Shown here in pieces: positions 1-64,000 of a stretch of 64,000 nt of DNA. The stretch is from a virus. The stretch is taken from positions 21,780 through 85,779 of IMG/VR virus record IMGVR_UViG_3300047356_000838; one strand, 5' to 3'. The notes below the pieces were generated by a model. The model did not search any database. It saw nothing but the letters and a program-made list of their open reading frames with translations, and was not told the origin of the DNA. The translations under genes and the position numbers were made by a program. Each line of letters opens with the position of its first letter. Within the stretch, counting starts at the first letter, position 1.

Positions 1-474
1 GGCGCAGTTGTAAGTAATGACAGTGATATTATTGAACGTGTAAAACAGTTACGCAGGCATGGCCAAGTTGATATTCACACAGGCGGAAACAGCATAATGA
101 GCGAACGTGATTGTGCTGAACTACTAGTAAAACTAGAATTTTTTGATGACTGGACAAGTCGTCGCCGAGAACTTGCAGAATATTATACAGAAGAACTGGA
201 AGACTTGGTTGATTGTATTACTGATCCAACAGGAATGGTAAGCAAATTTGTAATTGCCACTGACAAAAAAAGTTGTTTAAAAACGCATCTAATACTAAAA
301 AATATACAATGCAAAGATGTATACGAAGAGCCGCTTGCAAACATGCCACAAGCAACACTTAATTGTGAAAGGTTTTTAAGCATTCCTTGCGATAGTTATA
401 CTACTTTGGATGAAGCATCAACTGTTGTAGAGCATATCAAAATGTTCTTTGAGCCAAGTCCACTCAAAACTTAG
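1..474 (+). CDS. DegT/DnrJ/EryC1/StrS-family PLP sugar aminotransferase, C-terminal part (5' end outside window)
   Basis: Frame is open from base 1: GAVVSND..IERVKQLRRHG..GGNSIMSE...LLVKLEFFDDWTSRRRELAEYY...FLSIP, the typical DegT C-terminal pattern. Confidence 0.8.
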   Translation, partial: GAVVSNDSDIIERVKQLRRHGQVDIHTGGNSIMSERDCAELLVKLEFFDDWTSRRRELAEYYTEELEDLVDCITDPTGMVSKFVIATDKKSCLKTHLILKNIQCKDVYEEPLANMPQATLNCERFLSIPCDSYTTLDEASTVVEHIKMFFEPSPLKT

Positions 475-1626
475 TTGCAGGTCTCCGCCCATACCAATAA
501 ATTCTAGTGCATCTTCTGCGCCACGCTTGCTCCAATCACCAAATTCTCCATTACCAACAGTGTACCATTGTTTAAGTCTAAACTGACTTTCGATGTCTTT
601 TTGTTGATCTAATTTTATGCATTCACGAAACGCAGTGCGCCAAGTTTCGTATGGCGTTGTTGCATAATCTGCAGTGCTACCTACAACAGGTACACTGGTG
701 TGCGGCATGCTAAGTGTAAAGTCTAGCCCCCATTCAGTGCAGTCTAATACTAACTGTTTGTTGTAGGCAATAATGCCCATGTGTCCATAGGTTAATTCTG
801 TAACAGGGTTGTATGAATCAAAGATATAGTGTTTGTCATTTTGCATGTAATCAGGCTGCCAGTTAAAGTCAAAGTCATCATGTACCCAGCACTTTGCAAA
901 TACATTTATAAACCAATCTGTTTCTGATATTTCTGCACAGGCTTTGTATGCTTGAGCTCTGCCATTTACACCATCAATTCTCTTTGCTCGCGGACACAGT
1001 TTTTGCAGTCGATCCCAGTTTAAATCGGCGTTTTTTTCGCCATTGGAAACATACACTACATCTAGTGCCTTATCCTCTATTTTATAGTCATTATGACGCA
1101 ATATGTATGGGTAGTCATAGTACTGTGTCCGAAAATGCTGTTTACAGTCACGCGGCACTAGTAGTACGCTACCACTTGCAGTAAAGGCATGTAGATTGCG
1201 TTTTTCCCATAGATTAGGATCGTAGTGTAGGTCACACGGAGTACGCTTTACCCAATCATACATATCGCCTAATGTAGTACGAGGTACACCGTTGCTGTGC
1301 CAGTTAATGTGTTCATACCAGCCAAGAACTTTAAGGTTGTCTGCTTGACGCTTAAACGCTGCTACAGGTACAAGGAAAGTATCGCCGTACTCGCAATCTC
1401 CGCTTGCCCAACAGTGTATTTGCGTTGCTTCCCAGGGTACAGGTTGCCAAGTAAAATCAAAGTGTGAATAGTCGCACAAGTCGCTGACAACCCAAACATA
1501 TTCTGTACTTGCCCGTTCAACTATACGCTTAATAGTTGCCAGATGTGTATTGTTATAGCGTGTGTATTTTGTGTGCGCAGGCAGCGTAGTTTCACCGCCC
1601 ATTTGCATGCAGTAAATATCAAACAT
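418..1626 (-). CDS. Phage glycosyltransferase-like protein (GT-A-like C-terminal domain), paralog of 15569..16480
   Basis: C-terminal half (DVVYVSNGE...AKRIDGVNG..QAYKACAEISETDWF...WRTAFRECIKL) aligns by eye with 15569..16480. Confidence 0.6.
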   Translation of the reverse strand: MFDIYCMQMGGETTLPAHTKYTRYNNTHLATIKRIVERASTEYVWVVSDLCDYSHFDFTWQPVPWEATQIHCWASGDCEYGDTFLVPVAAFKRQADNLKVLGWYEHINWHSNGVPRTTLGDMYDWVKRTPCDLHYDPNLWEKRNLHAFTASGSVLLVPRDCKQHFRTQYYDYPYILRHNDYKIEDKALDVVYVSNGEKNADLNWDRLQKLCPRAKRIDGVNGRAQAYKACAEISETDWFINVFAKCWVHDDFDFNWQPDYMQNDKHYIFDSYNPVTELTYGHMGIIAYNKQLVLDCTEWGLDFTLSMPHTSVPVVGSTADYATTPYETWRTAFRECIKLDQQKDIESQFRLKQWYTVGNGEFGDWSKRGAEDALEFIGMGGDLQLSFEWTWLKEHFDMLYNS

Positions 1627-1629
1627 TGA

Positions 1630-2142
1630 TTACCATATAGGACTAGGAATTTGTGTTATTCTGTAACTCTGATATATGCTCATGCGCCTTTTTATAACAG
1701 GACTGCGCATGCCATGTTCATGTTGAGTAGGATTAAACATTAGATATCCACCATTTTTAATGTAAGGAACACTGCGCCACATGCCATCTATGTAACAGTG
1801 GGTACCCATGCTTTCGTCACCTTTGCAAAGATATATCTGTACATTAGCACTTAGATTAGGACTCAGATCAGTGTGTACTTCATTTATATAACCTTCATAG
1901 TCATACCATAACTGTGTGCTATTAGCAAAACACGGTGTAGCAAAATATTCACTGACAACAGATTCAATCTCAGGTAAGTGCAATCCTTTAGCATAGTGAC
2001 CTTCGTCTCTGTTTTCTGCCCCTTGTCCCAGTCGTTGCCAACAATCTCTGTGTTTGAAATGCTTGCGTAGTTTCTTTATTGTTGCTTTATCAAATGCATC
2101 TTCGATGCGATAAAAATCATCATGTAGTTTAATTAACTGCAT
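1630..2142 (-). CDS. 2OG-Fe(II) oxygenase-like protein
   Basis: HxD (HTD), QIYL, distal H (HEHGM) and RxS (RRMS) facial-triad/2OG-binding pattern. Confidence 0.75.
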   Translation of the reverse strand: MQLIKLHDDFYRIEDAFDKATIKKLRKHFKHRDCWQRLGQGAENRDEGHYAKGLHLPEIESVVSEYFATPCFANSTQLWYDYEGYINEVHTDLSPNLSANVQIYLCKGDESMGTHCYIDGMWRSVPYIKNGGYLMFNPTQHEHGMRSPVIKRRMSIYQSYRITQIPSPIW

Positions 2143-3620
2143 ACTGTTACTCCATAACGTTTTTCAAATCTATCTGCATCAGCACGGTTGTTTACCATGG
2201 GTTCGCCTTTGATGTTTAGACTTGTATTAAGTAGCAGTGGACAACCTGTCATAAAGTACCACTTCTCAAGCAATGCTCTTACACCTGGATGATCGTTCTT
2301 ACCAACTGTTTGTACACGAGCAGTTCCATCAGCATGACAAATAGCAGGATATAGTTCTGGGTTCTTTAAATAGTACACACCCTGCATATATGGATTAGTA
2401 TCACCATGCATATTAAATATTTCTTCTGCATGTTCTTCTAGTACCATTGGTGCAAACGGACGGAACTTTTGTCTACGCTTTATTTCATTTACACGATCTT
2501 TAATATCATCACCGCGTGGATCAGCAAGCAAACTTCTAGTGCCTAATGCTCTTGGTCCAAACTCTGCACGACCAGTAGCAACACCTACAATTTTATCAGT
2601 CATTAATTTTCCAATAACTGCATCAACAGGATACTCGCCTCCCATGTCGTGTCCTAGATAAGGACCTTCCCACTGTAACCGTTTCCCATACATCAGTGCT
2701 GCAGCACCCAAACTATTACCACAGTCACCTGGATTAGGCATGATCCATAGGTTACGACACAGTCCACTTAGCATACTATTTGCCACACAATTAAGTGCAA
2801 CACCGCCCATGAACACTACATTGTCTTGTCTGGTACAATGCTTTTCAAATAGGTTGCGTAGTAATTGTTCAGTAACTTTTTGTGCGCCTGCTGCAACATC
2901 ATACTCAGTAAGTCCTGTGCCTGCAAAATGATCCTCGTCAATGCCTGCATGCATGTTATCTTTAAATGTTATGGCTTTATCGTCGTCAACTAGTTTTAAA
3001 TTTTCTTGGTATGCACTCAAATAACTTTTGCCATATGCTGCCATGCCCATTAAAATGTATTCATCTTCCATGGGCTTTAATCCAACATACTTTGTTACTG
3101 CACTGTAGTAAAGTCCAATACTGTGAGGATACTGCTGGCTCCAGATCTTTTTATATCGTGCAATGCCTTTGCCCAATATTTGTGGTTGATACCAAGCATC
3201 CCAAACACTAATCGTATCCCATTCACCAATAGCATCCACTACTATAACTTTTGCACTATCAAAAGGACTGGTTTGAAATCCTGCTGCAGCGTGACACTTA
3301 TGATGACCATAACTTGTAATAGGTGCCCTAAGATGATGACGTCGTGCAATACTCTTGGGTGTTGTGCTAAAGTCCAGTGCTTTGCGCCATTCACCACTGT
3401 ATAACTGTCGTGTGCGCTTTGACCAGTGATTCTCGTACCATGCTATGTGATTGGGCTCGCCATAACTGCATGCATCTTTAATCAGTACATCATTTAAGTT
3501 AGCATCATTCTTTATGCCGCTATAACGTTCTGCATGTCCAGCAAAAAGGATATCGCCTCGTTTATTAATTAGTGTTGCGCCAGCATCGTGGAAGCCTGCA
3601 CTAAGTCCTAGAATTGTCAT
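2133..3620 (-). CDS. O-carbamoyltransferase, NodU/CmcH/TobZ family
   Basis: HDAGA, ERYSGIKND, HHKCHAAAG, DAIGE, GGVALNCVAN, AEFGPRALGTRSLLADP, KRRQKFRPFAP, DGTARVQTV, LLNTSLN. Confidence 0.95.
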   Translation of the reverse strand: MTILGLSAGFHDAGATLINKRGDILFAGHAERYSGIKNDANLNDVLIKDACSYGEPNHIAWYENHWSKRTRQLYSGEWRKALDFSTTPKSIARRHHLRAPITSYGHHKCHAAAGFQTSPFDSAKVIVVDAIGEWDTISVWDAWYQPQILGKGIARYKKIWSQQYPHSIGLYYSAVTKYVGLKPMEDEYILMGMAAYGKSYLSAYQENLKLVDDDKAITFKDNMHAGIDEDHFAGTGLTEYDVAAGAQKVTEQLLRNLFEKHCTRQDNVVFMGGVALNCVANSMLSGLCRNLWIMPNPGDCGNSLGAAALMYGKRLQWEGPYLGHDMGGEYPVDAVIGKLMTDKIVGVATGRAEFGPRALGTRSLLADPRGDDIKDRVNEIKRRQKFRPFAPMVLEEHAEEIFNMHGDTNPYMQGVYYLKNPELYPAICHADGTARVQTVGKNDHPGVRALLEKWYFMTGCPLLLNTSLNIKGEPMVNNRADADRFEKRYGVTVCS

Positions 3621-3768
3621 CGTTTAATACCCATGTCTTGCTACAATAATAACACACTGCCACTGGTTTGTCTAGTGTTATTTTTATAGTGAACAGTGGA
3701 TGAGATTTATCTGGACAACTTAGTGTGCAGGGTTCATCAACTGTGAATGTTTCTTTACTTTTCGACAA
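3601..3768 (-). CDS. zf-CHCC zinc-finger protein (NDUFS6-like)
   Basis: SC...HP...CYYC motif. Probable TTG start at 3768, overlapping the Fpr stop region (the ORF track extends it to 3831). Confidence 0.7.
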   Translation of the reverse strand: MSKSKETFTVDEPCTLSCPDKSHPLFTIKITLDKPVAVCYYCSKTWVLNDDNSRT

Positions 3769-4480
3769 ATGCTTTCTCTTGTAGTAAATTTCCTGCACTG
3801 CGCTTACTGCCTTCAGTGAATCCAGTGTCAATGAACAAATTTTTCATGTCTGTATTAAAATCCATGCTGCCACATATCATAACTTTATCGCTGTCAGGTC
3901 TAATAAATTTCCAATATTCATCATTTGCAATATGTTCTTGTATGCGCCCACCAAGCACACCCTGCGCAGGCGTCTCCTGAGTCACAGTTGGATAGTAATT
4001 ATGAATGCTATCACTGAGCATCTCTTGTAAAAAATCATGATAGGCTAGTAGTTCATCATTTGTTCTCACTGACCAGGCTACATTTACTGTCCAAAAATTA
4101 TTATATGTATCTGGATCTCTGAGTATACTAACAAAAGGAGCAATGCCTGTGCCAGTAGCAAATAACCATAAGTTGCCGCCTAGTTCAATGTTAGCAAGTG
4201 TAAGTGTGCCAGTTGTGCGTTCCGCAACTTCTAAACTGTCACCCTGCTTAACATGCTGCAACTTGCTGGTAAGAGGACCGTCCTCAACTTTAATACTGTA
4301 AAACTCTAGGTAGTCATCACCAGGGCCAGAGGTGAAACTATATGCCCTGGTGATGTTGGTGTCAGGCAATCCAATCATTGTGAATTCACCTGCTGTAAAA
4401 CGAAAACTGCGTGGCCGTTCTGTGCGTATGCGAAACAATCTATCTGTATAGTGTTCTACTTCAGTTACATTTACAAGCAT
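3755..4480 (-). CDS. fpr: Ferredoxin/flavodoxin-NADP+ reductase (bacterial Fpr type)
   Basis: RAYS, EFYSIKVEDGPLTSKL, ATGTGIAPF, MICGS and C-terminal EKAFVEK. Confidence 0.93.
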   Translation of the reverse strand: MLVNVTEVEHYTDRLFRIRTERPRSFRFTAGEFTMIGLPDTNITRAYSFTSGPGDDYLEFYSIKVEDGPLTSKLQHVKQGDSLEVAERTTGTLTLANIELGGNLWLFATGTGIAPFVSILRDPDTYNNFWTVNVAWSVRTNDELLAYHDFLQEMLSDSIHNYYPTVTQETPAQGVLGGRIQEHIANDEYWKFIRPDSDKVMICGSMDFNTDMKNLFIDTGFTEGSKRSAGNLLQEKAFVEK

Positions 4481-4662
4481 TTAGCCATCTTTTTGATACA
4501 CTCACTTGCATATGTTGTAAACCAACGTGGTATAAAAGCATGTACAACCACCGCCAGTGTTGCTCGTTGCAGTTTAAACGCAATGCCCATTGCATGACAG
4601 AAATGTTTCCATGCTGTCATATTTGCATCAGTTAAATGCTGTTTACATTTTTTACTTAACAT
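4471..4662 (-). CDS. Small conserved protein, DUF6356-like
   Basis: HL....Y/W..H...A.....VHAFIP.WF...AS pattern; SD-like AGGA upstream. Confidence 0.6.
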   Translation of the reverse strand: MLSKKCKQHLTDANMTAWKHFCHAMGIAFKLQRATLAVVVHAFIPRWFTTYASECIKKMAKCL

Positions 4663-4670
4663 TGTTATTC

Positions 4671-4775
4671 CTATTTGTAGATAAACGGATCGCGCTTGCG
4701 TAGTTCTTTAAGTCGCTTGCGGTATCTTATTTCCATTTTAATTTTATTAATAATACGTTTAATAAATTTAACCAC
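4671..4775 (-). CDS. 34-aa basic peptide MVKFIKRIINKIKMEIRYRKRLKELRKRDPFIYK (not in ORF track)
   Basis: GTG at 4775 overlaps the end of the upstream gene, TAG at 4671; fills the only gap in a gene-dense operon. Confidence 0.7.
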   Translation of the reverse strand: MVKFIKRIINKIKMEIRYRKRLKELRKRDPFIYK

Positions 4776-4989
4776 TGACATAAGTTTTTTCCTTAGGTCT
4801 GTACCATACTTTTTGTTCATGTAGTTTACCAAGTAACTCTTGTATTTCCATCATTTCTCTTCTTAGTTCTTCACTATAATTTCCACTAGCAATTGCAATA
4901 CCACGCCTGCCTGCCTTTGCACGAAGCGCATGTTCAATAACTTCTATGTCACGCACACTTAGATCAAATTTTAGATTTGGTTTAGGCAC
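4768..4989 (-). CDS. Hypothetical protein (MPKPNLKFDLSVRDIEVIE...)
   Basis: Probable GTG start at 4989, directly after the upstream stop and preceded by GGAGA; helical/coiled-coil composition. Confidence 0.65.
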   Translation of the reverse strand: MPKPNLKFDLSVRDIEVIEHALRAKAGRRGIAIASGNYSEELRREMMEIQELLGKLHEQKVWYRPKEKTYVSG

Positions 4990-4990
4990 T

Positions 4991-5365
4991 TTATAGTTCT
5001 CCCTTTGCTCGCATCTCTGCACGAATATTTGTAGCACTAATTGCTTTAAGTTCTGGTTCTAAATCATGTTCAGTAAATGTATAACCTACGCCTCTGCCGT
5101 AACTGATGTCCACAACATTAGGTACACGCATTACAATATATTGTATGCTGTATTCATAACCTGCTGCACTGAGTCCATCACGGATACCATGCCATACTTG
5201 TTCATAGTCAAATGGATTATCTTCCCAGCCTTGCACATCACGCACCATGATAACAACTTGTCCTGTTACACTAAGAGCACGTTTAAACAACGCTGTGTGG
5301 GCATCATGCCAGGGTTGCCATCTGCCCAGCATTTGTGCTGTGGGCTTGCGCCAATCAAAACTCAT
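4991..5365 (-). CDS. Cytidylyltransferase-like (HxxH) nucleotidyltransferase
   Basis: MLGRWQPWHDAH, YGRGVGY and ISATNIR motifs of the Rossmann-like nucleotidyltransferase family. Confidence 0.75.
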   Translation of the reverse strand: MSFDWRKPTAQMLGRWQPWHDAHTALFKRALSVTGQVVIMVRDVQGWEDNPFDYEQVWHGIRDGLSAAGYEYSIQYIVMRVPNVVDISYGRGVGYTFTEHDLEPELKAISATNIRAEMRAKGEL

Positions 5366-5589
5366 GATAAATTTTCAATCTTATTGACAATTGATGCATA
5401 TGATAATGTCTCAATATGTTTAATAACATCAATGCGTATAGCGACTTGCTTGTGCAAATCATCTACTACTTCATGAACATCTTTGTCTTTACCAGGTCCT
5501 GATTTAATTAGTGCAGACTTTTGCTCTGTAATCAGTGCTAGTATTTCTTTTCTAAGTGCTTCAATCGCAACTTCTTTCCAGTTTTCCAT
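5362..5589 (-). CDS. Hypothetical helical protein (MENWKEV...)
   Basis: ATG at 5589 immediately follows the cytochrome c stop; ATGA-type overlap with the next gene. Confidence 0.55.
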   Translation of the reverse strand: MENWKEVAIEALRKEILALITEQKSALIKSGPGKDKDVHEVVDDLHKQVAIRIDVIKHIETLSYASIVNKIENLS

Positions 5590-5590
5590 G

Positions 5591-6016
5591 TTACTTTTCG
5601 CCCATGCTCTTAAGATATTCAATAATAGCACCGCGTTTTTCAGCACTCTTTTGTCTGTAGCTCATGTTTGTGCCTTTTACTAACTTCTTACTGTTAGTTA
5701 GCCAGGCATCCAGTAGTTCTTCTGTCCACTGTGGATTCTCATGAGCCCAAGCACTAAACTCTTTACTGTACCTGTTGTAAGCACCTGAACCTCCTAAAAC
5801 AGACAAGGCGGGAAAAGCTGAATTATCGTCTGCTACGCTTGTACCAACGCCGCGATTCATGATGTTCCAAAGATTTGGACCAAGTTTTTTTATGCTAGAA
5901 TCTTGCTCAATACTGTGACAAATACCGCAATTTCTTTTAAATTCATCTTTTCCGTCCAGTGCTAGTGCTTGCCCTGGAACTAACAATACTGCTATTGTTA
6001 ATAATACTTTATACAT
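5591..6016 (-). CDS. Class I c-type cytochrome (cytochrome c2-like) with signal peptide
   Basis: Signal peptide ending ALA, heme motif CGICH, GPNL, W..E.L..WL, and KGTNM distal Met ligand. Confidence 0.9.
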   Translation of the reverse strand: MYKVLLTIAVLLVPGQALALDGKDEFKRNCGICHSIEQDSSIKKLGPNLWNIMNRGVGTSVADDNSAFPALSVLGGSGAYNRYSKEFSAWAHENPQWTEELLDAWLTNSKKLVKGTNMSYRQKSAEKRGAIIEYLKSMGEK

Positions 6017-6489
6017 TATAGTCTCTCCGTGGGTTTTCCTTGCTGTGCAAGTATATAATTATTTACGACTTTTGTAAGTTCTGTATGTGTGTCATTAAAC
6101 CATGTTGCAACATTATAGTTAGCGTTTTGCACTGGTTCAAAAATTGAATCAGTGTGTGCAAATGTAGTGCCTGGTGCTGCAGGTTTAGTGCTTTTACTTG
6201 CTTCCAGTGTATTCATAAACACTGTGTAGTCTGCTGCAAATTCTGCACGGGCTGCACTAGTAGGACAAACAAAGTCTGCTACTGCAATTCTACCTGCCAT
6301 TACTACACCATCTGCTAGGTGACGCATGCGTTGTGCTTGACGTAAACGACCTTCTAAACTAAAGTCCCAGTCATCATACAGTGTTCTTACTTGATCTGCA
6401 TTTAGCCAAATGCCATTTATTAGTTCTGCAAAAGGTTCTGCCAGTGTGCTTTTGCCGCTGCCAGGTAATCCGCATATTAGTATTTTCAT
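6016..6489 (-). CDS. cysC: Adenylylsulfate (APS) kinase-like P-loop kinase
   Basis: GLPGSGKST, NADQVR, DFSLEGRLRQAQRM, ADFVCPT. Confidence 0.75.
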   Translation of the reverse strand: MKILICGLPGSGKSTLAEPFAELINGIWLNADQVRTLYDDWDFSLEGRLRQAQRMRHLADGVVMAGRIAVADFVCPTSAARAEFAADYTVFMNTLEASKSTKPAAPGTTFAHTDSIFEPVQNANYNVATWFNDTHTELTKVVNNYILAQQGKPTERL

Positions 6490-7574
6490 CGTAAACTCTC
6501 GAGTTGTCTTTGTTCGTGGTCTCTATCGCTCCAGTGATAATCATAGGTAGCACTGCTTGATCCGCACTCTATTTTATAAATGTCTAGATAGTTGCCCATT
6601 TGTCGCCATATGTCCTGAGCATCCGCTGTTCCAAAACTATTTAGCAGGTCAACTTCTCCCAGTTTTAAATAGCCTAAACTAAGTTTAGGATCATAGGGAT
6701 TGAACTTATTTGCTGCTAACCAATTTTGAAATCCATCTATTTCTTTACAGTGCCAGGGACTGTGAGTATCATACACAACATCATTGCCCCACTCAACATC
6801 AAACTCTCCGCTGTAGTATTGCAAATGTGTAATTGCTTCACATACAGTATCAGTAAGTTCTGGTGCACCCTCATCTCTGTACACTTCCATAAGTGTCTTA
6901 CCAATTTGACACCAGTGCATATATACGCCGCCTAGTTCCCTGTCATAACTATTGTCCAAAAAACCTTGTCTGTGTTCGTCTGTAAGCGTGTGTCTAGGCG
7001 CACGAAGAAATGTTGTGATTTGACTGGGACGAACCCAAAATGGTTCTACTTGTGCTTTGCGTTGACTTAGTACTAAACTTTCTATTTCATGACAAATATT
7101 GTTCAGTTGTCTTACTGCGTATGTTGTTTCCACAGTCATTTGTGATGCATATTCACTTGGATCTTCCACAGTTCCTTGTAGTAATTCAAAATGATTATGT
7201 AGCAAATTCATAACATCATGTTTTAATCTAAGGCCATGATTATTTTTGTTATCAGTGTACAAACCAACGGGATAATTTTCATCAAACCTTACTGTATCCT
7301 CACAGAAGTGTTCTTCAATAACATAATCTAAATTGCTTGTGTTTATAGTGCGTATATGTTTATTAAGATTATTGCAAAGATATTTTAGATCACGCTGTGT
7401 ATAGGGAAAGCCGTGGAAGCAATAGTTTTTTTCTAAGTGCAAACTTTTTTGCAGCACATCTTGTTCAAGTGCCACTATCCAGTCCTGTGCTAGTTGATTA
7501 TCTGCAGGAACAATATTATAATCCGCTAGTTCTCCAGTTTCATAATTTCTTAATACTACTTTAACAGATTTCAT
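6486..7574 (-). CDS. Hypothetical protein, possibly metal-binding
   Basis: 362-aa ORF coupled to its neighbours; HNHFE, NNICHEIE and MHW..IGKT segments. Confidence 0.6.
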   Translation of the reverse strand: MKSVKVVLRNYETGELADYNIVPADNQLAQDWIVALEQDVLQKSLHLEKNYCFHGFPYTQRDLKYLCNNLNKHIRTINTSNLDYVIEEHFCEDTVRFDENYPVGLYTDNKNNHGLRLKHDVMNLLHNHFELLQGTVEDPSEYASQMTVETTYAVRQLNNICHEIESLVLSQRKAQVEPFWVRPSQITTFLRAPRHTLTDEHRQGFLDNSYDRELGGVYMHWCQIGKTLMEVYRDEGAPELTDTVCEAITHLQYYSGEFDVEWGNDVVYDTHSPWHCKEIDGFQNWLAANKFNPYDPKLSLGYLKLGEVDLLNSFGTADAQDIWRQMGNYLDIYKIECGSSSATYDYHWSDRDHEQRQLESLR

Positions 7575-8838
7575 CCCAAAACTCTCTTGCTTGTATCGTA
7601 CCCAGTGTATCTCTAAACTTCATACCGCCGCGCAAATTGTCCATGGCTTGCATACGCCACTTGCCTTTGATTCTGCCTTTAGCAAACTCGTCTGGAAACT
7701 CTTCCTCAAAAGTTGGACGAGTTAATAAACTTTTTAACATTTCTCTTATTGTACGATTATCCACGTAGTCAGTCAATAACAATTCATTTACAATATGATC
7801 TAATATTTCTCGTGGAAGAAACAGTGGCGACATTGCAATATCTGGTGTAAATGCAAACGTAACTTTTGCAAGTATGTCTACGTTTAATTCTCTTGCCAGA
7901 CGGCATATGTTTACTATTTCAAATAGTCCAGGCAGTGTAAGTGTAAAGTCAATGCGCATCTTACGTCTATCACCATGAGTATACTCTAACCCTTGTTTAA
8001 AGTTTGCTAACCATTCCTCATAGTTTAATCCTGTGCGTATATACTCACCTACAGCGCCTGTGCCATCTATGCTTGCACATATTTGCCAATCACGAATGTT
8101 GGCAAGTATATCCTTATACAAGTTTACGCCACGATAATCAACACGACTTAGGTTTGTATTATATCGTGCATACAATCCAGGCCCATCACCCAGTTCTATG
8201 ATGCGTTGCATATAACGCCAATGCTGTTCATACATGAGTGGCTCTCCACCTACCCAGTATACTTCTTCAATACGATGTTCTTCAACTGCAGTTGCAAACT
8301 CTGCTTCCACAGTATCCTTTTGGAATTTTTCAATAGCACGTTTAACAGGCTTTTCCATCCAAGGTTCTATTTTGCCTTGCTTGCGAGCTTCTGTTTCCCA
8401 ACTGCTACTAAGCATAGGTCCACACATACGACATTTAAAATTGCACAAGTTACTAAAACGATAGTCCCAACTTACAGGCTTCATGGTTGTATAACCATCT
8501 GCATCTGTGCTAGTAATGACTTGGTCCCATTTGTGCTTAAACAAATGTGTGAAGTAATCTCTGTATACGTCTTGGTTAAGAAGTTTTTTATCACATACTT
8601 GACACGCATCTGGAACTTCATTGTTTAACATTTGTCTACGGATACTGCGAATGCCTGCTCCGTTCCAGTATTCTTCCAGTGTTTCTGGAGTGTACTCGTT
8701 GTCGCCTTCTGCTGTGTCAATGTACTGCGTAAAGCTCTGTGCAGGTTCACGACTGGCACAGCACAGTCGTCTTTCAGTTTGTGGGCTGAGATAGGTGTGC
8801 GTCCATGGCGCCATGCATAGATTTTCAGGTTTAGACAT
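7561..8838 (-). CDS. Twitch-domain radical SAM protein
   Basis: N-terminal CMAPW...LCC...CQVC, CNFKCRMC (CX3CX2C), GGEPL, YNTN, SIDG. Confidence 0.92.
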   Translation of the reverse strand: MSKPENLCMAPWTHTYLSPQTERRLCCASREPAQSFTQYIDTAEGDNEYTPETLEEYWNGAGIRSIRRQMLNNEVPDACQVCDKKLLNQDVYRDYFTHLFKHKWDQVITSTDADGYTTMKPVSWDYRFSNLCNFKCRMCGPMLSSSWETEARKQGKIEPWMEKPVKRAIEKFQKDTVEAEFATAVEEHRIEEVYWVGGEPLMYEQHWRYMQRIIELGDGPGLYARYNTNLSRVDYRGVNLYKDILANIRDWQICASIDGTGAVGEYIRTGLNYEEWLANFKQGLEYTHGDRRKMRIDFTLTLPGLFEIVNICRLARELNVDILAKVTFAFTPDIAMSPLFLPREILDHIVNELLLTDYVDNRTIREMLKSLLTRPTFEEEFPDEFAKGRIKGKWRMQAMDNLRGGMKFRDTLGTIQAREFWDEIC

Positions 8839-9487
8839 CAAAGTATACCATATTATATTGTTGTGTTATATCTTTATATAAATCTTGTTTGTGCGATACA
8901 TGCTCCTGAGCAAGTGCTTTATTCTCAAAAATAGGACATTCATTTAAAAAAAGTCTATCAATTCCTAAACACCATCCTAACCATATGTTACTGTTAATAT
9001 TCCCGAAATATATACTTGGATCTATACAGGTAGTTTTAAAATTTTCAATACATCTGGCTGCAATCTCGTAATCTTTGGTATAGTCTATTTTTGCCTCGTC
9101 GAACATAGTAAAGCAATCTTTGATAAATTTTTCTGGGTCAATATAAAGATCATCATAGTTAATGTGCAAATTTTCTTTATAAAAGATTATTGACGAATTT
9201 GCTACTTGATTAAAAAGCTCAAGTTGCTTGGAGACCTGTTGTGTATGTTGTTTACGGTCAGTTATATTATACTTAATGACAGCGTTTAAATACATATTAA
9301 ATTTATAGTTGCCGCAAAAATACTTACAATTATCTTTTTCATCGTGGGTTAATATAATATCATTACTTCTAATAGATTGATGAAAGTTAGTACCTATATG
9401 CAATTGCTGTGTACTGTCTTGTAACATGCTTAACATATTACTAACAAAGTTTCCGCCTGCACCACCAAGAAAACACAATACCAGCAT
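8831..9487 (-). CDS. Hypothetical protein, possibly sulfotransferase/P-loop-like
   Basis: N-terminal GGAGGNFV loop and INYDDLY.DP segment resemble sulfotransferase folds; AT-rich. Confidence 0.45.
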   Translation of the reverse strand: MLVLCFLGGAGGNFVSNMLSMLQDSTQQLHIGTNFHQSIRSNDIILTHDEKDNCKYFCGNYKFNMYLNAVIKYNITDRKQHTQQVSKQLELFNQVANSSIIFYKENLHINYDDLYIDPEKFIKDCFTMFDEAKIDYTKDYEIAARCIENFKTTCIDPSIYFGNINSNIWLGWCLGIDRLFLNECPIFENKALAQEHVSHKQDLYKDITQQYNMVYFDV

Positions 9488-9489
9488 AA

Positions 9490-10662
9490 TTAAAGCTCAT
9501 AACCAATTACTTTTGCCATCTTAGCGTGACTTCCTGCAAAATTTTGATTACGATACAAGTCCGTTTGGCGCAGTTTAGTATGCAGTGATTCGCCGTTCTC
9601 TTTCCCACCTGAATTAACTATCATTTGTTTTAGTGCAACAATATCATCTTTATATTTGCTGTGTTTTATCTGTTGCTTTTGTAAGTATAACATAACAGGA
9701 CTGCGAGCACCTCTAGGTATACAACTTAGACTGAACTCCCAGGGATCATGCATTACGTTAAAATGTACGCTATTAAAATCCATAGTATCTGCCCAGGTTA
9801 ATATTTCATCCAAGTAATAAATGTTTTGAACGTTCCAGGTACAGCATAACTGCGTACTAATTGGATAGCCACTGTCTCTGAGTGCATGTACCTTTTTTAT
9901 GTTAGCATTACTAGTCTCCCAGTTTGCGCCATAGCGTTCATATTCAAAACGTTCTTCAGTATTGTCTACACTAAATGCTATTTGCACATGTTTAAAATGC
10001 TGCCATATCGTGGGATCTTTTGGATACTGTGTAGTGTTTGTATTGTAATGGATGTCAATATCTTTAGCAAGTCCTCGATCAACTGCACGTTGTAATAGAT
10101 CAAAATGCTCCTTGATCATCCATGGTTCGCCGCCAGTAAATTCAAAATATTTTATTTGTGGCAGTATCTCATCTAACTGTGTCCAAAAATGTTCACTTTC
10201 TCTGGGCCATTGTCCTGCCCGTAACCAAGTACGAGCAATATGATTTTTACTGTCATCTACATAGTCTAATTCTTCTTTTGCCCATTTGCTGCTACTCCAA
10301 CTACCACATATTCTACATTTTAAATTACAAATGTTTCCAAGTTTTAAATCTAAGAAAACAAGTTCTTCGCCATTGTTGTCTTTGTATTCAATGTTAAGAT
10401 GTTTAAACTTTTCCAACATGTATTCACGTTTTGATTTTTTGCCAGCATCTTCTTCACGCCAGCAGTTACGACAACCATCAGGTTTTTCGCCTCTGCGGAA
10501 ACTACGGCGCAGATCACGCATTGTCTTGCTGTTGAACGCATCCTCTAGTGTATGTGTTTTAAGATCAACGTTGGGTATTTCATCAGTATACAAACAACAA
10601 GGGCGTGTTGTTCCCAGCGGAGTTGTTTCAATGCTAATCCATGGAAGTATGCATCTACTCAT
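9490..10662 (-). CDS. Twitch-domain radical SAM protein
   Basis: CILPW...PCC...CRNC, CNLKCRIC, TGGEP, YNTN. Confidence 0.92.
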   Translation of the reverse strand: MSRCILPWISIETTPLGTTRPCCLYTDEIPNVDLKTHTLEDAFNSKTMRDLRRSFRRGEKPDGCRNCWREEDAGKKSKREYMLEKFKHLNIEYKDNNGEELVFLDLKLGNICNLKCRICGSWSSSKWAKEELDYVDDSKNHIARTWLRAGQWPRESEHFWTQLDEILPQIKYFEFTGGEPWMIKEHFDLLQRAVDRGLAKDIDIHYNTNTTQYPKDPTIWQHFKHVQIAFSVDNTEERFEYERYGANWETSNANIKKVHALRDSGYPISTQLCCTWNVQNIYYLDEILTWADTMDFNSVHFNVMHDPWEFSLSCIPRGARSPVMLYLQKQQIKHSKYKDDIVALKQMIVNSGGKENGESLHTKLRQTDLYRNQNFAGSHAKMAKVIGYEL

Positions 10663-11962
10663 ATTGTGCTAAACCTTGTAGTTCAGGAAACACTGTATAA
10701 AAGTTTTCTGTACGCACTGCGTCCAACTGCTTGGTAACATGATTAAACTTGGGCAAATGCTGTGTATTGTCAGTATTATTCATAAAACTAATTGTACTGC
10801 GGAAACCATTTGTTGCACGTTGCAAATGATCCTGAGGTTCTAGCCATGCAATGTGCTCTTCTAGTTTTTGTGTTGCTTGTGCTTTTAGTTCTTTGGGTAA
10901 ACAATCTGCACGATACCAATCAGGTGATTGCAGTATGTTTACGTTTAAGTCCTGTGCTTTGAGCAATCCACTGTCTACCCACGCTCTATGAAAATCAGGC
11001 ACATGTAGTACATTCATTAAACTTACTGTTGGACTAATGTAAAAGTCTACGTCAGGACACACTTCTAGCATGCGTTGTCTGTTGTGTACAATTTTATTCC
11101 AGTCACACCCACTGCGCATTAGTTCTGCACGATCTCCACTGGCATCCAAACTTGCGCCAATACTAACACTATCAAACATACCCCAATAGTCCAGCACATC
11201 TAAATCTTTATACAGCGTTTCATTAAAGTTTGTATTATAAATTAATTTAACATCAAAACGTTTGCGACGAACAAGTTCTTTAAGTATGTTATAGTGTTCC
11301 TGCATAATCAGAGGTTCACCACCTGCAAAATATATTTGCTCTATGTGGTCAATGTGTGGGATCATTTGTTCCCATATATCAGTCTTATTCTTACCTGCCC
11401 ATTCTATACGCTTGTGATTAGGTGCTTGTCCATGCATTTTAACATGATCATCATACCACAAACTGCTAAACATAGGACCGCAACTGCGACACTTTAGATT
11501 ACACTGATTACTAAAACGAATATCCCAGTATACTAGTTCAAAGTCTGGATTAACACCCTGATCTACTTTGTCAATGTGATGCCCAAAGTGTTTGTTGTGG
11601 CTGTTTCTCATACTAAAGAAGCCTTGCGCTTCCTGTTCGTAGCAGCGTGTGCATTCTTTGCAAGGTTTGTCAGCAAGCATGCGTTCACGCATTTGGACAT
11701 AATTTGACCCGTTCCAAATTTCCTCTAATGAATTATCTCGCATGTTGCCGATAGGGTGTTCCATTTCAGCCAAACAACAAGGGTATGCTTCGCCTGTTGG
11801 AAATCCGTGTATGTGCGTCCATGGAATCATACAAAAGTACTTGCTTTCCATTAAACGCTTTTGCTGGTCTTCACGCAAACTTTCTAACTTAACAAACACA
11901 GGACGTCTGCTGTTGTAGTCATATGTTTCGTAATATTTGTCTGTTTTTTCAGAGCGACTCAT
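10655..11962 (-). CDS. Twitch-domain radical SAM protein
   Basis: CMIPW...PCC...CTRC, CNLKCRSC, AGGEPL, YNTN, SLDA. Confidence 0.92.
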   Translation of the reverse strand: MSRSEKTDKYYETYDYNSRRPVFVKLESLREDQQKRLMESKYFCMIPWTHIHGFPTGEAYPCCLAEMEHPIGNMRDNSLEEIWNGSNYVQMRERMLADKPCKECTRCYEQEAQGFFSMRNSHNKHFGHHIDKVDQGVNPDFELVYWDIRFSNQCNLKCRSCGPMFSSLWYDDHVKMHGQAPNHKRIEWAGKNKTDIWEQMIPHIDHIEQIYFAGGEPLIMQEHYNILKELVRRKRFDVKLIYNTNFNETLYKDLDVLDYWGMFDSVSIGASLDASGDRAELMRSGCDWNKIVHNRQRMLEVCPDVDFYISPTVSLMNVLHVPDFHRAWVDSGLLKAQDLNVNILQSPDWYRADCLPKELKAQATQKLEEHIAWLEPQDHLQRATNGFRSTISFMNNTDNTQHLPKFNHVTKQLDAVRTENFYTVFPELQGLAQYE

Positions 11963-13277
11963 ACCATTCCTCTAGTTCTGGAAACGCCCGTGCAAATGTG
12001 TGATTGCGGCGTACATCATATTGTGTGTAAAACTTTTTAAAGTCGTTGTGCAAGCGTGGCATTTCAAATGCTTCGTTGTGTGGTTTCTCAACCACTTGCA
12101 AATACTCAATTAATCTGTCCAGTTGTCCACGCTCCCAGTCTTGCATGTTAGATAAGTCAAGTTGTTTTAGTCTACTAACACAAGCATCTTTAATAGGTTG
12201 CGGTAACACCAAACAACTCTGGAAACTTGGAAAGCGCAGTATATTATAACTCATTACTGCAAACCCATTGCCAAATAGAGTTCTTGCACGAAGTATTTTT
12301 TCAATCATATCAGGCAGTGTTGGTAGACACAGCGCATTAATTGTCATCATACAGTGTGTGTCAATATCTGCAAAGTGTAGTTTTAACAAGTTTTTCCACC
12401 ACTGGTCGAAGTCTAATCCGTCACGGATGTATTCAGCACTGTATCCTGTTGCTTCCATACTAGTGTAAATATTTAAACTAGGCAAGTGTGTTCTTGCTTC
12501 TACTAATCTATCTATTAGTTCAGGTTTGCCGCCGAGGTTACTATTAATAGCAAGACCGGTCTGACTTTTATCTGCGTTTAGTTTAAACCAATCAAACAAT
12601 CTCCAAAGTTCTGCACTCATAATAGGTTCACCGCCTGTGATGCGCAGTTCACGCAGTGTGCGATGTAGGTCAGTGTCCCACCATTTAAAAAATGCTTCTA
12701 CATATGGATTTGTTTCGCCGAACTTGTACAGTTGGTTCTTATCGTGCGGATGTGTGAAGTGGTTACGTCCATCACTTTGTAGATCATTGTAACTGCCTTT
12801 TTGTTTTATATCTTTTACCCATGTTGTGCTAAATGCGGGATTGCAATAACTGCAAGCAAAGTTGCATGTTCTATCAAAGGCAATCTCAAGGGTAATGAGA
12901 TCAACATCTTCATCATGTGGTGTAGCGTATGCATTTTTAAGTTCCTCACTAGTATATATCTTGGATTTGTAAACACGGTCACTTATAAATGACTTGCCCA
13001 TGTCCTCAATTTTCCAACAGTATTCACAACCACTGGGACGTTCACCGCACTGCATTTGTCTACGCTGTTCTTTTTTCTCAGGTGTGTTGTGCAACAGTTT
13101 TGGATTTTCTAGCACTAGTTCTGGATTGACTAGATGTGCTGGCGGATGATGACAACTGGTAGTCATACCGCTGCCAAGCCATATAGTAGCGTTGTACCAC
13201 TTGGCTGCGCAGAAACTTGCGCTCTTAGTGTCTAAATGGTTTGCTTTAAATATTAGATCTGTTTGCATACTGTTCAC
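11949..13277 (-). CDS. Twitch-domain radical SAM protein (CHHPP subtype)
   Basis: CAAKW...SCHHPP...CEYC, CNFACSYC, TGGEP; the start may be the ATG at 13268. Confidence 0.9.
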   Translation of the reverse strand: MNSMQTDLIFKANHLDTKSASFCAAKWYNATIWLGSGMTTSCHHPPAHLVNPELVLENPKLLHNTPEKKEQRRQMQCGERPSGCEYCWKIEDMGKSFISDRVYKSKIYTSEELKNAYATPHDEDVDLITLEIAFDRTCNFACSYCNPAFSTTWVKDIKQKGSYNDLQSDGRNHFTHPHDKNQLYKFGETNPYVEAFFKWWDTDLHRTLRELRITGGEPIMSAELWRLFDWFKLNADKSQTGLAINSNLGGKPELIDRLVEARTHLPSLNIYTSMEATGYSAEYIRDGLDFDQWWKNLLKLHFADIDTHCMMTINALCLPTLPDMIEKILRARTLFGNGFAVMSYNILRFPSFQSCLVLPQPIKDACVSRLKQLDLSNMQDWERGQLDRLIEYLQVVEKPHNEAFEMPRLHNDFKKFYTQYDVRRNHTFARAFPELEEWYESL

Positions 13278-14613
13278 ACTGTTGCCAAAATGTTTTCATC
13301 TCTGGAAAGGTTTCTAAAAAATTTGTTTCTCTGCGTCGGTCATGTTCACTAAAGAATTTGTAAAAATCTCCACGCTTGCGTTCTACATCTGTAGTACCTT
13401 GTAACATCCAATCCAAATCACGTTGCATTTTTAGCACTTCATAGTCTTTGAATCCATGCATTTCGTGCATGTTATCTTGCATATAGCGTATACATTCTTG
13501 CATTACTATTTGATATTCCATGGGCAATATTTGCATGCTTTGCCACTCAGGAGTATAGAGTAAAGGTGTATCAAACCATATACGCTGATAGGTATCAGTG
13601 TAAGTTTTACGCAAGTATACAATGTATTCTAACAATTTTTTAAGAGAAAGTATACTTAAATTATTCATTGTAATGATGAATGTCAGGCTACTACGACGTG
13701 GAACATCTCGAACAAATTCTTCACATCTATTTATAGCAAGATCAAAGTCCAATCCATGACGTATATATTCTGCTTGTTTACCCCAGGTGTCCAAACTAAC
13801 AAACTGCATAAAGTGTTCAATTTGCTCACCTTCGCACAGGCGTTGCACATAACCTTTGTACTTGTCCCATACCTTAGCGTCAACACTAAAATTACTTGTG
13901 GTGTTAAGATGTAGATCAGGCTTTGGATTATCTAACACATAGTCAAACACACGATATGTGTTTGGATCCATTGTGGGCTCACCGCCTGTCATTCTGAAGT
14001 GTTTAAGATCCTTGTATAGAGCTGGCCACCATCGCCAGAAGGCTTCGCGGTAGGGGTTGTCTTCTCTGTTGGGAATAGCCCGTCTTTTGCCCACAAAGTG
14101 TTGGGGGTCATTGTGCGGTACAGTTGTGGGCCATGCTCCGTGTTCCTTTGATTCTGCTGTCCAGGTGCTGCTAAACTGAGGACTGCAATAACTGCAACTA
14201 AGATTACAAACATTATTAAAATTTACCTCTACATAACTTGGGTTAACATCCGCAAGTGGGTTGTTAACTATTTCATCAAAACTCTGCATGGCCCAGGGCT
14301 CGCCGCTGCGGTAATGACGGTCACTTATATTGCCTTGTGATTCTATGTTCCAACAATAATTACAATCACTGCACTTAGTTCCCTCCATCATTTCTAGTCG
14401 ACTTTGTTTTTTGTGTGCAGTGTTGTGTAACGCACTGGGATTTTCTGCTAGTGGTTCCACAGGAATAGGATGCAATGGTGGATGGTAGCAACTGTTTGTA
14501 TGACCAGTTGTTAAATGCAAACTAACTTGTTTCCATTTTGCCAAACAAAAACTATCACTTACTGTTGCAAGTTTATCTTTTGCAGTTAGTGCATCGTTGT
14601 AATAATCACTCAT
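13246..14613 (-). CDS. Twitch-domain radical SAM protein (CYHPP subtype)
   Basis: CLAKW...SCYHPP...CNYC, CNLSCSYC, TGGEP. Confidence 0.9.
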   Translation of the reverse strand: MSDYYNDALTAKDKLATVSDSFCLAKWKQVSLHLTTGHTNSCYHPPLHPIPVEPLAENPSALHNTAHKKQSRLEMMEGTKCSDCNYCWNIESQGNISDRHYRSGEPWAMQSFDEIVNNPLADVNPSYVEVNFNNVCNLSCSYCSPQFSSTWTAESKEHGAWPTTVPHNDPQHFVGKRRAIPNREDNPYREAFWRWWPALYKDLKHFRMTGGEPTMDPNTYRVFDYVLDNPKPDLHLNTTSNFSVDAKVWDKYKGYVQRLCEGEQIEHFMQFVSLDTWGKQAEYIRHGLDFDLAINRCEEFVRDVPRRSSLTFIITMNNLSILSLKKLLEYIVYLRKTYTDTYQRIWFDTPLLYTPEWQSMQILPMEYQIVMQECIRYMQDNMHEMHGFKDYEVLKMQRDLDWMLQGTTDVERKRGDFYKFFSEHDRRRETNFLETFPEMKTFWQQCEQYANRSNI

Positions 14614-15569
14614 ATACCATCTCGCATATATTCTTGAATAGCATATTTTTCAAACGGCAAACTACTCCATATATCTGTGTTTTTAAGTTTGTCTTGTAAC
14701 AATATAAAACTCATTGTGTGCGGAAATAGCCAACTTTCATCATTATTCAATAAACTTCTAAGGTGAGCATTATCTGGAATATATTCTATAGATTCTTTTA
14801 GGTCTTTTGGTAATACATTTACACACAAATAATCAGGCTCTGCTAGTATGTTATAAACAACAGGATATTTGCTCCATTGTTCAATTTCTTTTAAGTTAAA
14901 AATATTCAATACACTTATAGTTGGATTTACTGTGACTTTTGCATACATTGCTGCAGTGTGTAAATTATTTGTCCACTTGTCCCATTTAGTGCCGTAACGC
15001 AATTGTTCTCCTAAGGGACCAATTGCATCCATACTAGCATTGACCGACACATGTTTAAATCTAGGCCAGTATATATCAATATTTTTTATTGATAACAGAT
15101 TACTATTATAATGTAATGTAACACTACTAGGATCAATGATACTATCTAATACTTGCCAGTGTTTGGGATTGATAAGTGGTTCTCCTCCAGCAAAGTAGAT
15201 ATGTTCTACATTTGTTAAATCTACATCAAAGTCTGTGCTTACAAATTTTGTTTCACCTAATCTATCAGCCCATTTACTACTGTAATAACTATTACAAATT
15301 GTACATTCTAGGTTACAAAGATTATTGTTTCTTACATCTAAATATCGTATAGCATAAGTCTCATTTTTTAAACTATCAAAATTATCTTTGTACTTTGGTC
15401 CAGGATGCCTACAAGCGTCACATCCTGCTCCATCTCTTAAACTATGCCATGGATCTTTCCAGTCAAGGTCATTAATATCCAAAAATAAATTGTGATCAAA
15501 TAAACAGCAAGGACTTACTTTTCCATCTGGATGAATACAGAATCCGCTATCAAAAGCACCACAATCCAT
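14610..15569 (-). CDS. Compact twitch-domain radical SAM protein
   Basis: DGKVSPCC...CDAC, CNLECTIC, AGGEPL, YNSN. Confidence 0.88.
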   Translation of the reverse strand: MDCGAFDSGFCIHPDGKVSPCCLFDHNLFLDINDLDWKDPWHSLRDGAGCDACRHPGPKYKDNFDSLKNETYAIRYLDVRNNNLCNLECTICNSYYSSKWADRLGETKFVSTDFDVDLTNVEHIYFAGGEPLINPKHWQVLDSIIDPSSVTLHYNSNLLSIKNIDIYWPRFKHVSVNASMDAIGPLGEQLRYGTKWDKWTNNLHTAAMYAKVTVNPTISVLNIFNLKEIEQWSKYPVVYNILAEPDYLCVNVLPKDLKESIEYIPDNAHLRSLLNNDESWLFPHTMSFILLQDKLKNTDIWSSLPFEKYAIQEYMRDGI

Positions 15570-16480
15570 TACCAGCCTTCGTGCTTTCTAATTGCATCTA
15601 TTTCCAGTGTCATAGGTCCTGCTGCACAGTATGTTTGTTCATAATACTTCTTAAAAAAAGCACTTTCTTTAATTCCTATATCTAACATAGGCAATCCAAG
15701 TCTGCTCAGAAGCGCACCGTTAATCTCAGGCATGTTCATAATATCATATTCGGAATATATCTTATCTAAATTTTCAAACCACTGTACTTGTGTATGATCC
15801 CAGTCAGTAAGCATGGTCATGTATGTACCCATTCGTGCACCATTAATTGCATCTGAACCGTGTTCTGCATCTCTGCCAACGTTATGCCACACGCTTAATC
15901 TATCAAAGTTTGACTTATGTACCATATCTTCAAATTCAATTAGTGTAGGTTTTGTGCCATTGCGTAAACACATCTTTACACCTTCACGGAATCCTGCACG
16001 CCAAGCATGTTTAGCACTGCCATTGGGATAGGTTGTGCTATACACATTGTTCATTGCTAGATACTTTGGATCATAACAAAACTCTACATCATTTTCATCA
16101 GTGCCATCACTTGCTTCATGTGTGCGCATGTTGTTTACGAATGTGCGTGTCCAGCAACTCATACCACCATTGCCATACATAAGTCCGTTGATGTTGTTTA
16201 CTGCTTTCCAACGAAATACACAATCCTCATGTTCTGGTTTAATATCCAGTGTAATATCAAAAAACTCTGGATAAGGCATGTTGTCACCATCAATGAGGAT
16301 GAAACGTTCTGTATCACTTGCGTCTGCGGCTGCTTTGTGTGCAGCATCACTGCCCTGTACATTATCAACACGCTTTGCCCAGGGCACCATGTTTTGTATC
16401 TTAATCCAGAATTCTTCTTTCTTAGGTTCGTCGTAACTAAGATAAATGCAGTCTAGGTCTGCTACATCAACTTTTGACAT
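15569..16480 (-). CDS. Phage glycosyltransferase-like protein (GT-A, DxD)
   Basis: YLSYDEP, AKRVDNVQGSDAAHKAAA, FILIDGDN, YGNGG, AWRAGFREGVKM. Confidence 0.7.
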   Translation of the reverse strand: MSKVDVADLDCIYLSYDEPKKEEFWIKIQNMVPWAKRVDNVQGSDAAHKAAADASDTERFILIDGDNMPYPEFFDITLDIKPEHEDCVFRWKAVNNINGLMYGNGGMSCWTRTFVNNMRTHEASDGTDENDVEFCYDPKYLAMNNVYSTTYPNGSAKHAWRAGFREGVKMCLRNGTKPTLIEFEDMVHKSNFDRLSVWHNVGRDAEHGSDAINGARMGTYMTMLTDWDHTQVQWFENLDKIYSEYDIMNMPEINGALLSRLGLPMLDIGIKESAFFKKYYEQTYCAAGPMTLEIDAIRKHEGW

Positions 16481-16748
16481 ATGGATTTCTCGCTAGTTCT
16501 TGTTGTGTTAATCCCCAAGTTCGATGTTTAGGAGGACTAAATGTTAGTTTATTTTCTACTACTGTGTAGTCGTCACGTTTACTATTACACGCATCAAATT
16601 CATCTTGTGTAATAACGATATAATCATGTTCTAATACGTCATATGATATATCTATTATACAGCCTTGATCATCATAATACAACTTATGTATTTTTTTAGT
16701 ACTAGGTGGTTTTAGTTGATCTGCTACTTCAAAGAATGCGCTGCTCAT
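16467..16748 (-). CDS. Hypothetical protein
   Basis: 93-aa ORF translationally coupled on both sides. Confidence 0.6.
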   Translation of the reverse strand: MSSAFFEVADQLKPPSTKKIHKLYYDDQGCIIDISYDVLEHDYIVITQDEFDACNSKRDDYTVVENKLTFSPPKHRTWGLTQQELARNPYVKS

Positions 16749-17556
16749 ATCTCGTTATTAACTCCTGTGTACAAAAATCTTTGTGAAAATAATGAAATGG
16801 TCTAGTTTGTGCATATCCGTTTACACAAAATATCATATCATCTGTTAGTGCCCAACTACAAGCATCCCGCCAATCATCGTTACTAAAATCATTGATATGC
16901 TGCTTCATGTGTGTAAATGTAGGATAATCTAATGTAGGCATATAGTAATCTTCGCTGCCTAATTCAGTTGCAGCAATACTCATAAACACATCTGTATCTG
17001 CAGTGTTGTGTCTACAGTTACTTAGCACACTTAATTTGTATATATCAAAGTTATCAAACACACGTTGACTTGTTTCAAAAAATTGTTTTGTTTCAGCACA
17101 GTGTCTAAAATACATAAAACCATTATAAGCATTGCATAAATTGTTTTCATGCCACATCCGTCTGTGATGTTTATCTTCTACTATTTCACCTCGATAGTTG
17201 CGCACCTGTGTAGTAAAACAAACATTCTTAAGTCTAGCACCTGCCCACCAGTGATCAATATTGCTTGTAATGAGCATGTCACTTTCTACTTTAAATGTTT
17301 CTTTGTAAGGAGTTAAGTCCCATGCACGATTTTCATTTTCAAAAGGATGCATAGTATCAATTTGGATTATCTCGTCAAATACTTTGCGGTGATTGTCTGT
17401 AAGCAAGTCCGCTGTACTAGGATCTACAACAACACAAAAATCATTTATTTTACAATAAGTTTTGACACTCAAAGCAAGCAGATATGCACAATGAAGATAT
17501 TGTTCTCCTTGTGCAAAAGTTAGATATCCTTGCGCTTTATTTTTTTCTATGCGCAT
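16729..17556 (-). CDS. GT8-like glycosyltransferase
   Basis: Y...AYLLALS, LTPYKET..ESDM (DxD-like), YNGFMYF, FTHMK. Confidence 0.65.
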   Translation of the reverse strand: MRIEKNKAQGYLTFAQGEQYLHCAYLLALSVKTYCKINDFCVVVDPSTADLLTDNHRKVFDEIIQIDTMHPFENENRAWDLTPYKETFKVESDMLITSNIDHWWAGARLKNVCFTTQVRNYRGEIVEDKHHRRMWHENNLCNAYNGFMYFRHCAETKQFFETSQRVFDNFDIYKLSVLSNCRHNTADTDVFMSIAATELGSEDYYMPTLDYPTFTHMKQHINDFSNDDWRDACSWALTDDMIFCVNGYAQTRPFHYFHKDFCTQELITRYEQRIL

Positions 17557-18308
17557 AGTTTATCCGCTACTTCCAGCAAACTGCGTTTGTTCATTACATG
17601 TAAATCGCCTGTGTAGCGTACAACGTTATGTGATTCTTTGTGTTCATACTTGAGTAGCCAACGCCCATTTGCATAATCCAATACACTGTCACTACTGCTA
17701 AGTGCAGGCAATGCATAGTCAAATGTTGCTGTGTTTGCATATCCGTTGCATATTTGATGTGCAATGCTCATTGCAAAATCATTGCGAAACGGTGCTTTAC
17801 TAAACCCAAACAATTCTGCATAGTAAGCGTAGTTTTCATATACCATACGCCAAGCATCAAATATACGCTTTGCACGTTCCGTTTTTTTAAAATACACAAC
17901 TGTTGCCCAACGCATTTCAAACCAATTCTGCGTCATAAAACGGTCATGTCTAAACACATCATTGCCAGAGACATCCCAACTTGAATTATGGCAAACAAAG
18001 TCGTGATCACACCCAAAATATTTTGCTAGTGCGTCACACTGTACAATATAATCACTGTCAATCAGCAATGTTTCGTTGTATGGACTAAGTTCATAGGCAC
18101 TGTATCTGCCTATGTTGTTCCACTCTGTACCTTCTAGTTCGCCGTTAGGGTAACGAAATGTGCGAAAGTTTTTTTGTGCAGGATCTAGTTTAACTACGGT
18201 ACTAGGTACACCTAAATGCTTTTCTGCTAGTCGTGCGCATGTTTCACTTAGACGTAGATAGTCTAACTGTGCGCTTTCACTGTACAGTATTAGTATGCCT
18301 TTAGACAG
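17547..18308 (-). CDS. GT8-like glycosyltransferase with probable CTG start (MSKGILILYSE...)
   Basis: Frame is open 240 nt upstream of the ORF-track start; YELSPYNETLLIDSDY, FRNDFAMSIA, HVMNK; AGGGG SD before CTG. Confidence 0.7.
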   Translation of the reverse strand: MSKGILILYSESAQLDYLRLSETCARLAEKHLGVPSTVVKLDPAQKNFRTFRYPNGELEGTEWNNIGRYSAYELSPYNETLLIDSDYIVQCDALAKYFGCDHDFVCHNSSWDVSGNDVFRHDRFMTQNWFEMRWATVVYFKKTERAKRIFDAWRMVYENYAYYAELFGFSKAPFRNDFAMSIAHQICNGYANTATFDYALPALSSSDSVLDYANGRWLLKYEHKESHNVVRYTGDLHVMNKRSLLEVADKLCA

Positions 18309-18645
18309 AGACGTCCCCTGCTTTGCGTTTTGTTTTTAGTTCAGTGTATTCATTGTGCCAATCATTGTGTACTTCATTCCAACGAGCATCACATAGTTTT
18401 ACAAGTTCTACACAGTCAATTTCAATTGGTGTATCATAACTATCTGGTATAATGCATTTAGTGCTTTGTTGAAACAGGCCTGCATTTGCATTTTTCATAT
18501 ACAAATAGTTAAGCAAGGTCATATCTACACGGAATAGCCCACCATTATATGTAACAGTGAGCCGTTGCTGTTGTTGCTCTTTAAGAGTCTGTTTTTGTCG
18601 GTTGAGCTCGAATCTTTCGCGAGCATATGTTTCTAGATTTTCCAT
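18301..18645 (-). CDS. Hypothetical protein, first gene of the accessory operon (MENLETY...)
   Basis: ATG at 18645 lies 7 nt downstream of a TATAAT box. Confidence 0.7.
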   Translation of the reverse strand: MENLETYARERFELNRQKQTLKEQQQQRLTVTYNGGLFRVDMTLLNYLYMKNANAGLFQQSTKCIIPDSYDTPIEIDCVELVKLCDARWNEVHNDWHNEYTELKTKRKAGDVSV

Positions 18646-18652
18646 TCTTGAT

Positions 18653-18681
18653 ATTATAACAGGCGCCCAAGCGCCTGTCAA
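18653..18681 (-). promoter_or_regulatory. Consensus sigma70 promoter TTGACA-N17-TATAAT (extended -10) with a GC-rich palindrome in the spacer
   Basis: Minus strand reads TTGACA GGCGCTTGGGCGCCTGT TATAAT ATCAAGA ATG. Confidence 0.88.
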
Positions 18682-18704
18682 TAGTTAAAATGTTTTTTTA
18701 TATT

Positions 18705-19829
18705 TTAGTGTTTTACACAATCAACTGGTAGTTTGTTGTAGTCTACCATGTAGTAGCCTGCATCGTCTACTAGTAGCGCATCTTCGTACTGTGTGCCTAG
18801 CAAGTCTTGTGCCATAACACCTGACCATGTACCTTGGATACCGTTTGTGTAGTTCCACATGTATGTTTGTAGACCTTCCACAACATCCAACTTTTGAATA
18901 TTTGTCTTAAGTCTAATATCACTACTGTGTGAAACACTACCTGTTACAGTGATTGTACCACCATTGTCCGCAACATAAGTTACATCATGCTTTTCATAAC
19001 CGTATGTCATTCTGTGTGTACCTTCAACCTGATCCTGTACATTGTAGATTGACTTGTTATAACTTGTCTGATCAGCCGCCGCGTCAACCCAGTAACACCT
19101 TGCTTGAACACTAGCACCACTGTCTGCAGTTTGTAATTGCCACTGTACATAGTTTGCAGTATATGGACCTGTGTCCTCATACTGTAGGAACACTGTGAGA
19201 TATGAACTTGTTAAGTCATGATAGCCTGCTGTAGTAGTAAGGTTTGTACTTGCTGATCCTGAACCACCACTCTTGCCTGCTGTTTGTGCATACACATAGT
19301 AAGTACCTGCTTGTACAAGCAAGTTTGCCCATTGGTTACCTTTACTATCACTGCCATGTCCACTTTGTAGACCACTCATACTCAAACGTCCACCTGCGTT
19401 AAAGAAGTAACGTGCTTGGTTTGTACTGCCCCATGCCCACTTGTGAGTAAACGTTAGTGTACCTGTGAATGTTGTTGCACTATCTCTGTTTGTGTTTGCT
19501 ACACTTTGACGAGCTGCAGGTGTAAGTCTGTTTGTATCAATAGTGCCGATGTTTGTTGCTAGTGCTGTGTATGCAGCAATTGTATCACCTGCACTTGGAT
19601 TACTAATTGCAGTAATACTTGAGCCCTGATGAGATGCCATACTGTTCATTCTTGCTAGTAGTGTTGTCCACTGTGCCGCTGTAATTGTTGTGCCGGCACT
19701 GACAGCGGCTACTGTAGTACTTTCTCCGTAACCTCTGTCACCTGAGCCTGTACCCCAAAGTGCGTTTACACTAGTAGCAAAATCATTATAGTGATCATCG
19801 AGTATAGTATCGCCTGAAGTATAAGCCAT
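18705..19829 (-). CDS. Tail fibre/virion protein with C-terminal peptidase S74 intramolecular chaperone
   Basis: Ser/Thr/Ala-rich body; SDIRLKTNI...GVMAQDL...VDY C-terminus. Confidence 0.8.
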   Translation of the reverse strand: MAYTSGDTILDDHYNDFATSVNALWGTGSGDRGYGESTTVAAVSAGTTITAAQWTTLLARMNSMASHQGSSITAISNPSAGDTIAAYTALATNIGTIDTNRLTPAARQSVANTNRDSATTFTGTLTFTHKWAWGSTNQARYFFNAGGRLSMSGLQSGHGSDSKGNQWANLLVQAGTYYVYAQTAGKSGGSGSASTNLTTTAGYHDLTSSYLTVFLQYEDTGPYTANYVQWQLQTADSGASVQARCYWVDAAADQTSYNKSIYNVQDQVEGTHRMTYGYEKHDVTYVADNGGTITVTGSVSHSSDIRLKTNIQKLDVVEGLQTYMWNYTNGIQGTWSGVMAQDLLGTQYEDALLVDDAGYYMVDYNKLPVDCVKH

Positions 19830-19844
19830 TTAGTTTTTCTCCGA

Positions 19845-21299
19845 TTAGTTAATTGTTACAAAGGCTTCTACAGTGCCTTCTTCCATAGTTGTTTTTGTTT
19901 GGATTGCTCTGCCGATAACATTGAAAGCATTAATTGATTCGTCATCTGATGCAGCTCTTGCCATGCCGTTTCCTGCACTAACAAGTCTATCACCTTTATT
20001 TACCAAGCCTAAAACACGCACTGGAACACGACCTGCTACTGCCACTGGCGCACCGCCATCTTGTGCAGAATTCATTAAGTATGCAGGGCGTGTGCTTACC
20101 ACACCAAACACACTGTCTGAAAGTTCTTCATTTACTGCAGTAATTTCTTCCACACCACCTAGTGCTACTACTGTACCTGGAGCGTAACTGTTATCAGGAC
20201 GGAAGTTTTCCGCCAAGTCAGCATATTCTGCTGCAGTTGCAGTTCCGTTAAATGTTGTTGCAAACACTGTTGCAACTCTGTTGCCACTACTACCAAAGTT
20301 TACTGTGCCACTAACAAGAATGTCTCCTGTCATTGTGCCGCCACTAAGTAATAGTCCGCCACTGCCTGAGACTGCACTGTCAACATATGCTTTAGTTGCA
20401 ACACCTAGGTTATCACTAGGAGCACCTGCTACAAGAACACGGTTTGTTGCACCATCAATGGTCATTGCTGTTGAAACAACACCACCATCGTTAACTTTAA
20501 TAAGAATGTCACCATCACTTGTGGCATTACTAATACTTACATCACTTCCACTTACACCAACTGTTAGGTCACTGTCAACACCAACAACTAGTCCTGTGTC
20601 GTTTAGTACACTAAGTACACCACTTGTTGAATCACTAGCATCACTGCGCAAGTAACTTGCTGCTGCTACGCCACCAAGTGCGTCTGAATCTGTTGCTGTA
20701 CCTACAAACTTGTTGCCTGTAACTGCAGTACTAAGTTGAATACCTGGCTTTACTGTTGCAAATCCTGAGATAGCACTCTGCGGAGTGAATGTTGTATCTT
20801 TGGATACTGTAGCAACTAAAACGTTGTTTGTATAAAGTTTAACAACAACATGATCTGTACTACCACTGTCTGTAACTGTTTCAACAATAGCACCTGATGT
20901 TCCTGTGCCACTTGTAAATGATGGACCAATAGTTGTAAAGTTAGTTCCGTTATATACTTTTAACTGTCCGTTAGTGGTATCCCACCACAAATCACCGGTA
21001 ACACTACCAGTTGGTGTACTTCCACTTGCTGTACTACTACTAACAGTTTTAAATGTTGTTCCTGTATAAACCTTAAGTAGGTTGTTTGTTTTGTCCCACC
21101 ACATTTGACCTGCAACTGGGCTTGCTGGTGCACTAGTGTTACTAAAGTTTTCCAATAGTTTTACTAGGTTCTCGTTAAAGAATTCACCGTAACCAGCATA
21201 GTTCTTACCAATAAGCGTAAGATCTGTGGTTGTATCAATGGTTCCATCTGCTACTGTTGCAAGAATAGTACCGTCGGTTTTGTTAACTGTATAAGCCAT
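19845..21299 (-). CDS. Tail fibre/baseplate-associated protein with C-terminal autocleaving chaperone (peptidase G2-like)
   Basis: LIGKNYAGYGE...LENF, GQMWWD/GDLWWD repeats, ATKAYVD, YADLAE...PAYLMNS...GRVPVRV. Confidence 0.75.
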   Translation of the reverse strand: MAYTVNKTDGTILATVADGTIDTTTDLTLIGKNYAGYGEFFNENLVKLLENFSNTSAPASPVAGQMWWDKTNNLLKVYTGTTFKTVSSSTASGSTPTGSVTGDLWWDTTNGQLKVYNGTNFTTIGPSFTSGTGTSGAIVETVTDSGSTDHVVVKLYTNNVLVATVSKDTTFTPQSAISGFATVKPGIQLSTAVTGNKFVGTATDSDALGGVAAASYLRSDASDSTSGVLSVLNDTGLVVGVDSDLTVGVSGSDVSISNATSDGDILIKVNDGGVVSTAMTIDGATNRVLVAGAPSDNLGVATKAYVDSAVSGSGGLLLSGGTMTGDILVSGTVNFGSSGNRVATVFATTFNGTATAAEYADLAENFRPDNSYAPGTVVALGGVEEITAVNEELSDSVFGVVSTRPAYLMNSAQDGGAPVAVAGRVPVRVLGLVNKGDRLVSAGNGMARAASDDESINAFNVIGRAIQTKTTMEEGTVEAFVTIN

Positions 21300-21330
21300 T
21301 TTTATTTGCTCCGCATGTATTCGTTAGTAT

Positions 21331-21338
21331 TATTTATC
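21331..21338 (-). promoter_or_regulatory. T4-type late promoter-like (GATAAATA)
   Basis: Intergenic, ~30 nt upstream of the 21299 ATG, followed by a GGAG SD. Confidence 0.6.
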
Positions 21339-21358
21339 CACTTTATAAACTTAGTATA

Positions 21359-22024
21359 TTATATGCTACTAAGATTAGTCAGTGTTTGAATTCTAACTGT
21401 GTAATCAATCTGTATAAGTCTGTTTAGACTTTTTTGTACCGGGTGAAAAACAACGTGTGTTAATAGTTTACCCGTGTTAACTGTGCCTGTCCAGCTACGC
21501 AGTCCAAGCTCATCAAATGTGTATGTGTCATTAAAGTTACTGGTGTTGTCAAATGCTGCTTGACTGTTTGGCTCGCCGTAGTCTAACAAACAACTTACAA
21601 CAATATCTGTGTAAATTTGTCCTGCTGTGTGGTTTACACTAAGTTTATTTCTTGCTGTATCTGTGTTCAAACTACTGTTGTCATCTACAACTTTATAGTA
21701 GGTTTGATTATAAAGGTTAGCATTAGCGCCGCTGCTGTTTGCTGGCAAGTATGTAATTACACCTGTTGGATCAACACTGGTGCCACCATTACCAAATGCC
21801 ATTTCATGAACAAACCCTGTGGTCTTGTTTGCAACGCTAAGTGCAAGTGCTTCACTCATGTTCTCATAATGAATAGCGTTGCGCTTGTTCACATAATCTT
21901 CACCTGTCTCGGGATCAAAGATACGAATATGACCTTCCATCATCACACCACTTACGTCTTTAATAGCACTTTCGGGCTGTTGTGGTTGTTCAATATCGTC
22001 TTTGTTCATGTCTTGTTCTTTCAT
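21359..22024 (-). CDS. Virion structural protein (tail/baseplate)
   Basis: MAFGNGG, FDELGL, LLTHVVFHPVQKS..IQIDYT, similar to tail-collar/fibre-attachment proteins; located in the tail module. Confidence 0.6.
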   Translation of the reverse strand: MKEQDMNKDDIEQPQQPESAIKDVSGVMMEGHIRIFDPETGEDYVNKRNAIHYENMSEALALSVANKTTGFVHEMAFGNGGTSVDPTGVITYLPANSSGANANLYNQTYYKVVDDNSSLNTDTARNKLSVNHTAGQIYTDIVVSCLLDYGEPNSQAAFDNTSNFNDTYTFDELGLRSWTGTVNTGKLLTHVVFHPVQKSLNRLIQIDYTVRIQTLTNLSSI

Positions 22025-22028
22025 AGTT

Positions 22029-23993
22029 TTATACCTTAAGTAAACATTCTACATTCTTTTGGGATAAATCGCTATTTGTTTCTAATGCGATTCCAACAAT
22101 TGCGCCTGCACCGTTTGAACTTGCACAGCCATTGTGCGTTGCAAATACAGCCTCACCCTTATTTATGGACCCTACAACACGCACTGGTACACGACCTACT
22201 AGTGCAACTGCCTGTCCATCTGCAGCACTGTTCATCAAGTAAGCAGGAGCAGTTGAAATAACACCTGCTAGATATACTGTGTCAGGTCCTGCTTTTGTAA
22301 TTTCTGCATCGCCACCCACTGTTACTACTGTGCCAGGTGGATATTGTACATCACTTGCATAAATCTCAGCCAAGTCAGCATACTGTGCGCTTGTTGCTAC
22401 ACCTTGGAATTCGGTTGCTGCTATATTACCAATTACTTGTACCTTGCCAGTGCCATTGGGATCTAAATTAATATCATCGTTTGATCTGCTTGTTGAAATA
22501 TTGTTGTCAACAATAGTTAACCCATCTGTAGTAAATGTATCAGCGTCTATAGTGCCACTGCTAGTTAGACTCGTAAGCGTACCTACGCTGGTAATATTTG
22601 TTTGTGCCGCTGTGCTTAGTGTACCTGCTACACTTGTTGCTTCTAGTGTATGCAACTGTAGTGTACTTGCACTGGCGCCACTGATGTCCATTGTAATGTT
22701 GCCAGTGTCTGCGGCTGTGTTTGTTGTTGTGCCTACTACAAACTTATCAGCACTTTCATCAAATATAAATGCAGCATTAGAACCTGTTGTTCCACGCTCC
22801 ATAATAAAGCCCAAATCGTTTGTGTTTGCGCTTGCGCCTAATCCATTTTGTAGTCCAATAAGCGCATCGTCAACTGTTAATGTACTTGTGTTAAGTGTAG
22901 TAGTTGTACCATTAATTGTTAAGTTTCCTGTTACAACTAGATCGCCTCCTGCGCTAAGATCTCCAGTCACTGTTACATCATTGGGTAATCCAATGGTTAC
23001 TGTGTTATCTGTTACTGCAGTGGTTACTTCTGTTGCGGTGCCTGCAAATACTAGTGTGTCTGTGCCAACTGTTACGTTATCTGTTGCGCTGCCGTCACCA
23101 ATTGTTAGTGTTGTACTAAGACTGCTTACACTACCATCTACATATGCTTTGGTTGCTGCATCACCATTGTTAGTTGGAGTTGCTAGGCCAGTAATCTTAC
23201 TACTGCCCATTGCAATAGCGCCACTCATCGTGCCACCAGTAAGTGATAGTTTCAGTGCATCTGCTGTATCAACATATGTTTTAGTTGCAGCATCTTGTGC
23301 GCTTGTTGGATCTCCTAGTCCTGTAATTTTGGCTGTGCCCATTGCAATAGCACCACTCATTGTGCCGCCAGCAAGCGGAAGCATTGTATCAGCATATGCT
23401 TTAGTCGCTGCATGTTGTGCGCTTGTTGGATCTACAACATTAATGATCTTTTGTGTGTTTGCATCAACGTCACCTGCAGGCACCCAAGTAAGTGTGATAT
23501 CGTTTGTGTTTTGCGTTGCTACAATAGGAGCAGTACCGATAATCTTTCTAAACTGTAGATCACTACCGACTTTGCTACTGAATACACTGCTACCACTTGC
23601 ACCTAAGTTGTTACCATTGTTTGCTTCACCGCCGCCTAGACCAGGAGGTGCTGCACTAATCCAACTGTCTCCGTCCCAGGTTAAAACGTGGTTTGTAGTT
23701 GGTGTGCCAGTGTAATCAACATCGAGAACATCTCTTATACTAGCCGCTGCAATACGAGCATCTGCTCTTGCATTTGTGAAGTATAAGTTTGTGTTTTCAG
23801 TAATATTTGCAGTTGTAATAGTAACCCCGTTACTGACTGGACTTACACCGTTAACAGTTTTTACAGCAATCCCATCAAGAGTTGTATGGTTAGATGCATT
23901 GGTATTTACTCGACCATCTAGGTCTGTAAAGTTACCGTCCAACTGATCATGTGTGAGAGCAGTACTTCTACTATTTCTTAATATAATTGCCAT
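22029..23993 (-). CDS. Tail fibre protein with DAATKxYVD neck repeats and C-terminal G2-like chaperone
   Basis: LTHDQLDGNF N-terminus, three AATK(A/T)Y(A/V)D units, QYADLAE...PAYLMNS...GRVPVRV. Confidence 0.78.
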   Translation of the reverse strand: MAIILRNSRSTALTHDQLDGNFTDLDGRVNTNASNHTTLDGIAVKTVNGVSPVSNGVTITTANITENTNLYFTNARADARIAAASIRDVLDVDYTGTPTTNHVLTWDGDSWISAAPPGLGGGEANNGNNLGASGSSVFSSKVGSDLQFRKIIGTAPIVATQNTNDITLTWVPAGDVDANTQKIINVVDPTSAQHAATKAYADTMLPLAGGTMSGAIAMGTAKITGLGDPTSAQDAATKTYVDTADALKLSLTGGTMSGAIAMGSSKITGLATPTNNGDAATKAYVDGSVSSLSTTLTIGDGSATDNVTVGTDTLVFAGTATEVTTAVTDNTVTIGLPNDVTVTGDLSAGGDLVVTGNLTINGTTTTLNTSTLTVDDALIGLQNGLGASANTNDLGFIMERGTTGSNAAFIFDESADKFVVGTTTNTAADTGNITMDISGASASTLQLHTLEATSVAGTLSTAAQTNITSVGTLTSLTSSGTIDADTFTTDGLTIVDNNISTSRSNDDINLDPNGTGKVQVIGNIAATEFQGVATSAQYADLAEIYASDVQYPPGTVVTVGGDAEITKAGPDTVYLAGVISTAPAYLMNSAADGQAVALVGRVPVRVVGSINKGEAVFATHNGCASSNGAGAIVGIALETNSDLSQKNVECLLKV

Positions 23994-24012
23994 TCTTTAA
24001 ACTCCGCTAACA

Positions 24013-24020
24013 TATTTATC
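24013..24020 (-). promoter_or_regulatory. T4-type late promoter-like (GATAAATA)
   Basis: Intergenic, followed by a GGAG SD and the ATG at 23993. Confidence 0.6.
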
Positions 24021-24025
24021 TACCA

Positions 24026-27000
24026 TCAAAACAGTCTCTCAACGTAGTCATCTTCAACATAGCCATCCACCATGTATTCTGCTGCATTAAGTTCTGCTCT
24101 GTAGTTAGGCACCTGTGCCTCACACGCTTTTAAGAAGTTAGCATTTGTTGTGCTGCTTTGCTGCAATCCAAGTCCGTCTGCAGCAACGCCTGTTCCTAAA
24201 TCATACCATGTTTTTGTATGTGTATCTGTTGCAGGCAAATATTGATCTTTGCTGCCATCTACTACTAAGAAGCCCGGGACAATACGATTCAGTATTGCTG
24301 TACCTTTTGTACCTCTGCGCAAATTAGTAATATAATTGTCTGTGTTATCTATTTCCCAATAAGTTACACGCTCCCCACCAATAAACACAACGCCTGGATA
24401 TTCGCTGTCTGCGCTAACTTGTGGAAGAACGCTTGCATCATTAACATAAATCTTTGTGTCTGTTAACAGAACATCTGCTGCAATTTCTGTAGTAGCATCC
24501 TTGCACATTCTTAAATATTCAACATTTCCATTCATGTCCTGGAAGATTCTAAATCCAGTGCTTGGTTTAATAGCATTTTCACTGATATGCGTTATTACAA
24601 CGATGCTTGCTCCGCCAATAGTTGCTTGAATATTATTGCTCATTACAATACTTGCGCCGTTTGTAATATAATCACCTGGATGTAGCCTTATGCCATCTAC
24701 TGTTACCCAGAAGTTGTTGACGTTGGTTACGGTTCTATCTAGGTCATATGTTCCAACTGTGCCTGAAACTACACTACGATCAAATCCTGCACTATCAAAT
24801 GCAACATCATCAAACTCATCAATTACTGTGGTTGATCCTGTGCCTTGCCCTTTAAACACTTTTGTTTGGATGCGCAGTGGATCATGATTAGCAAATGTGT
24901 TAACACGCATTGTACTTGAACTTGTGAAACTTACACTGCCGTCAATAGTAATTTCTGTGCCATCTGCACTAATTGTGTATTCTGCTTCACTGCGATTGTA
25001 TACAATAACTTTGTCGCCATCTGCTGGTGCAGTAAGCATAGTAATAAATGCATCGCCTGCTGTGACTGTGTAATCAATATTACGAACAGCATTTAGTGTT
25101 GTCTCTGTGCTCTGTTGTATTACTGCAACACCAATATCTCCTGGATTTACAATTGTTGTTTCGCCAGCAGTTGTTGAAATATTAAACTGAGTAGTTGAAC
25201 CATCACCTGTGTGATACTTGCTGTTTACTGGACGTAATCTTACTCCATCAATTTCAACAATTGTATTTGCACTCAGTGGCTGTGCATAGTTTACTGTATT
25301 ATCCAAACTGTAGGTTTGAGTGCCTGCTGTAAGTGTTGTTGTTTGCAGTTTGTACTTTGTTGGAGCATCTCTGCTTGTTGCTTGATTAAATGTAAACACA
25401 TGAATTTGTGCATTTGCTGCTGGTGCTGTAGCAAATGTCATAGTAGTATTGCCCTCTGCGGCTTCAAATACTGGACTAGTTTCTACACCATCAACAAAAA
25501 CAATACTTTGTTTTACATTATCAGGATCATTTGCAAGAATGAATAATTTTTGTGTACCATCACCTTCAAAAGTGAACTCACCAATCATCTTTTCACCAGT
25601 TTGTCCATATGCATAAACATGTAATATGTCTGATGCGCCCAGTGGAGAGCTTATAGTAATAGTTTTTGTAGCAAAGTTTGTAGTGAAGTTATACTGACGT
25701 ACACTGTTTTTGTATACAATTAGTGTATTATAATCATCTGCACTTTTGTCTGTTCTACCCCATTGAAATTCTGTTACTGCGCCAGTTGTATCAGTGAAGC
25801 TCACATAGCGAACTTCCATGGCATTGCCATCTTTTTCAAAGTCGTTACTTGCATGTGTGTACACTTCCATGTCAAGTGTGTCATACACTCTGCCTGGTAC
25901 TAGTTCTTCAGGTGCATGGCTGCTATAAGTGTCAACAAATCCTGCGCCATCAATGTTAATATCCTCAGGGCGTGTGCCCAGTTCTAGATCTGTAAACAAA
26001 CTAGTTACAGTAGTGTCAAGTCCTGCTAGAACTGCTAGACCATCACTGTCAATTTCAAAGTTATCAAACGCAACTACATCAAAGTTGCCACTGTCAAATC
26101 CTGGATCTTGGTCAAATCCTGCACCTGTTACGTTATTGCCCAAGTAACCTGTGCCTTTTTGCAATAGTTCTAGATCATCGCCAATCATACCTGCAGTTGG
26201 ATAATAGTAAGCAGCAATTCTGTCCGCAGTGTTTGTAAAGTCTGCATCTAGTTTTACTGTTAGTACTGTGTTACCACTGGTGTTTTCCACACTAAAGGTT
26301 GATCCACTAGTAAAGCTCAGTGCTACATCATACACTTCCTGTGTTAGAGTGGCAGTATTTTGGTAAGCAACTACATCGCCTGCAGTGTAAGCAGTATTTG
26401 CTGTCCAGTCCTTAACGATACTTGTGTATGTAGTACGATCAAACTTAATAGTAGTGTCAAAACTTCTTATTGTTGTGTTTACCAGTCTTGGACTTACTAG
26501 TATGCCTGTGCCGCTGCCTGTCACAGTAATAGTTGGTTCTTGTGTATACCCGCTGCCCTTGTTTGTCATTGTAATACTAATAATTGTATCACCGTTTGTT
26601 TTTGCAGTTGCCACTGCTTGCACACCGCCTGCGAGTTGCGGTGCACTAATTGTAATTGTAGGATCTGTAATATACCCAGTACCAGCATTTACAATCTGTA
26701 TGCTATCCAGTTTATAACCATAGTTTTCACTCCAGGGCTTGTTAAGTCCTTGAGTTTGTAGTATCTCATCACCGCTAAATTCACCGCTTGGTTTACGGAA
26801 GTACCCCTGTGTTTCATCATAGTATGCATGCAGATCAAAATCAGTAGTATCACTGCCATAGAGATCCAACTTGTCATACTTGCTGACGTATTCGCGAATT
26901 TTTGTTTTGTAAGGCTTTACTTCGTTTATAAAGTCCTCAATAAAGTCTGTGTTGTCAAACTTAAATGTGTTGTACTGATCCAAACTACGAATCTTATGTG

Positions 27001-30000
27001 CAACTGTAATGAAACTTGTTTTGAACATCCAGTCTGGACTAAAGTTACTTTCATTTAGTGCGTATTCCATTAAACGGAAGAACAGTTCATTCATATTAAT
27101 TTCATAGTCACCAATAAAGACATCGTTCTTTAATGCTTCAATGATTTGTCTAATTTCTTGTGCAGGCACTTTATCAAATGCAGCAAAGTCAAATCCATCA
27201 TTGTCAAATCCTGTTGCTTCAAAGTTGCTATTGGTTGTTGCAAAACTATACAAACTTGCGTTAAACTGCAGTGTGCCACGCTCAATAATAACCTCATCCC
27301 AGCCTGTGTCAGTCTTAGCGAACATACTAAAGTTGCCTTCGTCATTGCTGGTTACTTTAGCAATGTCTCCTGTAACCGCACTGGTAAGTGTAAGTAGGTC
27401 TGCTTCCAGAGTAACTTGATAAGCAGGCACTGTAGTTGCATCATAACCTGTTGCATAATAGGTTGCGTAATCCCAATAGTCTGATGTGTTGTAACCCTGA
27501 ATATTTGATAACAGCCAACTCTTGTCCGCCTGCAATGTATAAATTGTCCAGTAATTACTTTGATTTTCATCTTCTAGAACTAGTACTTTATATCCTGTGC
27601 TAAGGATAGCAGTGTTAAGGAAATCTCTTTCCTGACTTGAATCAACACTGGTGTTATATTCGCCACTGTTGACTGTAGGAATATTTTCACTGCTTAATAG
27701 TTTTGTTAGATTACTGTTTCTAGCAAACGGTGCTTTTACAAGTACACTGTTTGTATACTGTGTTAGAACTTTAAGTGCTGCAGCACGGTTAACAAACATG
27801 CCCTGACGTGGCTGTGTAAGCACACCGTACTTTTCAACTTCACTTAGGAATGGATCTGGTACACTGTTACCAACACTATCGCTGCCTGCTAGACTGTCAA
27901 CAAGTTTTGTATACATTCTTGCTGGGATAGCCTGGTCAGTGTTGCCTCTGCCATATAGTTCATACTCACTGTGCAACACGCCTTCGTTTTTAACTACATC
28001 ATAGTTAATGCTTAGTACTGTGTCTTTGTCTGCAAAATACTGCTTACAGTTAAACAGTGCAACTGCATTTGTGTCCAGGAATGCAATGTGTGGCAAACCT
28101 GCGCCTTTAGGATCTTGAATAAGACTACGCACACTGTCTGCACTAATATTTCTAAATGCTGCTTCTACAGGTACACTTAGTATATCTTTTACCCAGAAGT
28201 AATAACGAGGTTGTGTGCTATCTGTTGTGCTATCATATACATTTGCTATGTTGAATTTTGTAGGGTCTTTTACAACGCCTTCTCCTGTGTATTGACTTGG
28301 TGGTGTTGAACTTTCAATCCACTCATATACATCAATGCTTGATCCAGGAAATGCTTGCGCCCAGTAGTTTTGGCGGAAATCTAAATTGCCTTGTTCAGCA
28401 TTTAAATAATGCACAGTGCTTGTATCCCACCATAGCCTGTTTTTGTATTTGTAGTTCCATAAATTGTTATACATTGCTGGATCTGCATGACTAACATAAC
28501 TAAGCTCTGCTGCAGCAACACCTGCTATCTTGCCTTTTGCTGGATCAATATAATCAAGGAACACACTAACTTCGCCTGCTTTTTTATTGTAAAGTGCAAC
28601 ACGGTTAATTTGACTTACGTCAACTCTTGTACCTTCACTGCGCAATGTGTTCCAACTACCTGCTCTTGTGTTGTTGTTAAATTCATATACGCTGCCGCTG
28701 TTAGCAAAGTTTGTTGTATCATTAGGTGCACCAACAAATACTCTGTTGTCATTGTATGCAATTGCGCTACCAAATTTATCTAGTTCAAGAATATTTGTGC
28801 TCTTGAGTTGCTGTCCAAACACCATCTTACTTGGATCTGCCAGATCTGGTGTATTAGGATTTAGTAGTTCAAAGACATACACTGCGCCACTTTGTGTGCG
28901 TCTATCTGTAAATGTTGTACCACTTGCATCAAATACTGTTGTTGCACTTAGGTAGTCTTCACTGTTTGTGTTAGTTTCAATATCAAATCCTGTAGGAAGC
29001 AGCGTACTTGCTTTATCACTTGCAATTACAAGATTGCGTGTATCCGAATATGCACTTGCACTATTATGAACATGTTTGTCAAATGCTACTTTTTCACCAA
29101 AGTTTTCATTTTCAAATGCCTGTGGATGATTGATCTTTTGTGTAAGTTTAAACGGATCAACAATTGCACCAGACTGGAAACTAGTGCCTGTGCCTGGCAT
29201 TACACTAAGTTTATTGTAAAGCTCTGTGTTAGTTGATGTAATAACAAGTTGATCATCACTGTTCTTACTTGCACTTACTCCTGGGATGTTTGCTGCAACA
29301 ATATCTGCGGCTAGGTCTGCAGGATCAGTGCTACTAGAACTTACTGTAACTTCACGGTCATCAATGAACAGTGTGTGTCCTGAAGTGACACTGTAACTGC
29401 TACCTTCTTTACTGGTAACACTAGCGTAGTTTTTGCCTGCGTCCTGCAGAATGAATACGCTGCCTGTGTTAGGATTTGTTTCATCTTCGCCAGGACTGCC
29501 AATAGCAATAATACTACCTTTAGTATCAATACCAACACTTATACCAAACTGCTCGTTACCGTTTGTCTCATCATCCAGGTCAACCTGGTCAATCTGTTGC
29601 ATTTGTGTAAACGTGCCAGTGTATACCTCAATTACATCACCCGCTGCGGGTGCAAATTTAAAAGTAATAGTTTTACTTGAACGAGTATAAAATCCTTCAG
29701 TGGATCCGTCATTGTCCACTGGAACATCAGCATTATTTGTTTCAATTTGCAACTCACCGTTTACTTCAACGTAGATTTTTGTTTGCAATGTGTTAGTTGT
29801 TGTAAATGATTTTACCGTGCCATCTGCAATGAACTTCTCAACATACTGTGCATAAAGATATGCTTCACCACTGTTTGCTTTTGCACTAATAGTTGCTGCT
29901 GGTGCACCAACAATAACTCTCTTACCTAGGTAATCACAGTCTATGCTATGTCCAAAGTCGCCGCTGCCTGCTGTGTAATTACCTATTTCTTTAAAGTAAT

Positions 30001-33000
30001 CCATCTGTCTAACAACAATTTGTAAACTACTTGCAGGTGTGCTTGTAAATGTAATATCTGCACCACTGAGTGTAAAGTCTTTTGTAGGCAAATACACTTT
30101 GCCATTGCCATCCACAACGTTAAGTGCATTAAGATCAGTAGGGGTAAAGTCCAGTGTATATGTTGCAGCACCAGTTGTTGTAACAGTAAATGTTCTTTCA
30201 CTTGAAGAAACAAGATCAATCAGTGTGTACACATATATTTTATTATCGCCAGGCGCACCAATAAACAAATGTCTGCCATTGCCGCTCATTGCCATACTAA
30301 AACCAAATTTGTCACTAGTGCTTAGTCCACTTGGACGTATTGCTGGTCTGCGGTTAAATGTACCTGTGCTGTCTATGTAATAAGGGAAAGCAGCGCCTTT
30401 GCTACTTTCAGTATCAGGTGCACCAATAATAGCATAGTCTGTAGCAATTGCTAGACTTGCGCCAAAACTATCCAAACTGTCGCCAATGGTTGATGCAGAT
30501 ACATTTGTGCTTTCAATAAGTATGCCGCCTTCACTGCGAACATAAGGCACAACTGTACCACTTCCGTTATTAGGAGCACCAACAAGTGCTAGTGTACTTG
30601 CACTGTTAATAGCAATGCTATTACCATATAAATCATCTGCATTAATTGGACTTGCTGTTTTAACACCAGTGGTTGTCCATGGACGGGCATTTTGTAATAC
30701 TTGCCAATCGCCATCATTGTCTTTGTCAACCCAAACTAGTTCTTTACTGTCCCATCCACTTACAGGTGTATATGTGCTAAGATCACTTGGTTGTGCAAAA
30801 CGTACACTACTAAGTTTATACATTGGAATACGCACATCCTGTATGTCTGCTTCTGTAAGTGTGTCTACAACTGTAAACGTATTTGGACTACTAACTTCGT
30901 AAATTTTAGCAACTTTACCTATTGGCTGTGCTGCACGAACAATAACATAGTCATCTTTTACTAGTCCATGATTAACATCTGTGGTATAGATTAAGTATCC
31001 GTTGCCTGTGCTTTCAACACTAGTTACTGTGCTCAGTGTTTCATCAATGCGGCGCATGCCCCAGGTGTTTGTAGTATCAGTTGCAATCCAAATCTTTTTA
31101 CCTTTGCCTAGTTCGCCAATACGACTGCTTAGTGCCTCTAGTTCATCACCGTTGAACACTGTAAAGTCAACATCGTCTAGTCTTGCATAACCCGCACTGT
31201 CTAAATCATTCTTGGTAACGCTGTTAGCATCTCTTGTACCAAATACTTTGCCTGTGTAATCGTTAGGTGTTTTATAAAGATCTTTTTGTTTTACTTCATA
31301 ATGTCCCAAGGACGCATCACTTATTAGATCGCCATCAGCACGGAAGTGTATTATAGTTGGATTATTACTTGCTTGATCTTCTGGTATTATTGTTTCAATA
31401 ATTTGATTACTGTCAATACTGCCAAATTCACCAACACGGAACGCCCACTCTTCAAAGTAGTCAATGCTTTGATCTAGGTTAGTGAGCTCTGCATCAATAA
31501 GTTTGTTAATTGCAGCACCAGTGCCTTTTTGCTTTAGCATGCCCTGGTAGAACTTTACCTGACTGACATCATCCAGTCCTAGTCCTGCAAGGTAACTTTT
31601 TTCATTAAATCCAATAACACCTTTACCTAATTTGTCTGTACCATCTTCCAGATTTAGGTTATCCATTTCAAAGAAGTTTTTAAACTGCCCTGCTTTGTTT
31701 GCTAGGTTTTTAATAAGTCCAGTTGTCATATTATCAGCAATAGTCCAACTGTCGTAATCAAATGTGCTACTACCATCTACACTTGCTTTTGCTACATAAG
31801 TATTACTCTGATAACTTACAATATCACCCTTTTTGTAATCCTGATAGGTTTGCCAAACGTTAATCTTATCTTCATTGATAAAGAAACCAGGTGCATGCAG
31901 TGTGCCATTCCAATCGCCACTTTTTGCACCAATTAGTTTGAGTCTACTGTGTCTGTTGCCAAGCTCTGGCTGATATATAATATCATTAAAGATTGTTGTA
32001 TTGTTGAATACAAGAACATGTTCATGCTGTATAGGATCTAATTTAGCACTATACAGATTTGTATTTTCTGTATCAATTTTAATTTCAACAATGTTATCAT
32101 CTCTGCTTACATCATAGTACTTGGGATTAAGTATAGCATTGTTAGCATCTTTAAGTGCACCACCTTTTGTAATATCATCCACTGTGGCAAATGTTCTATT
32201 AAGCAACAATGTTTCATAAAAAGGACTTAGAACAATAACACTGCCCTCAGTCCATTGTTGTTGTGTCCAGAATGCAAACTCTCGTCCTGCAGTAACAAAA
32301 TCATTCTTATCGCCAGCACCTGTTGTACCATCGAACACAAAGCCACGACTTAGCAAATATCTCTGATATGCTACTAGGAAGTCAAAAACTTGTTGTCTGC
32401 TAGTAATAATTGTGCCATAGGGAATGTTAATTATTTTATTTTCAAAATCTTTGTATTCAAATAGTACTGTTTCGCCTACGCGAACTTCTCTGGGCTGATT
32501 TGCACTAACACTGGGTACAATTTTAAAGTAAGGATTTTCAATATCATAGCCCTGTATCTCATAGCCGCCGTTGCGCTGAATAATTTGCACACCACTGTAT
32601 ACCACACGCTCAAGTGGCAAACTCTTTTTAGTATACACACTTAGATCTTCGTCAGGTATAAAGATGTTTTCACTTTGGGCACTGGGAGTCACGCTCTCTG
32701 CAACAACTTTGAGGAACTTTTTATCTGAAAATCCTCCCATAGCATAGCACAGGTTAAGCTCTAGGTTGTTAATCTTTGTAATTTCATCATCAACACTGTA
32801 ACCGTTGAACCTAACATATTCATTAATAAATTGGTTATAACCTTCCACACGCTGTATACCACTTGCACCGTTGCTCTGACTGTGCATCTTAAAGTCTGCA
32901 ATACCTGGTCTGTAACTCTTGAACTTTTGTAATACTTGATCATACTGTGCATCTTTAGTAAACAAGTTAGTATCAAACATGAGTGTCCCATACTTTGCAG

Positions 33001-36000
33001 GTTTAATAGTTGCAGCAAGAATTTGTAGTACATAAGGATATTCACTGCTACGTTTCCATGCTGTTTCTGCTGGACTGCCATCACTGTATACCCAGCCGTC
33101 ATCTGCGTTTGCACTGGTTGCGTCTTGTACTAGGAAGTCTCTAGGAGCTCTTAAACCACCTTGTTCGTCAACAGGAATTATACTCAATAAATCAGGACGT
33201 TTACGTCTTGCAAGTTCAGTAAAGTTAATACCAGTTGCATCTGTGTACAATTTACCGTCACGCAGATCTTCCCAGAGTACAGTATTGCCTTGTGTGTATG
33301 GTGCTGCACCATAACGTGCATCCCACCAGTTTGGCTTATCACTAAGTCCTAGCATTTCCCATGGTGTAGTATGAGGTGTATCTGTATCATAGAACCAGCG
33401 ATACATACCACGCCATCCACCTGGAACTCTTGTTTTAGTAATTTTTTCAACACTGTTGCGGTAGTTCCAAGTAAAACCATTGTTAGTATCCACTGTCGTG
33501 TTTGGTGCTGTTTTAACTTTGTTGCGCAGTGCCCACTCACCGTAATAACTGCGAGTTATATTATTTGCTTCGCTAAAGTCACTTAGTGTACTACGGAAGA
33601 AGCCCGGTACAACTTCTGCATAATCAAACAGGTCTTTGTTATACTGTGTCTTGATGTTGTTGTAGATACGTTTTTCTAGTTCTAGTAGTACGTTGTCTCT
33701 GATATCGCCCCAGCCAATCCAGATACTGCCATCATGTCCTTCAACAACTGTTTTAGGAGTAGCATATGTTGAATCTGTAAAGATAGCAGGTGTAAACTTG
33801 TACCACAATCCCATTTTACTTGGTGTAGGTGGAACAAAACTACCGTTGGTTTCTGTGTATTCTACAATAGTAATTTTGTCATCTACACTTAATCCAATTG
33901 TTGCAATGCCTAGGTTATTACTAACAAGTATTACCTTTGCTTCCACTGTATCAAATGTATAATCCTGTCCTTCAACAAGAAGGTTAGCAGTGTTGGTGCT
34001 AGTTGGTGTATGATATACTAGTACTCCTTGATTACCAACACTAGTAAGATCAAATTGTGTGTTAAATTCAAATTCTGTTTCTGCAGCATCATCAATTGTG
34101 TATACTAGTTGTGACTTTTGATCTCCCCACGGAAGCATATCACTGTAGTAGAATGGGAACGCACTAGTTTTCTTTCCTGACATGTATAGTAGAATATCAT
34201 CAACACACTTGCTAGGATTTGTTAAATCTAAATCCAGTTTATTAATGTTATCAATAAATTTGTTTTTAAACTTTGTATATTCATTTTTTACATATTTTAT
34301 ACTTTCAATTGTATTTGCAGTTTCATTTGTCAACAAATACATAGGAAGTATCATACCAGCACTGTGCTGCAGTATGTTACCAGGATAGGCTCTGTAGTTT
34401 ACGTCACGGATATTACTTTTGCCAGGAGCAACACCAGTTAATGTTTTAACTTGTTGACTAATTTTAACAGTGTGGTTACGCAGTTGGCCAAGTGTAAGTG
34501 TGTCAAATGTTGCGTTACCTGCATTGTTCTGTAGATTGTCTGGCACTTCATAAAAACTGTTTGCTGCTTTTGTATTACTGAAAAACTTGATAGTTACTGT
34601 ATCATTCACAGCAAGTGCAGTTGTGAATACAACATATTCTCTGTCACCTTGGATAAGGTGCGTATACTCACTTGGATACTTAAATTTACCGTTTACAAAT
34701 ACCTGTAGTGGCTGTTTAATTTTAGTTGTGTCAACACTTGCACCAATTTCAAAACTATACAATTCACCGTTTACATCATAACTTACAATCTGATACTGAC
34801 TACTAGATTCAACTACTTTAGTCCAGCCATTGTACAATACTCTATTGCCTGCTATATCAAACTGATGCGCATGTCCACTGCGTACAATTACGTCTGTGTT
34901 ACCAGTGCTTTTTGTATACTGAAATTTGTCTCCATCAAAGTTATTATCAAAAACAATATCACCAATTGTACTAAAGTTTTTATAGGTTAAACCAAAGTTT
35001 AGAATTGTGTCTGGATTGTTGTTGTTATTACGTTTGTAACTAAACAACTTGCTACCAACAAAGTTGCTACTTGGATACTTTGTTTGATCACTAAAACTTG
35101 TATGGTCTGGATCAAAGATGTCAAACAACGGATCCTGATTTAATCCAGTCTTTTGTTGTGCTGTTTTCCATGTTGTTCCATCTAACCAGAACTGTTTTCC
35201 TTGGTTAATTGCACCCAATGAACTAAGCACTGCATTTCCATCAACTACTGTGCCAACTTCTACCAAGTTTATAATTTCACTAGTAGTTGCATCACTGTCC
35301 TGGTTAATTAAGTCTACACGATAAATCTTTGTTTTAACATTTTCATCAGTGTCTGCACTAAAGATTATTGTGTTATCCTGCTGCAAATCAATACCATCTG
35401 CAAAGTAACCTGCTGTGCCGTTAACGTTGCTAAGTGCATCTGTCTGTGATGTATCAACAACACTAACTGGAGCAACATTGCTTTTACCCATGTTAAACAA
35501 TTCAAGTCCACTATGAAATTCTATAATAGGACGCTTTGCTCTAGCAGTATCATCTACGTCTGCAGTGTAGTTGTTGTAAGTTGCTGTTGCTTCAATGACT
35601 TCTCTATGGAACCAACGATTGCCTCTACTCCATGCATTTCTATCTGGGCTACTACGGTTTATGACAATATAGTCTTGGTCCAGGGGTGCATTAATTGTTC
35701 CGTCCCAACCACCTGCATCATATCCTACTGTATCAAAGCCATCACTTGAACTATTAGTATAGGTTTCTGGCGTAAGCATCTCATCCACTGGTGTAAGTGT
35801 TATGCCACCAGGTTGTCCTACGCCTTCAACAAAATATTCTCTGTCTGCATAAGTGCTTGGTGTAATGTCGCTGTTAAATTGAACTTTAAGTCCGTTGGTA
35901 AATTTAACGCCATTGGCACTAGTATATGTTAGTTTTCCCTGTATATCATTTGCAACATCAATTGCTGGCACTGCATTTATATCAACTAGTTGTATTTTAC

Positions 36001-37234
36001 CAAACTGGTTTGCATTGACGCCATCCTGGTAATAGAGTATGTCTAGTCCAGCAGTATATGGCTCAATAATTTCAGGCAAGCCGCTGGCATCTTTAAAGAA
36101 CTCTCTGTTACCATATTTGTTGCCCTGTTTAATTTTAACTTTTTGACCAGTGGGCCAGTTTGCACTTCTAGTCAGTTGAATTGTATCTATACCGCCAATG
36201 TTATTAACTGCAATGTTGTATACGTCATAGCGTGTTTCAATAGGAAGTGTTGTTGTTTCATCAAATGGATTATCTGGATCATCAAATCCATACACATCAA
36301 ACAGTGCGCCTTGATCCCATGCTGTTTCATCAGTGGTAAGGTTAACAAATACTAGACTTTTACCGTCAATTTCTGTTTGTACATCAATGCCACCATGTTC
36401 GTCAATCAGTGTTTGTAGTGGCACATTATGAATTTGGTTGTATGCAAGTTCAGTAGCAAAGTCTGGATTTGCTGCTTGTGTAGCATTAATTTTATCGTTT
36501 TGCGCATCTGTTCTTGGAACATTAAATGTAATTGTCCCATTGTCATCGCCGTTATTCGTAATACCAAGTATCTCTCTTGTGCTTACGTTACTACCATAAC
36601 TGCTAATACCACTGGTACCGATTTCAGTTTGAATCCAGAATGGTGTGCCAGTTTGCTGAACTTGGAAAGTATAACTGCCCCCTCTTGCAAGAGTAATAGT
36701 TGGATTAGCATTATCACTTCCGTCAATACTATATTCTTCAACGCTTGCTACTGTGCGACGTGTTACTGTAAAGTCCTTTTCTGCATCAACAAGACTGTTA
36801 AACACTTGCACACTGTCAGGTCCTGCAGGGAACCAGAAGTATTCACCATAGTTAACAAGTTTATCTAGGTCAACAAATCCACTGTAGTTGTAGTATTCCT
36901 GATCAAACAAATCACTGTGTGTATTAACATTAACATTGTTATATTTTAGACTATTAACAAAATCAACGTAACCGGTCAGACTTTCAATCTGCTTATTAGG
37001 ACTGCGATATACCACTGCAGGCTCTAACTGATAATTTTGTCTGTCATCATTGATTTCATTGATGTAGCCATCACCAACTGAGAAGTTAGGACTAAACTTA
37101 CGTCCAATAAAACTATTGACACGCTGTAAATTAGGTTCACTAATTAACTGGTCAACTGTTGCATTAAGAAACTTGTTGTTCTTTGTTGTCTGAAAAATAT
37201 CAGGTAATAGTACTGAACTTTTACGAAGTGCCAT
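24026..37234 (-). CDS. Giant 4402-aa virion structural protein (baseplate wedge/gp7-position, FG-GAP beta-propeller repeats)
   Basis: Directly downstream of the gp6-like gene; FG.S.A...VGAP repeats; many beta-sandwich repeats. Confidence 0.75.
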   Translation of the reverse strand: MALRKSSVLLPDIFQTTKNNKFLNATVDQLISEPNLQRVNSFIGRKFSPNFSVGDGYINEINDDRQNYQLEPAVVYRSPNKQIESLTGYVDFVNSLKYNNVNVNTHSDLFDQEYYNYSGFVDLDKLVNYGEYFWFPAGPDSVQVFNSLVDAEKDFTVTRRTVASVEEYSIDGSDNANPTITLARGGSYTFQVQQTGTPFWIQTEIGTSGISSYGSNVSTREILGITNNGDDNGTITFNVPRTDAQNDKINATQAANPDFATELAYNQIHNVPLQTLIDEHGGIDVQTEIDGKSLVFVNLTTDETAWDQGALFDVYGFDDPDNPFDETTTLPIETRYDVYNIAVNNIGGIDTIQLTRSANWPTGQKVKIKQGNKYGNREFFKDASGLPEIIEPYTAGLDILYYQDGVNANQFGKIQLVDINAVPAIDVANDIQGKLTYTSANGVKFTNGLKVQFNSDITPSTYADREYFVEGVGQPGGITLTPVDEMLTPETYTNSSSDGFDTVGYDAGGWDGTINAPLDQDYIVINRSSPDRNAWSRGNRWFHREVIEATATYNNYTADVDDTARAKRPIIEFHSGLELFNMGKSNVAPVSVVDTSQTDALSNVNGTAGYFADGIDLQQDNTIIFSADTDENVKTKIYRVDLINQDSDATTSEIINLVEVGTVVDGNAVLSSLGAINQGKQFWLDGTTWKTAQQKTGLNQDPLFDIFDPDHTSFSDQTKYPSSNFVGSKLFSYKRNNNNNPDTILNFGLTYKNFSTIGDIVFDNNFDGDKFQYTKSTGNTDVIVRSGHAHQFDIAGNRVLYNGWTKVVESSSQYQIVSYDVNGELYSFEIGASVDTTKIKQPLQVFVNGKFKYPSEYTHLIQGDREYVVFTTALAVNDTVTIKFFSNTKAANSFYEVPDNLQNNAGNATFDTLTLGQLRNHTVKISQQVKTLTGVAPGKSNIRDVNYRAYPGNILQHSAGMILPMYLLTNETANTIESIKYVKNEYTKFKNKFIDNINKLDLDLTNPSKCVDDILLYMSGKKTSAFPFYYSDMLPWGDQKSQLVYTIDDAAETEFEFNTQFDLTSVGNQGVLVYHTPTSTNTANLLVEGQDYTFDTVEAKVILVSNNLGIATIGLSVDDKITIVEYTETNGSFVPPTPSKMGLWYKFTPAIFTDSTYATPKTVVEGHDGSIWIGWGDIRDNVLLELEKRIYNNIKTQYNKDLFDYAEVVPGFFRSTLSDFSEANNITRSYYGEWALRNKVKTAPNTTVDTNNGFTWNYRNSVEKITKTRVPGGWRGMYRWFYDTDTPHTTPWEMLGLSDKPNWWDARYGAAPYTQGNTVLWEDLRDGKLYTDATGINFTELARRKRPDLLSIIPVDEQGGLRAPRDFLVQDATSANADDGWVYSDGSPAETAWKRSSEYPYVLQILAATIKPAKYGTLMFDTNLFTKDAQYDQVLQKFKSYRPGIADFKMHSQSNGASGIQRVEGYNQFINEYVRFNGYSVDDEITKINNLELNLCYAMGGFSDKKFLKVVAESVTPSAQSENIFIPDEDLSVYTKKSLPLERVVYSGVQIIQRNGGYEIQGYDIENPYFKIVPSVSANQPREVRVGETVLFEYKDFENKIINIPYGTIITSRQQVFDFLVAYQRYLLSRGFVFDGTTGAGDKNDFVTAGREFAFWTQQQWTEGSVIVLSPFYETLLLNRTFATVDDITKGGALKDANNAILNPKYYDVSRDDNIVEIKIDTENTNLYSAKLDPIQHEHVLVFNNTTIFNDIIYQPELGNRHSRLKLIGAKSGDWNGTLHAPGFFINEDKINVWQTYQDYKKGDIVSYQSNTYVAKASVDGSSTFDYDSWTIADNMTTGLIKNLANKAGQFKNFFEMDNLNLEDGTDKLGKGVIGFNEKSYLAGLGLDDVSQVKFYQGMLKQKGTGAAINKLIDAELTNLDQSIDYFEEWAFRVGEFGSIDSNQIIETIIPEDQASNNPTIIHFRADGDLISDASLGHYEVKQKDLYKTPNDYTGKVFGTRDANSVTKNDLDSAGYARLDDVDFTVFNGDELEALSSRIGELGKGKKIWIATDTTNTWGMRRIDETLSTVTSVESTGNGYLIYTTDVNHGLVKDDYVIVRAAQPIGKVAKIYEVSSPNTFTVVDTLTEADIQDVRIPMYKLSSVRFAQPSDLSTYTPVSGWDSKELVWVDKDNDGDWQVLQNARPWTTTGVKTASPINADDLYGNSIAINSASTLALVGAPNNGSGTVVPYVRSEGGILIESTNVSASTIGDSLDSFGASLAIATDYAIIGAPDTESSKGAAFPYYIDSTGTFNRRPAIRPSGLSTSDKFGFSMAMSGNGRHLFIGAPGDNKIYVYTLIDLVSSSERTFTVTTTGAATYTLDFTPTDLNALNVVDGNGKVYLPTKDFTLSGADITFTSTPASSLQIVVRQMDYFKEIGNYTAGSGDFGHSIDCDYLGKRVIVGAPAATISAKANSGEAYLYAQYVEKFIADGTVKSFTTTNTLQTKIYVEVNGELQIETNNADVPVDNDGSTEGFYTRSSKTITFKFAPAAGDVIEVYTGTFTQMQQIDQVDLDDETNGNEQFGISVGIDTKGSIIAIGSPGEDETNPNTGSVFILQDAGKNYASVTSKEGSSYSVTSGHTLFIDDREVTVSSSSTDPADLAADIVAANIPGVSASKNSDDQLVITSTNTELYNKLSVMPGTGTSFQSGAIVDPFKLTQKINHPQAFENENFGEKVAFDKHVHNSASAYSDTRNLVIASDKASTLLPTGFDIETNTNSEDYLSATTVFDASGTTFTDRRTQSGAVYVFELLNPNTPDLADPSKMVFGQQLKSTNILELDKFGSAIAYNDNRVFVGAPNDTTNFANSGSVYEFNNNTRAGSWNTLRSEGTRVDVSQINRVALYNKKAGEVSVFLDYIDPAKGKIAGVAAAELSYVSHADPAMYNNLWNYKYKNRLWWDTSTVHYLNAEQGNLDFRQNYWAQAFPGSSIDVYEWIESSTPPSQYTGEGVVKDPTKFNIANVYDSTTDSTQPRYYFWVKDILSVPVEAAFRNISADSVRSLIQDPKGAGLPHIAFLDTNAVALFNCKQYFADKDTVLSINYDVVKNEGVLHSEYELYGRGNTDQAIPARMYTKLVDSLAGSDSVGNSVPDPFLSEVEKYGVLTQPRQGMFVNRAAALKVLTQYTNSVLVKAPFARNSNLTKLLSSENIPTVNSGEYNTSVDSSQERDFLNTAILSTGYKVLVLEDENQSNYWTIYTLQADKSWLLSNIQGYNTSDYWDYATYYATGYDATTVPAYQVTLEADLLTLTSAVTGDIAKVTSNDEGNFSMFAKTDTGWDEVIIERGTLQFNASLYSFATTNSNFEATGFDNDGFDFAAFDKVPAQEIRQIIEALKNDVFIGDYEINMNELFFRLMEYALNESNFSPDWMFKTSFITVAHKIRSLDQYNTFKFDNTDFIEDFINEVKPYKTKIREYVSKYDKLDLYGSDTTDFDLHAYYDETQGYFRKPSGEFSGDEILQTQGLNKPWSENYGYKLDSIQIVNAGTGYITDPTITISAPQLAGGVQAVATAKTNGDTIISITMTNKGSGYTQEPTITVTGSGTGILVSPRLVNTTIRSFDTTIKFDRTTYTSIVKDWTANTAYTAGDVVAYQNTATLTQEVYDVALSFTSGSTFSVENTSGNTVLTVKLDADFTNTADRIAAYYYPTAGMIGDDLELLQKGTGYLGNNVTGAGFDQDPGFDSGNFDVVAFDNFEIDSDGLAVLAGLDTTVTSLFTDLELGTRPEDINIDGAGFVDTYSSHAPEELVPGRVYDTLDMEVYTHASNDFEKDGNAMEVRYVSFTDTTGAVTEFQWGRTDKSADDYNTLIVYKNSVRQYNFTTNFATKTITISSPLGASDILHVYAYGQTGEKMIGEFTFEGDGTQKLFILANDPDNVKQSIVFVDGVETSPVFEAAEGNTTMTFATAPAANAQIHVFTFNQATSRDAPTKYKLQTTTLTAGTQTYSLDNTVNYAQPLSANTIVEIDGVRLRPVNSKYHTGDGSTTQFNISTTAGETTIVNPGDIGVAVIQQSTETTLNAVRNIDYTVTAGDAFITMLTAPADGDKVIVYNRSEAEYTISADGTEITIDGSVSFTSSSTMRVNTFANHDPLRIQTKVFKGQGTGSTTVIDEFDDVAFDSAGFDRSVVSGTVGTYDLDRTVTNVNNFWVTVDGIRLHPGDYITNGASIVMSNNIQATIGGASIVVITHISENAIKPSTGFRIFQDMNGNVEYLRMCKDATTEIAADVLLTDTKIYVNDASVLPQVSADSEYPGVVFIGGERVTYWEIDNTDNYITNLRRGTKGTAILNRIVPGFLVVDGSKDQYLPATDTHTKTWYDLGTGVAADGLGLQQSSTTNANFLKACEAQVPNYRAELNAAEYMVDGYVEDDYVERLF

Positions 37235-40200
37235 TAGTAACCATATCCTCCGCCGCCGCCGCCGGATCCACCGCTACCGCCTGATCCGCTACTGCCGCTT
37301 GAACTGCTACTACTACTTGAACTTGTGGTGGTAGTTGTAACTGTGTTTGTTGCTGTATTTACTGCAGTGCTGGAACTGTTTGCACTGGCACTTTCTGCTG
37401 CAAGATTTGTTGTAGTTGTATTGACAACATTACCGCTTGCTTGTAAACTGTTTGCAGTGATGACGTCAATAACTTCAATGTCATTTACTGTTGCACTACT
37501 AATTAAAATTTCGTCTCTCTGACTCTGTATTTGGAATAAACTACCAAAGTTGCTGGTTGCTAGTTTAGGTACAATTACAACACTAAGCACATCTGGACTT
37601 AGCACACTGTACAAGTATGCTGCTAGTTCACTAAAGAAGAAACTATCACCAAAGTCCCAGTTTTGTATTGCAAAATATTCGTTGATTCCAGCAACAACAC
37701 GTTCTTTAATTTCACTGTCGCTTACAAGTGTGCTATTGTTCTTAACTACTTTAAATGTTGCTTGCAATTCTTCATCTGCCTTGTCACCAAATAGTGGTCT
37801 GTAACTAACACTGTTAAAAATAATAGTATCACTTACACTTTTGTACTGCTCTAAACTACCAAATTGCTCACGCAGTTCATTTGTAGTTGGTTTTACAGGC
37901 TTGACTATGCTTCCTGTGATATCCGTAACATAGTTTCTATAATCTGCGTCATACTGACTTGTAAGCAAAAACAAATCTACAATGTTGCTTGGGCTTGGAT
38001 CAATACGTCTGTTGTTTGGACTGTTATGTGTATACTGGAACAGCAAGTCACTGCGTCCTGTGCGTTTGATATAGTCAGTGGTTAGTGCTATGCTTTTAAC
38101 ATTGGCGCCATCAATACTTAGAATATAAAATTTATCATCTGTGCCTGCATAGAATATTTGTCCGCTAGTAAACTGTCCAATTACTTCATTTATTGAACTA
38201 CGGGTAGCATAACGTTGCTCTACACTGGTACTTGCAACAGGTGTGTAAGTTAAGTATCCGCCACTGCTTATACTTGTCTGATAAAACACAACCTTTGTTG
38301 ATGCATTTGTAAGTGGAGCAACAACAATGTCAAAAACTTCTGGATTGTCAACAACACCGTCGCTGTCAATATCAGGGAATGTAACTTTAATTCTGTTTGT
38401 TAGTGTATAGCCATCTGTTTCTGTGATAACATCATCAATTTGCATTGCATAGTCAACTGCCAAACTGCTTACACTATCAGGCAATGCGTTAACTTTAAGA
38501 ATGTTTATCTTATCCTTAATAGTTTTGCCTGTGCGTGGATCAAAGATTTTTAAATCATTGTCAAAGTAAAAGCGTGTTTCTAATTTACTTTCAAACACAT
38601 AACTTGTGCTGCGGAAGTTAACTGTATAAGTTGAGCCATCATTGGTAAATTTAAAGAACCAACTAGCATCCAAGTTTGTATTGCTTGTATTTCCTGTGTA
38701 GTCTAAACTAAATGTGTTTGTAGTATTAAGATCCAGTGCATTAATAATTGCCCATGCTTGTGTATCTCTGTCATAGCGCAATCCAAAAGTTTTAAAATCT
38801 CCGATTGCTTGAATAATATCGTTTCTTACTGATGCTGTGATTGCAGTGTTCCATGGAGCAATAACTTGATCCAATACTGCATCCTGTGGAATAACTTCAC
38901 TAAGTGAGACTGGTCCAATGCCTGTTTCCAAATTACCCACACCCTGATTAGTTCCATCTGTTACAACTTCGCTAATACTAGCCCAGATATAATCACGAGT
39001 ATTAATTGTTCCACTAGTGCCTGTAATAAGGTTGTTGTTTACATCAAATACTTTACCACTTGGTGCAGTAAACTTTAACAATGCGCCAACTTTTGCAAAT
39101 TTTAAATTACTGGTTGCAAAACTGCCAATTTTAAGAGGACTGTCAACACTGTTTTTAAAATAGCCTGTGACTGTACCACTGCTGGTTGTTGCCAGATTCC
39201 AACTAGCACTAAGTCCTGTTACATCAATACCTCCATAGTTTTTGAGATAATAATGCAAACTTTCATTCTTAAGGATGTTTTTTTCAACTTGCTGGCTTAT
39301 AGTATTACTAATGTCACTGTCAGTTATAAACGTAAACTGGAACTGTTGCAGATCCTCTGTGCGATAAAAAATTCCATCCTCGGCAACAATGTTTGTGCTG
39401 CTATACTTGCCTGTTGTGTCACGCACATCCAAATAACGACTGATGCCACTTGCAGTTCTGTTAATTGCTTTTGACTTTAATACATTACTAAATTTAGTGT
39501 AAGGAAGGATCTGATAATCCTCACCTGTAATCATACGATCCTGTGTGTAATACTGTTGCTGTGCTTTTAGTTTTACATCACGCAAGTTTTCTCTTGCACT
39601 AGCATTTGCTATTGTGCTTTGTAAACTCAGAGTGACTGTAAGGTTTTCAATTTGATTGCTGTGACTTACATAAGGTATAGCAATTTGCAAGTTTTGCATT
39701 TCATCAGGACTAATTTTATATGTAGTGCCTGCTCCAGTGCGGAAGTAAACACGGAAGTTGCCTGTTGGAATGTTTGAGAAAACATCATCACCAAATACTA
39801 GACTAATTTGATCATTTGCGCGACTGCGCACTGTGAATAAGTTTTTGTTGTTAGCACTTAAACTGTTATAGATAACATTGTTGCCACTAATTGCTGGCAC
39901 TTTTTCCCAGCGTGTGGTTTCTCTGCCAGAATCATCTAATTGATATAACCAAACATCATTGTTGTCAACATTGTTAACGTCAAGTTCCACTGTGCGGTTA
40001 GGAAGTTTTTCACCAATAGTAAAGTCTGCACTCTGCAAGTTGCCCTGTTTAAAGTAAAAGAAAAATCCGCTGTTAGCACTGCTAAACCCTCTGTTATCAT
40101 TACGATAAAGTATGTTTGTTGTGCTACTGGGCTGTGGTGCTACTTCATACAAATAGTCTGTGCCACTGTAAGTGCCTTTGACTAATTCAAAGTCTAGGTT

Positions 40201-40824
40201 TTGTGTACCCACTGCAGTTTTAAAGTCATAGATTGGTACAGTGCCAGGATTAAGTTTAAGTTGGTATTCTTCAATATTAATGCCGCCCACTGTTGTTTTT
40301 AAACTTGGGTTGCCAAACTGTTGTGTGTTTACCATACTTGCATTAAGCACTGTGGTAAACTGCTCTAAAAAGTCACTGTTAGTTGGATCGCCCCAGACAA
40401 TTTCTGTGTCACGAAGGCTGTTGCCATTTGCATCACTGATGTCCTCTGTGGTTTCCACACTTGAAATTTTTAGCAATCCGCGGGCAATCTGCTGACGCTT
40501 TGGATAATAGTTAAGCATGCGAGCTAGACGTAGTATGCTGTCTCTGCGTTCTGCTGTTTCTAGGAAGTTTTCTCTAGCATTTAAGTCTGCGCGGAAACTA
40601 AGGCTTTGCCCTAGAAATGCAATTAGATCAATCAGTGCAATATATTCACTTGATTCAATAAAGTCGTTGAAATCTTCTGGATAATAGTTACGCAAATAGT
40701 CAACCATGCTCTTACGAATGGTTTCATAATCGTAACTTTGAAAATCTGCTTCACGGAAGGTCTCGTAGACTTTCTTCCAATCTTCTGCAGCAAATAAGTT
40801 TGATTGTCTTGTACTAGCAGCCAT
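37234..40824 (-). CDS. gp6: Baseplate wedge subunit gp6-like
   Basis: DFQSYDYETIR, DFIESSEY..LIDLIAF, ENFLETAERRDS.LRLA, QDRMITGEDY; follows gp25. Confidence 0.85.
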   Translation of the reverse strand: MAASTRQSNLFAAEDWKKVYETFREADFQSYDYETIRKSMVDYLRNYYPEDFNDFIESSEYIALIDLIAFLGQSLSFRADLNARENFLETAERRDSILRLARMLNYYPKRQQIARGLLKISSVETTEDISDANGNSLRDTEIVWGDPTNSDFLEQFTTVLNASMVNTQQFGNPSLKTTVGGINIEEYQLKLNPGTVPIYDFKTAVGTQNLDFELVKGTYSGTDYLYEVAPQPSSTTNILYRNDNRGFSSANSGFFFYFKQGNLQSADFTIGEKLPNRTVELDVNNVDNNDVWLYQLDDSGRETTRWEKVPAISGNNVIYNSLSANNKNLFTVRSRANDQISLVFGDDVFSNIPTGNFRVYFRTGAGTTYKISPDEMQNLQIAIPYVSHSNQIENLTVTLSLQSTIANASARENLRDVKLKAQQQYYTQDRMITGEDYQILPYTKFSNVLKSKAINRTASGISRYLDVRDTTGKYSSTNIVAEDGIFYRTEDLQQFQFTFITDSDISNTISQQVEKNILKNESLHYYLKNYGGIDVTGLSASWNLATTSSGTVTGYFKNSVDSPLKIGSFATSNLKFAKVGALLKFTAPSGKVFDVNNNLITGTSGTINTRDYIWASISEVVTDGTNQGVGNLETGIGPVSLSEVIPQDAVLDQVIAPWNTAITASVRNDIIQAIGDFKTFGLRYDRDTQAWAIINALDLNTTNTFSLDYTGNTSNTNLDASWFFKFTNDGSTYTVNFRSTSYVFESKLETRFYFDNDLKIFDPRTGKTIKDKINILKVNALPDSVSSLAVDYAMQIDDVITETDGYTLTNRIKVTFPDIDSDGVVDNPEVFDIVVAPLTNASTKVVFYQTSISSGGYLTYTPVASTSVEQRYATRSSINEVIGQFTSGQIFYAGTDDKFYILSIDGANVKSIALTTDYIKRTGRSDLLFQYTHNSPNNRRIDPSPSNIVDLFLLTSQYDADYRNYVTDITGSIVKPVKPTTNELREQFGSLEQYKSVSDTIIFNSVSYRPLFGDKADEELQATFKVVKNNSTLVSDSEIKERVVAGINEYFAIQNWDFGDSFFFSELAAYLYSVLSPDVLSVVIVPKLATSNFGSLFQIQSQRDEILISSATVNDIEVIDVITANSLQASGNVVNTTTTNLAAESASANSSSTAVNTATNTVTTTTTSSSSSSSSSGSSGSGGSGGSGGGGGGYGY

Positions 40825-40850
40825 GTTTTAACATTCCTATTCTATTGCAG

Positions 40851-40858
40851 TATTTATT
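40851..40858 (-). promoter_or_regulatory. Late promoter-like (AATAAATA)
   Basis: Intergenic upstream of the gp6-like gene, with an AGGA SD. Confidence 0.5.
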
Positions 40859-40878
40859 TGCAGAATAAAGTATGTATA

Positions 40879-41256
40879 TTATATTGCTGCGTTATCCGGT
40901 CTGTCAAAACGTACACTTAGTTTTTCAACTTGATTATCCACTACATAGCGCAATACTATCTGTACCTGAAGTCCATTTTCGTACTCATCCAGTGTAACTT
41001 CTTCTGGGCGCACCCTAGGATCAGTTTGAATTACAGTGTTTACTTCTTCAACAATGAGTTGTTTTGTTTCTTCTGTAAGTGGATCCATGATTAAATCAAG
41101 CAAACTAGTGCCAAAGTTGCCGCGCATTAGTTTTTCACCTTTGCGAATAGCAAAATGATTAAGTAAATCTCTTTTTATAAGGTCAGTGTCAGTTAACTTT
41201 GGACTACCAAAGTCGTTGTTTATTGTACTAAATCCTTTGTATGTTGCTATTGCCAT
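40879..41256 (-). CDS. gp25: Baseplate wedge subunit gp25/GPW family
   Basis: DLLNHFAIRKGEKLM...FGT, DPRV. Confidence 0.9.
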   Translation of the reverse strand: MAIATYKGFSTINNDFGSPKLTDTDLIKRDLLNHFAIRKGEKLMRGNFGTSLLDLIMDPLTEETKQLIVEEVNTVIQTDPRVRPEEVTLDEYENGLQVQIVLRYVVDNQVEKLSVRFDRPDNAAI

Positions 41257-41257
41257 T

Positions 41258-44200
41258 TTATTTTCCTTTTAGTGCTGCGTCTGCTTGCGCCAGCAATGCT
41301 TTAATCTGTGCTTCCAGTGCTGCTTTTTGTGCTTTACTTAGTGTGCGTCTACCTGCCCACCACTGTGTGCGTAACTGTCTGGCTTGATCACGCAAGGCTT
41401 TGTAGGCTGCGTATCCACCCTGCTTTTTCTTACGCTCTAACTCTGCCTCTTTCTTTAATATAGATTTTTCTAGCTCACCCTTTTCTCGTTCTTTTGCTTG
41501 AGTTTCCTGAGCCTCCAATCCATATGGATCACTATTGTCAGTGTTGTCTACCAGTGGTTCAGCATTGAACGCATCAATATTTGCTTGTTCTTGTGCATCT
41601 GCTTCTGCAGTACTGTCTAGCAAATCATCAGTTGGTGTATAAACATTACCTGTTATAACTTCGCCGCCTGTGACAGGTTCTTCTTTAATTTTTCCAACAC
41701 GATCACTTGCTGCCGCACCAGTTTGCATACTTTGTTTAACTTTGCTTGCAACATCTTCGCCACTGGCAATGTTTGTGGTGTTAGGTAGTACGTTTTCAAT
41801 GCTTTGTGTGCCTTGTCTTACTTTTGCTGCTATCTCTGGTGTACTAACATTACTTGCAGTTAGCATACTTGTGATTTCTTTTTTGCCATCAGTTGCAGTA
41901 ATGCCGCCAATGTTCACTAGTTTCTGATAATCTGCAGCAACAACACCTTGTTGTATTTGTTCTTGTAATCCTGGGTTTCCTAGTAGTTTATTAAGACTAC
42001 TTGCTCCACCTTTGCCTGTCCATACGCTACTGTCTGCAAGTTGATCGTTAAACACTGCTTCTGGGCGAACAAACCCCTGTGATTGAAGTTGATCTACGTT
42101 AAAGCCAAACTTACCAACACTTTTTGTTGCACTATCAATAAACGCAGGATTGTTAGCACTACCAACTTGCTTAACAACTGCAGCATTTAGTCCTTGTACA
42201 TCAAAACTGTTCAGTGCGCCAACACTAAATCCTGTGTTTACTTGTTTGACCATATCTGTAATTGGGAATTTGTTTATGTTAGGCGCACTCAACACACTGC
42301 CCAAGTTATCTGGAATGCTTGGCACTACTTTGCTTAATCCGCCAGTAACACTGCTCAAATCAGGGAGTCCTGCGCCCAGTCCTCCTGCTAATCCTGTAAT
42401 TTTGCCGCTTGCGTCTGTTACAAGTTTACCAAAGTCTGCACCCTGCAGGGCTCCAGTTGCACCCGAAAGTTGACTTGTAAGATCGCCAACTGGTAAGTTA
42501 CTAGTAATACCGCTTAAACTTCCAGTAACACTGCTTATATCCAACCCGCCTGTGACTTGTCCTAGCACGCCGTCTGTTAATCCTCCTGGTAATGCCCCAC
42601 CTAGTCCACCTGGTATTGCACTTGTAAGTCCACCTGGTATTGCACTTGTAAGTCCACCTGGTATTGCACTTGTAAGTCCACCTAGTCCACCTGCTAATCC
42701 TCCCGATGCGCCTAATGCACTTGTGATTCCACCTGCTCCGCCTAATGCACTTGTGATTCCACCTGCTCCGCCTAATGCACTTGTGATTCCACCTGCTCCG
42801 CCTAATGCGCCCCCAAGTGCGCCAGGACTCAATCCCAAGCCACCTGCTCCGCCTGCAAGACCTGCTACAGGACCTAAGCCGCCTACAATACTAAATGCGC
42901 CACCTAAGCCACCACCGCCGCCAACAAGACCACCTGTGTAGGGACTTGTTGTATTCATTACACCGTGATAAGGAAAAGGTTCATGTGTTACAATTCTGTC
43001 CACAGTTGTTGTTACCATTTCCTCTTCATCAAGTATAAACTGATCCAAGTCAGGGAAATAGGTTGTATCTTCTTTTTGTAAATCACTTACTGGTTGGGCA
43101 ATCTTTGCTTTTGTACTAGGGCCTTGCAACAAAATTAGTGCTCCATTGATACTCATGTTTGCACTACTATTGATATAAGCACTGCTTGCTGCAGTTGCAA
43201 ACAGTTCGCTGCCACTATTAAGGTGTAGTCCTTTAGTTCCAGTAATGCCTGCTTCACCATCACTGGTTGCTACTAGTTGTTGCTTGCCCTGCAAATGCAT
43301 TTGTTTATCTGCAACAATTTGTGCAAATCCTTTAGCATGCATCTTAATATTTTCATCTGCATGAAAGTTAATGTTTGCACTGCGGAAGTTAATACTGTCC
43401 TGTGCATACACATCCATTGTGCCTTCATTGCTAAGTTCAATCCAGCAACTGCCATCACTGTTACCAACATAGACAACACCTTCAGTATCATTTAACAGTA
43501 TTTGATGACCTGTACTGGTACGCAAACGTATCTGATTACTGTTACCATCAATATCACCATCATCAAGTGCAATACTATGACCTTTGCGTCTTGCAGTAGG
43601 TCCTAGCAGTCCTTGTAATACTGTTTTATCAGCGGTGTCTGGATTTTTAAGTTGTGCGTTATAAGTTACAGTAAAGTCCTGGCCCAGTGATGTAATTCTA
43701 CGACCTTTACTTGCAATACCAATTATTTCTGTAGGTGACTCACGCATGTAACTACTGTTGTTAAGACCTCTTACACGGTCATCACTAAGTCCCTGCTTTA
43801 CCTGTATGTCCTGTGCAAAGAAATCTTCTGGGCGTGTTTGTGTGCGCCAGTTTGTAATCTTGCCTGTGTGATGTGTACCGGCAGGACTGTCATTAAATTC
43901 TCCTGCGGCTGCTCCATCGCTTATAGTTGCTTCAGGAAGTGTTTGCATCATATACAGGTCAGGCACACATGCAAAGTAATAGCCTTCACTTGCACGGCCT
44001 TCAGGAAAAAATGCCAGTACTTTTGTACCAATATCAGGCGGAGGTGTAGTAATACCTGCAGTCACTTTTGTACCAAAGTAGGTGTCACCTACACCACTGT
44101 TATCAACACGACTATAAAAAGGAGTACAATAGCGCACACTACGCCACTGTGTTTTATCAGTTTCATCAGTACTAAAAGTAGGGATCCAAACTTTAATTAC

Positions 44201-44338
44201 ACCCATGTGTGTTGGATGCACGTTTGCTTTAACAACGCCAGTAACAATACCGCGTTCTTCTCTGACACCTCTTAGTTGACTGGTATCATACCCACTATCA
44301 CCACCTTTGGCGCCTTGTTTTGAAATATCTACTGCCAT
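41258..44338 (-). CDS. Baseplate hub/central spike gp5/VgrG-like with Gly-rich linker
   Basis: OB-fold PPDIGTKVL, IRLRTSTGHQILLND, beta-helix segment, THEPF; located between the gp27-like and gp25 genes. Confidence 0.75.
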   Translation of the reverse strand: MAVDISKQGAKGGDSGYDTSQLRGVREERGIVTGVVKANVHPTHMGVIKVWIPTFSTDETDKTQWRSVRYCTPFYSRVDNSGVGDTYFGTKVTAGITTPPPDIGTKVLAFFPEGRASEGYYFACVPDLYMMQTLPEATISDGAAAGEFNDSPAGTHHTGKITNWRTQTRPEDFFAQDIQVKQGLSDDRVRGLNNSSYMRESPTEIIGIASKGRRITSLGQDFTVTYNAQLKNPDTADKTVLQGLLGPTARRKGHSIALDDGDIDGNSNQIRLRTSTGHQILLNDTEGVVYVGNSDGSCWIELSNEGTMDVYAQDSINFRSANINFHADENIKMHAKGFAQIVADKQMHLQGKQQLVATSDGEAGITGTKGLHLNSGSELFATAASSAYINSSANMSINGALILLQGPSTKAKIAQPVSDLQKEDTTYFPDLDQFILDEEEMVTTTVDRIVTHEPFPYHGVMNTTSPYTGGLVGGGGGLGGAFSIVGGLGPVAGLAGGAGGLGLSPGALGGALGGAGGITSALGGAGGITSALGGAGGITSALGASGGLAGGLGGLTSAIPGGLTSAIPGGLTSAIPGGLGGALPGGLTDGVLGQVTGGLDISSVTGSLSGITSNLPVGDLTSQLSGATGALQGADFGKLVTDASGKITGLAGGLGAGLPDLSSVTGGLSKVVPSIPDNLGSVLSAPNINKFPITDMVKQVNTGFSVGALNSFDVQGLNAAVVKQVGSANNPAFIDSATKSVGKFGFNVDQLQSQGFVRPEAVFNDQLADSSVWTGKGGASSLNKLLGNPGLQEQIQQGVVAADYQKLVNIGGITATDGKKEITSMLTASNVSTPEIAAKVRQGTQSIENVLPNTTNIASGEDVASKVKQSMQTGAAASDRVGKIKEEPVTGGEVITGNVYTPTDDLLDSTAEADAQEQANIDAFNAEPLVDNTDNSDPYGLEAQETQAKEREKGELEKSILKKEAELERKKKQGGYAAYKALRDQARQLRTQWWAGRRTLSKAQKAALEAQIKALLAQADAALKGK
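42603..42683. repeat. Perfect 24-bp tandem repeat x3.4 (encodes GGLTSAIP)
   Basis: AGTCCACCTGGTATTGCACTTGTA at 42603, 42627 and 42651. Confidence 0.95.
42709..42808. repeat. Perfect 30-bp tandem repeat x3.3 (encodes GGAGGITSAL)
   Basis: CGCCTAATGCACTTGTGATTCCACCTGCTC at 42709, 42739 and 42769. Confidence 0.95.
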
Positions 44339-44339
44339 G

Positions 44340-47336
44340 TTATATTGTCTCTACATCTTGATTAACTAATGAGTTTCCTGTTGTAACTCTAACTGGTGTT
44401 GGTGTTGGTGTAAACGTTGGTGGCTCTGATTTAAAGAAACTTGCAGGTGGAGTCCAGTCGCTGCTTATATCTGCATTTACATCCGGAATAGTTTGTACTG
44501 ACTCATCAGGACCTCTAGCAATTGCTGCAGTTCTTTCATTGTTTACTGTTGCACTAGAATATGCAGGCGGGCTTGTGTCAAATTCGCCTGCTAGATCACC
44601 GCCTGAATAATCGTTTGCTACACTTTGCGCAAAGTCCTCTTTTACTGTTGCTTGCTGTTTAGTTATGCCTGTTGATTCGCCCTCTACTTCAACTGCTTCT
44701 TCCTTAACAAGTTCTTTACGTTCTTTACCTTCAACATCTGTTTTATCTCTTGCAACACCGTCTTTGGTAGGCTGCAATGGAGCTCGTACACCTGTGAGTT
44801 TCTGCTGGAATTGTCCACCTGCAAACGTACTTGAGATTTGTGTTATTTTATAAATGCCGCTAAAACTACTGTTTGTTGTTGCAGTAACATCTGCTAGTCC
44901 TGTTGTATCATCATAATCCACAGGAGTTCTCAAATTAACTTGACAGAATGGCATGCTTAGTTCGTAGTTAATTGTTCCATCAGGCATATAAGCACTTGTG
45001 TATTGTTGTCCTTTTCTTATCTTATCTTGCCAGTAAGCATCACTAGTAGGAATAAAACTTGGATCACCAACAATTCTCATGTCCAGAGCTATCATGTCAA
45101 CACCGTCACTCATTACACTACTAAACAAATCTTTTGCTCGGGCTCTGGTTACGCCGTCCTGTCCATTTGTACTGTTTCCTTCTGCACTTAGTGGCTGTTC
45201 TTTTACTAGTGGACTGAAGTCATTTTTTGCACTCTTATCACGAAACGGTGAACCAGTGCCTGCTGTCATAACCTGCATGAACGCTGTTTTAAAATCTAAT
45301 TTAAAGTCCAGCACTTCTGTGTTTCTACCGCTAAAGATGTAGTCATATATTTTGTGATAGCCTAGACCTTTTGGCTTGCTCTTGGGCGCCCAGGGAAAAT
45401 CATGATAATAAATTACACTGGGTTCTACAACATATTCAACGTGATATTTATATCTTCCGTCTTTGCCGTCAAATCCTTTACCGTCACCTTCAGCACTAAT
45501 AATAACAGGTTTAATTTTAAACCACTTGATACCTTTGCCTTCACTAACTCCTTTTGATGAGACTTCGTCAATGTTTTTATCCATGTAATCACTGTGCATG
45601 ATTACAAGGTTTAACAGTTTAGTTACATCAGTACCAGCATTTATTTTAAACGTTTTCTTATCTTTGTCAAGACTTATTCCACCGCCGAAACTTGCAGCAT
45701 ATGCCTGGAACTGACTTTTGTTTGCTTTGCCGTCATCTTTTTTCTGTCCAGTGGGTGCAGGTGTATCCAGTGCATCAAATATGGCTTCTACATTTAGTTT
45801 TGCATTTGCTATTTGACTAGCAATTTTAAAACTGTAAGTATCATAACCTTCTGCTGCCGCTGGTATTTCTGTTTGTTCGTAGCCGCCACTGTTACCTGGA
45901 GGCCCAGTTACTTCTTTGGCCTTCCTAAACGTAGGCTTTGTGCGCTTTTTTTGATTTTCTGTTAGTACTTCTGCTAGTGTTTTAAAACTATCACCGTATT
46001 TTTCTACAGTTTTCTTTTGTACTGATTCTTCTTGCCCGCCTGGTCCTGAAGTGACTCTAACATCTTCTGTAGTTTTTACAATTTCGTTGCCGCCACTGTT
46101 AAAAATATCACCAATTGTAGTTGCACTAAGTTCCATGTTCATTGGTATTGTACTGTTAATTTGTCCAAACAAACTGTGTGCATAGGGGATTGCTTTAACT
46201 TTATACTCTGTACCCATGCTAGTAACTTCAAATTTAATGTCGGTAATTTTAATAGGAATATACTTGGGCTTGCTGGGTGCCATCATTGGTTGCCCAAGAT
46301 CATCATAGCCTCTAAATTTTATTTCAAGCAAATAAGGAGCATGTATGTATTTTTCTTTGGTACTCACTAGTGTAGTTGCTGCAGCATCGCGTAGTTTTTC
46401 TATCAAGCTCACGCCACGCGGTTCATGAATTGTAAATGAAACATCAGTTACGTTTGTGTTCTGTTTTCTCTTACTAGGGCCAATTGCAACATTGGTTAAT
46501 TCTAGATTATCAATATAAAAATCGTTGAAAAATCCTAGTTCTCTTTCCAGTGCATTTTCTGGTTGCGTACCACTTCCACCATCACGCATCAATAACAAAC
46601 TGTCATCCAGTACTTCACGTGGACTGTTAGGTTTAGTCAACAGGTTTACATAACTTTTACTGTTTAGCATATATAGTGCAATTTGATAGGTGTAACTACT
46701 AAAAACATTAAGTTCATTAGGCTTGGGTTCGATTTTAATTTCATTAAGGTCTGCATCAAACACGCCAGTACTAGCATTTATGCTTTTTGCATCCTTGGGA
46801 TTGCTTACTTCAGTAACACTTTTTGGATCTGCGTTTAACCCCTCAGGTGCACCTGTCTCGCTGTCATCATCGCTTGTAAATCCTGCTGATGTTGTGCCGC
46901 CAAAGTCGTCATCGCCTTCCATGCCAGGAATTTCTTCTGGTGGGTCTGTTGTAACTTTTTTATAAGGATAACTTGTTTGTCCTGCAGGCTCTACATCTGC
47001 ATAGTTTTCAGCGTAATCATTTAGACCGTCATCAACAGCAACATCGCTCCAGTCAATCTTTGCAGCATCTGTAACTGGTGTTGCTTGAGGAATAGTAATA
47101 GGATTTGGATCAGGTTGTTCTACTAAACTGCGATCTTCAGGAGCAGGATTGTTTGGAACATACCTTCCACTGCCTACTTTACTGGTAAGTGTACCATCAT
47201 CAGCGACGTTGTATTGACTAACAATGTTAAAGTAACTATTAGTATCAAGGCTTTGGAGTTCGTCTCCATCAATATTCTTACCTTGAAAACTGTCTACATA
47301 TTGTTTTTGATTAGGATTTACTCTGTTAACAGCCAT
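44340..47336 (-). CDS. Baseplate hub protein (gp27/phage late control D-like) with acidic disordered termini
   Basis: FTIHEPRG, PYLLEIKF.GY, MRIVGDP, FSGIYKITQISSTF.GGQFQQ.L; positioned upstream of the gp5-like gene. Confidence 0.65.
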   Translation of the reverse strand: MAVNRVNPNQKQYVDSFQGKNIDGDELQSLDTNSYFNIVSQYNVADDGTLTSKVGSGRYVPNNPAPEDRSLVEQPDPNPITIPQATPVTDAAKIDWSDVAVDDGLNDYAENYADVEPAGQTSYPYKKVTTDPPEEIPGMEGDDDFGGTTSAGFTSDDDSETGAPEGLNADPKSVTEVSNPKDAKSINASTGVFDADLNEIKIEPKPNELNVFSSYTYQIALYMLNSKSYVNLLTKPNSPREVLDDSLLLMRDGGSGTQPENALERELGFFNDFYIDNLELTNVAIGPSKRKQNTNVTDVSFTIHEPRGVSLIEKLRDAAATTLVSTKEKYIHAPYLLEIKFRGYDDLGQPMMAPSKPKYIPIKITDIKFEVTSMGTEYKVKAIPYAHSLFGQINSTIPMNMELSATTIGDIFNSGGNEIVKTTEDVRVTSGPGGQEESVQKKTVEKYGDSFKTLAEVLTENQKKRTKPTFRKAKEVTGPPGNSGGYEQTEIPAAAEGYDTYSFKIASQIANAKLNVEAIFDALDTPAPTGQKKDDGKANKSQFQAYAASFGGGISLDKDKKTFKINAGTDVTKLLNLVIMHSDYMDKNIDEVSSKGVSEGKGIKWFKIKPVIISAEGDGKGFDGKDGRYKYHVEYVVEPSVIYYHDFPWAPKSKPKGLGYHKIYDYIFSGRNTEVLDFKLDFKTAFMQVMTAGTGSPFRDKSAKNDFSPLVKEQPLSAEGNSTNGQDGVTRARAKDLFSSVMSDGVDMIALDMRIVGDPSFIPTSDAYWQDKIRKGQQYTSAYMPDGTINYELSMPFCQVNLRTPVDYDDTTGLADVTATTNSSFSGIYKITQISSTFAGGQFQQKLTGVRAPLQPTKDGVARDKTDVEGKERKELVKEEAVEVEGESTGITKQQATVKEDFAQSVANDYSGGDLAGEFDTSPPAYSSATVNNERTAAIARGPDESVQTIPDVNADISSDWTPPASFFKSEPPTFTPTPTPVRVTTGNSLVNQDVETI

Positions 47337-47337
47337 G

Positions 47338-47640
47338 TTAGATTCCCAATGTCTGTTCTATTCTATCCTTTTTAGGAATGTAAAATCTTATACCAGCACG
47401 GAAGTCCCAGATAGGATCTTCAAATGCATTAGGATTTCTACTCTGAAAAACCCACCATAGATTTGAATTTTTATACAAGTCAAACGCTAATAGGTCAGGT
47501 CTATACTGATGCACCCGTGTAAGTGTATGTAGTACATCGTCTTTTGCTGGACGAATAAAGCGCGGTGTTAGTATATCAGTGTAGTAACTATATTGCTGTG
47601 TATCAGCATATGGGCTATCACTGCGATATTCTACTGCCAT
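47338..47640 (-). CDS. gp53: Baseplate wedge gp53/LysM-like
   Basis: YRPDLLAFDLY....LWWVF...N...IP motif. Confidence 0.8.
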   Translation of the reverse strand: MAVEYRSDSPYADTQQYSYYTDILTPRFIRPAKDDVLHTLTRVHQYRPDLLAFDLYKNSNLWWVFQSRNPNAFEDPIWDFRAGIRFYIPKKDRIEQTLGI

Positions 47641-48458
47641 TATAGAAATCCTCCTGTGCCATTGCTACTACCAATTAAGTTGCCTCTTGCAAAATTATCC
47701 AAACTAAAGTTGCCAATTTGATTCTTGCTATAGATTGGAAGTAGATTAAGAGTCATTGCCAGGTAACTTGGAACAAGTGTTCCTCTGCCAGGTACTTCAA
47801 TATAATCTCTGTCAGCAGGCATAATTTCTGCAAAGTTTTGCAGCACACATGGAACACTGTTGTAGTTTAGTGAACCGTGTCCACTTAATCTCAACACAGG
47901 CGGTGGTGTACCTGCTAGTCTATCATTGCCAAAAAACATTTTATAAGCACTGCGTAGGAAGTGTAACACTGCCAGTACATAAGTTGCCTCATCTGGATCA
48001 TTTGCTGTAAAATAACCATCAACTGTGATGCTATCTACACTACTTGCATTATAACTATGCTGCATATGATTGCTGTGTGTTGGATGAACTGCAGCATATT
48101 GCGCACTGTGACTTACACTGATTGTTGGCGTATAAGGAAATAATATTCCACCTGTGCCAACCAGTGGAGCAAGAATACTATTACTTGGATCTTTGTACAG
48201 CATTGGTCCACTAGCAGGTGCTAGTGCTAGTCTAACTCTGTTGTCAGTTTGTGCAAATTGTGCTGTAAAATCACCACCAAAACTAGGTATATTTGCTCCA
48301 GCAAAGTTTAATCCAGCCTGAAACAGTCTATTAGCACTTGGATCTAGATTAGCAGTTATTGCTTTACCCGCAACGCTTTGTATCTGAGAACCTACTTCTT
48401 TTGTAAAGTTCTCTGGATTCTTAGCGAATTTAGATCCTATATCAAAAAGTGATGCCAT
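47640..48458 (-). CDS. Tail tube initiator/baseplate gp48/gp54-like
   Basis: FPYTPTI, HFLRS, GTPPPVLRLSG, VPCV; upstream of gp53. Confidence 0.65.
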   Translation of the reverse strand: MASLFDIGSKFAKNPENFTKEVGSQIQSVAGKAITANLDPSANRLFQAGLNFAGANIPSFGGDFTAQFAQTDNRVRLALAPASGPMLYKDPSNSILAPLVGTGGILFPYTPTISVSHSAQYAAVHPTHSNHMQHSYNASSVDSITVDGYFTANDPDEATYVLAVLHFLRSAYKMFFGNDRLAGTPPPVLRLSGHGSLNYNSVPCVLQNFAEIMPADRDYIEVPGRGTLVPSYLAMTLNLLPIYSKNQIGNFSLDNFARGNLIGSSNGTGGFL

Positions 48459-48479
48459 TTAAAAAATCCTTTTTTTATC

Positions 48480-48509
48480 TTGCATAAGTATATTTATAGG
48501 CTGTATAAT
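48480..48509 (+). promoter_or_regulatory. sigma70-like promoter TTGCAT-N18-TATAAT for the late sigma gene
   Basis: TTGCAT 48480-48485, TATAAT 48504-48509, AAAGGA SD before the ATG at 48537. Confidence 0.6.
48491..48498 (-). promoter_or_regulatory. T4 late promoter TATAAATA driving the baseplate operon
   Basis: Exact T4 late consensus ~33 nt upstream of the ATG at 48458. Confidence 0.75.
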
Positions 48510-48536
48510 ATACGCATATAAAAGGAATCACATTAC

Positions 48537-49349
48537 ATGATCAAAAGGAAAAATTATCTCAACAATCGCGATTTGTTGAAAGAAATTCATTTATCTAAGA
48601 ACACTTACAGTAGTTTTGTTACAGAAGGCGATGATGTTTATGACATTATCCTGCCAAATGTAGAAAAAATTAACATTCGCACAATTGCACAAGCCAAGCG
48701 TAATCAGGCTGATCGCATGCAAAAGCAAGCATATGAGGCTGCTCGTGCTGAAGGACAAAAAGTTAAACAAGCAGACTTTGTTGTGGATTGGAAAAAAATT
48801 GACAAGCAAGATGTTATATTCCGTGTTATGACACATGATCACATCCCACTGCATCCTGGACGTAAAAAGAATCCTAAGACTGTTGCAGACCATCATGTTC
48901 AGTGCAACTTTCCTCCTTTTCAACACTTTAAACTAGACGACGACGATGTTGCAGTTTGTGTTGGTAAGAGTCACTGGGAAGGTGGACTAGAGAATGGTAA
49001 CTTCAGCAAAGCACATGGACGCACTACCAACAAACTTGCTAGAATGTATATGAAACTGTGCGAACGTTACGGTACACGTTCAAACTGGCGTGGATATACA
49101 TACAATGATGAAATGCGTAGCCAAGCACTGTTACAGCTCACACAGATTGGTCTACAGTTTGATGAAAGCAAAAGTGAGAATCCATTTGCTTACTACACTG
49201 CAGCAATTACAAACAGTTTCACAAGAGTGCTAAACTTGGAAAAGAAAAATCAGAGCATCCGTGATGATATCCTCGAAAGTGCTGGACTGAACCCAAGTTA
49301 CACTAGACAAACTGAAAACGAACTAGCAAAGAGTTCAGATCCTATCTAA
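48537..49349 (+). CDS. gp55: Late transcription sigma factor, T4 gp55-like
   Basis: NYLNNRDLL, NWRGYTYNDEM, FDESKSENPFAYYT; canonical position upstream of gp47/gp46. Confidence 0.85.
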   Translation: MIKRKNYLNNRDLLKEIHLSKNTYSSFVTEGDDVYDIILPNVEKINIRTIAQAKRNQADRMQKQAYEAARAEGQKVKQADFVVDWKKIDKQDVIFRVMTHDHIPLHPGRKKNPKTVADHHVQCNFPPFQHFKLDDDDVAVCVGKSHWEGGLENGNFSKAHGRTTNKLARMYMKLCERYGTRSNWRGYTYNDEMRSQALLQLTQIGLQFDESKSENPFAYYTAAITNSFTRVLNLEKKNQSIRDDILESAGLNPSYTRQTENELAKSSDPI

Positions 49350-50467
49350 TGAAATATAATATATGGAACAAGTGGGATCCACTTAAAGTGTGCATGCTGG
49401 GCAATCATTATGCACCTGAATTCTTTAACGGCTGCGATACAAAAGCAAGCGATCCTCTAAAACGTATATGCGAAGAAACACTGGAAGATCTTGACGGATT
49501 TAAAACTATACTACAACAATTTGGTGTACAAGTTATACAACCTGAACTAGATCCTAATGAACGTTTTTTGGATAACCCACATAGGTACCCTAGAGGACCT
49601 TTGCAGCCGCGTGATGCACAACTTGTTTTAGGAAATGATTGTTACATAACAGGCAATGATCATCCATCAATTGCTAAGAAGTTAGACGAGTATAGTACTA
49701 CAAAAAACTTAAAAGAACAAATGTTCTATACTAGAGAAAACTATGAAGTTTTTGCTGGTGAAGATTATCCGCCCTATGAAGAGTACAGGGCTAATTTTCA
49801 GAATAAGGATTTTTTCCCTGACTTTGTTTGGGAAGAGTTGCAGACTGATACACCAGCATTAATATCTAGTGCAACTGCTTTTATGATAGGAACTAAACTT
49901 TATCTTGGTGATGATAACATGGAACAACTTATGGATGTTGTTTCAGAATTTATGCCTGCAATTAACCACTTTGATACCACAATAGTAAAAATGATCGGAC
50001 ACAGTGACGGCAATTTTCATCCAATTAAACCTGGCGCTATACTTAGTTTACACAATGTACAAACATACAGCGAAACATTTCCTGGTTGGGATGTGTGTTA
50101 TTTGCCTGATGAGAGTTGGGAAAAAATTGAAGGTTTTTGGAAACTTAAACAGAAAAATCAAGGCAAGTGGTGGCTTGCAGGTGAAGAAGATAATACTGAG
50201 TTTACACACTTTGTTGAAACTTGGTTAAGTGACTGGGTTGGATATGTAGAGGAGACAGTATTTGACGTTAACGTTCTTATGCTCGATGCTAATCATTGTT
50301 GTGTTAGTAATCCTAACAACGAACAGGTAAATGCATTTTTTAAGAAACACAAAGTAGAAGCAGTGTATGTGCCATGGAGACATAGGTATTTTTGGGATGG
50401 GGGATTGCATTGTATAACACTGGACCTTTACCGAGAAGGCACACAAAAAGACTATTTTAATCCTTGA
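49349..50467 (+). CDS. Amidinotransferase (pentein) family protein
   Basis: WDPLKVCMLG, PRD, GHSDG, VFDVN, WDGGLHCITLD catalytic Cys. Confidence 0.85.
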   Translation: MKYNIWNKWDPLKVCMLGNHYAPEFFNGCDTKASDPLKRICEETLEDLDGFKTILQQFGVQVIQPELDPNERFLDNPHRYPRGPLQPRDAQLVLGNDCYITGNDHPSIAKKLDEYSTTKNLKEQMFYTRENYEVFAGEDYPPYEEYRANFQNKDFFPDFVWEELQTDTPALISSATAFMIGTKLYLGDDNMEQLMDVVSEFMPAINHFDTTIVKMIGHSDGNFHPIKPGAILSLHNVQTYSETFPGWDVCYLPDESWEKIEGFWKLKQKNQGKWWLAGEEDNTEFTHFVETWLSDWVGYVEETVFDVNVLMLDANHCCVSNPNNEQVNAFFKKHKVEAVYVPWRHRYFWDGGLHCITLDLYREGTQKDYFNP

Positions 50468-50491
50468 CAATAACACATAAGGTGCTATAAT
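50464..50491 (+). promoter_or_regulatory. sigma70 promoter TTGACA-N16-TATAAT (extended -10), leaderless, for gp47
   Basis: TTGACA 50464-50469, TATAAT 50486-50491, ATG at 50498. Confidence 0.8.
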
Positions 50492-50497
50492 ACTAGT

Positions 50498-51508
50498 ATG
50501 AGTTTGTTCAAACGGGCCGCCGTATTCACGGATATTCACTTTGGCAACAAGAGTAATAGCCAAACGTTTAACCGCGACTGTCTCGATTTCGTAACTTGGT
50601 TTTGTAGTGAAGCCAAAGCGCAGGGTGCTGACACTTGTATCTTTATGGGCGACTGGCATCATCAACGTGCCAGTATCAATGTTGCTACACTAAACTATAG
50701 TTTGCAAGCATTGGAACTGTTAAACACAGCGTTTGATGTTATACACTTTATACCTGGCAATCACGATGAATACTACAGAGATAAACGCGACTTCAACAGT
50801 ATTGCATTTATAAACAAATTTGAGAACATACAATTACACAATGAAATTACTACTATAGATGGTGTAGCATTTATCCCGTGGTTAGTAGGTGATGAACACA
50901 AACAAATGCAGAAAATAACTGCTGACTATGTAATTGGACATTTTGAACTTCCTCACTTTTATATGAACGCTATGGTACAAATGCCAGATCACGGTGAACT
51001 AAGCAGCAATGACTTTGGTCGTTGTGGTACTGTGTTTACAGGACATTTTCACAAGCGACAGGAACGAGGCAATGTTGTATACACAGGCAATGCATTTCCT
51101 CACAACTACAGCGATGCTGGCGATGATGATCGTGGACTGATGATACTAGACTGGGACGGCACAAGACAGTTTATTGCCTGGCCCGATCAACCCCGATATC
51201 GCACACTGAAAATAAGTCAACTACTGGAAGGCCCTGAAAAATACTTGGGTCCAAAGACCTATGCTCGTGTTAACTTGGATGTGGACATCAGTTATGAAGA
51301 AGCAAACTTTATCAAAGAAACTTTTATGGAGGAGTATCAACTGCGTGAAATGAGTTTGATCCCTGTAAAAGTTGAGGACATGGACATGCAAATTTCAGGT
51401 GAGATCAACTTTGAAAGTGTAGATACTATTGTTACTAGTCAACTACAACAGATTGATAGTCAACAGTACGATACTAACCTAATGTTGGATATCTACAGGA
51501 ATCTTTAA
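50498..51508 (+). CDS. gp47: Recombination nuclease gp47 (Mre11/SbcD-like)
   Basis: FTDIHFG, MGDWHH, GNHD, GHFE, TGHFH. Confidence 0.93.
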   Translation: MSLFKRAAVFTDIHFGNKSNSQTFNRDCLDFVTWFCSEAKAQGADTCIFMGDWHHQRASINVATLNYSLQALELLNTAFDVIHFIPGNHDEYYRDKRDFNSIAFINKFENIQLHNEITTIDGVAFIPWLVGDEHKQMQKITADYVIGHFELPHFYMNAMVQMPDHGELSSNDFGRCGTVFTGHFHKRQERGNVVYTGNAFPHNYSDAGDDDRGLMILDWDGTRQFIAWPDQPRYRTLKISQLLEGPEKYLGPKTYARVNLDVDISYEEANFIKETFMEEYQLREMSLIPVKVEDMDMQISGEINFESVDTIVTSQLQQIDSQQYDTNLMLDIYRNL

Positions 51509-52644
51509 TGAAAGTATTTCAAAATAGTGATGTAGACACATTGCAAAGTGTGCTAATTGGACGTTGGTTCATGCCTGAGTATTTTGATTCAATAAGCAAT
51601 GATAACATTAGAGAGCCTCTAAAACGCATTGCACACGAAACACAAGAAGATATAGAAAGCATTATGAAAATTTTTAATGATCATGGTGTTCGTGTTTTAC
51701 AAGTTGATCATCCATACAAAAGATTTGAACAATCACAACTAGATTATGCTCCACTGGCAGTGCGCAACAGCATGCATGTTTTTGGTGATACACTGTATCG
51801 TTTCAACGAATATGAATATGACGAGTATATTCTTGACACTGTACAACCAGAAAAGTACTTTGATCTATATCCTCTGATTGTTGATGATGCTACAGTTGCA
51901 AAGAAAAACAATCCACCTTACAGTAGACAAAAATGGAATGAGCTCAGTGGTCCAGACTGGCCTACATTCCAAGATTATTGCACAAACAATTACACTCCAA
52001 AAACTGACTACATTGCTGAAGAATTAAAAGAATTTGCTGAAAGTATTGAATATGATGTTGGTTTGCAAATTCCAGATGGCTGTAACATAATACTTACTGA
52101 CTCACATGTTTATGTTGACAGTCACGAATATTTTAATTTCACTGATGTTTATAAACAACATATTGTTTTAGACAGAACTTGGGTAGATATTAATTTAAAA
52201 GCAGGACACACTGATGGATGCTTTAAATTCTTAAACAAAAACACTGTAATAGGCATTCGAGAACTTGTTGATTGTGATCTACTAGGTGTTACAAATTTAA
52301 TCGAACTTCCTAAAGTAAATTACCAAAATACACTTGTAGAATGGAAAAGTTTTAAAAGTCAGGTAAATGGCAAATGGTGGCTGCCCGGCGAGACCAATAA
52401 CACAGAGTTTACACACTTTGTTGAAAAATATCTCACACATCTAGTAGGCTATGCAGATGAAACATTTTTTGATGTAAATGTTTTACCACTTGATACACAA
52501 AATGTTTTTGTTGCATCTGATAACGATGAACTACATGCCATGTATAATCAACATGGTATAAATCCAATACCAGTTCCGTGGAGACACAGTTTGTTTCACG
52601 ATAATGGGCTACACTGCATATCTTTGTGCTTGCATCGACAGTAA
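51508..52644 (+). CDS. Second amidinotransferase-family protein
   Basis: GHTDG, FFDVN, DNGLHCISL; paralog of 49349..50467. Confidence 0.8.
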   Translation: MKVFQNSDVDTLQSVLIGRWFMPEYFDSISNDNIREPLKRIAHETQEDIESIMKIFNDHGVRVLQVDHPYKRFEQSQLDYAPLAVRNSMHVFGDTLYRFNEYEYDEYILDTVQPEKYFDLYPLIVDDATVAKKNNPPYSRQKWNELSGPDWPTFQDYCTNNYTPKTDYIAEELKEFAESIEYDVGLQIPDGCNIILTDSHVYVDSHEYFNFTDVYKQHIVLDRTWVDINLKAGHTDGCFKFLNKNTVIGIRELVDCDLLGVTNLIELPKVNYQNTLVEWKSFKSQVNGKWWLPGETNNTEFTHFVEKYLTHLVGYADETFFDVNVLPLDTQNVFVASDNDELHAMYNQHGINPIPVPWRHSLFHDNGLHCISLCLHRQ

Positions 52645-52658
52645 CTTTATAGTATAAT
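52630..52658 (+). promoter_or_regulatory. sigma70 promoter TTGCAT-N17-TATAAT, leaderless, for gp46
   Basis: TTGCAT 52630-52635, TATAAT 52653-52658, ATG at 52665. Confidence 0.72.
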
Positions 52659-52664
52659 AAACAC

Positions 52665-54428
52665 ATGTTCAAATTAGATACACTTACAGTAAAAAACTTT
52701 ATGAGCGTGGGTAATACCACACAGGCCATAGACTTTAACCGCAATGACCTTACACTAGTGCTAGGTGAAAACTTGGACACAGGCGGAGGCGATGCTGGCA
52801 GCAGAAACGGTACTGGTAAGACCACTATCATCAATGCGCTAAGTTATGCACTATATGGCAATGCACTCACAAACATTCGCAAAGATAACTTGATTAACAA
52901 GACTAACAGCAAAAATATGCTAGTAACCGTCGAATTTGAAAAAGATGGACTGAGTTATCGCATCGAACGTGGTCGTAAGCCCAATGTGCTAAAGTTCTAC
53001 ATCAACAACAGCGAACAAGAAACAGACGACAACGCACAGGGCGATAGCAGAGAAACACAAAAGGCTATCGAAGAACTGTTGGGTATGAGTCATGACATGT
53101 TCAAACATGTGCTTGCACTGAATACCTACAGTGAGCCGTTTTTGAGTATGCGCACCAACGATCAACGTGCTATCATTGAACAGTTGTTGGGTATTACTAT
53201 TCTCAGTGAAAAAGCAGAGAATCTCAAAGAGATGGTGCGTGTAACTAAGAACAAAATCCAAGAGGAAGAGTTCCGTATCAAAGCAGTTGAAGATGCTAAC
53301 GGCAAGATTGTAGAACAAGTTGATGCACTCAAACGCAGACAGCGTATGTGGCAAGAGAAAAAAGATCAGGACATTGCAAACTTTAAAACAGCAATCAATG
53401 ATCTAAGTCATGTTGACATTGATGCTGAACTTAGAGCGCACACTGAACTTGCAGACTGGAACACGCTAAACAATGCACAAGTGCAATTACAAAAGGATGT
53501 TGCAGCACTGCAGGCACAGGAAGGCAGAGCAGAGCGCGATGTTAAAAAAGCAAACAAAGCTCTAGTAGGATGGCAAGATGGAGTGTGTCATAGTTGCAAT
53601 CAAAGCATAGAACATTTGGACAGCCACAAACAAGAGATTGAAAAAGCGGAGAAGGAACATGACGAAGCAAATAATTTCCTTAGCGAGTTACAAACAGCAA
53701 TTACAGAGCTCAAAACTAAGCAAGAAACAGTCCCAAGCAAACCACGAACTTTCTATGATAGCGCCAATGATGCACACAACCATCGTTCAAGCCTATCCAC
53801 ACTGGAATCACAACTACAAAGTAAGCAAGATGAAAGTGACCCTTACACCGATCAAATAGCAGACATGGAAACTACTGCAGTGCAGGAAGTTACCTGGGAT
53901 ACAATCAACGAACTTACCCGTGTGCAGAATCATCAGGAGTTCTTGCTTAAACTTCTTACTAACAAAGACAGTTTTATCCGCAAGCGTATTATTGATCAGA
54001 ACCTTGCATACTTAAATACAAGACTAGAAGGATACCTGGGCGCAGTTGGACTACCACACACAGTGGTGTTCCAAAATGATCTAACAGTAGAAATACAAGA
54101 ACTGGGCAGAGACTTGGACTTTGACAACTTGAGCAGAGGTGAACGTAACAGACTTATACTTTCATTAAGTTGGGCGTTCCGTGATGTTTGGGAAAGCCTG
54201 TATCAACCAATCAACTTGTTGTTTATTGATGAACTAGTAGACAGTGGCATGGACAGTGCAGGTGTAGAAAACGCCATGGGTGTACTAAAGCGTATGAGCA
54301 GAGAGCGTAACAAAAGTGTATGGCTAGTAAGTCACAAAGACGAACTTATAGGGCGTGTGAACAATGTGCTAAAAGTTATCAAAGAAAATGGATTTACCAG
54401 TTATGATACTGATGTAGAACTAGTATGA
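52665..54428 (+). CDS. gp46: Recombination ATPase gp46 (Rad50/SbcC-like)
   Basis: KNFMSVG, NGTGKTT, CHSC zinc hook, LSRGE, LLFIDE, VSH. Confidence 0.95.
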   Translation: MFKLDTLTVKNFMSVGNTTQAIDFNRNDLTLVLGENLDTGGGDAGSRNGTGKTTIINALSYALYGNALTNIRKDNLINKTNSKNMLVTVEFEKDGLSYRIERGRKPNVLKFYINNSEQETDDNAQGDSRETQKAIEELLGMSHDMFKHVLALNTYSEPFLSMRTNDQRAIIEQLLGITILSEKAENLKEMVRVTKNKIQEEEFRIKAVEDANGKIVEQVDALKRRQRMWQEKKDQDIANFKTAINDLSHVDIDAELRAHTELADWNTLNNAQVQLQKDVAALQAQEGRAERDVKKANKALVGWQDGVCHSCNQSIEHLDSHKQEIEKAEKEHDEANNFLSELQTAITELKTKQETVPSKPRTFYDSANDAHNHRSSLSTLESQLQSKQDESDPYTDQIADMETTAVQEVTWDTINELTRVQNHQEFLLKLLTNKDSFIRKRIIDQNLAYLNTRLEGYLGAVGLPHTVVFQNDLTVEIQELGRDLDFDNLSRGERNRLILSLSWAFRDVWESLYQPINLLFIDELVDSGMDSAGVENAMGVLKRMSRERNKSVWLVSHKDELIGRVNNVLKVIKENGFTSYDTDVELV

Positions 54429-54955
54429 AATTTGAAATTGAATTTGAAGTAGAAACACATGACAGAACTAGTCCTCCGCTTATAACTGTTTGCAATCAAG
54501 AATTTGTGTTAAGTAATGGAATCTGTAAGATAGAGTTTGACTGCACTGAATCCAATGGATTCAATCTTGTTTGGAAAAACAAAACAGGAAGAGACACAGT
54601 TTGTAATAGCACGGGCGATATTGTTGCTGATAAAAACTTTAAACTTGTACGCATATGGATAGACGGGATACTAGCCGAATCTTGGTTTATAACTGATTGT
54701 GTGTACTATCCTGAATACTTTCGCGCTGAACATAATTGGCCCACTGAAATTAAAAGTCCCTATGTTATATCCTTTCCAGGATCCGTTGTGTTTTCATGGC
54801 ATGGCGATTTTTGGACATGGTATAAAAACAAACGCATGGAATATGCAACTATTGAAAATTTAGACTTAGATCCTGATCGTGTTTGGAAATTTGCAGGAAG
54901 TTACGCAATGTATCCAGAGCTAGTGTATGAGTTTGAGAATTTGTTAAATGAATAA
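54425..54955 (+). CDS. Hypothetical protein
   Basis: 176-aa ORF with ATGA-type coupling to gp46 and to the B12 radical SAM gene. Confidence 0.6.
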   Translation: MKFEIEFEVETHDRTSPPLITVCNQEFVLSNGICKIEFDCTESNGFNLVWKNKTGRDTVCNSTGDIVADKNFKLVRIWIDGILAESWFITDCVYYPEYFRAEHNWPTEIKSPYVISFPGSVVFSWHGDFWTWYKNKRMEYATIENLDLDPDRVWKFAGSYAMYPELVYEFENLLNE

Positions 54956-56513
54956 ATTTGTATTTGTAACACTGCCATCTGTAGAGCTAGAACGGCCACC
55001 AGCAGCCGCTGGCGCACTAGCACCTGTTATCAAAAAAGCAGGACTTGATCCAGTTATAAAAGATTTTACATTGTATTTGTTTAAAAATTTAAATTATACA
55101 ATAATACAAAAACTAGAAAAATACTGGCGAGGCAAGAGCGACGCACTTGACCAGGAGGCAAGAAACGCTCTTAACGAACATTTAGATATCTTTATTGCAG
55201 ACATACTCAGCAATAATCCAACTTGGATAGGCATAAGTGTGTTTAGTCGATTCAGTGTTGTGGCCGCTGACGAATTTCTACAAGCCCTAAAACACAGAAG
55301 CAATTACACTGGTGACGTAGTAGTAGGAGGGTCTGGGATTTCGTCAGAGCTTAACAGAGACCTTAAAAACGAGATTGGTGTTAAACAGAGTTTTGCAGAT
55401 CATGCACTTGAACAAAAACTTTGCACATACTTTATACAAGGCGACAGTGAAGAAAGTTTGCATGCACTACTAACAGGTGACACAAGTTATCCAGGAATAA
55501 ATGGAGTTACACCACCAAAACAAATAATGGAACTTGATGATTTACCAATGAACGATTATAGTCTAATTCCTCCTACAGATTATTTTCCTTCAAATATGCC
55601 AGGCGTGTATATTACTGCTAGTCGTGGGTGTGTGCGTAGATGCAGTTTTTGTAACGTGCCAGATCTTTGGCCTAAATTTAAAATGCGTTCGCCAGAAAAT
55701 ATTGTTGCTGAGATAAAACACAATGCTGATCAGGGAGCAAAGATTTTTCAATTCACAGACAGTCTTATCAATGGCGACTTGAGAAAATGGCGTGCTATCA
55801 ATCGAGGCCTAGCAGAGCTTAGACAAGATGAGAAATACAAAGACATTAAATACCTAGGACAATTTATTTGCCGTCCAAGAGCGCAGCAAACTGAAGAAGA
55901 TTGGTATTGGTATGCCCAAGGAGGCATGGATATAGCAATAGTTGGATTCGAAAGTTTTAGTCCCAGTGTTCGCACAAGTATGGGAAAATACTATCATAAT
56001 GAGGATATTGATTTTCATTTTGAACAAAGTTCCAAGTATGGAATCAAAACTATTGCACTGATGTTTGTGGGTTATCCAAACGAAACACAGGAAGATCACG
56101 AAATGAACTTGGAATTTTTACACAGATACAAGAAGTACGCTGATGCAGGTAGTATTATGATGGTTCGCTGGGGATACACTGGTATGTTTTTCAAGTCACA
56201 AAAAATTAATGACACGGAAATTGATATAGTGCTTGATCCAAAATTTGAAGAACGTTTTAGTTCACTTCCAGCAAGTTTACGAGATGTTGCCCTGGGCTTT
56301 AGTTGGGTAAATCGTATGAATCCCTCACTTACACTAAATGAACGTATGCGTAGAAGATTGGAACTACACAAGTTAAGCGTGGATCTAGGCTGGCCGCAAA
56401 CACGCTCAGAAGAAGAATTAACATTGTTAATTGCAATTATGAAACACCTAAAAAATGTAAATGCAGTTGGTGATCTTAGTTACTTGGATGAATTACAGGA
56501 CATGCATGACTAA
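54948..56513 (+). CDS. Cobalamin (B12)-binding-domain radical SAM protein
   Basis: N-terminal PP...L, IGISVFS, VVVGGSG, GDSE; ASRGCVRRCSFC, FTDS, GFES, VGYPNET. Confidence 0.9.
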   Translation: MNKFVFVTLPSVELERPPAAAGALAPVIKKAGLDPVIKDFTLYLFKNLNYTIIQKLEKYWRGKSDALDQEARNALNEHLDIFIADILSNNPTWIGISVFSRFSVVAADEFLQALKHRSNYTGDVVVGGSGISSELNRDLKNEIGVKQSFADHALEQKLCTYFIQGDSEESLHALLTGDTSYPGINGVTPPKQIMELDDLPMNDYSLIPPTDYFPSNMPGVYITASRGCVRRCSFCNVPDLWPKFKMRSPENIVAEIKHNADQGAKIFQFTDSLINGDLRKWRAINRGLAELRQDEKYKDIKYLGQFICRPRAQQTEEDWYWYAQGGMDIAIVGFESFSPSVRTSMGKYYHNEDIDFHFEQSSKYGIKTIALMFVGYPNETQEDHEMNLEFLHRYKKYADAGSIMMVRWGYTGMFFKSQKINDTEIDIVLDPKFEERFSSLPASLRDVALGFSWVNRMNPSLTLNERMRRRLELHKLSVDLGWPQTRSEEELTLLIAIMKHLKNVNAVGDLSYLDELQDMHD

Positions 56514-57036
56514 AATAGCAATTACAGGACACACCAGTGGTATAGGCAAAGCATGCGCTGAAGTGTTCAGTGCGCATGAAATATTTGGATATAGCACTAG
56601 CACGGGCTGGGATCTAGCAGAACCCTGGAAAATTATGAAGGATATACTACGCCAAGATTGTACTGTGTTCATAAACAATGCCTATTATCAAACTAGTCAA
56701 AGTGAACTTCTTAAACAAGTGCATGCGCATTGGAAAAATACCAATCGTACTATTATAAACATAGGGAGTTATATAACAGATTATCCACGATTGGAAAAAG
56801 ATCTGGACTCAGAGCCCTGGGAATATCGTGACAACAAACAGGATCTACTAGCGACTTTTCGCACAATTGCACAATCCAATACACAGTGCAATGTACATAT
56901 GATTAGCCCTGGTCCTGTAGATACTCCCATGATAAAACACATAGATACAACTAAAATGCATGCTTGCAAAGTAGCAAGCCTAGTTAATCTAATGCTGGAA
57001 ACCCCTTATTTGAAAGAAGTCACATTATATGATTAA
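56506..57036 (+). CDS. Short-chain dehydrogenase/reductase
   Basis: ITGHTSGIG, FINNA, NIGS, Y...K (YRDNK), PGPVDT; ATG at 56506. Confidence 0.85.
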   Translation: MTKIAITGHTSGIGKACAEVFSAHEIFGYSTSTGWDLAEPWKIMKDILRQDCTVFINNAYYQTSQSELLKQVHAHWKNTNRTIINIGSYITDYPRLEKDLDSEPWEYRDNKQDLLATFRTIAQSNTQCNVHMISPGPVDTPMIKHIDTTKMHACKVASLVNLMLETPYLKEVTLYD

Positions 57037-58117
57037 CAAATACGGATGGCAATTTTATCATTGGCACATTGAGCCAAGCAGCAAATGTAGTCTAAGATGT
57101 CCTAGATGTCCTAGAACAGAGATGCCAGACACGCCTTGGCTAAACAAAGAAATTAGTTTGGAAGAATTTAAACGTACTTTTACACCTGACTTTATTAGTG
57201 AGTTTGTGCAACGTTTTACTATGTGTGGAGATGTTGGTGATCCAATTTACTGTAAAGACTACTTACAAATTGTAGAATATATAAAAACTGTAAAACCAAA
57301 CTGTCATGTATATACTATTACTAACGGAAGTTACAAAACAGAACGTTGGTGGACTGAATTTGCTAGAATTAGCAACGAGTATGATACTGTAAACTTTAGC
57401 GTTGATGGATACGATCAAATAAGCAATGATCTGTACAGAGTAAACAGTAACTTTAAAAGTATTATGCAGGGTATGCACATCATGGGCCATCAGAGCACCG
57501 CTTTTGTAAACTGGGCAGCAATCTATTTTAACTTTAATCAAGATCATACACAAAAAATTGTAGAACTTGCAAAGACCAACGGCTGCGATGCAGTACAATG
57601 GACTAAAAGTACAAAATTTAGTAGTAAATATGACGGTGCATATGGTGAAGATTTGCTTGAACCTCGTCAAGAATTTATTAGTAAAACAGACAGATACGAA
57701 AGAAACACACAACTTTTAACTAATCGCACACAAAATACGAATCAATATTTGACAACTAACAAAGAAAAGTACTATAATACAAGAGAAGTAAATGGAATTC
57801 TACCTCTTTGTCTAGTAGGCAATCGAGGCATGTATATAAATGCTGAAGGCACAGTTCATCCATGTAGTTGGACAAGTTTTCCTTATCAAAGCATGAGTTT
57901 TGAAAATAAGACTATTAAATATGAAGATAGTTTTTTTGAAAAATATAGACATATACTGAACGTAAAAAATGGACTAACTATAGAACAAGTGTTAAATCAC
58001 GAGTTATGGGAAAAGTTTTTTACAGGAATGAAAAATGACACTTGGGTAGAATGTAGTCTAAAATGCAGAGCAAGCGTTGTAGATGAAAACTATGCAGTTG
58101 GATATGAAACAAACTAA
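57029..58117 (+). CDS. Radical SAM protein with C-terminal SPASM/twitch domain
   Basis: CSLRCPRC, CGDVGDP, TNG, FSVDG, C...G.VHPCSW...C...C. Confidence 0.9.
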   Translation: MINKYGWQFYHWHIEPSSKCSLRCPRCPRTEMPDTPWLNKEISLEEFKRTFTPDFISEFVQRFTMCGDVGDPIYCKDYLQIVEYIKTVKPNCHVYTITNGSYKTERWWTEFARISNEYDTVNFSVDGYDQISNDLYRVNSNFKSIMQGMHIMGHQSTAFVNWAAIYFNFNQDHTQKIVELAKTNGCDAVQWTKSTKFSSKYDGAYGEDLLEPRQEFISKTDRYERNTQLLTNRTQNTNQYLTTNKEKYYNTREVNGILPLCLVGNRGMYINAEGTVHPCSWTSFPYQSMSFENKTIKYEDSFFEKYRHILNVKNGLTIEQVLNHELWEKFFTGMKNDTWVECSLKCRASVVDENYAVGYETN

Positions 58118-58128
58118 GGAGACATACT

Positions 58129-58302
58129 ATGTCACACGAACAGATCGTAGAACAATATGAAGCATACTTGAAAGAGCATGCTGCATTTGAAGAAAAAGGC
58201 GTTAAAGCCGCAGCAACTCGCGCTCGCAAAGCACTGGGCGAAATTGGCAAACTTAGCAAGGCACGCCGCGCTGAGATTCAGGAAAAGAAGAACAATATGT
58301 AA
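58129..58302 (+). CDS. Histone H1-like Hc1-family small protein (not in ORF track)
   Basis: MSHEQIVEQYEAYLKEHAAFEEKGVKAAATRARKALGEIGKLSKARRAEIQEKKNNM; strong TAAGGAG SD; G.KAA..RARK motif. Confidence 0.8.
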   Translation: MSHEQIVEQYEAYLKEHAAFEEKGVKAAATRARKALGEIGKLSKARRAEIQEKKNNM

Positions 58303-58323
58303 TCTTGCATATATACAAAGCAC

Positions 58324-58749
58324 ATGGAACTTTGGTATTATAATGACGAAATTGTAGAAGAACTACCAGAAGGTACTGTGGGCTTTGTATACTTGATTAC
58401 AAACACAACTAACAATAGAAAATACATTGGCAAAAAACTGGCACAATTCAAAAGAACTAAACCACCTCTCAAAGGCAGAAAAAACAAAAGGCGTAGCACT
58501 GTAGAAAGTGACTGGCGCGAATATTATGGCTCATCAGATGAACTCAACGAAGATGTTGAAAAACTAGGCACACAAAGTTTCAAACGCGAAATACTGTTCT
58601 ATTGCACTAGCAAAAGTGAACTAAGTTACGTTGAAGCGAGAGAACAATTCAATTACAAAGTATTAGAATCCGACGAATACTACAATGGGCACATTAGAGT
58701 GAGAGTACACGGTAAAGGTATTCTCAACAACAAACAATTAAATGGCTAA
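58324..58749 (+). CDS. Stand-alone GIY-YIG nuclease-domain protein
   Basis: GFVYLITN...RKYIG, YYGSS, FKREIL, catalytic E (VEAREQ), YYN. Confidence 0.85.
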   Translation: MELWYYNDEIVEELPEGTVGFVYLITNTTNNRKYIGKKLAQFKRTKPPLKGRKNKRRSTVESDWREYYGSSDELNEDVEKLGTQSFKREILFYCTSKSELSYVEAREQFNYKVLESDEYYNGHIRVRVHGKGILNNKQLNG

Positions 58750-58751
58750 CA

Positions 58752-59075
58752 TAGTGTCATAATACTAATAATTTAGCGTTTACGGTCTGCGCATTAAACC
58801 GTCGTTGACACAAGTAAAACCAACTTTAGGCACAAAAGATAGCGGCTCTGAGAAAAAGCAACCGCAACTGAACACACATTGCTGTTATGATGTGTGCTAG
58901 GTTCCGAGACTATTCAGTGAAGGCTGAAGTAGGGGGTCAGCGGGTTTCCGCCTCCGTGTAGTAATACAATCTTCTTATAACAGTGAGTGATGGACTAGTA
59001 AGATATTCATTCAGTACTTCATCCGGAAACGGGTGAAGTATGAGCTCCGGTTCTGTAAGATAATCGTCGCTTCGC
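58752..59075 (+). ncRNA. Putative structured non-coding RNA (GNRA-capped helices, long-range pairing), class unknown
   Basis: At least 7 helices, GAAA/GTAA tetraloops, G-U pairs on the + strand; the only large intergenic gap in the window. Confidence 0.6.
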
Positions 59076-59112
59076 TAGTAAAAAAAAGTGAATGAAACGA
59101 AGTGAAATGAAC

Positions 59113-59132
59113 GAATGAGCTTTAGCTCATTC
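59113..59132. terminator. Hairpin GAATGAGC-TTTA-GCTCATTC between convergent units
   Basis: Perfect 8-bp stem 2 nt past the stop of 59135..59344; pyrimidine/T-rich tract follows on the minus strand. Confidence 0.6.
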
Positions 59133-59134
59133 CC

Positions 59135-59344
59135 TTAAAGTATTAGTTGTTTGGCTTTTTTACTAAGTTCGACATTGCCTTCTAGAACTTCATTGAATAA
59201 TGCTATGTCGTTAAGACTCATACTCATGAGTTCAGCATAACTCATGCCTCTCATATACCAACATAAACTTGCAATAAACTTTTTTAGCCTCTTAACCTCT
59301 TTGTCATAATCTTCTAACATCTGAACAATTTGGTCATTTGTCAT
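59135..59344 (-). CDS. gp51-like baseplate/tail assembly chaperone, probably expressed as a -1 frameshift extension
   Basis: LCWYMRGMSY.ELM.MS pattern; no SD; in the -1 frame of the upstream gene after T TTT TTC. Confidence 0.65.
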   Translation of the reverse strand: MTNDQIVQMLEDYDKEVKRLKKFIASLCWYMRGMSYAELMSMSLNDIALFNEVLEGNVELSKKAKQLIL

Positions 59345-59346
59345 AG

Positions 59347-60249
59347 TTAAGAGGCGAATGCGAAAAAATTTGCTTGGTCGAAGGTAAATGGACTTTCATA
59401 TTCATGCTTGCATTCACTGCAGGTATTGTTTACATTCTTGGGAGGTATTCCCTTGTTGGCATCTTCCATTTTAGATTTCATGGCACTGAAGAACTGTCTT
59501 TCGCTGTTTTCCAAAAAGTCTTCAATGTGTTCTATGTCTGTCACTGTTTGTCCGTCTGGTGTAACAATGCGGTCAATTGACCCACTAACATTCTTAATAG
59601 TGTAGCGTGTCATATTACGGAAAATTTCATAGTATCTTGCTTGTTTTTCTTCTTCACTAATGTTATCATTGTTGAGTGTAACTATCATACGCTGTTGTTC
59701 AAATTGATCTAGGTTTTGTATATTGATTACACTGTAGTCTATGGGCTTAAGATGTACTTGCATGCCCTTGTATTCAAAAGGCGTGAGATAACCACTAATA
59801 TCTGCACTCATGTCTAAAAACTGTCTAAGATCTATTTCGTAGGTATCGCTGTTACTGCAACTTGGACATACGCTGTTATACTCCATGGATTCACCATAAC
59901 TAGCAACTCTAATTGCTATAAGTACACTGTCAACATCTGTAAGTGGCATTTTCCAAGCATTTTTTATATTTGGAACACAACTTTCAATAACATCAACCAC
60001 GCCCTGTCCATTCATTAGTGCATCCGGAGTGTTTAATACAATCTCGTCTCTGGTGCTCATGGGCAACACTGGTAGTTCTCCATTCAGTGGCATCTCCAGT
60101 GCACCTTGTTCCCAGTACTTGCCTTCGCTGGGCAACTTTAGATAAATCGCTGGCTGTCTTAGATATTTTGCAAGTGGATTTTCAGGTTTTTGCTGCATCT
60201 GCATAATTTGTTCGGGTGTCATTGAAAAGTTCTCTGGTACATCGACCAT
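59347..60249 (-). CDS. gp26-like baseplate hub/tail assembly chaperone
   Basis: YLKLPSEG, PMSTRDE, LIAIRVASYGE, CPSC and CSEC zinc motifs, terminal NFF. Confidence 0.8.
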   Translation of the reverse strand: MVDVPENFSMTPEQIMQMQQKPENPLAKYLRQPAIYLKLPSEGKYWEQGALEMPLNGELPVLPMSTRDEIVLNTPDALMNGQGVVDVIESCVPNIKNAWKMPLTDVDSVLIAIRVASYGESMEYNSVCPSCSNSDTYEIDLRQFLDMSADISGYLTPFEYKGMQVHLKPIDYSVINIQNLDQFEQQRMIVTLNNDNISEEEKQARYYEIFRNMTRYTIKNVSGSIDRIVTPDGQTVTDIEHIEDFLENSERQFFSAMKSKMEDANKGIPPKNVNNTCSECKHEYESPFTFDQANFFAFAS

Positions 60250-60261
60250 GGTTTTTTCTCC

Positions 60262-60294
60262 ATATAAATACTGTAAGCGTATTAGTATTTATAT
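60262..60294. promoter_or_regulatory. Pair of opposed TATAAATA late promoters forming an 11-bp inverted repeat
   Basis: + strand TATAAATA 60263-60270; - strand TATAAATA 60286-60293. Confidence 0.75.
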
Positions 60295-60323
60295 ACGCAT
60301 ATAACTAGTGAGAAAAGAACAAC

Positions 60324-62324
60324 ATGGCTGTAACAGGTGATCTAGGGGGACAACAAATTACCCTTAATAATGCTGCGCAAGAAGAGACACTGGCTCGTAT
60401 TCTTGCAGTAATGAGCAGTGCGGGCAACGCTAACAGTCCTGAGTACCAACAATTACTAGCAAGCAGTGCAAATGCTGCATCACAAAGTATAAAGCAATCT
60501 GGACAAAGTGTAAAAGGACTAGGAATTGAAGCCGACGATGCCAAATTTGGTGTCAGTGGATTAGGAAGAGCTTCCCAAAGTGCAAAAAAATATATGAATA
60601 GTTTTGGTGCTAGTATGACCAGTCTGGGCAGTACTCTTAACAGTAATGATCCTTATGGAATGACCACAGGTCTTGTCAACCAAACTGCGCAACTAGCACA
60701 AGCAGCGGTTGGTGGAATATCAGGTGCATTTGGAGGAATCGGCGAAGTACTTGGAGGTGTAGCAAAAGCAGGTATTGGCGCAGCCGCGGCACTAACTGGT
60801 ATTTTTGTTGGTGCAATGAGTAAAACTACTGCAGAGTTTAACAAATTACAAGCAAGTGGTGCTCTTTTTGGCGGTGATTTAATTGCAACAAGACGAGCAG
60901 CACATGGTGCTGGTTTAACCATTGAGCAACTTAGCGGCGTTGTAGGTAAAGCAGGCAAATCCCTGGCTGTATTTGGCGGTACAACAAGCGCAGGTGCTAA
61001 AGAATTTGGCAAAGCCAATGCACAACTTATTGCCAGTCAAGGTGATCAGTTTTTACGCATGGGCTTTAGTTTTGAAGACATGGGAATTAGAACTGCAGAA
61101 TACATGGAAACACTTGCTATGAGTAACCAGCGCATGGGAACATTTGGAACAAGTGCAGCAGATGTTGCAGCAGGCACAGCAAGACTTGCTAAACAACAAA
61201 AAATGATGAGTGCGCTCAACGGCGAAAGCATAGAAGCAGAAAAAGCAAAGCAAAAAGCAGTGAGACAAGACGCTGCATTCCAAGCAACTATTGCAAAAAT
61301 GAGTACTGGGCAGCGTACAGAAATGGAAGCACTGCTCAAACAGTTTCCGCATCTTAGTGGTGCTATTAAAGAAGCAGCACTTACAGGTGATGCGTTCAGT
61401 GCAGAATCTCTTATGGCAGTTGAAGGTGCTGGCCACATGGGCGGATTTATCATGGACGCTGTAAAAAATGTCAGAGAAGGTGTTGATGTCGGACAGCAAC
61501 TTAGTGGTGTATATGAGCGAGCAGAAGCAAATGCAGACCTAATTGCCCAAGACCGAGAAAAGGCAGCTGACATGGCAAGCATGAGTATCTTTGGAACAGG
61601 AAATGCCATGGTCGAAGCATATGTTGGACAGTTTAACCAATTGACCGAAGCAAGCATTAAAGCAAATACTCAAGCATTTACAAATATTAAAACAGACATG
61701 GAGTCACTGCAAGGCAGTGCTAGTGCAGCAACCAATGCTATGACAGATGTTGCAACAGAATTTCAAAATGCACAAGTCAATGTAAGTAAAATCTTTACAG
61801 AGTTTTTAGACAGTGGCGGTGGCAAAGTAATGATAGAAGCAGTTACGCTGCCAATTAAAGCACTGGGCCTTGCAATCCAAACAGCATCAGATACTATTGC
61901 AGGTAAAAATCCTGCAGCACCTGGCGGTATGGATATGATGGATCCTGAAAAGATGAAGGGCTATGCCACAGAGCGAAACCAGTTACAAGCTCAGTTAGCT
62001 GATATACAATCTAGAGCTAGTATAAACACAGCAGATCAAAAATTTGCACAATACAATGCTAGTATGATGGATGAAAGCAGTGGTGCCACTGGATCATTTA
62101 ATAAAAAACAAGCAGAAGAAATGGAAGCACAGCGCCAAGAACAACTTGCACAAGAAGCGGAAGCAGCACAAGCAAGACTGGATGAAATTAATAGAATAAT
62201 GCCAGCAAACGAACAATCTGAGCAATCAGGATTTGATATGACTGTGGATATTTTGGTTAAAGTATATAAAGCATTAACTGATCAAACCGATACACTTGAG
62301 AGAGCAATTAAACAGATTGACTAG
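60324..62324 (+). CDS. Tape measure-like protein
   Basis: Ala/Gly/Gln/Met-rich helical protein, NAAQEETL N-terminus, adjacent to the tail chaperones and portal gene. Confidence 0.65.
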   Translation: MAVTGDLGGQQITLNNAAQEETLARILAVMSSAGNANSPEYQQLLASSANAASQSIKQSGQSVKGLGIEADDAKFGVSGLGRASQSAKKYMNSFGASMTSLGSTLNSNDPYGMTTGLVNQTAQLAQAAVGGISGAFGGIGEVLGGVAKAGIGAAAALTGIFVGAMSKTTAEFNKLQASGALFGGDLIATRRAAHGAGLTIEQLSGVVGKAGKSLAVFGGTTSAGAKEFGKANAQLIASQGDQFLRMGFSFEDMGIRTAEYMETLAMSNQRMGTFGTSAADVAAGTARLAKQQKMMSALNGESIEAEKAKQKAVRQDAAFQATIAKMSTGQRTEMEALLKQFPHLSGAIKEAALTGDAFSAESLMAVEGAGHMGGFIMDAVKNVREGVDVGQQLSGVYERAEANADLIAQDREKAADMASMSIFGTGNAMVEAYVGQFNQLTEASIKANTQAFTNIKTDMESLQGSASAATNAMTDVATEFQNAQVNVSKIFTEFLDSGGGKVMIEAVTLPIKALGLAIQTASDTIAGKNPAAPGGMDMMDPEKMKGYATERNQLQAQLADIQSRASINTADQKFAQYNASMMDESSGATGSFNKKQAEEMEAQRQEQLAQEAEAAQARLDEINRIMPANEQSEQSGFDMTVDILVKVYKALTDQTDTLERAIKQID

Positions 62325-62369
62325 TGCTAAACAATTAGGTAAATACACAATAAGGTAGTATAATAAGTT

Positions 62370-64000
62370 ATGAGCTGGAAAAAGCACTTCACATTAGTCA
62401 AGGACGCTAGTCCTTTAACAAATACAAGCAGAGGCGGAGCCGACGGTACAAAGTACAGTCACTATGCAAGTCATTTGCCTGAGGTCTATAGTGGACATCC
62501 TAACCGTACTGAACGCTATGGTCAATATGAGACCATGGATATTGACAGTGAGATTAATGCTGCACTGGATATTCTTGCTGAGTTTTGTACACAAACAAAC
62601 AGTGAGAATGGCACAGGCTTTGATATTCACTTTCACGAAACACCAACTGAGAGTGAAATTGATATTATTAAAAAGCAGCTCATTAACTGGAACAATCTCA
62701 ATGATCTTGACATGCGATTGTTTAAAATTTTCCGTAATACACTAAAGTACGGAGATCAGGTATTCATCAGAGATCCAGAAACATTCCAATTATACTGGAG
62801 TGAAATGAGCAAAGTTACAAAGATTATTGTTAATGAAAGTGAAGGCAAAAAGCCAGAGCAATACATTATCAAAGATATTAATCCTAACTTTGAAAATCTA
62901 TCAGTCACAGCAAGCACATACAGTGACCATACAAATCAAGGTGATCTATATAAAAACAGAGGCTATATTCAGCCTAGTACACAATATGATGGCAGCGGCG
63001 GAAGCAGTGCGCAAGGACGTTTTGATAGAGCTCTTAATGAAAAAGCAATTGAAGCAGAGCATATTGTACATGCTAGTTTAACAGAAGGACTTGATCCTAA
63101 CTGGCCCTTTGGTAACAGTATCCTGGAACAAGTGTTTAAAGTATACAAGCAAAAAGAACTGCTTGAGGATGCTATTATTATCTACCGTATTCAACGTGCG
63201 CCAGAGCGCAGAGTATTCTACATTGATGTGGGCAACATGCCCAGTCACATGGCTATGAGCTTTGTTGAGCGTGTTAAAAATGAAATTCATCAACGCCGTA
63301 TCCCAAGTAAAACTGGTGGCGGTACTAATATTATGGATACAACATACAATCCACTTAGTACAAACGAAGATTACTTCTTTCCACAAACAGCAGAAGGCAG
63401 AGGCAGTAAAGTTGATACACTACCAGGTGGCACAAATCTTGGTGAGATTGATGACTTAAAATTCTTTACTAACAAATTGTTCCGTGGATTGCGTATACCT
63501 AGCAGTTACTTGCCAACTGGATTTGAAGATAGTCCAGCGGCATACAATGACGGTCGTGTTGGTACAGCAATGATTCAGGAAAAGCGTTTTAACGAATACT
63601 GCATGAGACTACAGCGTCTTATCTGTTCTACGTTTGATAGAGAATTTAAAATGTTCTTGAAGTGGCGCGGTGTTGAAATTGACAATAGTACATTTGAACT
63701 ACGCTTTAATGAGCCACAGAACTTTGCTAGTTACAGAGAAACTGAAATGGACGGTGCTAGAATTAATACATTCCAAGCACTGGAAGGTTATCCATATATG
63801 AGCAAGCGTTTCCTAATGCAGCGTTACTTGGGTATGACAGAAGAAGAAATGTCAGAGAACAGTAAGTTATGGCGTGAAGAAAATGCTGATATCAGTGTTG
63901 AAAGTGAACTACCTAGCATGCGTAGTGTGGGCGTAACCACAGGTGGTATACAAGCAGACATGGATGCGTTTGAGCCAGCGGAAGAACCAGTGGCTGCTGA
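62370..64000 (+). CDS. gp20: Portal protein gp20-like (3' end outside window; absent from ORF track)
   Basis: MSWKKHF...RYGQYETMD.DSEINAALDI, KQKELLEDAIIIYRIQRAPERRVFYIDVGNMP, EDYFFP..AEGRGSKVDTLPGG.NLGEIDD. Confidence 0.95.
   Translation, partial: MSWKKHFTLVKDASPLTNTSRGGADGTKYSHYASHLPEVYSGHPNRTERYGQYETMDIDSEINAALDILAEFCTQTNSENGTGFDIHFHETPTESEIDIIKKQLINWNNLNDLDMRLFKIFRNTLKYGDQVFIRDPETFQLYWSEMSKVTKIIVNESEGKKPEQYIIKDINPNFENLSVTASTYSDHTNQGDLYKNRGYIQPSTQYDGSGGSSAQGRFDRALNEKAIEAEHIVHASLTEGLDPNWPFGNSILEQVFKVYKQKELLEDAIIIYRIQRAPERRVFYIDVGNMPSHMAMSFVERVKNEIHQRRIPSKTGGGTNIMDTTYNPLSTNEDYFFPQTAEGRGSKVDTLPGGTNLGEIDDLKFFTNKLFRGLRIPSSYLPTGFEDSPAAYNDGRVGTAMIQEKRFNEYCMRLQRLICSTFDREFKMFLKWRGVEIDNSTFELRFNEPQNFASYRETEMDGARINTFQALEGYPYMSKRFLMQRYLGMTEEEMSENSKLWREENADISVESELPSMRSVGVTTGGIQADMDAFEPAEEPVAA

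What the first reader, a model, noticed from the sequence alone, without database searches (positions are those of the whole stretch)
58324..59132. Minimal GIY-YIG nuclease immediately followed by a ~320-380-nt highly structured, apparently unnamed RNA
Seen: in a genome where genes overlap by a few bases, this is the only large gap, and it is full of helices on the + strand. They are GTGTCA 58754-59/TGACAC 58806-11; ACGGT/ACCGT 58782-58802; GCGGCT-CTGAGAAA-AGC..CCGC 58842-65 (T-loop-like CUGAGA); CACACATTG/TGATGTGTG 58873-96; CTATTCAGT-GAAG-GCTGAAGTAG 58910-32; GGGG..GCGG-GTTT-CCGC-CTCC 58933-55; TGTA-GTAA-TACA 58957-68 (GNRA); and TACTTCATCCG-GAAA-CGGGTGAAGTA 59015-40 (11 bp, GNRA). In addition 58879-58890 (TTGCTGTTATGA) is complementary to 58975-58986 (TTATAACAGTGA) over 12 bp with three G-U wobbles, a pseudoknot or switch that works best on the + strand. 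GTAAGATA occurs twice (58998, 59055). The upstream GIY-YIG protein is only 141 aa and appears to lack the C-terminal DNA-binding domains of homing endonucleases such as I-TevI. Inference: a nuclease-RNA ribonucleoprotein (by analogy to IscB/HEARO), a ribozyme, or a replication/packaging RNA.
Basis: partly seen in the sequence, partly recalled or inferred. Interest (0 to 1): 0.85.

Follow-up and report, generated by a model that had tools for sequence, protein, structure and literature searches.

The report
Twin-box phage RNA beside nuclease gene
The gene-free stretch behind a small DNA-cutting enzyme gene of this uncultured marine phage encodes a real, intricately knotted non-coding RNA of about 380 bases that is widespread in related phages, but the enzyme looks like a replaceable neighbour and not the RNA's working partner.

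Summary
The 385-nt gap (58750-59134) is the largest non-coding stretch of the window. It encodes a + strand RNA of about 380 nt. A profile found relatives in 183 fetched loci (108 viral, 73 metagenome, 2 MAG contigs), giving 115 distinct full-length copies with median identity 59%. No Rfam family matches. The 3' module and a pair of identical 8-nt "twin boxes" tie it to the longer elements that follow Rfam Polynucleobacter-1 (RF01718) in Polynucleobacter genomes. This window is a shorter marine variant without a detectable RF01718 domain. This scan has found the same family before on other DNA. The nuclease link is synteny. In 116 loci the ORF just upstream is GIY-YIG in 91, an unrelated PD-(D/E)XK nuclease in 16 and something else in 9. 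The cassette is swapped between close relatives, the RNA lies on the other side of the GIY-YIG gene in two loci, and four cultured phages carry the nuclease without the RNA. The RNA's function is unknown. A guide-RNA or ribonucleoprotein role is not supported, but it is not excluded either.

The parts
58129..58302 (+). Hc1-like small basic protein gene (57 aa), first gene of the conserved order Hc1-like, nuclease, RNA
   Evidence: PF07432, E 6.8e-12. A homologue or a similar small basic ORF lies upstream of the nuclease in many loci.
58324..58749 (+). GIY-YIG nuclease gene, catalytic domain only (141 aa)
   Evidence: PF19835 SegE_GIY-YIG, E 2.4e-37. phrog_447, E 1.1e-40. Below cut-off on TIGR01453, and only on profile positions 2-86 of 215. 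Invariant GFVY, YIG, R56, E89 and N121.
58750..59132 (+). Whole non-coding RNA (about 380 nt): 5' domain, pseudoknotted core, twin boxes and 3' module
   Evidence: Profile hits in 183 loci. Covariation. The + strand is inferred from many G-U pairs. One copy in the 85.8-kb record.
58754..58811 (+). Reduced 5' domain: closing stem 58754-59/58806-11 around hairpin 58782-86/58798-802
   Evidence: closing stem 91.7% paired with 4 of 6 pairs changed on both sides; inner hairpin 87.8% with 1 of 5. Other clades have a roughly 100-nt multi-hairpin domain here.
58838..58840 (+). GAU, possible long-range pairing with AUC 58969-71 (P1)
   Evidence: 99.7% of cells can pair but no pair is changed on both sides. 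Consistent with pairing, not shown.
58842..58865 (+). P2 hairpin (58842-45/58862-65) with conserved GCUCUG..CAAC interior
   Evidence: 4 of 4 pairs changed on both sides, 94.4% paired.
58873..58896 (+). P3 hairpin (58873-80/58889-96). Its loop 58882-88 forms pseudoknot 1 with 58977-83
   Evidence: P3: 8 of 8 pairs changed on both sides. Pseudoknot: 7 of 7, 83.7% paired in a MAFFT alignment. Top mutual-information pairs.
58906..58948 (+). P4 (58906-11/58943-48), enclosing the near-invariant GCUGAAGUAGGGGGU
Evidence: 5 of 6 pairs changed on both sides, 97.9% paired.
58926..58929 (+). GAAG, pseudoknot 2 with CUUC 58971-74
   Evidence: Three of the four pairs were tested (58926-28 with 58972-74); the fourth shares C58971 with P1. 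2 of these 3 covary (G-C 69, A-U 24, U-A 18; A-U 64, G-C 45, U-A 5), 99.7% paired.
58948..58956 (+). Invariant CCGCCUCCG. CCUCC 58951-55 could pair with GGGGG 58932-36
   Evidence: Invariant in 115 of 115 sequences, so the pairing is untestable.
58957..58968 (+). P5 hairpin, the site of 30-60-nt expansions in some lineages
   Evidence: 3 of 4 pairs changed on both sides. Insertions are visible.
58998..59005 (+). Twin box 1 (GTAAGATA)
59015..59040 (+). P7, an 11-bp hairpin with a GNRA loop between the boxes
   Evidence: 8 of 11 pairs changed on both sides, 91.1% paired.
59055..59062 (+). Twin box 2 (GTAAGATA)
   Evidence: The two boxes match at 7 or 8 of 8 positions in 89 of 101 sequences, across 32 distinct box pairs.
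59067..59077 (+). Short hairpin with a UUC(G) loop; weak in this window, 5-7 bp in relatives
   Evidence: Seen in the aligned downstream sequences. Not counted formally.
59080..59132 (+). 3' module: A-rich linker, stem 59088-93/59107-12 around the GA..mini-hairpin..GAAA motif (59094-59107), and terminal hairpin 59113-20/59125-32
   Evidence: 114 sequences: 84.3% paired against 62.7% in shuffles. Terminal hairpin 95.5% paired with 7 of 8 pairs changed on both sides. Flanking stem of 5 bp or more in 96 of 113. The same module lies downstream of RF01718 in 3 of 6 Polynucleobacter loci. No U-tract follows on +.
59135..59344 (-). Convergent 69-aa gene, which ends 2 nt after the RNA

Best explanation
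The gap encodes a stand-alone, roughly 380-nt, doubly pseudoknotted non-coding RNA on the + strand. It is a short marine variant of the 'twin-box' RNA family, whose freshwater and Polynucleobacter members begin with the Rfam motif Polynucleobacter-1.

Shown here: the RNA is real, conserved at the level of base pairs, present once in this record, and in most phages placed at the end of the gene order Hc1-like, small nuclease, RNA.

Inferred: it is transcribed with the nuclease mRNA in the usual arrangement. The nuclease is a replaceable, mobile-type cassette (GIY-YIG, PD-(D/E)XK or another homing-endonuclease-like gene) that sits next to a gene with long invariant stretches, as T4 segB sits among tRNA genes (recalled). 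It is not the RNA's obligate protein partner.

Most likely mode of action (inferred, not shown): a trans-acting scaffold. Its invariant core (UNCCG, GCUGAAGUAGGGGGU, CCGCCUCC, AAUCUUCUU) would bind a conserved factor. Its two identical single-stranded boxes would dock two copies, or two sites, of a lineage-specific partner.
For: RNA is real:
- Nucleotide conservation where the neighbouring baseplate protein is only 35-45% identical.
- 183 profile hits in 402 fetched loci and 115 distinct full-length copies.
- 37 of 46 pairs changed on both sides. Covariation score 0.577 against 0.195 in shuffles (0 of 500 as high) and at most 0.109 when partners are slid. The 5' stem and the 3' module are also supported.
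- G-U pairs favour the + strand.

Family link:
- The 53-nt 3'-module profile hits 3 of 6 RF01718-bearing Polynucleobacter loci on the same strand, about 270-320 nt downstream of the RF01718 match (E 5.5e-6, 6.4e-4, 0.02).
- By eye those loci share the CACAAAGAU start, the GCUCUG..CAGCAAC hairpin and twin boxes preceded by ACUC and AUCU.

Nuclease as neighbour:
- Upstream ORF classes 91, 16 and 9 of 116.
- At least 12 changes of class on the RNA tree.
- GIY-YIG and PD-(D/E)XK are swapped between aligned flanks, and 0.8-1.0-kb ORFs are inserted between the GIY-YIG stop codon and the RNA start.
- The RNA lies upstream of GIY-YIG in L469 (same strand) and L434 (opposite strand).
- Four cultured phages have the nuclease and no RNA.
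- The invariant residues are the same in RNA-linked and RNA-less homologues.

Twin boxes co-vary and have no complement in cis.
Against: - No locus was seen with an empty nuclease slot. All 116 have an ORF of at least 50 aa on the same strand ending within 260 nt upstream of the RNA core, and at least 108 of these are nucleases. In two of the 'other' cases the GIY-YIG gene is simply one gene further upstream. A purely selfish homing gene would be expected to be patchier.
- The adjacency survives three different arrangements. This fits selection for linkage, which a functional pair would also show.
- The nuclease lacks any DNA-binding domain.
- Transcription, RNA ends and any partner are unshown. 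RNA-library contigs cover the RNA and both flanks alike.
- The scaffold model is inference only.
- The box shuffle control does not correct for relatedness of the sequences.
Confidence: 0.55

Rival explanations
1. Functional nuclease-RNA pair. The RNA guides, activates, inhibits or is processed by whichever small nuclease (GIY-YIG or PD-(D/E)XK) is encoded next to it, and the twin boxes read a target.
For: - At least 108 of 116 RNA loci have a nuclease gene directly upstream, and none has an empty slot.
- The two genes stay adjacent when order or orientation differs (L469, L434).
- The nuclease has no DNA-binding domain.
- The RNA starts within a few nt of the nuclease stop codon.
- The boxes vary between lineages as a guide would.
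Against: - Two unrelated nuclease folds would have to use the same RNA.
- Close GIY-YIG homologues with the same invariant residues work without it in Melnitz, S-SRM01, phiM12 and P-SSM2, and in L435 and L447.
- Genes can be inserted between the two.
- There is no reverse complement of the box in the 85.8 kb held or within 1.5 kb in relatives.
- Box variation is limited to a few positions of an RNAURAWR-like word.
- Earlier notes of this scan report nuclease-free copies in Polynucleobacter; I did not check this.
Confidence: 0.2
2. Cis-acting replication or recombination signal. A structured transcript primes or marks an origin-like site at the boundary of the early and late gene blocks, the twin boxes act as iteron-like DNA words and the A-run as an unwinding element.
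For: - Direct repeats that stay identical while differing between lineages behave like iterons.
- One copy per record.
- Position between convergent gene blocks, with an A-rich linker.
Against: - There are only two short boxes.
- Compensatory changes that include G-U pairs point to selection on the RNA fold, not on DNA.
- No initiator gene was identified.
- Nothing here tests replication.
Confidence: 0.1
3. A ribozyme or degenerate group I-type intron associated with its homing endonuclease.
For: - Size, pseudoknots and invariant single-stranded stretches resemble large ribozymes.
- The window has a GTTCCGAGACTA stretch that recalls the group I 'R' element (recalled from memory).
- The neighbour is a GIY-YIG gene.
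Against: - No group I or other ribozyme family matched in Rfam even at E up to 10.
- The R-like stretch is not conserved in relatives; only UNCCG is.
- There is no interrupted host gene and there are no exons.
- The helix order does not fit P3-P9 (my reading).
Confidence: 0.05
4. Not a functional RNA: a decayed C-terminal DNA-binding domain of a Seg-type endonuclease, or chance structure in a spacer.
For: The gap (385 nt, about 128 codons) is roughly the size of the missing domain. The folding z-scores are modest.
Against: - Base-pair covariation across 115 sequences.
- The same element follows PD-(D/E)XK genes.
- There is no ORF in the gap.
Confidence: 0.01

Closest known systems
Polynucleobacter-1 RNA motif (Rfam RF01718; Weinberg et al. 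2010, PMC2864571; I saw only the table row that lists it)
   Same: In Polynucleobacter genomes the 141-nt motif is followed on the same strand by about 300 nt with the architecture seen here: a CACAAAGAU start, a GCUCUG..CAAC hairpin, twin boxes after ACUC and AUCU, an A-rich linker, the GAGCG..AGCGAAA hairpin and a terminal hairpin. The 3'-module profile hits 3 of 6 of these loci.
   Different: - The RF01718 model does not match this window or its genome record at E up to 10. It passed its gathering score in none of 36 related loci and gave no match at E up to 10 in L112.
- Here the 5' domain is cut down to one stem and one hairpin.
- My core profile and covariance model do not reach the Polynucleobacter copies.
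- The catalogued motif covers only the 5' domain of the long forms.
Large ornate orphan RNAs (GOLLD, ROOL, HEARO, OLE, raiA); recalled from memory
   Same: Several hundred nt, multiple pseudoknots, invariant stretches, phage or mobile-element context, unknown biochemical role.
   Different: No sequence or structure match to any of them in Rfam. Twin identical boxes are not a described feature of those RNAs, as far as I recall.
   Same: A small nuclease gene lies next to a structured RNA of about 300 nt.
   Different: Here the RNA lies 3' of the gene in most loci. The nuclease fold is interchangeable. The nuclease occurs widely without the RNA. No variable guide with a findable target was seen.
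Free-standing GIY-YIG homing endonucleases beside RNA genes (T4 segB in the tRNA cluster); recalled from memory
   Same: A Seg-type GIY-YIG gene sits next to a highly conserved RNA gene. Cassettes are swapped or inserted at the same junction in relatives.
   Different: The protein lacks the C-terminal DNA-binding part. No empty sites were seen in 116 loci. Cutting of the RNA gene is untested.
T4 endonuclease II (DenA), a small GIY-YIG enzyme without extra domains; recalled from memory, idea also in scan note e1-5970318
   Same: The size (about 140 aa) and domain make-up show that a GIY-YIG enzyme need not have an RNA or a DNA-binding domain in order to act. The Melnitz homologue lies two genes downstream of the gene for the small chain of ribonucleotide reductase.
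   Different: No sequence match to any solved structure, with a single sequence or with a profile.

Membership tests
Rfam RF01718 Polynucleobacter-1 | Match to the covariance model at or above 37 bits | tested here: not met
   No match in the window at gathering score or at E up to 10. No match in the genome record at E up to 10. No match in 36 related loci at gathering score or in L112 at E up to 10. Positive control: 9 of 101 Polynucleobacter genomes match.
Extended 'twin-box' RNA (unpublished; named in this scan's earlier notes) | Two identical short words, after ACUC and AUCU, flanking a long hairpin | tested here: met
   GTAAGATA at 58998 and 59055, flanking the hairpin 59015-40. 89 of 101 relatives match at 7 or 8 of 8 positions. 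The same layout is seen by eye in Polynucleobacter loci.
Extended 'twin-box' RNA (unpublished; named in this scan's earlier notes) | 3' module: A-rich linker, GAGCG..AGCGAAA hairpin and terminal hairpin | tested here: met
   Covariation. The profile hits 3 of 6 RF01718-bearing loci.
Extended 'twin-box' RNA (unpublished; named in this scan's earlier notes) | First third is the RF01718 domain | tested here: not met
   See the RF01718 row. The 5' domain here is 58 nt.
Group I intron | Rfam Intron_gpI match, conserved P3-P9 core and flanking exons of one gene | tested here: not met
   No match at E up to 10. The R-like stretch is not conserved. There is no split ORF.
RNA-guided nuclease of the IscB/TnpB omega-RNA kind | The nuclease always goes with its RNA, and the RNA carries a variable guide that matches a target | tested here: not met
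   The nuclease occurs without the RNA in 4 cultured phages and in L435 and L447. No complement of the variable boxes was found. Binding itself is not testable with these tools.
SegE-type GIY-YIG nucleases (PF19835) | GIY-YIG catalytic domain with the invariant Y, Y-G, R, E and N residues | tested here: met
   E 2.4e-37. Invariant residues in 16 of 16 aligned homologues. The list of catalytic residues is recalled from memory.
Seg / I-TevI homing endonucleases | C-terminal DNA-binding domain behind the catalytic domain | tested here: not met
   141 aa, and the Pfam domain covers residues 4-124. TIGR01453 is matched only on profile positions 2-86 of 215, below its cut-off.
Intrinsic terminator (for the terminal hairpin 59113-32) | G+C-rich hairpin followed at once by a U-tract on the RNA strand | tested here: not met
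   No + strand site was called. The hairpin is called only on the - strand, with a weak tail. The hairpin is kept where the downstream genes differ.

The most novel reading that the evidence does not exclude
The RNA is the shared specificity or control subunit for interchangeable minimal nucleases (GIY-YIG or PD-(D/E)XK). Its two identical, lineage-specific boxes would read a DNA or RNA target. This would be a new kind of RNA-dependent nuclease system in large aquatic phages.
Probability: 0.12. Interest if true: 0.95.

Novelty: new variant of a known kind. Interest (0 to 1): 0.6.

Why it matters
Large RNAs with several pseudoknots and invariant cores are rare, and most of those whose role is known are ribozymes or the cores of RNA-protein machines (recalled).

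Only the 5' third of its long forms is catalogued. In the held library the name Polynucleobacter-1 occurs in one paper only, and a search for GIY-YIG together with structured or non-coding phage RNA listed nothing that describes it.

This window shows that the RF01718 domain is dispensable. The conserved unit is the pseudoknotted core, the twin boxes and the 3' module. That narrows what a functional test has to include.

The constant company of small nucleases makes two hypotheses directly testable: the nuclease homes on the RNA gene, or the RNA and the nuclease work together.

Tried and rejected
- Rfam: whole window at gathering score and the gap at E up to 10. Only hits of 14-16 bits to snoRNA and sRNA families, which I rejected.
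- tRNA and tmRNA scan: none.
- Group I intron idea, prompted by an R-like stretch: dropped when the stretch proved not to be conserved.
- RF01718 membership: tested and not met.
- My pattern hit two Polynucleobacter genomes (L197, L200). These looked like chance matches inside what appears to be coding sequence, and they are not RF01718. Only 2 genome-contig loci (L265, L285) matched the RNA profile, so most of the 120 hits look like chance.
- Partner for the twin boxes: no exact reverse complement within 1.5 kb, no G-U-tolerant complement at a consistent place in the RNA, none in the 85.8-kb record.
- blastn of the gap, of the invariant core and of a Polynucleobacter element against GenBank phages: only the nuclease gene of Melnitz, noise, or nothing.
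- PDB sequence searches with the nuclease and with its profile: nothing usable.
- RNA libraries: Logan contigs of 4 RNA runs cover the RNA and both flanks, including contigs that bridge into the convergent gene. They show presence in RNA libraries, not transcription. One oligo-dT-library contig spans 58888-59136 and ends at the terminal hairpin, which is at most a hint. A joint 58863 to 58948 was seen in two runs at 85% likeness; I take it to come from relatives.
- A possible GCG/CGC stem in the 5' domain was entered one base off and is invariant anyway, so it remains untested.
- My crude ATAG-anchored test of the 5' closing stem was too noisy. The clade alignment replaced it.
- The supplements of Weinberg 2010, which may show the extent of RF01718, are closed and were not seen.
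Full report
WHAT IS THERE

The window is part of an 85.8-kb uncultured virus record (CheckV completeness 23). The RNA region occurs in it once.

On the + strand, in order:
- a 57-aa Hc1-like protein gene (PF07432, E 6.8e-12);
- a 141-aa GIY-YIG gene, 58324-58749 (PF19835 SegE_GIY-YIG, E 2.4e-37, covering residues 4-124);
- 385 nt without any ORF of 40 aa or more.

The next genes are convergent: a 69-aa gene and a T4_baseplate-family gene (PF12322) on the - strand.

In a greedy ORF cover the gap is the largest of the window; the next are 232 nt and 134 nt. Rfam gives nothing at gathering score for the 64 kb. Within the gap it gives only 14-16-bit noise at E 1.8 to 8.6. There is no tRNA or tmRNA. 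Folding energy is only mildly unusual on either strand (z -2.65 and -2.45), so the case rests on comparison with relatives.

THE RNA IS REAL AND WIDESPREAD

- Loci fetched through the baseplate protein (45 loci, mostly 35-45% protein identity) already held stretches 70-86% identical to the gap at the nucleotide level.
- A profile built from 55 sequences matched 183 loci: 108 viral, 73 metagenome and 2 MAG contigs. It did not match the Melnitz locus.
- This gave 115 distinct full-length copies with a median pairwise identity of 59%.

STRUCTURE

On the tool alignment of these 115 sequences (A2), I counted a structure of 46 pairs.

| Measure | Observed | Shuffled | Partners slid |
|---|---|---|---|
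| Cells paired | 90.9% | 69.3% (0 of 500 as high) | 36-46% |
| Covariation score | 0.577 | 0.195 | at most 0.109 |

37 of the 46 pairs have changes on both sides.

Supported helices (window coordinates):
- 58842-45/58862-65;
- 58873-80/58889-96;
- 58906-11/58943-48;
- 58957-60/58965-68;
- 59015-25/59030-40;
- pseudoknot 1, 58882-88/58977-83.
- pseudoknot 2, GAAG 58926-29 with CUUC 58971-74, whose two variable pairs switch among G-C, A-U and U-A.

GAU 58838-40 with AUC 58969-71 is always pairable but shows no change on both sides.

The many G-U pairs place the RNA on the + strand.

CTATTCAGT/GCTGAAGTAG and GCGG-GTTT-CCGC are 66.7% and 76.3% paired, with 1 of 17 pairs changed on both sides and a covariation score of 0.026 against 0.020 in shuffles. 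GGGG/CUCC is invariant and so cannot be tested.

The 5' domain. In the window's own clade (20 sequences, A3) the closing stem 58754-59/58806-11 is 91.7% paired with 4 of 6 pairs changed on both sides. The inner hairpin is 87.8% paired with 1 of 5. Other clades carry a larger multi-hairpin domain of about 100 nt at this place. In both kinds the RNA begins with an AUAG a few nt after the nuclease stop codon.

The 3' module (59080-59132) is conserved too. It consists of an A-rich linker, a stem around a GA / mini-hairpin / GAAA motif, and a terminal hairpin. On 114 sequences 84.3% of cells pair against 62.7% in shuffles. The terminal hairpin is 95.5% paired with 7 of 8 pairs changed on both sides. 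The flanking stem has 5 bp or more in 96 of 113 sequences. No U-tract follows on the + strand.

TWIN BOXES

GTAAGATA occurs at 58998 and at 59055, on either side of the GNRA hairpin. Across relatives the word differs (ACATGATG, AGATAATG, GAATGAT, GGATAAT, GTTAGATA, AGCAGAT and others). Within a sequence the two copies stay alike:
- 89 of 101 sequences match at 7 or 8 of 8 aligned positions;
- the mean is 6.83 against 5.20 when the pairings are shuffled (maximum 5.47 in 200 shuffles).

That control ignores relatedness of the sequences.

No complement was found within 1.5 kb, none at a consistent place when G-U is allowed, and none in the 85.8-kb record. That record does hold a third same-sense copy of the 11-mer, inside ORF 54425-54955. 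What reads the boxes is unexplained.

RELATION TO KNOWN RNAS

Earlier notes of this scan describe the same kind of element on other genomes as an extended Polynucleobacter-1 'twin-box' RNA. I tested that lead.

Negative results:
- RF01718 does not match this window, its genome record, 36 related loci or L112.
- My core profile and covariance model R1 do not reach the six Polynucleobacter loci named below.

Positive results:
- RF01718 matches 9 of 101 sampled Polynucleobacter genomes. I fetched six of these loci.
- In them the motif is followed on the same strand by sequence with the architecture seen here, including twin boxes (AGCGAAA) after ACUC and AUCU (by eye).
- My 53-nt 3'-module profile hits 3 of the 6 at the expected place (E 5.5e-6, 6.4e-4, 0.02).

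I therefore read this window as a shorter marine variant of that family, with the 5' domain reduced. I file it as related to RF01718, not as a member of it.

In the held library the name Polynucleobacter-1 occurs only in Weinberg et al. 2010 (I read one table passage). A search for GIY-YIG together with non-coding or structured phage RNA listed nothing that describes this RNA (listing only).

THE NUCLEASE

From the RNA side the link is strong. In 116 distinct loci the same-strand ORF ending just upstream falls into these groups:

| Upstream ORF | Loci |
|---|---|
| GIY-YIG cluster | 91 |
| PDDEXK_15 nuclease (PF24608, E about 1e-22) | 16 |
| One unnamed cluster of 194-275 aa | 4 |
| Homing-endonuclease-like (phrog_314) | 1 |
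| Singletons without a family | 4 |

The slot is dynamic.
- The ORF class changes at least 12 times on the RNA tree.
- L297 (PD-(D/E)XK) and L144 (GIY-YIG) align on both flanks but not in the cassette.
- In L394 and L358 an extra ORF of 340 or 272 aa sits between the GIY-YIG stop codon and the RNA start.

From the nuclease side the link is loose.
- At least 593 viral contigs encode a relative.
- Of the best 80 loci, covariance model R1 finds the RNA in 36. In 34 it lies downstream on the same strand, and in three of these (L421-L423) about 1.2 kb away. In L469 it is upstream on the same strand, and in L434 upstream on the opposite strand.
- Twenty of the other loci match only the profile of the region 3' of the core, so they presumably have divergent cores, as in L461. 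L442 matched none of the profiles, but read by eye it has twin boxes and a 3' module of the Polynucleobacter type.
- Some loci have protein genes straight after the nuclease gene (L435, L447).
- 522 GenBank phage records encode a homologue.
- In Melnitz, S-SRM01, phiM12 and P-SSM2 it is followed by genes or short gaps, and none of my RNA profiles hits significantly.
- The invariant residues, among them GFVY, YIG, R56, E89 and N121, are the same in RNA-linked and RNA-less homologues.

READING

The RNA is an independent gene. The nuclease is best seen as a replaceable cassette next to it. It may home on or beside this very conserved gene, or it may simply be kept in a conserved early operon.

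Against a purely selfish cassette, no empty slot was seen in 116 loci, and the adjacency survives three different arrangements. I therefore keep a functional pairing at about 0.2.

The RNA's own job is unknown. I favour a trans-acting scaffold whose invariant core binds a conserved factor and whose twin boxes dock a lineage-specific partner. That is inference.

Expression is not shown. Contigs from four RNA libraries of three studies cover the RNA and both flanks.

Noticed in passing
L394:9090-10103 and L358:1425-2243 (coordinates with the RNA on +, as): The junction between the GIY-YIG stop codon and the RNA's first base is an insertion point. Close relatives differ by a 1.0-kb insert with a 340-aa ORF, or by a 272-aa ORF of no known family.
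   Followed up: partly
L469:1129-1485 and L434:1060-1361: Two loci have the RNA on the other side of the GIY-YIG gene. In L469 it is upstream on the same strand, directly after the baseplate gene. In L434 it is upstream on the opposite strand. The pair stays adjacent in three arrangements.
   Followed up: partly
window 58957-58968, and the same hairpin in L070, L147, L355, L081, L082, L164, L135, L068, L101, L052, L330, L291: The small hairpin after CCGCCUCCG carries lineage-specific expansions of about 30-60 nt. It looks like a tolerated insertion site on the RNA surface.
   Followed up: no
window 54515-54535: A third same-sense copy of the box with its left flank (an 11-mer identical to box 2) lies inside ORF 54425-54955. 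About 0.05 such matches per strand are expected by chance in the 85.8-kb record.
   Followed up: partly
window 54948-58117: Two radical-SAM genes (one with a SPASM domain) overlap or adjoin a 191-aa ORF just upstream of the Hc1-like gene. This is a possible tailoring cluster.
   Followed up: no
window 18069-18300: The second-largest stretch without an ORF of 50 aa or more in the window (232 nt). Not examined.
   Followed up: no
L318:41-250 (- strand): A manA RNA (RF01745) match just over its gathering score (55.4 against 55.2 bits) in a metagenome contig that also carries the twin-box RNA.
   Followed up: no
L265 and L285: Two contigs binned into bacterial MAGs (Haliscomenobacter sp. and a Legionellales bacterium) carry the RNA and cluster with phage copies on the RNA tree. 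They are probably phage contigs that were mis-binned.
   Followed up: no
GenBank annotations under the matches: The small GIY-YIG family (phrog_447) is widely annotated as 'NAD synthetase' in cyanophage and rhizobiophage records. This looks like a propagated misannotation.
   Followed up: no
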